A DNA stretch of 64,000 nt from Convolutriloba macropyga (Eukaryota). Position 1 is the first letter of the stretch, and the number at the start of each line of letters is the position of its first letter. Location: NCBI RefSeq assembly GCF_964194025.1, contig NC_134479.1, positions 49,166,001 to 49,230,000 on the forward strand, in the 5' to 3' direction. This document shows, in pieces, positions 1 through 64,000 of the stretch. Made by a program: the position numbers and the translations under genes. Below the pieces are notes generated by a model. That model was not told where the DNA came from, ran no database searches, and was given only the letters and a program-made list of their open reading frames with translations.

Positions 1-2042
1 AACCTTTAGTGCTAACCTGTTTTTGCCAAACTTTAAACTAAAAATATGGCAAAAACAGACACGAACGCCAACAAACTAAGCTCAATTATATAACAATTTT
101 TGATGACAACAACATTAAAGACGCCTCAGTGAATAATGAAGCAAACAGGGAAAAATTCCTGAAGATCTGATGTAAACAATTTCACGCTTGGAGACTTTTG
201 TTCACGAAACAGAACCAATTTCAAGCCCAATTCATGGATTGTTAACACAACTTTAGGCAAAGGAAAATTCGCGCAAGCAGTTGACCACATATAAGGCTAA
301 TTTAGTTCGATTACGGCGGAAAAACGGTCATAAAAAGGTTGTCCAACCCAAGATTTATTGCAGAAGTATAAATAATTTACTATACACTGCTTATCAAAAC
401 ACGTTTTGTTTCATTTGGCTGTGAATCGTACAAACAAGATTTTTCGAATTTTAAAGAAATTTGGAAAATGAAAGAAAGAAGAAGACGACAGAAACATTGA
501 AGTCTGGAATTATGACTAAGAGCTACGAAAAATATTGTCTTTGGATCGCAAACTTTTCTCAACTATTTTGAACTTCATATAATAATCGGAACAAAAAGGG
601 AAAGAAAATTATGGACATGAAATTGAGAAGTATCTTAGATTAGAAATCTTACTCTAATCTGCAATCAGGGAAAATCAATTAGTTTTAAAAACTAAATTAA
701 TTTTCAAGTATTTAGTAAATATAAAATTGTTTCCTGGTGTTACAAATACAAGCGTCATGGATTATATATACAGTTTTTTCTAAACAAAATGCAGCACCAG
801 AGATGACACTATTAGATCGTCTGGTCCTTTTTCAAGTGCCTCTTTCCATTTTCATAAAGTTTCTATAAATTCTTAGATAAATTTTCTTTTTTATTGGTAC
901 AGACGTAATTACTAAGTGATATCATGGTCTAACTTAACTGATACTGAACATCAAGACTCCACCAAGATATTCTGCTTAAATTGGTTTAGGCTGAAAATCG
1001 AAAATTTTCCAGACAACAACAGTACCAAATTGACAAAAACACAGAAGCGAAATGAACATAATCAACCAGGGCATAGATCCTTCGTGACTGATAGCAAAAT
1101 GTGACCAATTTATGGGTCTTCGCGTTAATTTGAAAGACAGTTTCAATTCACGGAGATAGCGATTTAATCCATGGGTTTGACGTGCAAATATTTCGTCTTT
1201 TGAGCTTTCTGAATGTTGTTATCAAATTTAGCTTGTAAATTTAGACAAACTGGCGCAAGCGTATGATCTCTCCAGTATCAAGTCTTCTAAGTCGAGCTTA
1301 TGGCTTCTATGCCGAGCCTATGGCTTCATAAAAAAAGGCATGGCTTACATGTTTGTTTTAAGAGAAAAGTTATATTTCAGAAAAAAACATTTTTCAAACA
1401 TTGAATCTGCAGCTTACCAAAATCTCCATATTGCAAATCACCCATCGCTTAAGCACTGGTAGCAATTTTCAGCATTAAGGAATTGTATTAGACAAAAACA
1501 TATATCCAAAAATTGGCACCTTGCCCACAAAAAAGAATTTGCTTTTTAATCAACATCAATATGACGTCAATTCCCGTAATAACAAAAATTTTTATTGAGC
1601 ACTCGAACTAATAGCTGGCAGATTGTCAAAAAAAGAGTGAGGTGGGTCACGTGTGACCAAAAAATTTAATCACGCGAATGAACAAACAACTCTCCCTCTA
1701 CTTAGAGTGAAAAATGACGTCACGCACGCAATTCAGTTACAACTGCATGGACGAAAAAAGCCGATTTGAAGTGATATGATCGCAAAAAATCTCGACGACG
1801 AAAATAACCAAAAGAAGGCCATCGCTTTGCCGCTGTTAAAAAACAAACAAACTTGAAAACAAGATCAAGACTGGGCAAAAAATAGTCAAAAAACATTAAC
1901 TGATTCCTGCTTATATTTCACTTAACAAATGAGCTGTAGTGAAAATGAACATCGACTCAAATATGCCTGAATAACAGAGAACGTTGTAAAACAAGTAATT
2001 CTTCACAAAAAAAAGCAAATTCAAAACTTGCGCACTGCAGCC

Positions 2043-4040
2043 GTGAAAACTCGAGATATACAATTGCGAGCCACAATCTATTTGCTAGACCAAAACAAAA
2101 CTGAGACTGTGATCGATCTATTTGAAAATAATCTGAATTAATATAAATTTCATGTCCTCAACACAAAACCCAATCTTGCAGTATTTAGAAGACAACATAT
2201 CAATTGAACTCCCGTATTCACACCGCTTAAGAAAAAATAAATCAAAATAAAAATGTTCTAAAACGGACTGGACCAGGTTGGGAACCAAGTTCACCTGAAA
2301 AATATTTTAAAAATGCAGAGTCATAAACTGTAAAGTTCTAATAAATCGTGCTGTTTAAGACTCGTAATCATTAGTAGGTTTAGAATAGAGGTAGAATAAA
2401 AATTAAAAAGTCGGGCAAAAAAAATGCAAAAGTTGATGATATAATGGCACAAATCTAAATTGCTCTCAATATATTGGACTCCAGCCAAGCTACAAAGTGA
2501 CTTGTAAACAAATTACAGTATAAACAATAAATTAACCCATTTCAGTTTCGAAAACACAGGAAATCAGGAAACTTGCCCAAATTAGGTAAAATTTCTGAAG
2601 CAGTAAAAACTCGAGACAGACTCAACATTGTACACTTGATTGAAGACAATAGCAGGATTCTAAAAGATAGTAGCCACTATCTATATTCTACACCGAAACT
2701 ATGTCAAATAATAAACGTTTACACATGGTTTTTTCTCAAACAGCACTGTTGAGACATTTCTGCAGTTACTATGTTTTACATTTCACGTACTCTCGCGTAA
2801 GCGACAAGGAAAAAAATCACTACAGGTCTCCTCTATCGTAAATATTGTAATAACACTTTTTCATTGTAGACTTATAATTTTAAATAATTGAAAACAGTAA
2901 TAAGTTGATCAAAATTTGTTCATTTTGGGTGAGCAAACAGAAGGAGGCTGCAGTTTGAGAGCTACAATCTAAATGAACCCTGCTGTTGTAATCTAACAAA
3001 AGTCAACATCAGGTTTTCAGTGCTTCAAAGCTCATTGAACAGCGCACTGCTTCAAACAATCGAGAATTAAGCATCAATACAAGTTCTTCATCTGCAACGC
3101 TTCAAAAACAGCGCTTTGAAAGAGTGAAAACTCGAGACAGACGCAACATTGAACCTTTATTTGATAACAACTGCAGGATTCTACAAGAAGATAGCTCTCT
3201 AATTGCAGCCACTATCTATTTGCCATAACAAAAAGAAGCCCAAACTCTGAGCCACCTATTGCACTATTTTGGATTAATTTAAGTTTTAAACCTGAACTCA
3301 AACACGCGTATTTACAATAAGTATGATAGATTACTCTATTTGAAACTAATCTGAATTAATGTAAATTTCATGTCCTCAACACAAAACCAATCTTTCAGTT
3401 GCACTCAACACATCAGTTGCACTCCCGTATTCACACCGCTTAAGAATAAATAACCCAAAATAAAAACGTTCTAAAATGGACTTGTCCAAATTGGGAACCA
3501 AGTTCACCTGAAAAATAACTTACACATGCAGAAGTCATAAACAGAAAAACTCAACTAAATCAAGCTCTTTAAAACTCCTACACATTATTAGGTTTCTAAT
3601 AGAGGTAGAATAACATTAAAAAGCAGGGCAAAGAAAATACAAAGTCGATGATATATTGGCAGAAGTCTAAACCACTCTCCATGTATTAGACTCCAGCCAA
3701 GCTACAAGGTCATTGTATACTTATTATCAACCTGCTGTAAAAACAAAAAAAAATTAACCCATTTCAGTTTCGAAAACAAAGGAAGACCGGAAACTTACTA
3801 GAATTAAGTAAAACTTCTGAAGCAGTAAAAACTTGAGACAGACGCAACCTTGTACCTTTGTTTGATAACAACTGCAGGATTCTACAAGAAGATAGCTCTC
3901 TAATTGCAGCCACTATCTATTTGCCATAACAAAATGAAGCCTAAACTGTGAGCCACCTATTTCAATGTTCTGAATTATTTTAAATTTTAAACCTGAACTC
4001 AAAAACGCGTATTTACAATACGTATGATAGAGGACTCCCG
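2043..4040. repeat. Degenerate locally duplicated repeat block (A-B-A'-B' arrangement, units of several hundred bp)
   Basis: 2117-2680 is repeated at about 3336-3890 (e.g. TCTATTTGAAA.TAATCTGAATTAAT.TAAATTTCATGTCCTCAACACAAAACC; GGGAACCAAGTTCACCTGAAAAATA). 3124-3335 is repeated at 3824-4035. The motif GT(G/A)AAAACT(C/T)GAGA recurs near 2043, 2603, 3124 and 3824. Confidence 0.75.
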
Positions 4041-5298
4041 TTTTCCACTTACAGGTCCGAAAAATAAAAATTCAGCAAAAAATTGCCTTTCTCTGACTTG
4101 AACTGCGTCAAAAAGAAGGAAAAGTCATTATCATATTCATGGCACCGCTTTATTTCCTCCCATACCGATACTACCCTGAGTGCGCCAATGACCTATCCCT
4201 TCTTTTTCATGCCTTGCACGTCAGAGAAGAGCAAGATTTTGCTCACTCTTTGGTTTTGCATGTTTTTGTCCGACCCAATAACTATTAACAGATAAAAATT
4301 GAACACTTATAAATGGTAAAAGTCTCAAAAACCGTCGTTGAAAACCCAAACCCACACTAATACATGCTTAACACTGCATGCTTTTTATGTTCTTTGGGCG
4401 CCACTTTTTGCCTGCTGGCCATTGCTTAAAAAGATTCACAAGGTTCAAACCCAAATAACCCCTCGTTTCTGATGACCCCAAATTATAAGGCCGCTTGAAT
4501 ATGTTGAGAAACATGTTGCTCATTAACTCGGCAGTGAATTAGTATATAGATTTTCAGGTGATAAATATAAACATTGCTTACGCAATTCAAAATCCTACAC
4601 TACACGAGAATTTTAATAAGTCTGGCTTTGGTCCGTATTTTGACGCAATAAATAATGGTTCCAGCTATTCAACTATAAATTATGGAATAAAAATTATAGT
4701 CTACTCGTGCGGTTTTAATTTGAAGGCTCTATTTGTTACATTTCAAACTTATCAAATTAAAGTCGATATATTTCTCAAGAAGCGTCAGCATGCCTTAGAC
4801 ACAGTAGTCAATATTCTCAAATAGGTGTCAAATTATCTTTTAAGCTGCACTAAAACGAAACCAGGATCGGGATTATAATTTATGAAATTTATTATTATTT
4901 TTCATGAGCTAGAACTGAATCTATATCAACTGCAAATTTAAAAACTACAGACGAAAATACAGACCAAGTTGGAAGCTCGCTGTATAAAAACCACAGACAA
5001 AATTCATGGAATAGGAAACTAATGCTGCAGGATTAAATTTGAGTTTTATCGCTAAATTGACCGTCTGTCTTTAAATGATCAAGATATACAAAATGAAGTT
5101 ATTTCATAAATAAGAAGTATCAAAATATTTAAGCCAGAGACAGCGAAGATTTAGGGTTACGATAGAAAACCTACATAAACTTAACTTCTTCGAAAGCTGA
5201 AACTCTCCTGTTTTAAAATGCGCTTAAATATCTGACAGTTTAGAGAACAAAAATAATTAAAAGCATGAAAGAATCAAAGTGAAAGTCGTAATCGTGTA

Positions 5299-5567
5299 CA
5301 CACTAAATAATGTTAAGGTAATTTTGCCTTGACAAAATACGGCAAACTTTTGTTAAGGGATAGTTAAGGCAAACATAACCTGAACTTTAGCTTAATTTGA
5401 GTTCAGGTTTAAAAAATTAACTGAACCATGTTAAGGTAAAGTTACCTCAACTTTCGTATTTGTAACATATCATGCACTAAAAGGCACATTTAACAGGAAA
5501 AAAATATCTTGAGTTTTCAGTTAAGTAAAGGCGTTTTTCAGGTAAATTTACCTTAATTCTTAGTGTG
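5299..5567. mobile_element. MITE with imperfect terminal inverted repeats and TA target-site duplication
   Basis: TA|CACACTAAATAATGTTAAGGTAATTTTGCC ... AGGTAAATTTACCTTAATTCTTAGTGTG|TA; internal repeats of a TTAAGG(T/C)AA motif. Confidence 0.65.
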
Positions 5568-7565
5568 TATATAAAAGTCAAATTTCTGCAGCATTTATAG
5601 CTGCCCACAAACTTTGATTACTTGAACTCCTCCTATTTTCACTATGTTTATTCTGCTCTTACTTGTCTTGCATGCTTAGTCTTTTCTTTCGTAAAGTTTG
5701 CAACTGGTTTTCTTAAAGCAAGAAAAAGCTATTGGTAATCGGGTCAAAATTTCAGTAAAACAGCAGGGCGTTCGTTCTATCTGCATGCTTGAAACATTTC
5801 CCATCTCTGTTTTCATTTTTAACGTGTGCTTTCCTGAAATTAACGATTCATTTTGCAATGGGCGACCGAACAGTGATACACTATTTTACGCCAAAACCAA
5901 CGGTTATCCAGCAAGAATCTTCATAATTTTCAAGATTACTCAAAATTATACCAAAGTCGTGCAACATCTTGCAAGATAACCGTAGGAATTGGTCTAGGGT
6001 ATGCCCTTTCTTGTTACTTTCAGCTCTGCTGCATCATTCCGAAACTTAATTCTGAAATCTTGGAAAAAAGCGATGCAAAAATTTCATAAACAGTAAATAT
6101 CAATTAAATCAAATTAATAAAGGCTTGTTTGTTTATACAAACTGGCATAGGTTTTGATTCATTTACATCAGAGTAATTTTAAAAAAACAAAGTTAGATTT
6201 AGTTTTCAAAGAGCTTCATCCTCAAACAGGCGCAAATTTTAGACATTCTTGAGAAAGATATTACAATTTTATGCAACATATTACAATTTTATTATATAAC
6301 AATTTCATGAAATTCGCGCGAACAGTCATAATTTTGCATTTTTAAAAACGGCTAAAACGACGATACCAGCTTTTTCATGGAAATCTTTCTTTTGACAGTG
6401 TATTGTTGCCTAAAGCTTAATTTCTTTGCATCAGAATTGTTTCGAATCATTGTGTTCACTCATCCATCAACTGCAATATGTATACACTGTCTCAGTCTCT
6501 ACCAACACACACTGAAAACCATAGAACAATTCCAGACATCTCGAATCTTAACTAGACAATAAAAATAGACACTTAAATAGTCTATTTTTAAAAACACGTT
6601 TAAATGCCTCAACATAATACAATCATAAGTTCTTTTCACAGCGCATAATTTGACACTGTGACATGTCTTAAATGGGAGCTAAGAGGCTTCTTTTATCCAT
6701 AAATCAGTTCAATTTTTCCCTAATTGATCAACTTCTTTGATTCTTTGTTCGGCTATTGTTAAACCACTCAAAGTTAAGCAGATAAATCGGAAATGTGGTT
6801 AAATCAGCGCTAGTGTTAAATTCCCAGAAAATGACTAACTGCTGAGGTTATTGTTTGAAATATTTAAATGGTTTTTTCAGAGAGCAGAATCAACACATGC
6901 GCAAACATTAAGATTTTAAATTCATACAAAAGTCAACATGCGCAAATACCCCCACCCCATTTAGCCTAACTTATTTCTCCCAGGTTCTCGGAATGTGATC
7001 AGCCACCAAATGCACAAAACAAGCATTTTCAAAGAAAGCTGAAAGGCTCCCAAAATTTTTCTCATTAAAAGCCAATTCTATCTATTCCTCTATAACGAAG
7101 TCCATTTTTTCGCAAATATTATGCATAAATTTCTCCTTGCTTTATCTGATAACTACATGAGCCTGATCTAATAGTGACTTCTTCTCTCTAATTCAATAGA
7201 TGAGCACGTTTCTTTCCATAAAAGGGTACAAGCACAGGATCTGGCCATCATTCCAAAATTACTCCCCCAGTTGACTGGGGTGGGGGTAAGATATAGGGTA
7301 ATAGGGTGACTTGTGTTGGAATGACAAAAAAGGAAGAAGGAAGGAGAGAAATCTAATTGAGACTCTTCAAAGTGTGCTTAATTTGCTTTGTGTCTCAGAG
7401 AGACTGAATTGCATTTTATTCAATAACCTTACACCAGTTATAACTAAATTTAACTTTGTGTCTCTTCATTCCAATTCAGACTTCGCGATGTTTTGCTTTT
7501 AAGTGACGTCCGCATTGGCTTACACACAACGTACAAATATTATGGATTGAATAATACATATAATG

Positions 7566-7700
7566 TTTTTGATATCGATTTAAAAAATTTCAAGAAATTT
7601 TTTGATATTGATTTTAAAAATTTTTAAGAAATTTTTTGATATTGATTTGAAAAATTTTTAAGAAATTTTTTGATATTGATTTAAAAACTTTAAAATTAAG
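7566..7700. repeat. Minisatellite, about 4 copies of a ~33-34 bp unit
   Basis: TTTTTGATAT(C/T)GATTT.AAAA(A)TTT(C/T)AAGAAA repeated in tandem. Confidence 0.85.
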
Positions 7701-8173
7701 AAACTTGTAGAAACTAATGGAAGGAGATAATAATGGCCGCCTCTTTTTACAGTGCAAATGTAAAAAAGGACCAACAAATCTGCAGAAAACTAAAAAGAAG
7801 TTTTTATGGATTTTGGCAGTTGAAAATAATGTAAGGAAACCAGGAAAGAGACTAGACAAGTCAGGTGGAACGGAAGCGATTAATGATTTCCTTATCAAAA
7901 GATATGCGATGGGTTGCCCTAATCGGACGTCCTCTATAATTCAATATCAATGATATTGTCTGAGGGTTGAGACAGAGAAACCAAATGTATATTGTGCATA
8001 AAAAGCTCGTTCAAAACCAATAGGGGTCAATTTTCACAGTAGTTGCGGCTGTTTACACGCCCCCACCCCACCCTCTCCCTTAGATCTTACCGGGAACAAG
8101 GTGTGGCATAGCCAATCAATCAAATAGTATTTCCTCCTAGAGAAAAATTGTTTTCAAACAATCGATCGAAATC

Positions 8174-8298
8174 GGGTCTTCCCATAGTAGCCTCTCAAGA
8201 AATTATAGCCCCCCATTATGGTATATTTACCAAGATTGGGGCGGCGCTATAGGTTATCTGACCACCACGCTGGAGGGGGGCTATAATGGGAACGACCC
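8174..8298. mobile_element. Small degenerate MITE / inverted-repeat element
   Basis: The right end GGGGGGCTATAATGGGAACGACCC is the reverse complement of the left-end motifs GGGTCTTCCCATAGTAGCC and ATTATAGCCCCCC. Confidence 0.4.
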
Positions 8299-9919
8299 TC
8301 AAATTCCATTTGGATAAACAACCCCAGTAGATTAAGATACTATAACTTTCAAGTGGTAGAGAATTCATAATAAAGTCCGCTTTGCAGATCACTGTTTTGA
8401 CTATCGCCCGTTCGTAACGTGCTTTTGTTTGCTTTTTTACCCCAAAAATTTATGCACACCCCAAAAATGATTATTATCAACTGAAACGAAAAGTTGATGC
8501 TGTTACACACAGATCAATTCAAATTCCACGGACATTTTTAATTGCTCAAAAATTCAAACAATTGGGTCACAGAAAACACACATACCATTCTTTTTTGATA
8601 GTCAAACCCCGATTTGAATAAAATCAGATGACCAGAAGTGACAACTGCCTTTTATAGGCAATTTTATTCAAAACTCGGTTCAATTAGCGCTCAATTTTTC
8701 TACACCTTGTCTGCAAAACAAAGCAAGAAGCTTTTGGTACGTTTTCAAAGACTATCAATACATTTCGTAAATATCTCAAAATCAAATTCAAAACAAAATC
8801 TGTCTTCATTTTATCAAATATTCAGAAACGATAACATTTTCAAGAGCATTTCACAAGTGCACGGAATCTGTCAAAATAAGAGCAGAAAATTTCGTGCGAC
8901 GGATAAAATAATCCCGTCTAATTCAGTGCAATTTTCCCCAAATTTCTTCAAATTGTGAAGCACCTGTTTTGAAGGGTTCTTTTCAAGTGTTTTTTCTTCC
9001 CTAGGAACAACGAAAAAGAATGAATCTTTAAATGAATTCTATGCAATTGTTCCAATAAGTTGTAGACAACAACACTGGATAGAAATATTTCTATAAAGCT
9101 TAGTCGAGCATGTATACATGTTAAAAGACGACCTTCAATTATTTCAGCACTCCCAATAAAAAATTAAGAGTTAGAAAAAAAAAAGAAGGCCTCCAAATAA
9201 TAGTGAAAAAAAATCACAAGGCTGAAAACTATCTATTAATCAGTATGCATGCTCACTGCATACTCAATTTTGAGTAATTGTCTAAAAATCAAGATATAAG
9301 GCAAAAAATAACAGGCCTATTCTGAGAAACATCTAACACGGACTCATTTTTTGAGCAAACGCCATTTTTAAAAAGTTCAGAAAGCAACAGTCTAAAATAA
9401 ACGAGAAGCAACAAAACATCAAAATTCAGCAATTGCGTCTTTACTGAGAAACTAAAAGGAGAACCAAATGATGCGAAAACGATACGAATTTCTTATATTT
9501 CCAGATTAACCCTTAAAGATTCAACATAGATCAAAATTTACATACATAAAAGGCAAAAACTTAAAAAATAGAAATTGTGATTAAGTTTTACTCATTACGT
9601 GGCAAACATGAAAAACTGCTGTTTTTGAGTTAATTTCGCATTTTGTGGACACGACTGAAACTAACTGCCGCCAATTTTACTTTGCGTCAGTTTTGTTAAC
9701 GATGAAAAATGATTACATTACGTTAATAGCGGACATAAGTATTGACTGCGTCACTCATGTATCAAAAGTATTGATTGCATCACTCAAGTAAACCATGTAA
9801 ACGATTTTAACGTTCAGTTAGTCCAAAACCCATTGCTCAAATTCAACCAGTAAATACTTGCGACCCAATTCAGAGACTAAATCGTTCTTGTGAGCAGCGA
9901 TATGCGTAGTTTCACAACT

Positions 9920-10176
9920 TGTCGTGGTCGATAACACGGGTCAAAGAATTCAATAAGTTGAATTTTAAATTAAATTTTGAACTGAAAATATACAAAAATT
10001 AGCTTGTATTTATAGTGGTTATCTATGCGAAAATATACAGAGAAAATTTAGATTAGCTAAAAATATTTTACATGATTGGCATGTGAATAGATCTTAACTC
10101 CGAATCCCGGAGGTGACTTTCTATTTTCATCAACATTTCATGAGAATCATATTGATGTTTCATTGAAACCATCACA
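9920..10176 (-). repeat. 3' LTR of the Gypsy element
   Basis: Plus-strand TGTCGTGGTCG...GAAACCATCACA, a direct repeat of 14064-14320. Confidence 0.97.
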
Positions 10177-11869
10177 TCCTCCCTCCTTTTTTAAGCAAGT
10201 TTGTGGGTATAGGTTCTCCAAATCTGTCAGGTTGTTTTCTGTTCCTGGTTGATGTTCGTGAAGGCTCTGAGGTTTCCGGTTGTTGGTGCTCTGCAGATGA
10301 TGTGGCTGCAGAAGCTTCATCTTGATGTGAAGGTCCCACATCTGTGTTCTGAGGTTGTGGTTCTGATTGAGATATGGTCTCCTCCACTGCTGGTTCAGTT
10401 TTCATATTGTCCTCGTCTAGTCTCGCAATTTGGTTGTCGCTCACTAGAATAGTCCGTGCTGAGTTTTCGGGCTGTATGAAAGATGTGTTCAAGCCCTTCC
10501 TGATGATGAAGGTAGCAGGAACTGTCTTTGTCTTTTCGTTGGCCTTGAATAGAATGGGTTCGCACAAGTCGAAATCTGCTATTGCTGGTAGTCTCACTCT
10601 GCGTCCCAACAGGAGTTCAACTGGAGTTTTGCTCCTCGTCTTTGAAGTGTTGCGATGTGTCATTAGTGCCCTTTGCAGGAATGCTCCAAATGACACATTA
10701 AAGTTGGGACTCCACGCTTGAAGTGCCCGTTTCACTGTCTGAACTGCTCTTTCAGCTAGCCCATTAGCTCTTGGATGATAGACGGGTGATTCTATTTTCT
10801 TAATTCCCAGTGATTCACACCACTGTTTAAGGTCACCACTTACAAATTCAGGACCATTAACAGAAACTAAAGTTTTTGGTATTCCGAATCTTGCAAAGAT
10901 TTGACTAAGATATATTTTAACTGTTTCTGATGTTCTACTTCCCGCGGGGAAGGCTTCTATCCAACCAGAACCCGCGTCAACAATTACTAATATATTGCCT
11001 TGGTCCTTAACATAACCCCAGTCCATGTGGAGCCGTTCCCAAACGTCGGCTTCTGGCCACGTAGAGACTGTTTTTCCCAGGCTAGGCCTGTTCAATTGAC
11101 AATTCTGACATTTACTAACAAAGTGTTGAACGTCTTGGGTAATGCCAGGCCACCAAGCTATCATTCTGACTGATGCCTCAGTTGCATTCTTTCCGGGATG
11201 TGTCTCATGCGCTTTTGCCAAAACCAAGTGTCGTAGTTTGGGTGGAATGAAAGGAACAACACCTCTGAAGATGATTCCATTATGTAAAGTAAGTGCATCT
11301 TTCTGTTGTTCGAATCCTTTTTCCACTTCTGAACATTGTTTCCAATTGCCGCTTTTGATTCGTTTCATTATGTCCTGGAAGAGTCTGTTTGTTCCAAGTT
11401 CAGTTTTGATTTCTGCTTGGGTCACCAAATCACTCTGAGCGAAGTAGATGTTATTGATTGCGAAGCACACTCGATCGTTGTCGGATTCGTCTTCGTCAAA
11501 ATCCATTCTGCTCAAAGCATCTGCATGGGGTATCTGCTCCCCTGGTGTGTACTTCAACTCATAGTCGAAACCCATTAGAGCTATTGCCCATCTTGTGATT
11601 CTCGCTGATGCTGTCTTCGGGATCTCCTCGTCTGGTGCAAAGAGATATTTGAGTGGTTTGTGGTCAGTCTGTAGGGTAAATCGTCTTCCAAGAAGGAATT
11701 GCTTCAATCTTGTGACCACAAAGACAATTGCCAGTGCTTCCCGCTCTATGTTCGAGTAGTTTTGCTCCGCTGGAGTCAATTTTCTCGATACATATATGAC
11801 TGGATGTCCTTCTTGCGAAAGAACCCCGCCAATGGCTTTTTCAGAGGCGTCAGTAGTAACTGTTGCTTC
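10172..11869 (-). CDS. pol: Gypsy pol C-terminal part: RNase H and integrase (frameshifted from the upstream ORF; integrase catalytic Asp replaced by Val)
   Basis: The frame upstream of ORF 10172-11779 reads EATVTTDASEKAIGGVLSQEGHPVIYVSRKL (RNase H). Then NYSNIEREALA, TDHKPL, ADALSR; integrase HHCC (HETH...CQNC) and core HMDW...LVSVNGPEF...NGLAERAV. Confidence 0.9.
   Translation of the reverse strand, partial: EATVTTDASEKAIGGVLSQEGHPVIYVSRKLTPAEQNYSNIEREALAIVFVVTRLKQFLLGRRFTLQTDHKPLKYLFAPDEEIPKTASARITRWAIALMGFDYELKYTPGEQIPHADALSRMDFDEDESDNDRVCFAINNIYFAQSDLVTQAEIKTELGTNRLFQDIMKRIKSGNWKQCSEVEKGFEQQKDALTLHNGIIFRGVVPFIPPKLRHLVLAKAHETHPGKNATEASVRMIAWWPGITQDVQHFVSKCQNCQLNRPSLGKTVSTWPEADVWERLHMDWGYVKDQGNILVIVDAGSGWIEAFPAGSRTSETVKIYLSQIFARFGIPKTLVSVNGPEFVSGDLKQWCESLGIKKIESPVYHPRANGLAERAVQTVKRALQAWSPNFNVSFGAFLQRALMTHRNTSKTRSKTPVELLLGRRVRLPAIADFDLCEPILFKANEKTKTVPATFIIRKGLNTSFIQPENSARTILVSDNQIARLDEDNMKTEPAVEETISQSEPQPQNTDVGPSHQDEASAATSSAEHQQPETSEPSRTSTRNRKQPDRFGEPIPTNLLKKGGRM
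10177..10192 (-). other. Polypurine tract (plus-strand primer) of the Gypsy element
   Basis: Minus strand AAAAAAGGAGGGAGGA directly abutting the 3' LTR. Confidence 0.9.
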
Positions 11870-14063
11870 TTTTTTGTAGACTATACGGCTGTACTAGTGG
11901 GTTAGCACATAATTCATTTTTTATGTCTTCGAAGGCTTTTTGTTGCATTTTGCCCCATGAGAAATCGCTATTTCTCATGTTATTTAAGGGTAGCATTTTT
12001 GTTGCAAAATCAGGAATCATTCTTCCGTAAAAATTAGCTAGCCCAACAAACGATTCGAGTTGTTTATTGTTAGTTGGTGCTTTTGCATTTTTTATTTTTT
12101 CAACATGTTTGGGATCTGGTGCTATTCCCTCCTTTGAAATGGAGTATCCCAAAAAGCTAACGCTATCGACTGGTTTTGAGTTAGATTTTTTCTCATTAAT
12201 AGTAAAGTGTTTCTCACGTAGTCGACTCTTGACTGCAAGCATTCTCTCGTCGAACTGCTCCTTGGTAGTTCCATACACCAATACATCGTCTTGAAAGATC
12301 ACAACACCTTTGATTCCTTTGAGTGTTGATTCTATGCAATTCTGGAAGATTGAAGAAGAGTTTTTCAATCCCTGAGGTAGTCGGCACATCTTGAACAGTC
12401 CCTGAGATGTGTTGATTGTGCATATATCTTTTGCTTCTTCGTCAAGTTCAATTTGATAGTAGGCATCTGAGAGGTCAATTTTGCCAAAGTATGAGGCCCC
12501 ATGTAGGTTATGGAAGATCGTCTCCATGTCTGGTATTGGGTAGTCCTCATCCATGACCTTGCCATTGATGTGCACTTTCAAGTCCACGCAAAGTCTCAGT
12601 TCTCCACTCTTCTTCCTCTGCCACACCACTGGAGATGCATTAGTGACTCCTCCTGGCTGTACCGGTTCAAGGATGCCTTGTCTGACCATTTGTTCCAGCT
12701 TCTCTGTGACCTTGTCTTGAAGAGGTAGAGGTATTTTTCTGGCTTTGCAGAACATTGGCTGTGTTCCTGGTATCAACTTCACATGAGCTTTGTAACCCTT
12801 CACAGCAGGTACGTGCTCGGCTGTTATGTTGTTCACGCCGTGCTTGGGTAGAAGGTCTCTACCAAGTAGTCCAAATTCTTTACCAGACTGCACAACTGCA
12901 AATTGTTTTTGAGTGAGCCTGCTTCCGTTCCACTCAACGTCACAAGTAAGTGATCCCAGAAGCGTTAATTGATGACCATCATAAGCTTCGAGATGTCTTA
13001 TCTTACCATCCAACTGAGGTTTACCAAGCTCAGTCCATATTTTTGATGATATCACTGTGCTATCTGCACCTGTGTCTACCTGCATTTTTACTTTGCAGTT
13101 ATTTATTGAGATGTATTCCCATGTCACAGACATGCTAAAGAATTGTTCTTTAGTATAAAACATTCCCATCTCCGATGCTGGAGATGCTTGCTCTGAAGAA
13201 ACATTTTCTTCTTCGCAAAAGTTATTCTGTTTATTGTACTTACCTGAATTTGGTTGGGGTTTGCTTCTACACATTTTTGAGAAGTGTCCCACCTTTTCAC
13301 AGGTGTTGCATTTCTTACTTAGCGCTGGACAAGGTCTACTAGAGTGTGGCTTACCTCCACACCTAGTGCACATGTTTTTGCTTTTATTAGTCGTAATCTT
13401 TTCCTTTGGTTTTCGAAAGGTCTTTTTGAAGTTGAACCCAACTTCTTCTTTCACCGTAAAGGGCTTATTACCTGATGACGAACTTGCAAAAGCCATTGCT
13501 TGACTTCTGAACTGTAAGCTCTCGGTCATTTCAGTAACCGACATTGCTGGTTTTGCTTTAATACCGTCTAGTAGTCTAAGTTTTGCTTCAGGGTCCCTCA
13601 AACCTGAGATAAACTTTATTTTTACCAACTCCTCTTCGGGGTTGGCCGCTGTTTTCAATTTTTCGAAGTCACAATAGCGTGCTTCTTCTCTAAGACGTGC
13701 TAGGAAGTCGTCATCTGACTCCCCTACACCTTGGATTACGGACAGAAATTTAGCCCTTTCTGCCGTTACTACTCTCTCTTTAGGAGAAATATAATTTTGA
13801 ATCGCTAATCTGATGTCTTTATACGGAGTGTCTATCAAATTCCTAGGACTCATTAAGCTCCTAAGTTTAATGATTGCATCTTGCCCGCACATACTAAGAA
13901 AGAGATTGGTTACCTGTAGGTCCTGTACAGTACCATCGGTGTTGACTTTGTCCTCTTTCTTCTCTGCGCGACATTTCGCCACAAAAGACATAATCCACGC
14001 AGTAGCTGATTCTGCATTCTGTAGATCCAAAATTTGTCTGTCTGTAGCTGGTCTGGACACCAT
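11850..14063 (-). CDS. gag-pol: Gypsy gag-protease-reverse transcriptase polyprotein (ATG at 14063)
   Basis: Two CCHC knuckles (CTRCGGKPHSSRPC, CNTCEKVGHFSKMC); aspartic protease VDTGAD; RT motifs LRLCVDLK, KIDLSDAYYQI, LPQGLKNS, FQDD, FLGYSIS. Confidence 0.93.
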   Translation of the reverse strand: MVSRPATDRQILDLQNAESATAWIMSFVAKCRAEKKEDKVNTDGTVQDLQVTNLFLSMCGQDAIIKLRSLMSPRNLIDTPYKDIRLAIQNYISPKERVVTAERAKFLSVIQGVGESDDDFLARLREEARYCDFEKLKTAANPEEELVKIKFISGLRDPEAKLRLLDGIKAKPAMSVTEMTESLQFRSQAMAFASSSSGNKPFTVKEEVGFNFKKTFRKPKEKITTNKSKNMCTRCGGKPHSSRPCPALSKKCNTCEKVGHFSKMCRSKPQPNSGKYNKQNNFCEEENVSSEQASPASEMGMFYTKEQFFSMSVTWEYISINNCKVKMQVDTGADSTVISSKIWTELGKPQLDGKIRHLEAYDGHQLTLLGSLTCDVEWNGSRLTQKQFAVVQSGKEFGLLGRDLLPKHGVNNITAEHVPAVKGYKAHVKLIPGTQPMFCKARKIPLPLQDKVTEKLEQMVRQGILEPVQPGGVTNASPVVWQRKKSGELRLCVDLKVHINGKVMDEDYPIPDMETIFHNLHGASYFGKIDLSDAYYQIELDEEAKDICTINTSQGLFKMCRLPQGLKNSSSIFQNCIESTLKGIKGVVIFQDDVLVYGTTKEQFDERMLAVKSRLREKHFTINEKKSNSKPVDSVSFLGYSISKEGIAPDPKHVEKIKNAKAPTNNKQLESFVGLANFYGRMIPDFATKMLPLNNMRNSDFSWGKMQQKAFEDIKNELCANPLVQPYSLQKRSNSYY

Positions 14064-14320
14064 TGTCGTGGTCGATAACACGGGTCAAAGAATTCAATAA
14101 GTTGAATTTTAAATTAAATTTTGAACTGAAAATATACAAAAATTAGCTTGTATTTATAGTGGTTATCTATGCGAAAATATACAGAGAAAATTTAGATTAG
14201 CTAAAAATATTTTACATGATTGGCATGTGAATAGATCTTAACTCCGAATCCCGGAGGTGACTTTCTATTTTCATCAACATTTCATGAGAATCATATTGAT
14301 GTTTCATTGAAACCATCACA
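14064..14320 (-). repeat. 5' LTR of the Gypsy element, with a TATAAATA box on the minus strand
   Basis: Direct repeat of 9920-10176; plus-strand TATTTATA at about 14151-14158. Confidence 0.97.
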
Positions 14321-15497
14321 CAACTGTTTCCAAAATTGCTACCTTAACGCTCATTTCTGTAATTAATCGCCATTTATAGGTAGCTGTAATTGTTAAGTGT
14401 CTTCTTACTCCACAATTAGTATTGAAAGGAATAATCAGAAATTTATCACCAATCAGGCTTTCTTTGAATTTAGTATAATTAACAACTTGTTAGCTATCGC
14501 GGTTAAAAGGCGTGCGCAACTGAGACTGATTTGACACTTGCGACGAAGGGAATGGACAACTACGACAAAAATTGTCACTGTTGTCCACGCTTGTCAAAAA
14601 CAGGCGTCGCAGAAAATTGAAACAGAAATATGCAAAATTGATGAAATTGAAGCTTGGCTTTCACATTCATAAATTAATTGTCCGAGACAAATCCTAGATT
14701 TTCCGATTTTCTTGCTTTCTATTTCTTTACTTCAGACAAATCCGATTTTCTTTACTTTCGGTACTACTGCTCCGGAGAAAATTTGAACTCCACAATTTTT
14801 CATTCTACTGCTGGTGTACTCGTTGAAGCAGGATAGTTGTCTTCTCCAAAAAAACAAAGAACTTGTTCATCTTTTGTAAATTCCTACATAAAGATCGCTG
14901 TGCTCAAGGGCAGTTACGAGCTTCTAGAGCCCCCGCGAGCTGCGGAACTTTTTGAGATTCAGAATGACTATTACTATTATATTACTTAGCCGCATATTTA
15001 AAAGCTGTTATTGAGGAAATTACGACGGCACCTTCGATGTTAATAAAAGAACGCAAAAGCGCGTAATATATGAGAATTTCGCTCTGGAAGACAAACTCAG
15101 GCGTTTCTACTTAAAACTAACTGAAAACCAACCTCAAAGTTTCAAAGTTTTTTTTATAAACTGAATAGTTCTACATCAGATACTAGACGCCGTTAGAGAA
15201 CAATTTTACCGACGCCGCAATTTTATTTCGAGAATTCTGATGTGGCGTGGTGTCGTTTGGTATTGCGAAAATGAAACAATTTAAGTTATGATCAAAACCA
15301 TTCCGGTTTTCGCCTGCTAACTCTTTGTTTCATATTATTTCAGCTAGAGCGAGTGTTTTTGACTAAAAACTGTAGTAGCTAGCTACCCAAAGTAGCGTTA
15401 ATTTATGACACTCCATATCCCTACACCCCAAGGCTCAATCAGAAATATACGCAATATTTTTAGTAAATCTAACACCCAATGTTTATATGATGTTAAG

Positions 15498-15615
15498 GAG
15501 GTGCTGAACTACAACTGCCGAGATTTAGTCCGAGTCGTGCCTTTCTTCAAAGGAGCTGATCCACTATTCGTCTCTGCTGTAGTCGCTAAACTCAAATTCG
15601 AAGTTTATCAACCAG
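15498..15615 (+). CDS. HCN: HCN-type channel exon (C-linker / start of CNBD)
   Basis: AG|...|GT exon encoding EVLNYNCRDLVRVVPFFKGADPLFVSAVVAKLKFEVYQPG, matching HCN [40 protein letters not shown]. Upstream exons were not found in the window. Confidence 0.92.
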
Positions 15616-15985
15616 GTACATGCCATATACAACCAACAAACTACAATTCTAAACGACTTTCTTACGATTAATCTCATGTAAATGAACGTCGGAGGAATTG
15701 TTAAAATTGTTTGCTAGAGAGTCTCCGATTCCGAATCTCAGCCCTATACATTCAAACCGTGTTAAATCCCAGAACCCTGAAAATTCCAGTTGATGTTAAA
15801 AACAACAAACATTTGAATCTATCGAAACAAAAAAACTCTTAGAATTGTGGAAAAAACTCTGAACCCTGAAAATTCCAAGTGATTTTAATAATTGACAACA
15901 AACATTTGAATTCATCAAAAAAAACAAAACTTCCAGCATTGAACCAAATCACACTGACTCTTTGTTTATATCCGTGTCTATACAG

Positions 15986-16111
15986 GTGACTATGTGATCA
16001 CGGAGGGGAGTATTGGGACTAAGATGTACTTCATCCAAACTGGGACTCTGGATGTGATTACTAGAGAGGGTTCTGTCGTCGCACAACTCACTGATGGAGC
16101 TTATTTTGGAG
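15986..16111 (+). CDS. HCN: HCN-type channel exon (CNBD beta-roll)
   Basis: TACAG|...|GTAAC, phase 1-1, DYVITEGSIGTKMYFIQTGTLDVITREGSVVAQLTDGAYFG. Confidence 0.93.
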
Positions 16112-17242
16112 GTAACACGTAAAGACAAATTTGAGAGAAAATTATAACAGGTAAAAGAGGGAGGCACCTTTGTAAGGTGCGTCCGAACATAACATTCCTA
16201 CTCATTTTTATGTTGTCTGCTCAGCCATGCGTAATTGAGGCTTCTTTAAACCATGAATTGACTAATGTCGGACAAATTACTATTGAACGACGTTCGGGGA
16301 TTTCATTCAGAGGGGGATGTATAACCTAGATAATTTTTTATGGGGGCAAAAAATTCCGACCAAGGAGAGGATCGCACCCCTGTCCTTAGTTGTAACGCAC
16401 TAAAGCATTAGCCACTCTGCGCTCAAGGCCATGTGACAGCTGATCTTGCATACGCATTCGTTTTAGCAACAGACTTAATTTCTGAATAAGCGCAATTTAA
16501 GTCAGGCGTGAGAAGAAATCAAAGAAATTCTCTAGAATTAAACAAGACACAAACGTTTACAATAATTGATTCGAAATTCGTTTGAGAGCAATTCAACAAT
16601 AGCACGCCTCTGCATAAAAAATACATGAAATTGAGCGTGATAGCCGAATTAAGATGGGTGATTGACACCCCAATTAACGAGAGTTATATCCACTGTCTAC
16701 GTTATGCTTGTGTTTGAGCTCAGCGCTTACTTAACCATAGCTTGAGGTTGAACATAGCCTGACCATTTTTGGTTGCATTGATGGTTCCAGTTAAAATTTT
16801 CAGACCCGAAAAAAGTCCAAAAGCACCAAAAAAGAGCATTGATGCTAACAACATGAAATCTTGAAATGTGGGCAAAAATAGAAAAGAACAGCTGAGAAAA
16901 GGCTACTGTTAATGCTCTGCACACTAAACGTCTAATGCTGCTCTGATGCGACAACGCAGAAATAAAGTTAAATTATTCATCCATTATTTTTTACTCATTA
17001 AATTAGCGTCTTTACTGTTAACAAGCTAGCGATAAAAACTTCAATTTTTATTTGACGGATAATTTGAGATTTGACGGATATGAAAAACTCATCAACGCAA
17101 CATAAAAAACAGAAACCAGCTAAACATTTCTATCTGAAAATGTTGCCGGAAACATTCTATTACCAGTTACCGCGGCTCTGATTTTTCTATCAACTGATGC
17201 AGGCTACCACTGAGGTCTGGTGTCAAAGTCAAATTAAAATAA

Positions 17243-19870
17243 AACAAGGCGACTCGGTAATGTGCGATCGCACATAAGGTTCCGACTCCGCTCATCCACA
17301 ATTTTGGCTTGATTGTCTACCAAATTAGGAACATAGAAAAACCCAAAAATTCAAGTATTTTAAAAAAAATTGGTGTATGAACGAAAAGAAAGTCTCCAAA
17401 GCAAATAAATGTGGCGGAATAAAAATGGCGCATTAGATTGATGAGATGTGCAAATATTAAGAAAGCGAGTCAAGACGAACAGCAAAATCAAACAACAACA
17501 ACAAAAATTAATTAAATCAAAAACTTCAAGTCCGTTTTAAAAAACAAAACTTAATAACAAAGTCAAAATAGCGTCAGATAAAACTGATATTAAACAAAAT
17601 AACTTGTAATTCAACGGAAACGATAAGGGAGTAGTCAATAAAAAGGCTTGGTAACAATTAGACAATAAAGAACAAAAACAGCAAAGTTAAAAAATTCGCT
17701 TCATTTTTTAAAACAATTAATTTTGAAATAATGAAAACCATTAGAAATCAAATAAAATATCCCATAGATGTACCATTACCAATGCTTCCATAGAAAGAAT
17801 TTGAGAGCTGCCGGTATTTAATTTTTTACGCGGTTACAAAAAGAACATATAGACAACAAACAAAAAATCAAATAAAACTTAGCAGAAAACGCTTTCGAAA
17901 ACGCTTTAAAGCCATACTATGGCCATCAAAATGTGTTCAATTTCACTTTCTGCAACCACCCACAATGAATTATGTGACTTCTCATCAATGAAGCAAGGTA
18001 ACAAGTAGACAATAATGGAAAACAAATTGCAAAAATAAGTAACACTTTAAATTTTTTTCGAAAAAAAATATTTCCAAAGACATGAATGCCATTATTTACA
18101 GGAAAAAAATTAGTTAGATTCGTCTCTTCTTCCGAAAGAAGCCCATGAGAATTGCAATTATCCAGAAAATGTCTTATGTCTACAAAAAGAACGTCAATCA
18201 GGACAAAAACCAAAAACATTACTTTACATTTTTTCCGTGTCGAAGACAGTAAAGTCTTCGAATTATTTAAACATTAGATTGTGTGGCACCAATCTCTCTT
18301 GAATACTTTTTTGACAACAATAATGTCATATTTGGTTTGTAGTTAACGAGACTAGATAACAAACAGACAAAAAAGGAGCAAAATTGCGAAGTTACGAAAA
18401 GTTTTTTTTTTAATTCATAAAACAATCGTTTTCAGAGTCATGAAATCCATAAGCTATCTACTAATATCAGAAGATCAGATCATCTATTCATCCATGAAAA
18501 GCCAATGAAACTGGGCCATTATACTGGAATTCTCATACGATTAAACAGACAAAGCAAAAAGGACAGTTAAAGACAAAATTGAAAAAATTCATATTCTTCG
18601 AGAAAGTAGTGTCGAAGCCGTTAAAATCATAATCGATATCTTCAAGGATTTTAATATTATCAATCGTGCTCTATCTTGAAAGCCAATAATGTGATATACG
18701 AACTGTCAATAATGTGATAATGTAACAAAACTAGAAAACGTGAAAAATGGGCAAATACCTAAAAAAATTTTAAAATGTGAAATCTAGTACTATCAAAGCC
18801 AGAAAACCATAACTTATGGCGTAAAACCGCAATAAAGATTGAAATTTGATTTCAATAGAAAGAAGACGCATTCTTTCATTGCGGACAATAAGCTATAAAT
18901 TGACCAAAGAAAGGAAAATAGGCAAAAGTTCAATGAGTCATTACTTATTTGAAAATCAAATAATTTTAAAAGTCAAAACGACCATAAGCTTTCAAGTAAT
19001 CAGCTAGATACAATAGTGTGGAGCTAATTAGGAAACCAATTGGAACTATCATTAGTGAGCTGTTTTTGAAATGTTCTGTTATTTAATTATTGTAGAAGAG
19101 ATCGAATTATTTTTATATAAAAAAGACCGACTTTTTATAATCCGAATTTTTTTGGGATTATACCAGTCCAACATTGGTCCAAAACTAGCCCTGCTAATGC
19201 TGTTTGTTCTTTAAGAACCATTAATTTTTCGAATGTTATAGATATTGATTTTTTGTTAGTTAAAAAAATCAAAAATAGATGCTGCGTTTTTGATAATCAA
19301 CGAATAAATTTAGCAAAAAACGGCGAAGTTTTAATTACAGAGCACTCTCCACGGGATTTGATGTAAAAAAGCCCCCTTTTGAGTCTACAAAAATTGTGTT
19401 AGTGGTGTTTGGCGTCTATTTTTCCTGTAAATTTAATCAAAATGGACTAAAGAAACTTATTTCGTGCTGTTTTTGAAGAAAAAGTCTTAATTTTGAAATA
19501 TTTAGCCAGAATTTTTGACAAAAAAATAAAACTAGCCTACAATATTCTTTTGATTTTTTTTTGTATTTACAAAAAAAAATCAACAACACTTTAAAAAAAT
19601 AACAAATTTTAGCAAAAATTCCGGAAAAAGTGAATAAAATCTCGCCGGAATTCACATTATTTTCTCAAAATTTAAACCTCGATAACTCCCTGTAAAAAAC
19701 GAAAATTAAAAAAATCTTTTTAATTCCATATTCTACGCTGGACAAGCTTTCTAATGATACCAGTCTCAACTCTCTACGATGAATATATCGATCGGCCAAA
19801 ATTCACTGAACAAAAAAAAACCCGTTTGAGTATATAGTTCCTTCCCCCTCAAGAGGGGTCGGAACAAAAA
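17243..19870 (-). mobile_element. Non-autonomous Helentron/Helitron2-like element, family 1, copy A
   Basis: The minus-strand 5' end has a T-run, subTIR TGTTCCGACCC and hairpin CCCCTC-TT-GAGGGG. The 3' end has subTIR GAGTCGGAACC, palindrome ATGTGCGATCGCACAT (17260-17275) and CTTGTT. Both ends match 34104-36206 in inverted orientation. Confidence 0.7.
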
Positions 19871-19949
19871 GCGTAGGTACAAAAAGTTATATCAATTTAC
19901 TCAAATACAATTTCCCAACATTTTATTTTTTTTTTCAATTTGAATTAAA

Positions 19950-21900
19950 TCCAGATTTCTTCACAACATCAACTACAGACTGTGGCAGCAACATATAGGT
20001 TCTACATTAACCCGGTTTTGATAATTTTGGGCAAAAGACGTCAGAGGGCAAAAAACCATCCATGAGCGAAAAAAAATCACTTCAAATCAGTCTCTAGTGA
20101 GAAGGAACAGCAATCAAAAATTTCCTCTTTATTGTTTGGATTCTAAGACATCAACGCTGAGATGATTTCTTCAACACTCTCAAATTTCCTATTTAATTCA
20201 AAACTGAAGTTCATTTTCAAACTCAAACATTAAGAAAATATACAAGGATCATCAAAGTTCCGATAGGGCAAAACGAACAGCGGCTGTTTTGATCTACCCT
20301 CTAGATACCATTTAGGCACACAGCTTAGACCTATTTAACGGATTTTGAGCAAAAACTAACAGATATTGAACTCTTAAGTCTTGCGATAAAATACCAGAAA
20401 CAGGATCAACTGATCATAGAGCTCTTGATTGAAAAAATTCAACAGTTATTCAGAACAACAGTTCTTTAATTCATACCGAAAGAGAACAGCTTAACGCCAG
20501 CTGAAACAATTTTCAGACTTTAAATAAGCCCAAAGATTGGAACAATTAAATATGCCTTTTACGAAAATCATAAATTACAAAATAAACCAACTTTTCCAAT
20601 AAATTTATATCATTTGCAAGAATATTTGCTGTGGTCTTGCAGAGAAAATTGTTTGAAGATTGACCAGATTACATATTTGACAATTGGTGGCTAATAGCCA
20701 GGTGTATAAATAGTTGAATACATTACAACTGGCCAAAAGCCCGACAACAATTGTCAAAATTCATGACACCATATGTTGTCTGAAAGTTCTCAAAGTTGCA
20801 CTCGAATGATTTCGAAGAGACAAAGAAATCATTCTTTGAACTGAAACTAGTTTCTCAAGAATATTTTATAAACGTTAAAAGAGTATAAGAGCGTCATGCG
20901 TGTTATTGCTTTGATATCATAAGTATTCAAGCTGATTTCAGGTATTTAGATCAGCGCATGGTGAAAGTTTAGAAGGCAGAAATAAACATAAGTTATCATT
21001 CATCATTTTTCTGAGAGAATTTTGCAACAAAATTTAAATAAACTGATTGATTAATTTTTTAAGATGTGTTGTTGAAAGTCGCAGTCACGGACAGACAGTA
21101 GAATATGTCTGCAAAACTCAGATAATTAAAATGCTCTATTATAGGGACTGTTAATATCTATCGATATCCGAAAATGAGAAAGCTGAAGTACTTAAGCATC
21201 TTATTTCTTTTTCAGGGCCGATCTTCGTTCCCTAAAAAGGCGGAGCAGAAATACTTTCAGACATTTTTCGATTTGTACACACACTTCATAATTCCTCCAA
21301 TTTCTTTCAAGTTTGCTGTCAACAATCGATATTAAAGCGAATAATGTATTTTTTAAATGTTGACCGAGTTACAACAATGAAATGCAAGCCTAAAGGACCT
21401 CCTCCATAATTTCACATTAAAGGAATTTTATACAAGTCTGACCGACGTCAAAAGTTAAACCCAAGCTAAAAATGAAACCGAATAAATCATTCATAAAACT
21501 AGAGCAATTAAAAGATTTTTCCACACTTGGAACCTCATTGCATATTCACGACGCAGAACGCGAAGCAAACAACACTCGGCGGTGAATTAATAAACAGGTC
21601 CATCAATAATTTAAAGATAGAAAAGATGTTTGATGTTTTTATTTGGGACAGAAAACGGACGAAAATCGAAAGAAATGGCGTCAAAAAGAGCAAAAAGCAA
21701 GTAAAACTGTATCAAGTGTGAGCTTGAAACTTGGATAAGAAACCGAGATGGTATTATACATTTCACAACTGAGGTTTCTGACGATGAATGTTGACAATTA
21801 TACTGATCTAAGTAGTTGGTCTTAAATTCATAATCAGAAAACGATGCCAATACTGCTTCTGTTCAACAGTACAGAAACATTTCAGGGTCTCTTTGGAAGT
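19950..21900 (+). pseudogene. Highly decayed non-LTR retrotransposon remnant (APE endonuclease-like pieces and a C-terminal Cys motif)
   Basis: Fragmentary peptides resembling ILGDIN (~20140), SLDLF (~20322), TGSTDHRAL (~20400) and CQYC...ETF (~21845). No long ORF; boundaries approximate. Confidence 0.3.
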
Positions 21901-22399
21901 GAACTAGATTGTGAACAACACTAAACTGGGGCCTATTGGTAATAAAAAGCAGTTTCCAATTTCGTGCTTTATACAACATTCAAATTTTAACACCAAATTT
22001 GTATAAGAATTTTTATAGTTTTCTTCAGGATTTTTTCTGTTTTTTTTCTGTTTCGATGAATGTTTGTTTACATAATTTGATAAATTATTTGTTAGAACAA
22101 GCGTTTGGTTAGTTCCAAAAGCAGCCTTGACATACCTAACTCATGGCTCAGCTTCTGATTATCTAGCTTGGTTGAGCTCTATTTGAAATTGCGCTCTCAA
22201 TTTGAGAGCAGAATTCATTTTTTTTTACTTCAGCACTCTCTTAAAAATCTAAGTTGAGCTGTTAACTAATGAAAAATGATTCGAGGCAAAGCAAGCTGAT
22301 TAATAAAGAAGCTGTTATTTACAGAAACTTAATACAATGATACTTAAACGAAATTTTAGTGAAATTTTGTTTGAAAAGGGACATATGTTTTCCTCTGCA

Positions 22400-23800
22400 T
22401 CTCATTTCTCAATGTTTGGTAAAATTAGTTGTTTACCTGAACAAACTTTATTTTTACAAAATGCAAAATTGCATCAGAGTTGAATTAATGTCTGCCCTTT
22501 CTTTGCTCCAATAGTCGTTCTCGTGAAATAAAGAAAAATGATCTCACTGGTTTAAACGCTCTTTTGTAGAGATGTACGTCTAAAAATCAATCATAGTTTA
22601 AAATACAGAGTAAGAACAAAATAGTCTTGCAAAGGCGTTAATGTCTTCATTGTGCGTAGATACGGTTGTCCGAATTGTTCCATTGGCCACTAATGAATTA
22701 GTTGACCTCAACACAAAATTTTTTGCACTATAATTTGTAACTTTTGTGATTTTTTTGTTCTCATATTGCATTGCTACTAATAATAGATCGCTGAAGCCCT
22801 AACAAGATCTCATAAATCTATATACTTTGTCTAGACACCAAACGTTTTTTTTTGATAAGCATACATAAACTTCTGGTTTTTGGTTATCTTGCCCTCCAAT
22901 CTCATCTATGAGTCATAATCAGTCAATAAGAAACATATGAAGTTTTCTGTTCACTTGATAGATAATAATAGCTAACATTGTCGCCATTTGATTTCGTAAA
23001 AATTTGAGGAATTTTGCAAAGCTAACAATTGGACTTACCAATTATTTTGATTGCTCATAAGTCCCACTGACTTATAAGATTTACTTCTGAACGTTTTCAC
23101 CTAAGAACGTACGGTTTTCAAATTTTGCAAAAAATTTTTTGTTCAAGGTTGTTTTGTCGTTTCGTAAATAAATTCGAGTGACAAGATAAAATAACGGCTT
23201 GAAGCTCAAGTGGTTGCGTTTACTGATTTTCGTTTTATGGAATTTACCGCCAGATTGTATATGGATTTTTTTTAATTTAGCTCCTAAATTTTTCAAAATT
23301 TTGAAAATTCATTCAAGAATTTTTTACATGTTTCTTATATGAATTGATATCCATTTGGTGTAACAATCTTTTGTTAATTTCCAGAGGCATATCTGGCCCA
23401 CATGAATCGTGACTTGCTTCGTGATTTTATAGCTTAGGTAACCTCTATTTGCATTCGATCTGATTTTAAGTTGTCAATTTAGATTTAAAAGTGCAGAGCT
23501 CAATTTTTTTAACTTCTGCATTCTCTTATCCGTCTAAATTGATAATTTAAAATAAGCAAAACAAGATAGAGGTGACTTGTTAATTTAAAGACGTAATAGT
23601 TTTCAATTTAGTTTGATAACCGGATAGATGTTAAATTTTGAATCTCATTTTGTTTTTTTTTTGTTAAAACCACCAGATCAATTGATATAATTGATTCTTT
23701 TAGAGTTGATTTTAAGTCTGTTTATTTGTTTGTTTGAGTGCGCATTCTAGTGAAATAAAGAAATTCGATCCAGCTGGATCCAACCCTTTTTTGTATAGCC
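22400..23800 (-). pseudogene. Possible decayed LINE RT remnant
   Basis: Minus-strand peptides SHDSCGPDMP (~23385-23415) and SYKSVGLMSN (~23050-23080) resemble the S.GPD and YRPISLL motifs in the correct order. Boundaries approximate. Confidence 0.25.
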
Positions 23801-24292
23801 TGTTCTTTTCAAAGAATCTATCACAGTTTAAATAACAAAATATGAGTGAGCTCTCTTTAAAGGCAACCTATCTCAACTCCAATTGCTAAATTCAGTTCAA
23901 TTCAATTCAATTGCTAAATTCAGGGCGCGTGAGCTTATTTTCAATATCTATCTAATGAACTCTTACAACTTAACACAATTAGAATTATTGCAATCATTTC
24001 TCGGTTTATCTCCATGATTTTTCACTCTCGAAGTTTAACGACCTATAAACGTTATTCAATATTACAACATTTTCCATGCTTTTTCGGAAAAAAACTCGCT
24101 TTCGTGATCTCACTTATCTCGGAGAAACTTTGACCAATACAAAAAAAAGTCCCAAAAAAACTCCCGAATAAAATATACATTATTTTGCCAAACCAACTTT
24201 TAATTTCGAGCGTACCGATTAAATTCCGTAACCTAAATCTGGCTGAATATTTATTGAAAACTGTTAAAATATTACAATTTTTGGCGTTTTAG

Positions 24293-24394
24293 AGATCTGT
24301 CTGCTGGCCAAACTAAAGAGAACGGCAAGTGTGAAGGCAGACACCTTCTGCAATCTGTACAGTCTAGAATATTCTGATTTCCACAGTGTTTTAG
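24293..24394 (+). CDS. HCN: HCN-type channel exon (phosphate-binding cassette)
   Basis: TTTTAG|...|GTGAGT, phase 1-1, (E)ICLLAKLKRTASVKADTFCNLYSLEYSDFHSVL. Confidence 0.93.
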
Positions 24395-24546
24395 GTGAGT
24401 TCAAATCGATGTCAAAAACCCTCTGGTGGCAAATAAAGTTTTTTTATTCAATCAGGTTGCTTAAAAAAATTGCCCTCGGTGTAATCCCCAAAATTTCCGA
24501 GCAGTCAAGACAAAAATCATATCTGTTTGGATTATATAGTTCAAGT

Positions 24547-25049
24547 GGTGAACGGACAAAGGAGTCTCGAATAGCAAAATATTCCCAGACAAAATAGTCC
24601 CAAGAAGGCAGATAAATCAGTCCCCGGCAAAATAGTCCCAAATAAACAGAGTTACACATATGCACACTTTATTCATATGATTGTAAGTTGTAAGTCGTTG
24701 AACAAATATTAAGCTGATTAAAACATAGTCTTCGCCAAATTATGTATTTTGAACCAAGTTATGGTTTAAATCTTAATTCATATTAATTTAAAAAAAATGC
24801 ATTAAGAGGTTTAACTCATAGATTTTGTTCGTAAATTGATTGTAGATTATATTTACAATTTTTCTATATTTATTTGGGACTATTGTGTCTAACTAATTTG
24901 ATTGCTTTTCTTAGACTATTTTTATCTGGGACTCTTTTGTCCGGCGATATTTTGCAATTTCCGACTCTTTTGTCTGGGGATATTTTGCAATTTAGGAATC
25001 TTTTGTCCGGCGACATTTTCGCAATTTGGGACTCTTTTGTCCGGACACG
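24547..25049. mobile_element. MITE with arrays of ~15-bp subterminal repeats (GACAAAA.AGTCCC family)
   Basis: Starts GGTGAACGGACAAA and ends TTTGTCCGGACAC; repeat motifs are inverted between the two halves; same family at 28125-28429 and 28770-29213. Confidence 0.75.
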
Positions 25050-25268
25050 AGTTCAAGTGTACACAGCTATATGGTCCAATAGTGTGACAGCACTTATGCT
25101 TGCTAATGTTCAAATGGATGGACTTTCGAAATTGTTGAACTATCAAAAATTGTTCAACTAATCGAAAACCTCCAAACTCGTAATTGCATTAAAATTTCCT
25201 GATAAACAGAAGGCTTTTCAATTACTGAACTTTTCTTAAGCTCTTTATACTGCTGTTTCGCTTTGCAG

Positions 25269-25361
25269 GTGAATTTGAAGAGATGAGGAACACAATCGAA
25301 CAAGTAGCGAGAGACAGATTGAAGAAGATCGGAAGAGGAAACGATACTGAGTTCAAAAGAG
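25269..25361 (+). CDS. HCN: HCN-type channel exon (CNBD C-helix)
   Basis: TTTGCAG|...|GTATGT, phase 1-1, (G)EFEEMRNTIEQVARDRLKKIGRGNDTEFKR, matching HCN [22 protein letters not shown]. Confidence 0.9.
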
Positions 25362-27874
25362 GTATGTTCTCATTTCATATTCTAAATGAGCATGAAAGTT
25401 TTACTCTCAAGTAACAATATCATGTCACTTCAAATTAAATCATTTAATTGCTCAGCAGTCTCTAAAGAACTTTGAACTTTGTCTTTTAACTTTGTCCTGA
25501 AAATCAGTTTTTTTTTTAAAAAGAACTCCTTTCCCATAAGCAGTTTTAAAGTAATTCTTTTGAATAATTTTAAAATTTAAAAGTTTGAAGCCCAAGTGAA
25601 AGAAATTAACTCTTTGACATCAATTATTGACTGCAAAAACAAACGAACCTTTTGAAAAAAAAAACATTTTTGACTATTTCCTGCCTCTGTCAGTTCAAAA
25701 TTTTTCTCCCCCCATTTTTTTAAATATGGTTCACCAAACAAAAAAATCTACGCTTAATTACAATCTTTGTCCTATTAACTTTGCTGAGTACAATGACATA
25801 AAATCGGTTAAGCTGACATCCCTGAAAACTGACAGGAACAGATTAAGAAGGGAATTTTTAGTCACTGACATTAAGGAAGAATCAGAAAAAAATTATCTAA
25901 AGGTATCATTTGAAGGGTCATTAAAAGAGACAGATAGAAAAACAGTTACATGTTGTACACTTGAAGCTTCTATTCGGTTCTTCAATAAAATATTCCATTA
26001 TTTTATTTCAAAGTTGACCCAGTTTTCGTGGTAAAACTGCGTCAAATGATAGTGATAAAAACGGACCAAAGAATTCGCGTTATTGCACAGACACTGATTT
26101 ATAATACATAGGTCTGCTTATAACGATTCATCTATACCAATATAAACGTGAAGAAAGATCCATTTTAGAAGTTTAATTAGCAAAAAGAACACCTTCTTAA
26201 TATGTGGAAATTTCATATCAAACCTAATTAAAAATTTAAAGTTATAGAAAAAAAGAAGCAGTTGAATAAATTTTAGATTTCATGATACAGATCATTTGAG
26301 TCTTTTAAAAATTTCGTCCGTGTTGTCTTTAGGCTAACAGCACTATCTTCAGGTTAAAAGGACATTAAGAAAGGTGATGTTTGAATTAATCAGTCAGGCA
26401 AAATAACACCACTCAATAAAACAGCCCAGTGGTAGTCAATTTAATCACAGGACAATACATTGTCTCTTATGTCCCCGAGGCTCCATCGGAAAAGAGGGAG
26501 AGAAAAGAGGATGAGACTTAATTCCATTGACAACAATTGAGGAATACTAATATTGAGTACACTTCATATAGATGTACACATATCTATAGTAAAAAGATCA
26601 AAACTATAGAAACAAATGTCATGCAACTGGTTCAGTAATAATCCTATATTGATCCTTGCTAACTGCTATACAAAGTATAAGCTTAAACATTTTAATTTAA
26701 CGCCAAGATTTGGGCTAATGCTTTGCTAAAGCAAGCTCAAAACAAAATAGATGTTCCCGGGACAAACCAGATTAATCACTGTTTATTATTCGAGCAGTTT
26801 TGAATCGCATGTCACTGGCACTTTCCTAGCACACGCTCGGGAAAATCATTTCCCAACTTAGCTAAAAAAGCAAAAAAAAAATAAATAGTTTTTATCACAC
26901 CTTTATTCGGGACGACGCAAGAAAGAAAGAGAAAGAAGTCTCATTTTACAATTTCTCAAACAATTGTAACCATAGAATTAAAAATTTCCTAAAATTTTGT
27001 CGCTAATCAAAATTTTCAATATCGAGACAGGTCTTTTTTATTAAATGCAAACTATACAAAGGATAAAATTACTCGAGAAAAAAATATTAGTTGAACAGTA
27101 AAATGCTGACAAGCGAGTTTCAATTTGAAAGGTGAACATTTTCACCATTACTCACAACGGCAGTAATAACTCAGAAAGAAACAGATGACAGAAATTGAAC
27201 GCCAATAAAAAGTGACTATCATCAAATTACCACTGTCCTCGAAACACTTAAATGAGAAGCATCAGCATTTAATCTAATTTCAGAGAGCATTTAATGTCAA
27301 AGGTAACTCAAAAATCAAAAGGAACAGCAATCTCTATGAATTAGAAATTATATATTTTTTTCACGTATTACACGATTTTCTCTATCAATTACTGAAAAAC
27401 ATGTTAAAACCAGAAACAATGTACGCTAATTCATTTGGTATTGTAGACTAAAACTTTCTGGCGTATGTTTTTTTTTCTGAATTTTAACTAGGTCCTACAG
27501 TTTGCCCAGAAGATAGATCAAACAAAATAAACCAAACATTTATTATTGGTAAAGTAAACGCTACTATGTTTTCCCGGCTAGTTCCCCTATTGTGCAAGGT
27601 TGAAGTTAGATTGTCTCGAAAATAGTTAACTCATGAAACGGCAGTTAACATCAATTCTGGTTATATAGATAACAGATGTAAAACAATAACACAAAAATTA
27701 AAAACACAAAATCCGGGGTTCATTCATTAAAAACACAAAATCCGGACAAACTCAAGTTGTCTCGTTCTTTGTTTTTCGAAGCCTCTTCTTTTCTGTCACG
27801 GTGTTTCAGTTGAACCTCCAGTGCTAGTTATACTCACACAAACCGCTGTTATCTTCAGCAAACAAACCTCAGTC

Positions 27875-28768
27875 TTTGAAGTAAACAATAAAGCTTGAAG
27901 CTAGACTACCAAATGACGCGGAAAAATATGTTCTCTGAAGTGGATGTCTAAATTTACGTCTAAATAAGTTATTTTTAGCAGCTCAATATGCTTAAGCTCA
28001 GCAATCTGTTAAAATACATCGCTAAGCTCCAATCTGTGGCACTTTCCAAATAAAAACCTGTTACTAAAAAAAGTTAAGCTCAAATACCAACGAAATCTAA
28101 CTTAACGTCCTTGGTTTGTCAAACAGTCCGACAAAAACAGTCCCGGACAAAACAGTCCCAAACTGCAACATATTCCCAGACAAAATAGTCCCAGACAAAC
28201 TCCCAGACAAAATAGTCCCAAGAAAACACAAAACAGTCCCAGACAAAATAGTCCCAAAAAATATTGAAACCATTGTAAATATAATATACAAACAACTAAC
28301 AAACATAATCTATGAAATAAGCTTCTGAAAGCATTGTTTTTAATTGATATGAATTAGGAGTAAACCAAATGTCTGGTAATATTCTGCTATTTGGGACTGT
28401 TTTGTCTGGGACTGTTTTCTCTGTTCACCAATGTTTTAAGATAAGAGCCTTAAATAGATCAAACTTTCTAAAAGAACAAACCAAGGACGTTGAGTTAGAT
28501 TTCGTTGATATTTGAGTTTAACTTTCTTTAATAAAAGTCTTTTATTTCGAAAGTGCCACAGATCGGAGTTTAGCGATGTAATTTAACAGATTGCTATCTT
28601 GAGCATATTGAGCTGTCAAAACCCTAAAAACCTTATTAAATTGAATATGCGCATCCAGCCATAGTCCGAGTAAGCAATCGGATGTCCAAATTTAGACATC
28701 CACTTGGGAGAGCATATTTTTTCGCGTCATTTGGTAGTCTGGCTTCAAGCTGCATTGTTTACTTCAAA
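27875..28768. repeat. Long inverted repeat (arms about 27875-28119 and 28476-28768)
   Basis: TTTGAAGTAAACAAT...CTAACTTAACGTCCTTGGTTTGT is the reverse complement, with substitutions and one insertion, of ACAAACCAAGGACGTTGAGTTAG...ATTGTTTACTTCAAA. Confidence 0.85.
28125..28429 (-). mobile_element. MITE, GACAAAA.AGTCCC family (shorter, inverted copy)
   Basis: Ends CTGTTCACC (reverse complement of GGTGAACAG); tandem GACAAAA(C/T)AGTCCC motifs. Confidence 0.75.
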
Positions 28769-28769
28769 T

Positions 28770-29213
28770 GGTGAACAGACAAAACAGTCCCAGACAAAAC
28801 AGTCCGGGACAAAACAGTCCGAAAAAGTAAAATATTCCCAGACAAAATAGTCCCGAGAAAACAGACAAAACAGTCCACGTCAAAATAGTTAGATTAAGCA
28901 CATGCACACCAATTAAAAAGGAAACCTCTTAAGTTATTCATATGAGTGTTTTCCATTTAACAAACTTTAAGCTGATTACAACATAGATGTTCAGATATTA
29001 TGTATTTTGAAACAAATTTTTGGTTTAATCCTAATTCATATCGATAAAAAACAATCAAAAGCTTAATTCATAGATTTGTTTGTTAGTTGTTTGTATATTA
29101 TATTTACAATGGTTTCAATATTTTATTTGGGACTATTTTGTCTGTGACTGTTTTGTGTTTTCTTGGGACTATTTTGTCTGGGACTGTTTTGTCTGGGACT
29201 GTTTTGTCCGACC
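28770..29213 (+). mobile_element. MITE, GACAAAA.AGTCCC family
   Basis: GGTGAACAGACAAAACAGTCCC ... GGGACTGTTTTGTCCGACC; internal core shared with 24547-25049 and, inverted, with 28125-28429. Confidence 0.75.
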
Positions 29214-32200
29214 AAAACATTGGGAAATTTTTTACATAGCTACAACAAATGAGTTAAAGAGCTATCAACCAACCAATATAGAACATGGAAATTTTCTCTA
29301 CGTTTATTGGCTAGTTGTGAAAAGTCTACAAGTATAAACGTATGCTTGTTTCCCTACCACTATTTCCTGCTTTTCATTTGAAACAGTACGTAAAATTAAC
29401 TTCAGAAATCCCATTGTAAATTAAATCCGTTTAATTTTCATTGAGCATCTGCCGCTGCCCAAAGCTGCACGTTAAGAAGTAGGCAAGATCAACAGCATAG
29501 GGAAGCAATCACTTTTGGTGCAGACTTTCAAATAGCAAAAAAACGTTTTTTTTGTTTAACAATTTTTGCAAAACTGTCTAGTACGAAATTACTTTTCACA
29601 CTTGGCATTTTTCATTTTTCAGTGCGTTCAACTCCGATGAAATCGCAGATTTTTCTATTAGAACCAGATGAAAATATCAGTTCAGCGAAAATCAAAAAGA
29701 TTTATTGAGACGCCTAGAACATAGGAAACCGTTTAGAAAACAACAAACTTTCGAATGATATCACAGACTTGCTATTACCTGCAGTTCTCATGCTCTGCCT
29801 TGAGTGATTGTATAACTTTTAGGGTCCACTATTATTGCTGCCGAATTGCATTGACCATAAGTTTATATTTTTCCCATGTTTTGCTGACAACTTTATACAG
29901 TTTTCACATTTCAATGCTCTAATCACAGCTCTGACCATTCGAAAAACTATTGAGAACATTTGGTGAGAATATTTCCCAAATTCAACCCTTTTCCATCTCT
30001 GTGATGTTACTACTGTACGGTCGAGACAAATTTCAATTTTAATTTTTAGGGTGCATGGGTAAGACTTCATTTGTAGATATTACTGCGATTCTCTATATAT
30101 TTCATCCAATTGTTAGCTTTATGACTGCAAACGAAACTGCAATTTCTCCGCCTTTTAACTAAAAATAATGTTACCCCTAGAAGAGAAAACTAATATTGAT
30201 CTAAATATTCGGAAGTATTAGTATTAAATAAAGGCTATTTGCGCCCCTCCTGCTTTGCTTATGCTTACATGAATATTTACACACGTTTTTCTATCAGGCA
30301 GATCTATCTCTCCAACCCCCGCGTAGTTGGCATATAGAACTTTTAACCCCCCCCCCCCCGCCCCAGAAGGCGTAGGTGCTTTTTCGTACATGCCAACGTG
30401 CTTTAATGGATTTCCATTGAACACAGAATTAGCTCATAATTTGTAACAGGCGTCATTAAAAAAACCGGAGGGCGACAGACATAATAGGTCCAATTTGCAT
30501 CATACATAGCTTATTTTAAAAACGATTTTGTATTGAGTTCAAAAACTACCATTTCGATAGCATTTCCATAACATAGCCCATTTTTATAGGCTGTGCTAGT
30601 ACTCTGGACTACAACTCCATCAAACACTAGTACCAAATTGCCCAATAAATTAGATCCAGGGGGAGGCATACACAGAAAATATCCAAATTTCAAATTGTGC
30701 TTTTTAACTTCAAGTGCACATCATCTCTAATAACTCTGCAGGTTCAAAATAAAAATATTACTGAACAGGCAGCCAGGGTCTAGACTATAAACTAGAGAGC
30801 AGAAAATCTCGACGTCTGCAGTCATTCTCCAAAACAATTAAATAAATTAAAATTGGTTTAAATTAACTAAATTTAATCATCATATATGTTCTCGCTATTC
30901 CCTGCCTAGTATTAGTATAAGGGAAAAGAAATTGAAAATCGTAAAATCCCACCAGACCGATAAAAACCAATAAATCAATCAAATATTTCACAATACAAGT
31001 CATTAACAGATCAGTTATTAAAAGCGTACTATTTAAAGTAGACGTCGTTCCCTTGCATATATTTTATAATGTGAAGATTGTATTGAATATTATCAACCCG
31101 CTATATACCTGATCCAATTTTCTGCAGTATTATGCCTTTAGGGCTATCAATGGGGTGCCGAGAGGGTGCGATTGGACGGTTTGATGAGTTATGACTGACG
31201 TCAGAGGAAAATATTGTGACCAAATTAACATTTCACAGACGCAATAGAGTAATTCAATTAGTTTCGGGAAGAGCGAATCCATAGATTAGGGAATAAAATA
31301 GGGAGAGCAAAATTGATGGTGTTGACTAGATTTGAGAGCAGAAACCTCTAATTTAAGTTCGCATAAATTAAAAATAGAGGACGAAAAGATAATTCTTTGA
31401 AACCAACAAAGGACATCAAACTTCTATATCAAAGGAAAACATCTATAACTGATCTTTAAGTTCAATGGTCTTACTAAATTGGGGAAATTGCAAAAAAATA
31501 GTCGGGAAAAAGAAAACCACGAAATACTGAAGAAGCAAATAAATTTCATACTACGCTACGATCGCACTAAAAATAGATGAAAGAAGCGAAGAAATGCTGA
31601 CCGCAACTCAATGCTTACTTGAAATTTTTTATAAAAGAACAAGGCATAGTTATGAATCTTGTTGAACGGGAGAAGCATTATTAACTGCTCTCAAACAATG
31701 ATTGTAGCAATTAAATTAGGCCTGTTAATTTTTTCAAATGCATTTTTTCGTAATACCACTTTTTCGACTGAGCAAGACGGCTCAGCTGAAATGTATCCAG
31801 ACGGCTCGTACGAGACTACGCTTAGCACAGAAAGTTCCAACATAGGTTAGGAGTTTGTCGAACTTTTCCTGTTCTGAGAAGAAAACATCTTTTTGACAAA
31901 CAATATTGAAAAGCTCAAGTCTAAGCCATTTTTTGTGACAACCTTAATTTAAACATTCTTTAATAATAAAACTTAAAAAATCACATCCCTGACTTTGATA
32001 TAAGATTAACAGATATTAAACCACATATACTGTCAATCGTGTAATATAAGGCTACTTCTCAGAATATTGATGTTCCAAAGGAACAATTAGTCCCAAGATT
32101 TACCATAAAGTAACACAGGCAATTATCTTCAATAAACGAAGCCATCAGTTTATTCGTTAGAAACAGCAAAGAATTTATTGGTTTTTCTCATTTATTCATT

Positions 32201-34103
32201 GAAAATTTTTTAAACTAACAAAATCTTTACCAATTAGGCAGACTAAATTAAAATTGGTTTTTTGCTTCATAAATGATACCGAATATCCATCAAAAGTTAG
32301 AGTTAGTTATAATGTCAAATTTGGCCCTTTTGGTAACAACTCTCTTGTTAACAGCTCTGTTTGGTAACAATTCCTTTGGTAACAACTCTTCAATTCATTT
32401 TGTCTTTATTGGGACAATTGCCAATTTAGAACAATTTGTATCAAACACAAAATAGTTTTCGATTAAAAACTTATGTGACAAATGGAAAATAAGAATTCAA
32501 AGTTTTTTTCACAATATTTGTACTGGATCACAGACGCTTGTTGTATTTTAACTAGCTCAAGCAGGTCCACCTTAAACTTCCGTGATTCGATCAAACCTGA
32601 ACCAATTGTAGAAATTACGTTTTCATATCAAGCAAGCAACAGCTTGGGAGACAGTTGCAGTGTTTTCAAAGATATTCTTCCTTTTCTTAGTTTTTTTTCG
32701 TTCTTTTGGCCACGAAGTTTGCACCTGCAACCAATTCAGCTAAACATCGTCCTATGCAAGCCTTAATTGACTGCAGGAATTGCTTTTAGCAAGTTTTTTT
32801 TAGAAATTCGGAAAAATACTTTCTCGCGTGTTTGAAAATACATATATAAAGGAACCCAAGAGAACATCTAATGAATCCGACTGCTGCAGGCATTAAAGTC
32901 AGAGGTAGGGAAGTTGAAAAACAAAACCATTTAATAAATTTCGTTGTTTCCTCCATTGGTCGTCTTTTCTGTTTTGTTTCTGAATGTCCCTTTCAAAAAC
33001 GAAACCAATCCAAAAATCCAAGCTTACAGAAACAGTTATTTTATGTCAGATTAAAGCGTAGAATGAAAGTTCTCAGAGAAGTAAAAACTATTTGTGATAT
33101 CTGCTTGTTTTTTCGGTTTTCCTGTTGACTAAAAATTATGGTCGGTCAATTAGAGGCCAGCTTGAATTCGGCAGTCACATGAACATCAGGAACAACCAAC
33201 AGAAAATGAACACCAGGAACTACCAACAGAAAAAAATTGCTTCTCGCATTGTTTTCAATAACTCTCGTCTCAAACTTCCCAGATTTGGTCAATTCTTTTA
33301 AATTTTGTTGAAACCATATTTGGGTAAGTTGAAGGTTGCGGCATTGGTACTCAGATATAGATACAAAATTAGGTTATCTTCTTTAAAAAAAAGTTTTAAA
33401 ACTTCAAGAAATGGTGAAATAATGATCCCACACTTTTGAATTTGAATCAATTAGTCAATCATATTGGAAATCTTTTTTTGCAAATTAGTTTGTTCGAGGA
33501 GCCGGAAAATAATCACAGAGGAGATAAGTAATAAATTTCAACTTTGATTAGTTTTTACGTCTGTAGAAAAGGAAACATTTTGCATATAAAAAGTATCTCA
33601 ACAGTTCGTTTGCAATCGGGTATTGCTTCATGGAAGAAAAATCAGAGAACCTAATCATATGACAACAGAAAACTTTAACGAAGCATTAAAAATTTCAAAG
33701 TAAAAAGTGTTTTGTTATTTTTCTCTTCATAAAAATTATTTTCGCATATATCATTTTTCTTCATTGGTTAAATCGAAAATGAATTGAGCTACAAAAAGTC
33801 TATAAATTTTTCTAGCAATTATAATAACACAGTTTACTATCCTCCGCAACCTTACCCCCTACAACCAACCCCCCCCAAAAAAAACCCATTCCTTTCCTGT
33901 TTTCCTTTCGAATATAACCGACTGAACCGGGTAGCTTGCTCTCGAACGCTACACAGGACTATTCTATTGTACCCCGGTTCAGCCGAGGATTCTTGACTGC
34001 TTTAGATTGCGACAATTACTGAGAATTTTTAAATGATGTTACTGGGGCTTATCATAGACAACTACAATGATTTAAATTGAAAAGTAAAACAATTTACGTA
34101 GTA

Positions 34104-36206
34104 TTTTTATTGTTCCGACCCCACTTGTGGGGGAGGAGGAACTATATACTCAAATGGGTTTTTTTTTGTTCCGTGAATTTTGGCCGACCGATATATTCAT
34201 CGTAGAGAAATGTGCGTGGTATCATTAAAAAGCTCGTCCAGCGTAGAATTCGAAATTAAAAAGATTTTTTTGAATTTCGTTTTTTTCGAGGAGTTATCGA
34301 GGTTCAAAGTTTCATGTGAACACTGGATATTTGGTTCACTTTTGTTCACTTTTACCGTAATTAACGTTTTTTCTACAAAAAATTTAATTCAAAACTAGAT
34401 TTCACGCCAAAAAGTAAATCAATTTTAGGTTTTTAATAGACGAAAGGAGATAATAAAGACTAGTTCTAGTCTCAGAGGGAAGTTTAATATATAAAAAAAA
34501 TTCGAATTAGGTTTGGGAGCTTTTTTTTTTAGAAAATTTTGCAATTTTTTTGTTTTTTCAAGTCACCTAGAGACTACTAGACACTTTTAATATCGAAGTT
34601 CCGTTAATGACAAACCTCTCTTACGATCAAATGAAGCCCAATGAACAAAAAAATTGTTTCGAAGGGATCGCTCGTGTTTTTTTGGACTCGTATCTCAAAT
34701 TTCGTAATTTCAAATGAAATTTTGATTTACTTTTTGAGGTTTTACTAAAGTTTTGCAATCCTATGGCATAAACTTGTTGACTAAAGGTGCAGTAGATTTG
34801 CTAATGAGCATTAAGTGAACCTATCTAGTGCTGTGAGTGAACAGCTAATGGCTGTTAAGACTTTGTAAATTTTCGAAAGTTTTTTTTAAAATTAGTAAAT
34901 TCTAAACTTATTTTTGTGAACTGTAAGTTCGTCTCAGTAAAAACAGGATTGAACTCCTTCATACCACTGCAACATAAGTTAATCTCATTGACGGCTTTAT
35001 CAAATAACTATTGGTTATACGTCTTCAATGCCACAAGATTTCAAATTTTTCTAAAAATTTTTTGGACATTTCGTCTTATTGGTTCATTTTGAAATCGTAT
35101 CACGTCATCCTAATATTGATGGCTAAATCTTCCTTTAGTGAAGACGTCCAAAGGATGATAGATAAAACTTTCTAAGAAAAAAATATGGTTTAAATGGCTT
35201 CAACACTCCCATTTTTCTAAAGAAATTTTGGTTTTTGCCTGTATTTGTTGTTTTTTTTTCATAGTCATAAGACATATTGTGATGTCTTATTGATTACCTA
35301 GGCATCATAAACATCCTTGTATTCACATCGTGGCATAGCTGAGCGTATTCATTGAATTCCTATGAAAGCTTTTGAGTTTAATGGCTGTTAAGACTTTAAA
35401 AATATTTTTTTATTTTTTTTGAACATAAATCAATCTTAAGCTTATTTTCGTGGATTGTCAGTCAGTCTCGGTAATGACAGAACCGCTTTTTTTGTACATC
35501 AGCAACAATTTATCTAGTTAGCGGTTTTGTCTTCTATCTATTGGTTTTTTTTACTTCGGTGCACGAGTTTTCATAATTTTTATAATTTTTGGATTTTTTT
35601 TAGTAATTTTGGTTCCTTTTGAAATCGTATTACATTATCCTAATATTGGTTGCTCCCATTGGCTTAGTGAAGACGTTCAATGGATCGTTGAAAAAGTTTT
35701 CAGAGAAAAAAGCTTATGGTTTAAATAGCATCGACACTTTCTTCTCTCAATTTTCTACCGAACTTTTGGATTTTGCCTGTTTTTGTTGTTGTTTTCATAG
35801 TCAATGACTTGTTGTAATGTCTTATTGATAAATTTTGAATGACAAACATCCTAGTCGTCACATCATCTAGGTATAATTTAGCGTATTAAATGCCTTCCGT
35901 TGAAAGCTGTAGAGTTTTTTGACTTTGATACTATGGGTTTTCTCAAAAATTTCGTGGTTTTGATGTATTTTTCTTTGCCATACGACTTATTGTGATGAGT
36001 TATTGATGTCACATGAATGAAACCTATGATTGCTATTTCATCGAGGCAGAATTTAGTGTGTTTAATTAACTTAAAATGTAGCATTTTTTTAAAATTCAAA
36101 CATCTATTTTTGTTATCTCTTCATTTGGTTGACAATTAAGTCAAAAATGTAGATGAGCTCGGGTCGGAACATCATGTGCGAACGCACATTAACGAGCCCC
36201 CTTGTT
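34104..36206 (+). mobile_element. Non-autonomous Helentron/Helitron2-like element, family 1, copy B
   Basis: T-rich start, subTIR TGTTCCGACCC (34111) and hairpin CCCCAC-TT-GTGGGG; at the 3' end GGGTCGGAACA (36161-36171), hairpin ATGTGCG-AA-CGCACAT and terminal CTTGTT. No coding capacity. Confidence 0.75.
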
Positions 36207-36323
36207 GGTTAATTTATAGTTAATTACCACCAATTGAGTTCACTTATATAAAATTGTGAATAAAAGCAATTCAGATCAACAGAAAAATCATCCCAATTAA
36301 TTGAGCAAGAATGTAGCAAAAAA

Positions 36324-36392
36324 GGGATCTTTTCCGTTTGTGACCCCCCGCTTAGTGGGCACATATTATTCGGCACAAACGGAAACGATCCC
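36324..36392. mobile_element. 69-bp mini inverted-repeat element
   Basis: GGGATCTTTTCCGTTTGTG ... CACAAACGGAAACGATCCC (18/19 inverted match), flanked by AAA on both sides. Confidence 0.55.
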
Positions 36393-36892
36393 AAACTTCT
36401 AACACTTTGTTGAAAGGGTGGCCATGTGCATCAGCCAGTTCATTAGAAACCTTGATATGCCTGACTAAGCTTCTGATATCTTTCCGTTTTCTGGATGCGT
36501 TGACCTGATTGTTAAACTCAATTTTTTAAATATTTTTTGGAGACCCTTACAACTTCTCAAATGGTTTAACTGTCTGATTTTGAATTTCTGGTTTTTGGGA
36601 ACAGTGGATTAGAGTAATGAATGCGAAAAGTTATCAACTGAAAACATCTTGTAAATCTTCACTCAGTGACGAACATTTGAAACTGACGAATTTTCGGCTC
36701 TGCTGGCCCGAAATGGAAGGCATGGTTCAAATTTTTTTGCCGTTTTATCTAAATTTATCAATGCTCAACTTATTTTTAGAAATTTAATCGAAAAATTGTT
36801 GCACAAACGGAAAAATTGCACGTGCGTATTTCAACACCGCTTTTCAAACTTTTTCCGATACCAATTTTGAAATGTCTTTGTTTCAATTGTAG

Positions 36893-37144
36893 ATCGGAAG
36901 ATGAGCCATTTTGGACGTGGAATGCAAACAGACCTGGAAGAAGTGAGCCAGAAACTGGACATTCTGCTGAAGTACCACCAGATACAACAACAACCAACTT
37001 CTTCAAATTACCCCGCCCCTCCCCCGGGACCTCCTCCACCCCTAACAAATGTTCCCCCAATCCAGACTCAATTCCCAAATGTGTGTTTGAACAGTGACCA
37101 GTTCAGCAAAAGTGGAAGTGATCACAATTTACAGCAGCACTCAA
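36893..37144 (+). CDS. HCN: Probable HCN C-terminal tail exon (short coiled coil and polyproline stretch)
   Basis: TTGTAG|...|GTAGGT, phase 1-1 and compatible with the exon ending at 25361; (D)RKMSHFGRGMQTDLEEVSQKLDILLKYHQ...PAPPPGPPPPL...QQHS. Assignment to HCN rests on phase and strand only. Confidence 0.65.
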
Positions 37145-37577
37145 GTAGGTCCTATTTTGATATCTAAAGCCCTGACATCTATTTTCCTTTTGCCATCGCC
37201 CTAATTTTTCGCCCTCCTCTCACACTTGCTATTATAGCGTTTGAAACCAATCAACGGAACTGGTGGGGAACCTTGCTGTATAAAGACTGTCATTAATAAA
37301 CAAGGCTGAATCTTTTCATGATCTGGGAACACTAAAGAAGAATTTCAAGTCGAGTGAAACGAATGTCAAAACGCAGCTTAGTCTGAGCTTAATTTAGTAG
37401 CAAACATGTTTTTTGCTCCAATTTGGCCTCCGATCGAATATTTGACAGCTTTATTGCAACAGTTCTGTCATTGGGCAAAAATTTCAATAACGGGTAAAAA
37501 AATGTTGGAACAACCCAAAATGTTACATTAACTTATAGATTTAGCGATATTAGTTTTAAAAAATTACTATTTTTTAG

Positions 37578-38113
37578 AACTTCCGAAGTCAACAACGACA
37601 GAGAGCGTGTTGAAAGAAGAAACAGAATCTTCGGAAAACAATTATGATTCTAATTTGATACAAATTCCTTCCGAAAACGACGGAAACCAAAATGAGCAAT
37701 TTTTAGAACTTGAAACGCCCGAAACTTCACCACTTACAATAAAACCAAAGCCATCAATTTTTTCACCCTCAAAACTAGCCGCCAGATTTTCACCACAACT
37801 GTCTTCCAAAATCGTAAATTCTCAAAACCCACCCAGTTCTTGGAAAACGCCACACAAGAAACGAGCAAGCCAGCCCGTAAACCCATTTAACCCACAGCAG
37901 TACGACAATGCACTTATAATTTCCAATCCTATTATGGGTTCATTTACACAGCCCACGGACCCGTTAAACCCTTTTAACCCTCGTTTAAGGTCGCAATCAA
38001 CATTCGGTTCACCGATAGGTCATTTTTCACATTCACGTACAAGTTCTGACGAGTTTGATTTTAAAGCTGAAGATTTGTTGCGTAATAATGACGTAACGAC
38101 ATCAGATGTGTGA
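37578..38113 (+). CDS. HCN: Probable terminal HCN exon (Ser/Pro/Asn-rich tail ending TTSDV*)
   Basis: TTTTTAG acceptor, phase 1, in frame with ORF 37607-38113; stop TGA; AATAAA at 38308-38313. Confidence 0.65.
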
Positions 38114-41100
38114 TTTAAAATTTACAATACGTAAACATTGCATAAAGTTGCTAAATTATGTCTGGACCACCGGAAGCTGAACAAAATATTTTCTTATTTA
38201 TCTTTCTGATTACATAACATCGAGCGGAGGAGTCGTACACCGATGACATCTGAAACACCAAAACATCAAACGTCTGCTCTGCTATTACCTAACAGGGTAG
38301 TATGACGAATAAAACTTATACAATAGATTTCTGACGGATTAGAGACATGTATTACAACATAGCGGGACTGCAATATATAGTAACAGCTACAAATTCCGAT
38401 GAACAATTTTGATGAAACCATAAAAAATGAGTCGCAATTACTGTATAATTTCCACTGAAGTACGGCAAATTTTGATTAGCGGACATTTAAATATGAGTTC
38501 TGCGATATTTTTTGTTGACTATTGAAGATGTTGATATTGACATAAACCATTTTTGTATATTTTAGCATAAATGAATTTATTTTCACAGATGAGAATTAAA
38601 GTTAAGCTGAGCTGTTTTAACAGTTAGTAAATAGCAAACTTCAATTGAGGCCAAACAGATCCGCAAATTACGCGCAAGAAAAAAGTCAAGTTAGTCTCAG
38701 AGAAATCAGCAATTCTAATATAACAGAAGTGCAACGGCTTTCATAATTGCAAGAAGGTTCCGAGTACTAATTTGTCTAACGCTACGTCGTCTCAACATGA
38801 TTGACTATAACTGTGAACAAAGCCTGAATATTCCCGAAGAAACTGCTCAAAATAGATCGAATAGCATAATAAACTGCTCAAAACTGAAGAAAAAAATCCA
38901 TGAATAAAGGTGGCCAAAAAATTAACGAATGACAAGACCTGAATTACAATTCCGCGAATTGAATAAACCAGATAGGACACTATCAGCCTCCTTAGAATAG
39001 CAGCCTCTGATAGTAAAGAGACTATTTACCAAGAAATCCGAGAAAACAAACAGCACAAAATTCTAGATACTTATCTCATTTCTAAAAACTCATTTCTCTT
39101 AGGAATAAGGCTCTCAAACTATTAGGTCAAACTACGTCAGCCTCAAATTCGCAATGGGAGCCTGGACAGCAAAATCAAACTTTTAAGAAAATCACTGTGA
39201 GACAAACTAAAGCAACAACACACGATATTTGGCAATAACCAATTTTGACTAATGGTTATGAAAAAGAGCGGCATGAGAGTCCTAGTGGCATCCAAATTTT
39301 GAAAAAAAAGTTGTCGAAGCCAATAAAATCATTAGCAAAAACCTGAAACCCATGAGAACTAAGAATGCCGCATTAAATAGAAAATGAGACCTGTCATTAA
39401 TGAGAATAAGCAACAGAACAACGCAAACAATTTCAAAATTGGAAAAAACCTACAATTTGCTCCAATTGTTTTCAGTAGTCTCAAAATCATTAAAACCAAT
39501 AGAACTGAACACAAAAATGCAAAATACTTGATCAAAATTTCTCAGAGAGCCAGCATTACACAGCATGAAACAGCTCCTATAAAAGTAGTTAGCACTGTTA
39601 TAAGAGAATATACGGGAAAACAAATATTCAACTACTACCCATTAGAGAGCCAATGAGTCCTATCATTACTGAGAATAAGTCGCAAGACAAAAACAAATAC
39701 AAAAAAGGCAAAATCCAATGAACCGGTAGTATGTTTGGAAATAAGTTGTCGATGCTGAGAAAAAGTCAATAAATAGAATTAAAGATCACTAATTAGATTT
39801 AGAATTAGCATAGGTATCTGTTATTAATAAAAAGACTTTACAGAACACTGAAAAACACAAAATTGGGTGAAATCCAAAAAGGCAATATTTTTTGAAAACA
39901 AGTAATATCGAAGTCGTTAAAACCATTATATTTGAGTAAAAATCAATAAACTCAAATACGCACAACAAGAAGCTATTGACAACTATCGTTAATGAGAAAA
40001 TAACAAAAAAACAACAAAAACCAACGTTTATGATAACATTTTTTTGTAAAACAGGTCGTGTCAAGTCGTGAAATTCGCTAGATTCCAATGAGAGCTGTCA
40101 AAAGGGGAGACTAAAAACAAACAAAAAGAAAACAATAAAAAACGGAAAACCAAAAAAAGTCGCTATTATTTTAATTAAAACTAGCATTTTAATTTCAATC
40201 AAAAATTTATCTTAAGTATGTATCATATGTCACTCAGATCTGTCAATAATGGAACTAAGAACCAGAGCATCGAAGCAGACAAAATACGAAAATCATATAT
40301 ACTTCAGGAAAACAAATATGTTCAGTTTTAAAAACCGTAAGTTGTCTTTTGAGGGGTTTAAACCACAGCAACTAATCAATATTAGAACAAACAATTACCT
40401 GTTAAAAACATTCGTGCATAAAATGAGGAAAGTACGGCCAAAAATCCCTTTCAACACGAATTGGTCACTTCACCTTGAAAGGAGTTTGAAACAATTCCAC
40501 TTCTAGAAATTGGCTCCTCTCTATACTCCAACGTGATCAAAATCACAACTACAATTTGGCTTCTCATTGACAAAAAAGTGTGAGCATATCTTGAAAAAGA
40601 CAGGGCACCAACACAACTCAAACTCTTTTGAGTTGTCAAAAAAGGAGAGCGCCTAAATTAAAGCCTATAGGAGACTGACTGAGATATCAAAGTCTACGGA
40701 AAAAAATCTAATTTAAAACAAAGTGCGTTCACCTCAGAGTAAAACAACGCTTCTAAAACAGATTAAAATAGTTAAATTGAGTTCAATAGTCAAAGCAACA
40801 TAGTAAAAGTAACCTCAACATTCTTTGAAACACTCGCTATAAAAACGATTTCCTAGAAAGCGCAGTTGATCACAATGAACTCACTTCTGGTTCAATCGAG
40901 GAGGGAAAAGAAGAAGCTAGCGACACTAGCTACAAATGACAGCTTATTAACAATCAACATTAGCCTAAGTAAAAACTCATTGAGCACTGCTAGGAAGTTT
41001 TTGTCATCGAATACATGAAGTCACTGGCTTATATAATCATGCTGCTCATTCTTCGACTCAGCGTTTAATAAAATGGCTAAGAGTTGTGTAGTCAAAGGCA

Positions 41101-42075
41101 GGCGCAACTACTGTGAAAACAAGCGCTCTAGATTTGAACCAGCGTCTCTTTCCTGGTAAGCCTGCTAATCATTGCGCAAACTTAAGCGCTCGAACGCAAG
41201 TTGAAAGAGTAGAGTTTCTAGTCCTACAATTTCAATCATCATATGCACAACTTATATTAGGTTCTCTCCAATTTTCATAATACCCGCTTAAGCTCAGACT
41301 AGGGCCCAGGCCTATGAACTGTTAGTGAGGTCTAGATAGGCGCAACTAGTGTGAAGTTTTTGACCAAGCATTGTACCCGTTCTCTTGTCCTTTCTTATTC
41401 CTCGAAACTTCGTTTTTTTTTAGCCAAGCACGCATCCAAAAAGTTGACATTCTTGTCAAGCTATGTCAAACTTATCTTATGCACAATTTAAAATCCGTTG
41501 TCCTTCTCAGCCTTTTAACACGTTGCTCGCGGGAATGTTCGTAGAACGAAACAAAATATAATCTGTCGTGTGCACTGTAGCTCGCTCATTATCTACCACA
41601 ACTCAAAAATTGGTTACAATCGAACTAACCGGGCTGGCCTTAGCAACTGACAACTACAATTGAACCTAGCAAAAATGGTAACCCTTTTTCTGCAAAACGA
41701 AAGAAACAATACGAAGAAATATATCCATCTAAACAATAGACGCGGCTGCTGTCAATAAATTTTTCTTTAGCACATTCATTAACCCCAAAATTTCTACTCA
41801 AAACATGTGATCAAAAAAGTTCAATTCAGGGAGCAGATAGACCGAATCTAACAAAAATTTACACTTTTTGACATGAATCAAAGAATTTGAGAAACACATT
41901 GTAGCATAGCTAAAAAAGCTTTTATAGACCAGCTACATTCACTTATACAATTGTACTACAGAAAATGGTACTCAAATTCTTCAAATTGTTACATAACCGA
42001 AATTCACTAATTCCCCTACATCCAATTTTTCAGTGATCACAAAACTGTACATTTTAAAAAGTACAGATCTCGCAC

Positions 42076-42569
42076 TCAGGATTTCTTTCCTTTATTTCTG
42101 AACCATCTGGTTTCGTTCGGATCAAATCCTCTTTCTCTGCACCCAAAAACAGCCCAATCAGGTGTTCGTTCCATATAATCAACAGATGAAAAACTTTTTC
42201 CTGTTTCCAAATATTTCCGATTCAGTTCGTGAAACTTTTCGTAATCAATCCACGTGTGCCAATTTTCCCCGTCGGGTTTGAACTTTTTCTGGGCTATCAA
42301 AACGCAATTTGAATGTTCGTGTTCACTTGCAACTTCATAGTTTCCAAGTTGAGACGACAGTTGTTCACAGAATTCGACAACTTCTTCATGGAAAGGAACA
42401 TTCGACATACTTAGAGGAGCTTTTCCACTGTTTTTGGTAGTTCCACAGTAGGTGACCCCTTTGACCTCTACAAAGTCGGGTTTTCCCAGAGCTATCAAAT
42501 CTGCGTACTGTTTGATTTCCTCCACATTGAAGCCTTTAACCAGGGTCAATCTGTAAACTGTACGCTGGC
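42076..42569 (-). CDS. TYW1: TYW1 terminal exon (wyosine-formation domain)
   Basis: TTTCAG|(G)QRTVYRLTLVKGFNVEEIKQYADLIALGKPDFVEVKGVTYCG...EHEHSNCVLIA...WHTWIDYEKF...TPDWAVFG..ERGFDP. Confidence 0.96.
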
Positions 42570-42991
42570 CTGAAACAGTTTAACTTAACGTTGAATAAGT
42601 AACTCTCACCCGTAGAAAAATTCAGAAGAAAAAACCAGTTCAAAGAATGAAAACAGAAAAAATTTCTCATACGCAGTGAAATTCTAGAAAGCATATTTCT
42701 CAGTATTACCGAGAATAGCCATTTTCAACTGAAAATTAATATAGGCGAAAGTAATATTTTATAGCTTCACCGATATTCGTAAGAATAAGTATTAGTTGCT
42801 CAAAAGTTTATCCCATTTACATAAATTCGCAATTTTATCTTCAAATATTACATAATAGACATTGTCCGCCCAAATTGAGCCTCCAAAGCTCTAGTTTTAA
42901 ACCTTGACTAACATAAAAGGTATGAATTGGAACACTTAACTGATAAAAACGTCAATTTTTTTAAATTAGATAATTGGTTTAAAATTTGTAC

Positions 42992-43159
42992 CTTTGTCAG
43001 ACAGTGCAGTCAATGAATCCACGAATCTCTCCCAGAAGTCCTTGAATAGAGGTCTGTCTATCTTCTTCAGACTGTCCTTAGTACTCGCATCCACACTCAC
43101 GTACAACTGTGTCACTGGAACCAGATTTCGAATAGCTTCCGGGAATTGGGCATTTGTTA
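42992..43159 (-). CDS. TYW1: TYW1 exon
   Basis: TTGCAG|(V)TNAQFPEAIRNLVPVTQLYVSVDASTKDSLKKIDRPLFKDFWERFVDSLTALSDK|GTACAA. Confidence 0.96.
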
Positions 43160-43536
43160 CTGCAATTCAAAAAATTTTAAAATGCTTCCTTTCATTTTTT
43201 ATGACTTCAAGAATTCTGACATTCTATAATTTTCCGTTTTGTCTAAAAATTTGATAAAAAATGTCCTCCAGAACAGTAGCCGAGTACAATAAAGTTTAAT
43301 GATAAAGAACTGGAGAAAAAATAGCCCAGAAATAATTTGCCGAACTTCCGGGACCTGTAAAAAAACCATAAAATTTGCGCGTGATACAGTAAATACATTT
43401 TAACCACAAAAAAATGTGGCCTGATCTTACAGAAAGTATTGCATTGTTACTATTGTAAAAATTCTTATTTTCTTAAACTCAGAAATCAGCAGATTTGCGA
43501 AAAATTGCACTGCGTCGAAGGAAACAATTTTCATTC

Positions 43537-43726
43537 CTAAAAAGGTGGAGATGTTGCTCTGGTGAAGTAGTCCCACGAGTGTGTTGATCTCTGGATACAT
43601 GATTGGCTCTCCTACCAAAGACAGAGCACAGTGTTTAATTGTGAATGCTTCTTGGAATTTGGCTGGCAATACCCCCGGAACACCCCGGAACTGTTTAACC
43701 ATTGCGTAGTGGTTATCTGTGGCACC
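43537..43726 (-). CDS. TYW1: TYW1 exon (followed by an apparent GA donor)
   Basis: TTCCAG|GATDNHYAMVKQFRGVPGV...KHCALSLVGEPIMYPEIN...ISTFL G|GAATGA. Confidence 0.92.
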
Positions 43727-43897
43727 CTGGAATACAAAATCTGCAAGATACTTCTAATAGGTCACAATTCTGATAACATCTACACCTGCATCAGAGGTTT
43801 AGAAGGTGTTACATCGATTTGACAGAACTAGAAATAGAAAACTGCTGTAATAACCCAGCTTGTAGTATATCAAGCTAACAAAGTTGCTACTTCAGCA

Positions 43898-43966
43898 GAG
43901 CTTTGGTACAACGTTAGCATGCCTGCCCGCAGTTCTAGAGATAGTAGGTTCGAGTCCTCTAAGCTC
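43898..43966 (+). repeat. tRNA-derived sequence (SINE head or tRNA pseudogene)
   Basis: GAGCTT...AAGCTC acceptor-like stem, A-box-like TGGTACAACGTTAG, B box GGTTCGAGTCC (43947-43957). No clean anticodon arm. Confidence 0.5.
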
Positions 43967-44386
43967 AAATTCTTTAGCAGTATATGGAGTTAGCTAATAC
44001 CACAGTTGTTACTGTTAATACGGGGTTGTTACACCGCAAGTCACTGTTAATATATCAACATACTGATAATCTCAACACGTATTTGTTTTGGAAAGTTCTA
44101 GATGGACTTTGTAGAGCTAACACCACACGACGTTCTTGCAGTTTTCAATCAATCGTTTTCGTAGAGTTACCGATTATCCAATTGCATTTCCCAAGACAAA
44201 TTTATTTCAAAGTAATTGGAGTCTCTTAGGTTCCACCTCTTCCAATCGCGGCGTCAGTTGTGGAGGGGAACTGGTTATCATATTATCGAGTCATAACCTC
44301 AAGGATCTGATATTGAATTATTCAATTCCATTCCACGTTTGATCAGGGATCTTTCTTTAAGTTTCGATGAAAATAGTGATGCTAAC

Positions 44387-44510
44387 CTTGAAAATGAGCT
44401 CCGGGCTGTCCATGGCCCATTTCCACTCAGTGCCCACTGGGTTCGTGTGGTGTCTCCAGCAGAACACACACTTGTTTGCACATGCAAGAGAGGGTGTCGT
44501 CTCCATACAT
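44387..44510 (-). CDS. TYW1: TYW1 exon with the radical-SAM CxxxCxxC motif
   Basis: ATTCAG|(R)CMETTPSLACANKCVFCWRHHTNPVGTEWKWAMDSPELIFK|GTTAGC. Confidence 0.97.
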
Positions 44511-44545
44511 CTGAATAACAAACCACAATAAGACATATTCAGTTT

Positions 44546-44572
44546 AATTGTTGTGATAAACTTATTAAATAG
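44546..44572 (+). other. Spliced-leader-like 27-nt sequence at the LINE 5' end
   Basis: AATTGTTGTGATAAACTTATTAAATAG, identical to 63285-63311, ends in AG 13 nt before the ORF1 ATG. SL identity is inferred. Confidence 0.6.
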
Positions 44573-44585
44573 TTTCCGGTTGGAT

Positions 44586-45544
44586 ATGACTAATGAATGT
44601 GAGATGGCAACTGAGACCGAAGAAAGAAACCACCAAGAGAACAGCGAGGAAACTGCGACTGATGTAAACGTTGACCTACCAGCATTGAGATTTCATGACA
44701 GAACACCAGTAACGAAACCCAGTACCAAAAGGGCCCATACAGAGTTATCCCAATAAGTGACGCGGACGAGCCACAAACTGACACATGGAAATCTATCGAG
44801 GAGGCAATTAAAACTTCAATCTATCGAGGAGGCAATTAAAACTTCAATGAAGCAGCTATCCCGGCTCTTATACAGCAAATCTTAAATAATTTGACAGAAA
44901 GGATAAGCTAAACAGTTGACACTGCTGTAGCAAAGGCGAAAGAGGAAATTCTGGAAAGTGTTGCGGCCGACATGACAATTGAACGAAAAGCTGAACTACG
45001 AAGCCTATGTGAAGCAGTACAGCCAGAGACCTATAACCGACGCGAAAACTTAAAGATTTTCAATGTGGACGAAGAAATTCGCAAGGACACAAACGGCTTC
45101 TCTATACCTGAACCTCTTGAGTCTACTATTAATAAAGTCTCGCAAATTACAAGGAACTTAGGCGCAACTGTAGACGTCAAGGATATATCAATTGCCCATC
45201 GCCTCCGTGCAAAGAAGGGAACGAACCCCATCATCGCACGGCTCTCCCGAAGAATGGCAAAAATAGATATTATGAAAAAGAGAAAACTTTTCGAGAATGG
45301 CAGCCAAGTCAAGATATTTGAAGACGTCAGCAGAGCGAGACTAACTTTCATTGACACGAGGAAAAGTGACAAAAGAATTTCTAAAGTATGGACCAAGGAA
45401 GGCAGTATAATATACACATTCCATAATGATAGAGAAATTTTGAAGATTTATAATCTGTATGATGGTGCTATTGCTCTAAGCTATGATGTTGAAGATGCTT
45501 TACAGTGTTTTCGTAGGCAGGTATTTCCTGCCGGTAACTTCTAA
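44586..45544 (+). pseudogene. LINE ORF1 (coiled coil plus RRM-like, L1-ORF1p-like), broken by stops and a 28-bp tandem duplication at 44793-44848
   Basis: ORFs 44553-44756 and 44972-45544; duplicated CTATCGAGGAGGCAATTAAAACTTCAAT. Confidence 0.8.
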
Positions 45545-45559
45545 CTCCATCAATATCTT

Positions 45560-48350
45560 ACCAAATGCCAACTCTCCAATTCAACTATCTGTGCATTTAA
45601 ATTTCAGATCTTAAAAAAGTCACCTTGAGGAACTGGAAGCACTAGTTTTAATCTTTGAGTCTCCGCCTGTTGTTAATTGTTTAACTGAAACATGGCTAAC
45701 CGATAATGATCATCTCCAAAGCTATACACAAAAGGGGTACAACCAATTCTTTACAAAAAATAGGGAAACCCCAGATGGAGGTGTAATGAGTCAAGTAAAA
45801 AAAAACCTGCACCATCTTTAGACAAAGCTTTCTAGACTTTGATGAAGCAATCTCCGCAGATATAGCGCTTGTGAGATTTAAATTAGTTACCATTTACACT
45901 AAGCCGCGCACCAACAAAATGGACTTTAGAAAAATTGGGTATTTAGAAGAAATTATCTCAGTCAGCGTTCGCGTCGTGATCTGTGGTGATTTCAACATTG
46001 ACGCTCTTACTACACATCTGGTCTCTAATAAATGTAAAAAAGCAATAATTGCCGATGGATTTGAAAATCAGCCGGAAAATCCAACACTTGTCACCGAAAA
46101 TTCAAAAACATGCATTGACCATTTTATTTACCAGGATGTGCTGAACCCAAGCTTCGAAGTGTTAGGGAATGAGGCCATCACAGATCACTACCCTATTCTA
46201 ATGAGATGGGACGTTGAACCGGATTGCTCACGTTCATGCCAAGTGTATAGAGATACATCTTTCCTATGAAATCATCGAAAAACAAAAAAAATTCAATGAA
46301 ACACTAACTGAAAATTTAAGAAAAATTCAGAACCAGGTGAGTATTGAACCAGATGTGGATAAAGCGTTCAAGATATTTCATGATACATTTGACTCAACAT
46401 TACTTGAATTTTCCTCTTAAAATCGGCTAAAAATAAGACAGGCAATCCCTGCCTGGTTTGATCATAAGCTGAAAAATCTTAGATCAAAACTCATTAACGA
46501 CATAAACGGCAAAGTGAAAACAAAAGAAAACATACCCCCTCTAGATAATATAGTAAAAGAACACAACCAGACACCTACCGAAATAGCTAATAAACTAAAC
46601 GAATTCTTTACTAGCGTAAGGGATTCTCTCGCAAGACATCACCAAAACTCCATTACCAGTAATTGAACGCGTAGATATATCAATGTTTCTATATGATGTC
46701 ACTCCAGCGAAATAAAGTGTATCTTAGATAGTCTAGACAAAAAATCATCTTCAGGGGACGATTACATTAGTAACCTCATTCTGAAGTCAGTGTCTCATGA
46801 AAATTTTCCGTATGTGGCCTATCTCATAAATATGTCTCAGAAATGGCATTTTCCCATCAGAACTAAAAAAACAAAAGTCATTCCGCTACACACAGGTTTC
46901 CAAGGCGGATCGAAATAATTAACGGCCCATATCGTCATTTAAAGTATTCAGTAAAACTTACGAATGTGCAACGTAAAACAGAATATATAACTTTCTAGAA
47001 AATTTTATGCTTCTTTATGGAAAATAATTTGGCTTTCATTGCAAACAAAGCACAATCGATGCTCTAATTGAACTATTTGAAAAAATATAAGATTGGATAA
47101 GACAAAAAACATTTACAGTTTCTTCCTTGATTTGAAAAAAGCCTTTGACACTGTAGATCACAAAATTCTGCTAAACAAATGGTTTTAGGGGAAAGATATG
47201 ATTTTAGGGGCAACGCTCTTAGTTGGCTGATATCGTACTTGTCCAATAGAATTCAGCGGGTAGAAGCAAATGGATACTTATCTGAATGGCAGAAAGTAAC
47301 TACGGGTGTACCCCAAGGATCCATTCTCNNNNNNNNNNNNNNNNNNNNNNNNNNNNNNNNNNNNNNNNNNNNNNNNNNNNNNNNNNNNNNNNNNNNNNNN
47401 NNNNNNNNNNNNNNNNNNNNNNNNNNNNNNNNNNNNNNNNNNNNNNNNNNNNNNNNNNNNNNNNNNNNNNNNNNNNNNNNNNNTTGTCAGTCTGTTGACG
47501 TACTACTCTTTGCCGACGACAATAATTTGACCGCTATGAACTGTAATGTATATGACATTGAGGTTGACCTACTCAATCTTAATAACTGTCTGAATTGCCA
47601 ATAGGCTGAAACTGAACTTAACCAAAACAGTCCAAATGAATATTAAATCTAGTGCTTCCCATTCTACCTTCTTCCTAAGCTCTTTGCCTTTAGAAATAAA
47701 ACCTGTCTGTAAATACCTAGGTGTCTATGTTGATAACAGACTTTCATTTCTCTCACATGTAGACAACGTAAAAATGAGACTCGGGAGACAATCAGGCATT
47801 TTATCTAAGCTTAGACACTTCCTTCCTCGTTCCCAATTAATACGATATTATAATAGTAATATGCAACCCAAAATTCAAAATGGCTAACGTGGTTTATGGC
47901 TGCACTAGCCATAATAACCTTGAACCAATTTTGAAACTGCCAAAGAAAATTTTGAAATACATTTATTTCAGAAACAGACGTGACAGTTGTAATGATATTT
48001 TTGAAAATAACCAAATCGTTACGTTTTATGAGATTCAAATATAATAATTACTCAAGTTTACGAAGATCAATCAATAACCTGCATAAACAAGAGTTTTTGA
48101 ATAATAGGTTTTGTTTTTCGAAAATTCTAGAATGACAAGATCAACTGAACACGCCCTTCTCTTTGTAAGACGAAAATTGAGCGATTTTCGATAAATTACC
48201 GTGCTAGCAAATTATTCAACCTTCTCAAATGCAAAGGAATACTGCCTCCAGAAATAAATGAAATGAATATATCAAAAATAATGAAAATTTATCACGAAAT
48301 AAAAAACGCATTTTTGCTCCAAAATGCTGATCTAATGAAACATATATTGA
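45560..48350 (+). pseudogene. LINE ORF2 (APE endonuclease and reverse transcriptase), frameshifted
   Basis: ORF fragments 45871-46269, 47179-47604 and 47636-47887 carry APE and RT motifs. Confidence 0.88.
47329..47483. other. Assembly gap or masked run of 155 N
   Basis: N run between PQGSIL and FADD of the LINE RT. Confidence 0.99.
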
Positions 48351-48376
48351 GCTAATCAAATTTGGCCAAAAGTTAA

Positions 48377-48734
48377 CCCCATGGCTGCATGCTACAGGAG
48401 GTGCAATTCTGAGCCCTGATTCTGGCCTGAAAGTTTGACCCCTCTATCTCTTCTAGTTTGAGAGATATCGCCATTTTTCAATTTTTTTTGGAATTTTCCA
48501 AAAAACTTGAAAATTATCAAAAAATTTTAATTTTTAAATTCCAGTCTTCTCCACCATGATCAACGACTTTATTTAGAGTGAATTGGCAAGCTGAATTTGC
48601 CGCCTAAAAAATTTAAAGATGAAAATTGCTCGACTAGAAACCAACATTAGAAAAAAATATATATTTTTAATTTTGTTTCCCATAAGCTGTAATAAGTTAA
48701 TTCTGCCAACAATAAACAACATGTGTAGCCAGGG
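48377..48734. mobile_element. Possible piggyBac-like MITE nested in the LINE 3' UTR
   Basis: TTAA|CCCCATGGCTGCA ... TGTAGCCAGGG; imperfect TIR, and the right TTAA is not preserved. Confidence 0.3.
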
Positions 48735-49309
48735 TTGTTACTTGGAGGGTCACAGGACCCCGTTTATATATTATATTGTTTGTTGTTGATGATATACTGG
48801 ATAAATAAATTCTTTCCCTCTTTCTTTCTCAGGCTGACCATATACTGACTAATGTTGGCTGCAATGATGGTACCACGTGGAAGCTTCAGACGCAAAAAAA
48901 GTCACTAAAAAAGAGCAATGCTGCTCATAAAAAGAACAGTCTGAAATGTGGGTAGTAATAAGAAAAAGGGCAGCTGAGAACAGGCCGAAGTCGCCTAATG
49001 CTGTTCCGCTGCGATTATGCAGGAACCAAAATTATTATTATTACATTCGAGATCTGCTGGCCTAACAGGTTTAAATATGTAAATTCACAAGGATTACATT
49101 TCCATTCTCACATCAAGGTTTTGTAGTATTTTACAATTAACATTTTCCAATGTTATCCGACAATAGATCACCTTCACTATACGTCAATCAATAATACTTT
49201 AAATAGGTACATCAATTGATGGTACCACTGAGTCAACGATAACTCAACTCCGAAAGCAATTACTTCCAACACTGACAACAAAAAAGAATTCTCAATACTT
49301 CTCGCCTAC

Positions 49310-49409
49310 CTGTGGCTTTCGATCCCATAGAATGTGTGTTTGTAACATCCTCCTCTCCCTCTTAGCATACTTTTAGTCCACCTGCACAATTTCACTCCGC
49401 TGTGGGAAC
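49310..49409 (-). CDS. TYW1: TYW1 exon
   Basis: TTCCAG|(G)SHSGVKLCRWTKSMLRGRGGCYKHTFYGIESH(R)|GTAGGC. Confidence 0.97.
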
Positions 49410-49849
49410 CTGGAACAACATGAAAACTTAATTTAATTGCATAAACACATCGAAAAATCACCTTGATAATTTTATATTGGAACTGAAACAGAAAATACAA
49501 AACGCTTCAGTTCACATTTCTAGTGATTTCGAGGACAAAAATACTCCAGTAAAAATTTTGTGGCTGAAAAAGCGTTAAATGAAATCAGTAGGAGAGAAAT
49601 TGTCCGGTGCAAATTTTACTACGAGAACAAATCTTTACAGCATCACTACACAATCGAATTCCACCTGAAAAGTCGCAAGCAACACAAAAGTCTCTGCACA
49701 GACGGTAGATTTTGTTTATATTGAAAAATGCGTCGGAGAAATATACCTGGTGGTCAATCAACAGAATCAAATGAATTCTGTTTAACATTAATTTACTGCT
49801 CGAAAATATCGAAGGACAGCATTCTGAGAAAAAAGTGGCAAAACTCATC

Positions 49850-52800
49850 AAACATACCCGGCAGATTGCCTGAAAATAGCCGCCGTTGATTCCAATAAGC
49901 ATGATTGGGATTGAAAGAATAGAAGATATTGAAAAAAAAAGATTTTTGTACAAAAACATTTTTTTAGTCCAATTTATTTTGATGGCATTTCGTAGTTGAA
50001 CATAACGTACTTCTGTTTCTTAGAGAGAGGCTACAGGGGCTACTATCAACACCAATAAGCATTAGAGATGGTAACTAAGACTTATAGGAACGACGTTCAA
50101 ATAGCGGGCATCTAAAATTGGGCTTTATGGGTTTATCCCGTTTCTACTTCTGACATCAATTTTTTATACTGACTCTGTTCATTTTGAATTGCTTTGCTGA
50201 GCAACTGATGCTCAAACTCACTTTTAGCGGAATGAGAGAAGAGAGAAAGTAGACTAGAGAAGTCAAAAAGATTTCACGCAAAATGTCGAAAAAGCGGCAA
50301 AATGAGGTAAAGCGAAACATTTTTTTATTCGACGAAATAAAAAACATAGCAGGACAAGTCCTGACGTACAATTCAAAGAATTTTCATTGACTAAACAGAA
50401 AAATTAGACCTAGAAAGGACTATGAAAGAATTGAGAAAACCATTTTAATAAAATCAGATCAAAAAAATAAAAAAAAAACAGAAAATCAATGTCAAAATGC
50501 CGCATGTGAACAAAAAAAAACCACTAGCGAGAAATGAAAATTTAATTCAAACAAAAAACTAGACCTAGAATGAGCTGTGAATGGATTGGGAAAACCATTT
50601 AGAATAAAATGCGGTCCAAAAAATCGAAAAAACAGTAAAAATCAGAGTGAAACTGCCGCATGTGAACAAAAAACCGCTACCGAGAAACCGAATTTTTGTT
50701 CAAACATCGTTTTCTCACTATACTTTAAAATTAGAGCGAAAAAATTCACGCCGCAAAACCACTCGCTTTTTCGCTCCACTTCCTGTTTCGGCGTGACCAA
50801 AATCACTACTCCAATTTGACTTCAAAAATCATGAAAATGTGTGAACAGATCTTAAAACATAGCCGGAAGAATTCCGGAAACGACTCGGAGGAGAAAATTG
50901 CCCATACTTTTGACTAAACAACTAGAACAACTATTGTGAACCCTGAACCTAAAAAATTTAAGCCATAAAAAATAAAAAATTTAAGGAAGAATAGAAACGG
51001 CATTCAACAACAAATTGTACAAAAAACTAGAATAAATTAATGAGTTTTTTTAATTAGTACAAGGAAACATAAAGCCGAGTAAAATTCCTTTCCAATTAGG
51101 TCAATGGAAAACTCGAAAAATGGGCAAGTCATAATAGGCTAAGGTCTAAGATTGAAAAAAAAAGAAAAACAGCAAAAAAAAAATAAGAAAAAAGGTTTAA
51201 AATTTCTCAATTGTTCCGTCAATTTTCCGAAGAAAAGAAAGATTTACTCAATTGGTAGCTGAATATTCCTTAAGTGACAAGCTTCCATTAAAATCCCACT
51301 TAAAGCATTAATACAAAAAAAAAACAGGCAAAAAATCATTAAATTTCGTCTAAAAATCAGCAAAATCAGCAAAAACTCATCAAAACCCTCCAAATTAGCA
51401 TTAAACTTGAATTAACTACTTGAAACCTTCAATTCCTATCAAAACAAGCCTAAAACTAATACAATATCATAATCAAACCTCATAACCATCAAAAGTTGCA
51501 AAAAAACTGCTTTTAAAAGCCGCACGTGAACAAAAAAATTTCGCTCGCTTAGAGAAAATTTTTTCACACATCAATTTCTCGCTCTATCAAAACAGCGGTA
51601 TGAACAAAAACCACTCTCTTTTCGCTCCGCTCTCAACTTTTGTTCAGCTCCAAAGTCACTCGCAAAACCACTCGTAGCCGGAAGAATTCCGGAAACGACT
51701 CGGAGGAGAAAATTGCCCATACTTTTGACTAAACAACTAGAACAACTATTGTGAACCCTGAACCTAAAAAATTTAAGCCATAAAAAATAAAAAATTTAAG
51801 GAAGAATAGAAACGGCATTCAACAACAAATTGTACAAAAAACTAGAATAAATTAATGAGTTTTTTTAATTAGTACAAGGAAACATAAAGCCGAGTAAAAT
51901 TCCTTTCCAATTAGGTCAATGGAAAACTCGAAAAATGGGCAAGTCATAATAGGCTAAGGTCTAAGATTAAAAAAAAAAGAAAAACAGCAAAAAAAAATAA
52001 GAAAAAAGGTTTAAAATTTCTCAATTGTTCCGTCAATTTTCCGAAGAAAAGAAAGATTTACTCAATTGGTAGCTGAATATTCCTTAAGTGACAAGCTTCC
52101 ATTAAAATCCCACTTAAAGCATTAATACAAAAAAAACAGGCAAAAAATCATTAAATTTCGTCTAAAAATCAGCAAAATCAGCAAAAACTCATCAAAACCC
52201 TCCAAATTAGCATTAAACTTGAATTAACTACTTGAAACCTTCAATTCCTATCAAAACAAGCCTAAAACTAATACAATATCATAATCAAACCTCATAACCA
52301 TCAAAAGTTGCAAAAAAACTGCTTTTAAAAGCCGCACGTGAACAAAAAAATTTCGCTCGCTTAGAGAAAATTTTTTCACACATCAATTTCTCGCTCTATC
52401 AAAACAGCGGTATGAACAAAAACCACTCTCTTTTCGCTCCGCTCTCAACTTTTGTTCAGCTCCAAAGTCACTCGCAAAACCACTCGTAGCCGGAAGAATT
52501 CCGGAAACGACTCGGAGGAGAAAATTGCCCATACTTTTGACTAAACAACTAGAACAACTATTGTGAACCCTGAACCTAAAAAATTTAAGCCATAAAAAAT
52601 AAAAAATTTAAGGAAGAGTAGAAACGGCATTCAACAACAAATTGTACAAAAAACTAGAATAAATTAATGAGTTTTTTTAATTAGTACAAGGAAACATAAA
52701 GCCGAGTAAAATTCCTTTCCAATTAGGTCAATGGAAAACTCGAAAAAATGGGCAAGTCATAATAGGCTAAGGTCTAAGATTAAAAAAGAAAGAAAAACAG

Positions 52801-53466
52801 CAAAAAATAATTAAGAAAAAAGGTTTAAAATTTCTCAATTGTTCCGTCAATTTTCCGAAGAAAAGAAAGATTTACTCAATTGGTAGCTGAATATTCCTTA
52901 AGTGACAAGCTTCCATTAAAATCCCGCTTAAAGCATTAATACAAAAAAACAGGCAAAAAATCATTAAATTTCGTCTAAAAATCAGCAAAATCAGCAAAAA
53001 CTCATCAAAACCCTCCAAATTAGCATTAAACTTGAATTAACTACTTGAAACCTTCAATTCCTATCAAAACAAGCCTAAAACTAATACAATATCATAATCA
53101 AACCTCATAACCATCAAAAGTTGCAAAAAAACTGCTTTTAAAAGCCGCACGTGAACAAAAAAATTTCGCTCGCTTAGAGAAAATTTTTTCACACATCAAT
53201 TTCTCGCTCTCTCAAAACAGCGGTATGAACAAAAACCACTCTCTTTTCGCTCCGCTCTCAACTTTTGTTCAGCTCCAAAATCACTCCAAATTTTTTTACG
53301 CGTTTCATTTCCCGCTTCAAAAATCACTCCAATAAAATTGATTAAAAAAAGGACTCCTCTTCTAGTCGTAAAAAGACAGCGCCCCAATACAATTCAAATT
53401 CTTTGAATTGTAAAAAAAAATAGGAGCGCTATAATAGCCGGCTGAGAAGATGAGGGCGGCTATTAA
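49850..53466 (-). mobile_element. Non-autonomous Helentron-like (DINE/HINE-type) element, family 2, copy A, carrying a central tandem array
   Basis: 10-bp subTIR pair AATAGCCGCC (49875-49884) / GGCGGCTATT (53455-53464); 5' short inverted repeat ATAGCCG...CGGCTAT; 3' hairpin GGCA-GAT-TGCC followed by GTATGTT on the minus strand. Ends match 55349-56938. Confidence 0.65.
50860..53287. repeat. Tandem array, three near-identical copies of a ~812-815 bp unit
   Basis: Unit start TAGCCGGAAGAATTCCGGAAACGACTCGG at 50860, 51675 and 52487; copies differ mostly in homopolymer length. Confidence 0.97.
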
Positions 53467-54916
53467 TTAAAAATTGAAAATAAATTGAGGATAAATAGAA
53501 AATCTCATTGACTGATTGAGAGAAAAACGAAGCAACCATCAATTACATTGTGCTTGCACCAATGAATTAGATAACAAACTTCGACACAAAAATTTACCAA
53601 ATTTCTAAACTAAAATTTCCAAAGCCAAGTAAAACTGTATTCAGTCATTCAGGACTGCAAACGATTATTCGTAGTAGCTGAAATCGAAGCTATTTACTTG
53701 ATGATTTTCTTAAAAGAGGACCTTTTGAGAAGCTTTTGTCGATCTCATATTGCTCTTTTTTAACAGTAAATGTTCTGGAATGAATTTCCTATGTAACTTA
53801 GCTATGAGATTTGCTTACATCTGTAAGTACTACGATTGGGGATTAAAATTGAACTCTCAATAAACTCTCAATTGAAAAGACAAATATATCAAATATTCCT
53901 TAAGTGACAAAGTGAATATTCCTTAAGTGACAAGCTTCCATTAAAATCCCGCTTAAAGCATTAATACAAAAAAACAGGCAAAAAATCATTAAATTTCGTC
54001 TTAAAATCAGCAAAATCAGCAAAAACTCATCAAAACCCTCCAAATTAGCATTAAACTTGAATTAACTACTTGAAACCTTCAATTCCTATCAAAACAAGCC
54101 TAAAACTAATACAATATCATAATCAAACCTCATAACCATCAAAAGTTGCAAAAAAACTGCTTTTAAAAGCCGCACGTGAACAAAAAAATTTCGCTCGCTT
54201 AGAGAAAATTTTTTCACACATCAATTTCTCGCTCTCTCAAAACAGCGGTATGAACAAAAACCACTCTCTTTTCGCTCCGCTCTCAACTTTTGTTCAGCTC
54301 CAAAATCACTCCAAATTTTTTTACGCGTTTCATTTCCCGCTTCAAAAATCACTCCAATAAAATTGATTAAAAAAAGGACTCCTCTTCTAGTCGTAAAAAG
54401 ACAGCGCCGCAATACAATTCAAATTCTTTGAATTGTAAAAAAAATAGGAGCGCTATAATAGCCGGCTGAGAAGATGAGGGCGGCTATTAATTAAAAATTG
54501 AAAATAAATTGAGGATAAATAGAAAATCTCATTGACTGATTGAGAGAAAAACGAAGCAACCATCAATTACATTGTGCTTGCACCAATGAATTAGATAACA
54601 AACTTCGACACAAAAATTTACCAAATTTCTAAACTAAAATTTCCAAAGCCAAGTAAAACTGTATTCAGTCATTCAGGACTGCAAACGATTATTCGTAGTA
54701 GCTGAAATCGAAGCTATTTACTTGATGATATTCTTTAAAGAGGACCTTTTGAGAAGCTTTTGTCGATCTCATATTGCTCTTTTTTAACAGTAAATGTTCT
54801 GGAATGAATTTCCTATGTAACTTAGCTATGAGATTTGCTTACATCTGTAAGTACTACGATTGGGGATTAAAATTGAACTCTCAATAAACTCTCAATTGAA
54901 AAGACAAATATATCAA
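52888..54916. repeat. Tandem duplication with 1025-bp period (52888-53892 and 53913-54916)
   Basis: Near-identical copies; ORFs 53196-53387 and 54221-54412 are offset by exactly 1025 bp. Confidence 0.95.
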
Positions 54917-55348
54917 CGGAAATTTATCTTCGATATACCTGCATTCACATGCAGACCAATTTAAACCCATCAGTGAAGCAATATTTTCAGATAAAATTAT
55001 TGAGGCAATCAAGGGTCATATAATAAACATAAATCTTAAAAAAAAATAATTTTTATCTCGAGACGGATTTTTTGTCTGACAATATCTCCACTAATTACTT
55101 TTTGAGACTGAATTTTGTCAATAAATAAAATAAACGACATTAAACGAAATTATATACAATAAAAACAATTTTAAAAGTTTCAAGAAACATTTACACGCGA
55201 GAAAACCTTTGTTAATCAAGTTCAATTTCAATTATCAGTGAATTTTCAATGCTATATTAGCTCTAAACAATGGAAACTGTTTGAAAACATAAAACAAAAC
55301 CCTACCATAAAATAACTTAAAATCTTTTTAAACAAGTAAAATCTTTTA

Positions 55349-56938
55349 AACATACCCGGCAGATTGCCGGACAGTAGCTGCTATTACCAAACTAAATGAT
55401 TTAAGATATTTTAAGCGCGAATTATTTTGATTTCATTTCGTTGTTGGAAATATTCCTGTTTCTCATTGACAGGATACATGAGCTCGTATCAATACCAATA
55501 AGCACTAGAGATGGTAACTAAAGATTTCACGCAAAATGCCGAAAAATAGGTATAATTACGAAAAGCGAAACACATTTTTTTCGTCGATAAACTAAAAAAC
55601 AGCAAGACAAGTCCTGAATTACAACAAAAAAATGAATGGATAACTTCAAAACTCAATTGACAAACAGAAGAATTGAATAGCAAGCCAAAAAAATAATTAA
55701 CATAATTTGAGAATTATCAAAGAAATTGAATTGTAGATACTCTCGTTAAGGTAACGAGAAGCAATCAATTTTATACAAAACTTTGAAAACAAAAAACACA
55801 AAGTGCTTTCCGGACACAAACAAATCAAAAGCAAAAACCACAAAAATTGAATTTTTTGTAAAAGCAAGTTTTTGATAAAAATTTTCAAAATTCCTCAAGT
55901 GAATGTCGACGGAAACATTACTGTGTTGTTAAAGATTATTCAATAACCCAGCAACAAGACAAGCTAACCATTAATTGGCTGTTTTCACAAAAAATGCAGT
56001 TAGAAAAACCATACAACTTTATTCTAAAAAACGGCGATTTCAAGACAAGAACTACAAAATGACAAAATAGCAGGCTATAATAAAGTTTGGGGTTATATAA
56101 GAGTCGAATAGAGGGCAGAACAGAGGGCTAAACCAGAAAATTAAAATTACAAAAAAGGAGATAAAAATCATATTAAAAACTTTCAAAGTAGCTTCTGTAA
56201 TGGTAAAATCTATTTATTGCCATAGTTTCAAGTTCTGAAGAAGATTCATTGCCCCCAAAAAGAACTTGAAAAAGAACACAACATTTTCAAAAATTAGCAG
56301 AAATCATTAAAATTTTGCTGAGGTTTGTGATGTTAATCTCCTTAAAAACTTATCTGGATCCGTAAAAAATATCCATTCAAATTAAAGCCTGAAAACTGTT
56401 TCATTGGTCACTAAAAGTAAAAAAAAATCTGAAAATTTTTAAAAACTTCTAAAAAAACGTAATAAGAAGTTGCAAAAATAAAAGATAGACAAAGTCAAAA
56501 TCATTCCTGTGTAGTTAAAATAACTTCATTAACCTATTTTCAAGCCATAAAAATTTTTGTTTTGGCCTATAAAAATGAAAACAAATGAAAAGAGACAAAA
56601 AGTATGAAAAACTCGGCATACTTAACAAAAAGAAATCAAGCACAAAATGATAAAAAAAAGCATTTCGTATATCAAAAGAGCCATTTAGAAAAACCAAATT
56701 AACCAAAAATTTTAAGACAACAAGGAAAAATTGCTTCACTCAGGGCTCAAAAACAGCGATAACTGACCTTTTCACAATAAATTTAGGCCTTCCAGCAGAT
56801 TAAGCGCGTAAAAGTTTACTAAAACCAGCTGAGGTGCTCTATTGCTAAAACCATGGAAAAGCGTGTAAGATAGAGCGCCAATACCATCCAAATAGGAGCG
56901 CTATCATAGCCTGCTGAGAAGATGATAGCGGCTATTAA
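55349..56938 (-). mobile_element. Non-autonomous Helentron-like element, family 2, copy B
   Basis: Hairpin CCGGCA-GAT-TGCCGG (55356-55370); subTIR AGTAGCTGCTAT / ATAGCGGCTATT; end motif TAGGAGCGCTAT.ATAGCC.GCTGAGAAGATGA..GCGGCTATTAA shared with 53421 and 54446. Confidence 0.6.
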
Positions 56939-57018
56939 ACATCTTTGACCAAATACTCACATCGAATTAGTATCTTTATTGAATTTTTAGGCATCAGAAC
57001 AAATCTACAAACTCTAAC

Positions 57019-57210
57019 CTATCAATTTGTATCCTTGCTTCGTTAGTGATTCTCTTATCAGTGGTGTCAACATTTCTTTCTTTATCTTCGTAGCCTTTGC
57101 ATCTCCATTTTCAATTGATTTTTCATTTTCCTCGTCTTCGAGTTTTGACTCCATTCTTTTCTTTATGACCTCACCCATATCTTCCAAATCCAGAGAAGAT
57201 GAGTTATTGC
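57019..57210 (-). CDS. TYW1: TYW1 exon
   Basis: TTTCAG|(G)NNSSSLDLEDMGEVIKKRMESK...KEMLTPLIRESLTKQGYKLI(G)|GTTAGA. Confidence 0.93.
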
Positions 57211-57745
57211 CTGAAAAATTTCAACAAAAAATTCTCGGAAAAACTCGGACACAATTGAACACAGCTATGGCCCATTTAGACGACAGCGAGTTTAGCTGAC
57301 AAATAGTTCAGCCGGCCGCACACCAATTCTCATGTCAACGAAAAGTAGTAATATTTTGACGAATCCGATTCTTCTACCAATCAGAATCAGGCGTCTTCAA
57401 ATTTCTCACTTTTTTCCATGTCAGCTAAAACATTTCCATCCATGTCCTGGCAATCGCGAACGTGTAGCATATGAGAATTTAGACTGCTCGAATATTTTAG
57501 TTGGTAACCTAATTTGACAACTAAATTACAAATGATCATTACATCATGGTGTTCTGGACTTCAATGGAGTCCGAAAGCTGAATAAGTCCCCAGCTAATCC
57601 ATTACCCCCAAAAGACGGTGTCAGGACAAAATACCCAATGCCGATATGCCCAATGTGACAAAATACGCAAAATTACCCAATATTTATCCTAATCTTGAAG
57701 TTACCAGAACGATTATTTAGCTTGTGCATTTGACCATGCCTTGAG

Positions 57746-60700
57746 GCCAAAATGTTGTGATTATGTGTAAAATGCTGTTATTGTGACTTTTGGATCAGTA
57801 GCTCAAAGTGTGAGAGGAAAACCAAAAGCAAGTACTCCACTTTGTGTAGGAACGTCCTTTGGGAGTGAGACTTTTCTAAAAAGCGACTTTTGGCTACCTT
57901 TTCTTCAATAAAACTACTAATACATGGCCAAACCTAATTAAGGCTTAAATTACCCTCTCACACACACCGATCCATTTTGGAGCAACAGCAATGCAGCTCA
58001 TTTTTGAAGGTCCCGGCTTCAGAATCAATGAGCCGGAATGCAAGAGTCACCAGCATACTGAAGATGAAAATCATTCCCCGTTTACAAAGCATCCCTTCAG
58101 ATACGCTGACAACATTCAGAAGGCTTTAAATTAGGTGTTCAGAAGCCATCATACTGAATTTCAGCCGAAACAGGCACAATATAAGCTTGACAAACACGTT
58201 TACAACGATCGGAGCGAAACGATTACATACGATTCTGATTATAGCGCCAATCGAAGCGGCTGAAGATAGGAAAACCTGAAGATAAACGGCCTAAACATAT
58301 TGAAGAGAACAAAGTTCCCGCTACCGACGAATCTTGGCGCCTTGACTTTGATGGTATCCGGAAGAGATTTGTTGAAGCTTAAAGCCGCTGCATCGCCAGA
58401 AAGATAAGTTGCCTGAAGGAGAATATTACAAAGGCAGAGCATCAATTCTTTTAAACGTTAAAAAACTAAGAAGACGAAACTGCACTGCGAGAGTGAGCAT
58501 TCGAGTCTGCCACTGGCCGAAAACTGTTCGATTGGCTACACATACCTTTCAATGCGCATACGCGCTCATTGACCACGTGTTCGCACAAGCCTCGCATTAT
58601 ATACCATGAAGAATGGTGTGGGTTAAATCGAAACAAAAAGACAGCACAAAACGAAAAGAACCGGCAAGCAAAAAATATTTAGCGCAAAGCCCCAATACTG
58701 GAATTGAACCGCCGCAGTCGCCAAAACTTGAATCTAACCACTGCAATGAGCTATAGTTGCCAGTACGGGAATTGAATGCCTGCTATGAGACAAAATTGCT
58801 AGAATCGCCAATGAGGGATTGAAACCGACGCCTGCAGGAATGCCCTCTGACTTACGAATTGATGAAAATGAGAACTCCAGAACTCCTGAAGCTCTTCTGG
58901 TGTTCCGGTAACTAGTGAAGAGTGATGGTCAGAGGACGAGCCACCAAAAGAGGCAACCACAACATATCGCCAATAGATTTGAGGTTCTGCTCAAACCTAA
59001 TAACCTTCATAATTACTTGAAAATTGAAAACATTCAACAACCAGATAACCAGCAGCCAGACCATCTATCACTTTCATAGTTTAAACTTCTCTAAAACCTT
59101 CTAATATATATAAAAATGGCCCGTTTGTTTCAATGGCTAGCTATCGTAGTCTCGTCCGACAAGAATTTGTTAGAGCTTCTTTCCCAGTTCATGAAAAAAA
59201 TATGTAATCTCAGTTCAGGAAACAAAAATAGTAAGACCAAGTTGAAACCATCAAGCAATTTAACGTCGTTACAGAATGAAGTCTTTTATTGAACCATTAG
59301 GGCTTCTTTTAATTGTAACCTATAATTTGACAATTGAAGTCATGGGAAAAAACGTTTTCATTTATATTAATACAGAATAACTTAAAAGAAATGTTTGCAA
59401 CGATAAATCTGAACCCCTCATACCCAAGTACAAATATTATTTCCTTTCCTCAAATTGTTGAAAATTTTACCAACGGTTTCTCAATACAAATAGGAGGGAT
59501 CCTAATGCAATAGATCCAACTGCTGCTACAGCTAAAGTAGGGGCGGTAGACAGAAAAGATATCAGCAAGTCAGCGATAGTTTTAACTCAATGTGACGTTT
59601 TGATGTTCTCAAACAGGACAATAGTCTTAGAACACATTTTGAAAAAAAACAATAATTAAGAGTCTCGCATTGAGTACATTTTCAGCATCGAATGTTATCC
59701 AGTTGAAAGCGTCAAACCCATTAAAATATCTTTAAGTGACCATTACATTCTGCAGTAAGAAAAATTACGTAGAGAAGCGCTGGAAATTAGGCTACAACAT
59801 TATCAAGGATCCGAAAAACTCTCGGGAGATTTCTAGTATATTTGACAAAGTCTTTCATACTTTTAATCAAAAACGGCTAACAAACAATTATGATAACCTC
59901 AAAGCTAAGCTAAGAGATTGTCCAAGGTATTTCGACACAAAAGAACAAAAAAAGGAAAAGACATTTTTTGAAACAAAACAAATAGAGTGAAAACACTCCA
60001 ACCGAACAGCACCAATCAAACCCTTAAGCACCAGTTCACTCAATAAAATTTTTTGACAGATCTGAATTGCGGAGATTCGAAAGCTCTCAAAAACCTTCTA
60101 ACCAACATTAACTTTAAAACTTCCGCAGTTATAAAAAATAACGGGGGAAGTACCAGAGGATATGGACGAAGTAACAGGCTCATTTACAGAATACTGTACT
60201 AACATATATGGGAAAGAAGCTCAAAAGCCTGATAAAAAGATGCAAAGCAGAATCACACACTTTTCTAAAACGAATAAGCTAATCGAAAAAGCAATTCAAG
60301 TCAGACAATTTTAGTGAACAAGAGGTTACACATGCAATTCAAAAAATCACCAGCCAAAGTGCGCCGGGCTCTGACGTATTTACATCCAACTTATATGAAA
60401 CATGTTTCAGAAATCTTTAATTCAATAGCTGAAAAAAGTGCCTAATTTGTTTTGCATCTATTACAAAAATGCCGTGTACTAAATTCAGTGTGTTTTGTTG
60501 ATAACTTCAGACCACGAAGCTTGCATAATACCTATCTTGAAATTTTATCACAAGTTCTAGCGTATAGACTCAAAAAGCCAATGAAGATCTATATAGGAGC
60601 ACCAATTTGCTTACCTCCCAAACCACAGCATCAATACGGCTATCTTACCAGCTCGATTGGTTAAGGAAAAATTAGGCACATTAAACTGCAAAAGCAATGC

Positions 60701-61600
60701 ATGTAATGAAGTCAATGGCCAACTCTCGCGTTCCATTCAAATTGAGTACGGTATTAAGCCAGTTTGTCCACTTTCTGGTCTCCTATTTATTCGTAGACAA
60801 AATAAAAGTGATGGTCAATTTGTCGTGGAATAGCCAAATGGCATTCTTTGAACAAAAATCTATACTACCCTACTAAAAACAGCGGTATTGGCCTTCAAAA
60901 TTTGAAAACGCAAATTTTGCCGTGTAAACTGATAGAGCTTGCGAAAACAGGTAAAAGTATAAACAATACAACATCGATTGTCAAATCCAAACCAACTTGG
61001 GCTGATTAAGATTTTAATTACAAAGCACTGGTGCAGTATAGTTTATTTAAACAAGACTATCGAAATTACAAACCTGTCGAGTGCAAAACTTTATCAAAAA
61101 ATTAACAACACGCTCAGAGGTCAATGGAAGAATTGAGGAAAGAGTTCGAACTTTTTGTGACACAATAGATCAAGAGTTTTCAAACACATTGCTGACCTTC
61201 GTCAAAAACCTTTGGAAAATAAAACCATTAACACCGCTAGACAAAAACGTCCTCTATTTGCTGTTTTTGAAGTTAATTAGAAAAACCAACAAAATGGTTG
61301 AAAAACATAACAACACGCCCATTATGCTACTAATGTGAAAAAGACTTCGAAGCACCCGTTCTACGAATGCCCAATTGATGAAACAATTAGATCAATGTTA
61401 CCCATGACTAATATAACAAAGTTGATTAAATATAGAAATACGATAGGACTAAAAGTCTCAGTTGTCAAATTAAATTCGTCCTGGGTTGAAGAGGAGAGCA
61501 CTTACATGACTAAACTATAACCATTGTAAATATTGACTAATTATTTATAAACTTTATACTGCTTTTTGTTAATATGAGTAATTTGTAATTGATTTTTGGC
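57746..61600 (+). mobile_element. Decayed L1/Tx1-like LINE (boundaries tentative)
   Basis: SAPGSD (60358-60375), FRPRSLHNTYLEILSQVLAYRLK (cf. RPISLLN.DYKILSKVLANRLK), and a C-terminal C..C...HPFYEC motif (61324-61372). Many stops and deletions. Confidence 0.65.
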
Positions 61601-61634
61601 GCCATGCCATGAGCGCCATGGCCATGCCTGAGCT

Positions 61635-61726
61635 GCCAGTGCGACTTGATATGAATACAAGTTTGACATGAATACAAGTTTGCCAGTGCGACTTGATATG
61701 AATACAAGTTTGCCAGTGCGACTTGA
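61635..61726. repeat. Short tandem repeat, ~30-bp unit
   Basis: GCCAGTGCGACTTGATATGAATACAAGTTT repeated about three times with a partial internal duplication. Confidence 0.85.
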
Positions 61727-62199
61727 GTTTAATTATAAGAAAACAAGATAGTGATACCGAGTGCTAGTTTGTTATGGGTTCATTGAACGAAGGGATCAAT
61801 AAATTGCGCGTCAATTAACGCCAAAAGACTCATCAACGTTGTAAATTCAATTCTGCTGACAGCATTAATTGTGAAGTTGTTCTGTGATGTCTTCGGTTTA
61901 CATCTTAATTTAGTAAAACTATTCTAATTAACTGGATTCGAGTAATGAAGAAAATTCGCAACGCATGACGGCTGCAAACATTAATCTTAATCATTTATCG
62001 AAGTCTTACTTTTTTGCAATTTTATACATGAGTATTAAATTAAGTGGCTGCAAAATTAAACCCGTTTTTATTTAAAAAAATTATGACTATCGTTTTGTGG
62101 TCGGGCGGAATTGGAGTGTTATGATTTTTTTCGGCACTTCTCTGTTAGTAATTACGAAACGGTTGGTCTTTTCTGTTAACCACAGGAACAAAATCTCAC

Positions 62200-62422
62200 C
62201 TTTGTCAGCTCCATTAGTTTCATCTTCCTCATCTGAGCTCGCAAAATCTTCGTCCTCCGAAGAGTTATAACCATTTGTCTTTTCCGATTTGTTGTTCGCT
62301 TCGCCATTTGGAGTTGAGGCTTCTTTCTCCCCTTTACAAGAGCATGTTTTACAAGTACCGCAGCTCCCACCATGTGAAGAGGCTCCGTTCATCTCGGACT
62401 CGTGAGAGCTCAGAGCTTCAAC
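62200..62422 (-). CDS. TYW1: TYW1 exon (Cys-rich and acidic linker between the flavodoxin and radical-SAM domains)
   Basis: CATAG|VEALSSHESEMNGASSHGGSCGTCKTCSCKG...SSDEEDETNGADK(G)|GTGAGA; phase matches the 57210 exon. Confidence 0.85.
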
Positions 62423-63279
62423 CTATGCGGAACAAATGAGAAAAAAGTATATAGAATAGAATAGAAAATAGATCAAATAGAAAAAAATAGCGGACAACTC
62501 CTGAAATAAATTCAAAAGAATTTGACACAAATTTTGAAAAAATGCAAAGTTTGACCTGACTACCAGCATACATACAAAGTCCCATATCCGCAAAACAACT
62601 TTGAATTTAGAAATAGAAAGCAAAGGCAAAAAGAATAATTCTCAAGATTCGCAAAGAGCTTATTTCTATTGCAATAGTTATCTAAGACAGAAGAAAATAA
62701 ACACACAATAAAAAAAAGAACATTGTTAATTTCCTCTGATACACATGAGAACAAAATGCAAATGGTAAAAGAGGCAATGTAAAGTTAAGAACATAACATT
62801 ATGTAAAATTATAAAATCATTAAATTACTTAGCTAAAAAATTCACCTTACATTAGTAAAAACTGGCCTAAAATGCGAGCATAAAATGTTCTCACAATTTT
62901 ATATGTACATCATGAAGATTAGAAATAAAAATCTAATGCTCTCAATGTCATCTTTCATATCAGTTACTTTTGGTCCTTCAAAAATTCTTTCCAAAAATAT
63001 TCTTTCAGTTCTCTTTTTAAGGAAGCTTTCGCTGTTGTTTTCAGTTTTCTAAAATTGTTGTTTTCAGTTTTCTAGAATAAACACCACATTGGATCACTGA
63101 AAAACACTAAACATTTCTTTCACAAAATTACAAAAAACACAATGTTATACAAAAACTGATGAAGCAATAACCTTATTTCAATCTAACACAACCCAATTGC
63201 TACGATTAGGAAAAAATAAGATGAACAAATACCAAAATTTCAAAAATAACACTTAAATTGCTGATAAATTTCATGTTAA

Positions 63280-64000
63280 GCCTAAATTGTTGTGATAAAC
63301 TTATTAAATAGATTTGTCTTTGTTGCGAAATTTGTGATCCTTAGTTCTAATTCCTGTGGTAAATTGAGATTTTCGTAACGTTCAAATGCAAGTTCCAAAG
63401 AAAAAGGAAGTTTGAGAATTTTGATACCTCTGATGATGAAGTTTCAGACGATGTAATTAATTGTCGAAAACCTCAATTGAAAGATATCAAAGACAATATC
63501 AAAGACAATTAAATAGAGCTCTGTATAGTGTATAAAACAGCCTTACTGGGTGGCTTTATCAGCAGTATCATCTTGATGCCCCTACGAAAAATGAATATTC
63601 CCGAACATCTCCAGCGTGTTATGGCCTCCGAAAATATTGAGGAATCAGTCAAAACCCTGATGCAATATCTCGTGACTGAAAATGAAAGGAAGGGAGAAAG
63701 AATAAAGCAGCTTGAGTCCCAGATGACAGGAGTAACCATCAAAGTGAATGAGCTTGAGCGTTATGAGTCCAAAGATTGTCTAATTTTTCATAACCTTCCA
63801 ATAGGCCAGCATGGCTCCTATCTGTCGGATACTGTGGCGTTCATGAGAAACATCCTACAAGTCAACATTTGCGAAGAAGATCTAAAGGCTTGCCATCCTC
63901 TGGGCAAAGGAACAAGCAGCTATCCTCCGAAAATAGTGGCTAAGTTCATTTACAATGATCAAAAAGACCGGGTTTGGGCAAGAAAGAGACTTCTACGTTC
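63280..64000 (+). mobile_element. 5' end of a second LINE family (ORF1, truncated by the window edge), starting with the SL-like leader
   Basis: GCCTAAATTGTTGTGATAAACTTATTAAATAG, then an open frame from 63576: MPLRKMNIPEHLQRVMASENIEESVK...IKQLESQ...VNELERYESKDCLIFHNLP...DLKACHPLG...IVAKF...VWARKRLL, a LINE ORF1 coiled-coil plus RRM pattern. Confidence 0.8.
63285..63311 (+). other. Spliced-leader-like 27-nt sequence at the LINE 5' end
   Basis: Identical to 44546-44572; sequence on either side is unrelated between the two sites. Confidence 0.6.

Follow-up and report, generated by a model that had tools for sequence, protein, structure and literature searches.

LINE retrotransposons of an acoel worm carry a DNA copy of the host spliced leader at their 5′ ends

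Introduction

In dinoflagellates, a genome-encoded spliced leader (SL) without its donor marks sequences that were trans-spliced and then reverse-transcribed, and repeated rounds of this recycling of processed cDNAs leave stacked or truncated relict leaders (for example, PMC5585692 and PMC6050394). In Schistosoma mansoni, genome-encoded SL exons merged to transposable elements led to the suggestion that SL-containing retrotransposons might be trans-spliced, retro-transcribed elements, although there were only six cases and misassembly could not be excluded (PMC5832876). In Hydra, transposable-element RNAs use the host SL trans-splicing machinery, and about 30% of transposable-element Iso-Seq reads carry an SL, which is RNA-level evidence only (PMC12220107). 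A different association is that of the SL-gene-targeting LINEs (NeSL-1, SLACS, CRE, and CZAR), which appear to insert into SL genes of nematodes and trypanosomatids using a REL-type endonuclease.

Here, we analyzed a 64,000-nt stretch of the acoel Convolutriloba macropyga (NC_134479.1, positions 49,166,001 to 49,230,000; referred to as the window), in which two different LINEs are associated with the same 27-nt motif. The original prediction was that this motif is a host SL, that each copy marks the 5′ boundary of its LINE, and that the LINE RNAs were trans-spliced and then fully reverse-transcribed. Our results confirm the motif and support this interpretation, with one correction concerning the second copy.

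Results

The 27-mer occurs exactly at two positions in the window, both on the + strand (Table 1). There were no other matches with up to 3 mismatches, and 0 were expected in 100 shuffles. Identity between the two copies stops right after the final AG, with TTTCCGGTTGGATATG following the first copy and ATTTGTCTTTG following the second. The two elements share no nucleotide similarity apart from the leader and one 44-nt patch in the reverse transcriptase (RT) region; the element 2 ORF1 query gave no hit on element 1, and ORF2 identity is 33 to 43%. The shared leader is, however, longer than 27 nt, as the second copy includes the AGCCT extension with one extra A. The full leader is about 32 to 34 nt, (TT)AGCCTAATTGTTGTGATAAACTTATTAAATAG, and the 27-mer is its 3′ part.

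Table 1. Positions of the SL copies and LINE features in the window
Position	Strand	Feature	Description
44546..44572	+	SL copy	DNA copy of the host SL; 5′-truncated (lacks AGCCT); 5′ terminus of element 1
44546..48828	+	Element 1	Old, degenerate APE-type LINE with frameshifts and stops; end at about 48828; family copies 82-90% identical; (TTCT)n-like tail at about 48800-48828
44586..45544	+	Element 1 ORF1 remains	ATG 13 nt after the SL; frame interrupted around 44754; homologous to ORF1 of the L017/L030-type SL-headed LINEs
45582..46269	+	Element 1 endonuclease region	APE / Exo_endo_phos, read in pieces
46833..48059	+	Element 1 RT region	Read in pieces and in several frames
47329..47483	.	Assembly gap	155 N inside the RT, between the PQGS and FADD motifs
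63280..63311	+	SL copy	Full-length DNA copy of the host SL (AGCCTAAATTG..., with one extra A), with the 27-mer at 63285-63311; 5′ terminus of the chimeric retrocopy
63312..63503	+	Captured fragment	192 nt of a non-LINE RNA; 97% identical to a unique locus at C7:57107570-57107761, where the match begins immediately after a ...TTATTTTCAG acceptor
63508..63516	+	SL remnant	ATTAAATAG, from the LINE RNA's own SL; template-switch junction (inferred)
63517..64000	+	Element 2	Young APE+RT LINE continuing about 3.9 kb beyond the window (L046 517 to about 4921); ORF1 open from 63528 (first ATG at 63591); beyond the window, ORF2 of 973 aa open and an (AATTT)n tail
L numbers are our labels for SL-headed LINEs; C numbers denote chromosomes.

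The motif is identical to the SL published for Symsagittifera roscoffensis, GCCTAATTGTTGTGATAAACTTATTAAATAGA, where 30.2% of genes (10,433 genes) are reported to be trans-spliced (PMC9911081). The corresponding SL genes are also present in this genome. A total of 1,409 matches to AGCCT, the 27-mer, and GTA (donor GTAAGT) were found in tandem arrays on C9 (23.1 to 23.8 Mb and around 62 Mb), where the repeats alternate with 5S rRNA (120 bits). The predicted fold of the SL RNA places the donor in stem-loop I and includes a terminal 3′ stem-loop (minimum free energy, −34.4 kcal/mol; z = −6.1), with UUUUAUUUGAAU, judged by eye to be a single-stranded Sm-like site, between the stems.

The 27-mer had 2,784 hits in the genome at up to 2 mismatches. 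Of the exact copies, at least 518 are dispersed and lack the donor, being followed by a base other than G. In an unselected sample of 30 dispersed copies, which was small and came from one chromosome with 1.5-kb flanks, 20 had an APE endonuclease match within 1.5 kb and 26 had ORF1 or EN homologues. The other four carried LINE-type ORFs, namely, an esterase-like ORF or a zinc-finger ORF with coiled coil. These 30 copies fell into 16 nucleotide clusters and included no host retrogene. Pfam searches of ORF1 and accessory ORFs mostly returned no family, with a weak PHD match in one ORF1 type, and an Atlas search returned only generic APE+RT clusters.

Element 2 had matches to RVT_1 (5.9e-39) and Exo_endo_phos (26.2 bits against a cutoff of 24.5), whereas the element 1 endonuclease scored just below the cutoff (24.2 and 21.5 bits) and its RT aligned to that of element 2 in pieces. 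Both sides of the assembly gap in element 1 are colinear with element 2 ORF2: residues 623 to 666 align before the gap and, by eye, the FADD motif region follows it. The comparison predicts about 16 missing residues, whereas 155 N are written. The written N-run happens to keep the frame, but since the gap length is only an estimate, continuity and frame cannot be established across it. Both families consist of dispersed copies with a common 3′ end, a simple-repeat tail, and variable 5′ truncation.

All six 5′-complete copies of element 1 and all 10 element 2 copies whose 5′ region was found begin with the SL next to unrelated flanks, and the SL decays together with the old family. Nine flank pairs of element 2 gave no target-site duplication signal above mismatched controls (scores of 6.3 and 6.0, respectively), and the insertion boundary therefore rests only on where similarity between copies ends. 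No SL-less source copy with an intact outron was found for either family. Thirty of 47 copies keep at least AGCCT, and 16 keep TTAGCCT as in the SL gene, indicating that the RNA 5′ end was reached.

In sister copies of element 2, the SL joins at two alternative positions, either directly to AGCTCTG or to a 34-nt segment that ends in TTTTTCAG and precedes AGCTCTG, as expected for alternative AG acceptors. The same pattern occurs in L006/L026 (CATTTCAG), L008/L010 (TGTTTCAG), and L004/L016 (TTTCAG). The two element 2 forms share a star phylogeny with no diagnostic sites and are therefore alternative products of one source population.

Contrary to the original prediction, the second SL copy does not abut its LINE. 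It lies 205 nt upstream of the true 5′ end of element 2 and heads a captured fragment that is not LINE sequence. In the window, the SL joins this fragment exactly where the C7 locus has its ...TTTTCAG acceptor, and the fragment joins the LINE inside the 9-nt remnant of the LINE's own SL. An SL-complementary element in the host outron at C7 was rejected, as its duplex energy (−11.8) lies within the control range.

Discussion

The most likely explanation, to which we give a probability of roughly 0.88, is that LINE transcripts in this acoel receive the SL by trans-splicing at AG acceptors close to ORF1 and that the element's RT then copies the whole spliced RNA, leader included, such that new insertions begin with a DNA copy of the SL that lacks the GT donor. 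Trans-splicing of LINE RNA is inferred here from DNA alone, since the only sequencing runs examined, all of one study, behaved as genomic DNA (even depth across 3.2 kb, with no SL loose end at the C7 acceptor). On this reading, the process has occurred in many LINE families over a long time; element 1 is an old product, and element 2 belongs to a young family made the same way. The window's copy of element 2 is a chimera in which, by inference, the RT left the LINE RNA inside its SL, 9 nt before the SL/LINE junction, continued on another SL-capped RNA from chromosome 7, and ran to that RNA's 5′ end.

Similar to the dinoflagellate retrogenes, relict or stacked leaders are seen here, both in L001/L002 (SL, 32 nt, and a truncated SL) and in the 9-nt remnant in the window. 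In comparison, the tagged sequences here are almost all the retrotransposons themselves rather than host genes (30 of 30 in the sample), the host is a bilaterian animal, and this SL ends in AG, so reuse of that AG would leave no relict. Compared to the six cases in Schistosoma, there are hundreds to more than 1,000 copies here, whole families start with the SL, and the alternative acceptor junctions are visible. The evidence from Hydra is at the RNA level, whereas ours is at the DNA level only. The window's element 2 copy also resembles U6-L1 and other template-switch chimeric retrocopies that seem to occur in mammals, in that the 5′ part of another RNA is fused to a LINE, but here the partner is an SL-capped RNA copied to its capped end and the switch point lies inside the LINE's own SL. 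Neither this scale nor the SL-complementary hairpin modules described below were found in the papers recovered by full-text search.

For the second copy only, it is possible, though unlikely, that the chimera arose by cis-splicing of a host exon onto a LINE lying in its intron rather than by a template switch. LINEs inside introns could be spliced to upstream exons, and three LINE families share a 20-nt segment after the SL that could be such a captured mini-exon. However, the junction lies inside the SL remnant (ATTAAATAG) and not after an AG acceptor, the C7 match ends at no GT donor (the nearest GT, ATGG/GTAAAA with the slash before the GT, lies roughly 5 to 11 nt beyond the end of the match), and no element 2 copy lies near the C7 locus.

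A less probable alternative for the elements in general is that the RT reached the 5′ end of an unspliced LINE RNA and jumped onto a free SL exon or SL RNA, which would resemble the U6-L1 chimeras. Template switching is indicated by the window's chimera, and partial SL stutters lie upstream of about 8 of 47 copies. Nevertheless, only the exon is ever attached, never the SL RNA intron, and in four families (plus the C7-derived fragment in the window copy) the downstream side of the junction falls right after a ...YAG acceptor visible in longer sister copies or in the source locus, which a transcription start would not do repeatedly. Insertion of NeSL-, SLACS-, CRE-, or CZAR-like elements into SL genes is excluded by upstream flanks that all differ and are unrelated to the SL gene, the absence of a GTAAGT intron after the elements, and an APE-type endonuclease. 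A single LINE family with a conserved 5′ untranslated region, or the terminus of an unrelated short repeat, is refuted by the low ORF2 identity, the differing ORF1 types and 3′ tails, the 16 nucleotide clusters headed by the same leader, and its presence as the exon of the SL RNA gene.

If the main reading is correct, every SL-headed copy records an RNA that was trans-spliced and copied to its cap, giving a natural tag for full-length retrotransposition in an animal. It also suggests that LINEs can dispense with an internal promoter where SL trans-splicing exists, which would help explain how LINEs obtain their 5′ ends and how 5′ untranslated regions are exchanged. Genome-encoded leaders will also be mistaken for trans-splice sites, or will mask them, in the gene models of this genome.

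At least four families also carry an SL-complementary hairpin module. Tentatively, the LINEs of this acoel may be promoter-less parasites of the trans-splicing machinery, in which an SL-headed copy is transcribed by read-through from its surroundings and then cut out as its own mRNA by a fresh SL added at the relict leader's terminal AG or at a TTTCAG acceptor just after it. Some families would add a module complementary to the SL that forms a stem-loop-I-like hairpin and influences this step, and the common SL-capped 5′ end would ease exchange of 5′ leaders between families and capture of host RNA, as in the window's chimera. The 103 SL+TTTCAG copies in the genome are dispersed and not arrayed, on which basis an SL gene variant ending in TTTCAG was rejected.

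Identification of the leader motif

The 27-mer AATTGTTGTGATAAACTTATTAAATAG was present exactly twice on the + strand of the window, with no other match at up to 3 mismatches and none expected by chance. After the final AG the two copies differed completely. A full-text search for the last 22 bases of the motif returned only the Symsagittifera roscoffensis genome paper and its preprint, which give the spliced leader (SL) as GCCTAATTGTTGTGATAAACTTATTAAATAGA and report 10,433 trans-spliced genes, or 30.2% of all genes (PMC9911081). The 1.18-Gb genome holds 2,784 copies of the 27-mer at up to 2 mismatches. Of these, 1,409 are AGCCT+27-mer+GTA; tandem arrays of them lie on contig C9, where the repeats alternate with 5S rRNA genes on the opposite strand. 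The 100-nt transcript was predicted to fold with the 3' half of the leader and the GUAAGU donor in stem-loop I, followed by a U-rich single strand (UUUUAUUUGAAU) and a strong terminal stem-loop (z = -6.1). This is a canonical SL RNA gene. The SL RNA genes come in at least two upstream-flank types (array loci L036 and L040 compared with L031-L033 and L039) and also differ by an indel downstream of the terminal stem-loop.

Coordinates of the features described in the text; positions are those of the window unless a contig or locus is named
Feature	Position	Strand	Remark
27-mer, first copy	44546-44572	+	Heads element 1
Element 1	44546 to about 48828		Similarity to family members ends at about 48826-48831
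Gap in element 1	47329-47483		Between the PQGS and FADD motifs of the RT
Interspersed repeat	48829-49043		About 215 bp; abuts the 3' end of element 1
27-mer, second copy	63285-63311	+	
Leader of the chimeric copy	63280-63311		
Captured fragment	63312-63503		192 nt; matches C7:57107570-57107761 at 97%
Leader-like segment in captured fragment	63341-63363		Also in the matching part of L057
Leader remnant	63508-63516		ATTAAATAG, the last 9 nt of a leader
LINE body of element 2	starts at 63517		
ORF1 of element 2	open from 63528		
3' end of element 2	L046 about 4900-4921		L046 position = window position minus 63000; (AATTT)n tail
SL RNA gene arrays	C9, 23.1-23.8 Mb and around 62 Mb		
Stacked leaders, L001 and L002	C1:3264621 and C1:3269765	-	
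Tandem repeats of leader-headed fragments, L043 and L044	C2:15835451 and C2:76712333		955-bp and 2,177-bp period, respectively
Shared 20-mer followed by GT	C10:56509315-56509336	-	

Dispersed copies of the leader

At least 518 exact 27-mers are followed by a base other than G and are spread over all large contigs. We read the first 30 places by coordinate on contig C1 (L001 to L030). Most are preceded by (TT)AGCCT, as in the SL gene; counting also the family copies read later, 30 of 47 keep at least AGCCT and 16 of 47 keep TTAGCCT. [quoted passage not shown] Short partial repeats of the 5' part of the leader (for example, AGCCTAATT) lie just upstream of the full leader in L001, L007, L008, L024, L027, L028, L030, and L054, as expected if the reverse transcriptase jumps between SL-capped RNA ends.

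The sequences after the AG fell into 16 nucleotide clusters. Twenty of 30 places had an APE-endonuclease match within 1.5 kb, preceded by an ORF1, and 26 of 30 had ORF1 or EN homologues. The remaining four carried LINE-type ORFs, either esterase-like or zinc finger plus coiled coil, and none of the 30 looked like a host retrogene. At two other loci, L043 and L044, leader-headed fragments have been amplified as tandem repeats in which the leader is not followed by GT. SL-tagged retrogenes are already known in dinoflagellates, six uncertain SL-TE merges have been reported in Schistosoma mansoni, with the same idea offered tentatively, and SL has been found on about 30% of TE transcripts in Hydra. 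In our literature searches, we found no description of SL-headed LINE families in acoels or at this scale.

Three LINE families with different ORF1 types (L004/L007/L020, L011/L016/L017, and L015) share the same 20 nt (AGATGAGCCAGCGAGGCATG) right after the leader and then diverge. Of 43 genomic hits to this 20-mer, exactly one is followed by GT. It could be a source mini-exon, or the pattern could reflect 5' leader swapping between families.

Two LINE families in the window

In element 1, the ATG follows the leader by 13 nt, and ORF1, EN, and RT are recognizable but broken. The six 5'-complete family copies are 82 to 90% identical, and all start with the leader, whole or lacking a few 5' bases, next to unrelated flanks. 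Their leaders carry substitutions, as expected of old relics. After the leader all have TTTCC(A/G/C)G, and one copy reads TTTCCAG, which looks like an acceptor. The sequence before the gap in the RT is colinear with element 2 ORF2, and by eye the FADD motif follows the gap. About 16 residues are expected to be missing, but the gap length is only an estimate, so the frame cannot be judged. Similarity to family members ends in a (TTCT)n-like tail, and an unrelated high-copy repeat follows, which has no leader and copies about 88 to 90% identical. Of 2,296 candidate matches to a 1.6-kb probe in a first survey, 40 hits were scored and 29 of these were this repeat.

Element 2 was read in a 10-kb stretch (L046) running from within the window past its end. 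Its ORF2 is open, is 973 aa long, and matches Exo_endo_phos and RVT_1 (5.9e-39). Some 14 copies spanning most of the 3' probe are 97 to 99% identical. No TSDs could be shown when flanks were compared. ORF2 identity to element 1 is 33 to 43%, the ORF1 types differ, and there is no nucleotide similarity apart from the leader and one short patch in the RT region; the two are different families.

Alternative leader junctions

The nine sister copies of element 2 whose 5' ends we read begin with the leader in one of two ways. In three, the SL is joined directly to AGCTCTGTATAG, while in six, the SL is joined to a 34-nt segment (ACTCACTATTTGGTAAGTTTATCAAAGTTTTTCAG) and then AGCTCTGTATAG. The extra segment ends in a textbook acceptor exactly at the junction of the short form. 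The same relation holds in three other families, with CATTTCAG, TGTTTCAG, and TTTCAG. Over 1.6 kb, almost all of the 98 variable sites among the ten copies are private, and none separates the two forms. The forms are therefore alternative products of one source population. Although trans-splicing of the LINE RNA is inferred here from DNA alone, this is what alternative trans-splice acceptors predict, and what a jump onto free SL does not.

A chimeric copy of element 2

The window's copy of element 2 is a chimera. Its leader is followed by a captured fragment that within the genome matches only one locus, on chromosome 7 (C7). At C7 the match begins immediately after ...GATTATTTTCAG, so the AG of the leader replaces the AG of the acceptor. 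The C7 match ends without a GT donor at that point, and a few bases later comes the 9-nt leader remnant, after which the LINE body starts. The simplest reading is a template switch, in which the reverse transcriptase left the LINE RNA inside its SL and finished on another SL-capped RNA. The C7 locus has no long ORF nearby and may itself be an old SL-headed retrocopy: the captured fragment and the matching part of L057, the C7 locus, contain TTAGTTCTAATTCCTGTG(G/A)TAAA, which resembles the first 22 nt of the leader. However, this signal is borderline, as its score only equals the best of 223 control windows. We therefore refer to the source as a non-LINE transcript rather than a host mRNA.

Possible propagation of SL-headed copies

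No SL-less source copy was found for either family. L001 and L002, which are near-identical duplicates about 5 kb apart, show a full SL, then 32 nt, then a 5'-truncated SL, and then the element. This stacked relict leader indicates two rounds of trans-splicing and retroposition, from which we infer that an SL-headed copy was transcribed from upstream, trans-spliced again, and re-inserted. In addition, 103 of the exact dispersed copies read SL+TTTCAG. Together, these observations fit read-through transcription plus re-splicing at the AG of the relict leader or at an acceptor just after it, although this remains an inference without RNA data.

Segments complementary to the leader

In at least four unrelated LINE families (the element 2 sister copies L051-L056, L024, L026, and L028), the segment between the leader and the TTTCAG-type acceptor is complementary to the leader. 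Duplex energies are -17.6 to -23.2 kcal/mol, compared with lowest energies of about -12 to -14 in control windows of the same loci. With the leader, these segments were predicted to form 13- to 19-bp hairpins (z = -4.3 to -7.1) resembling SL RNA stem-loop I without the donor. It is possible that they affect SL recruitment or acceptor choice, but this is no more than a guess. In three families the complementarity extends further than in stem I of the SL RNA itself, and the segments are therefore not simple copies of the SL intron. Two further families (L003 and the L010/L013/L014 group) carry a shorter, weaker version, judged by eye or by energies within the control range.
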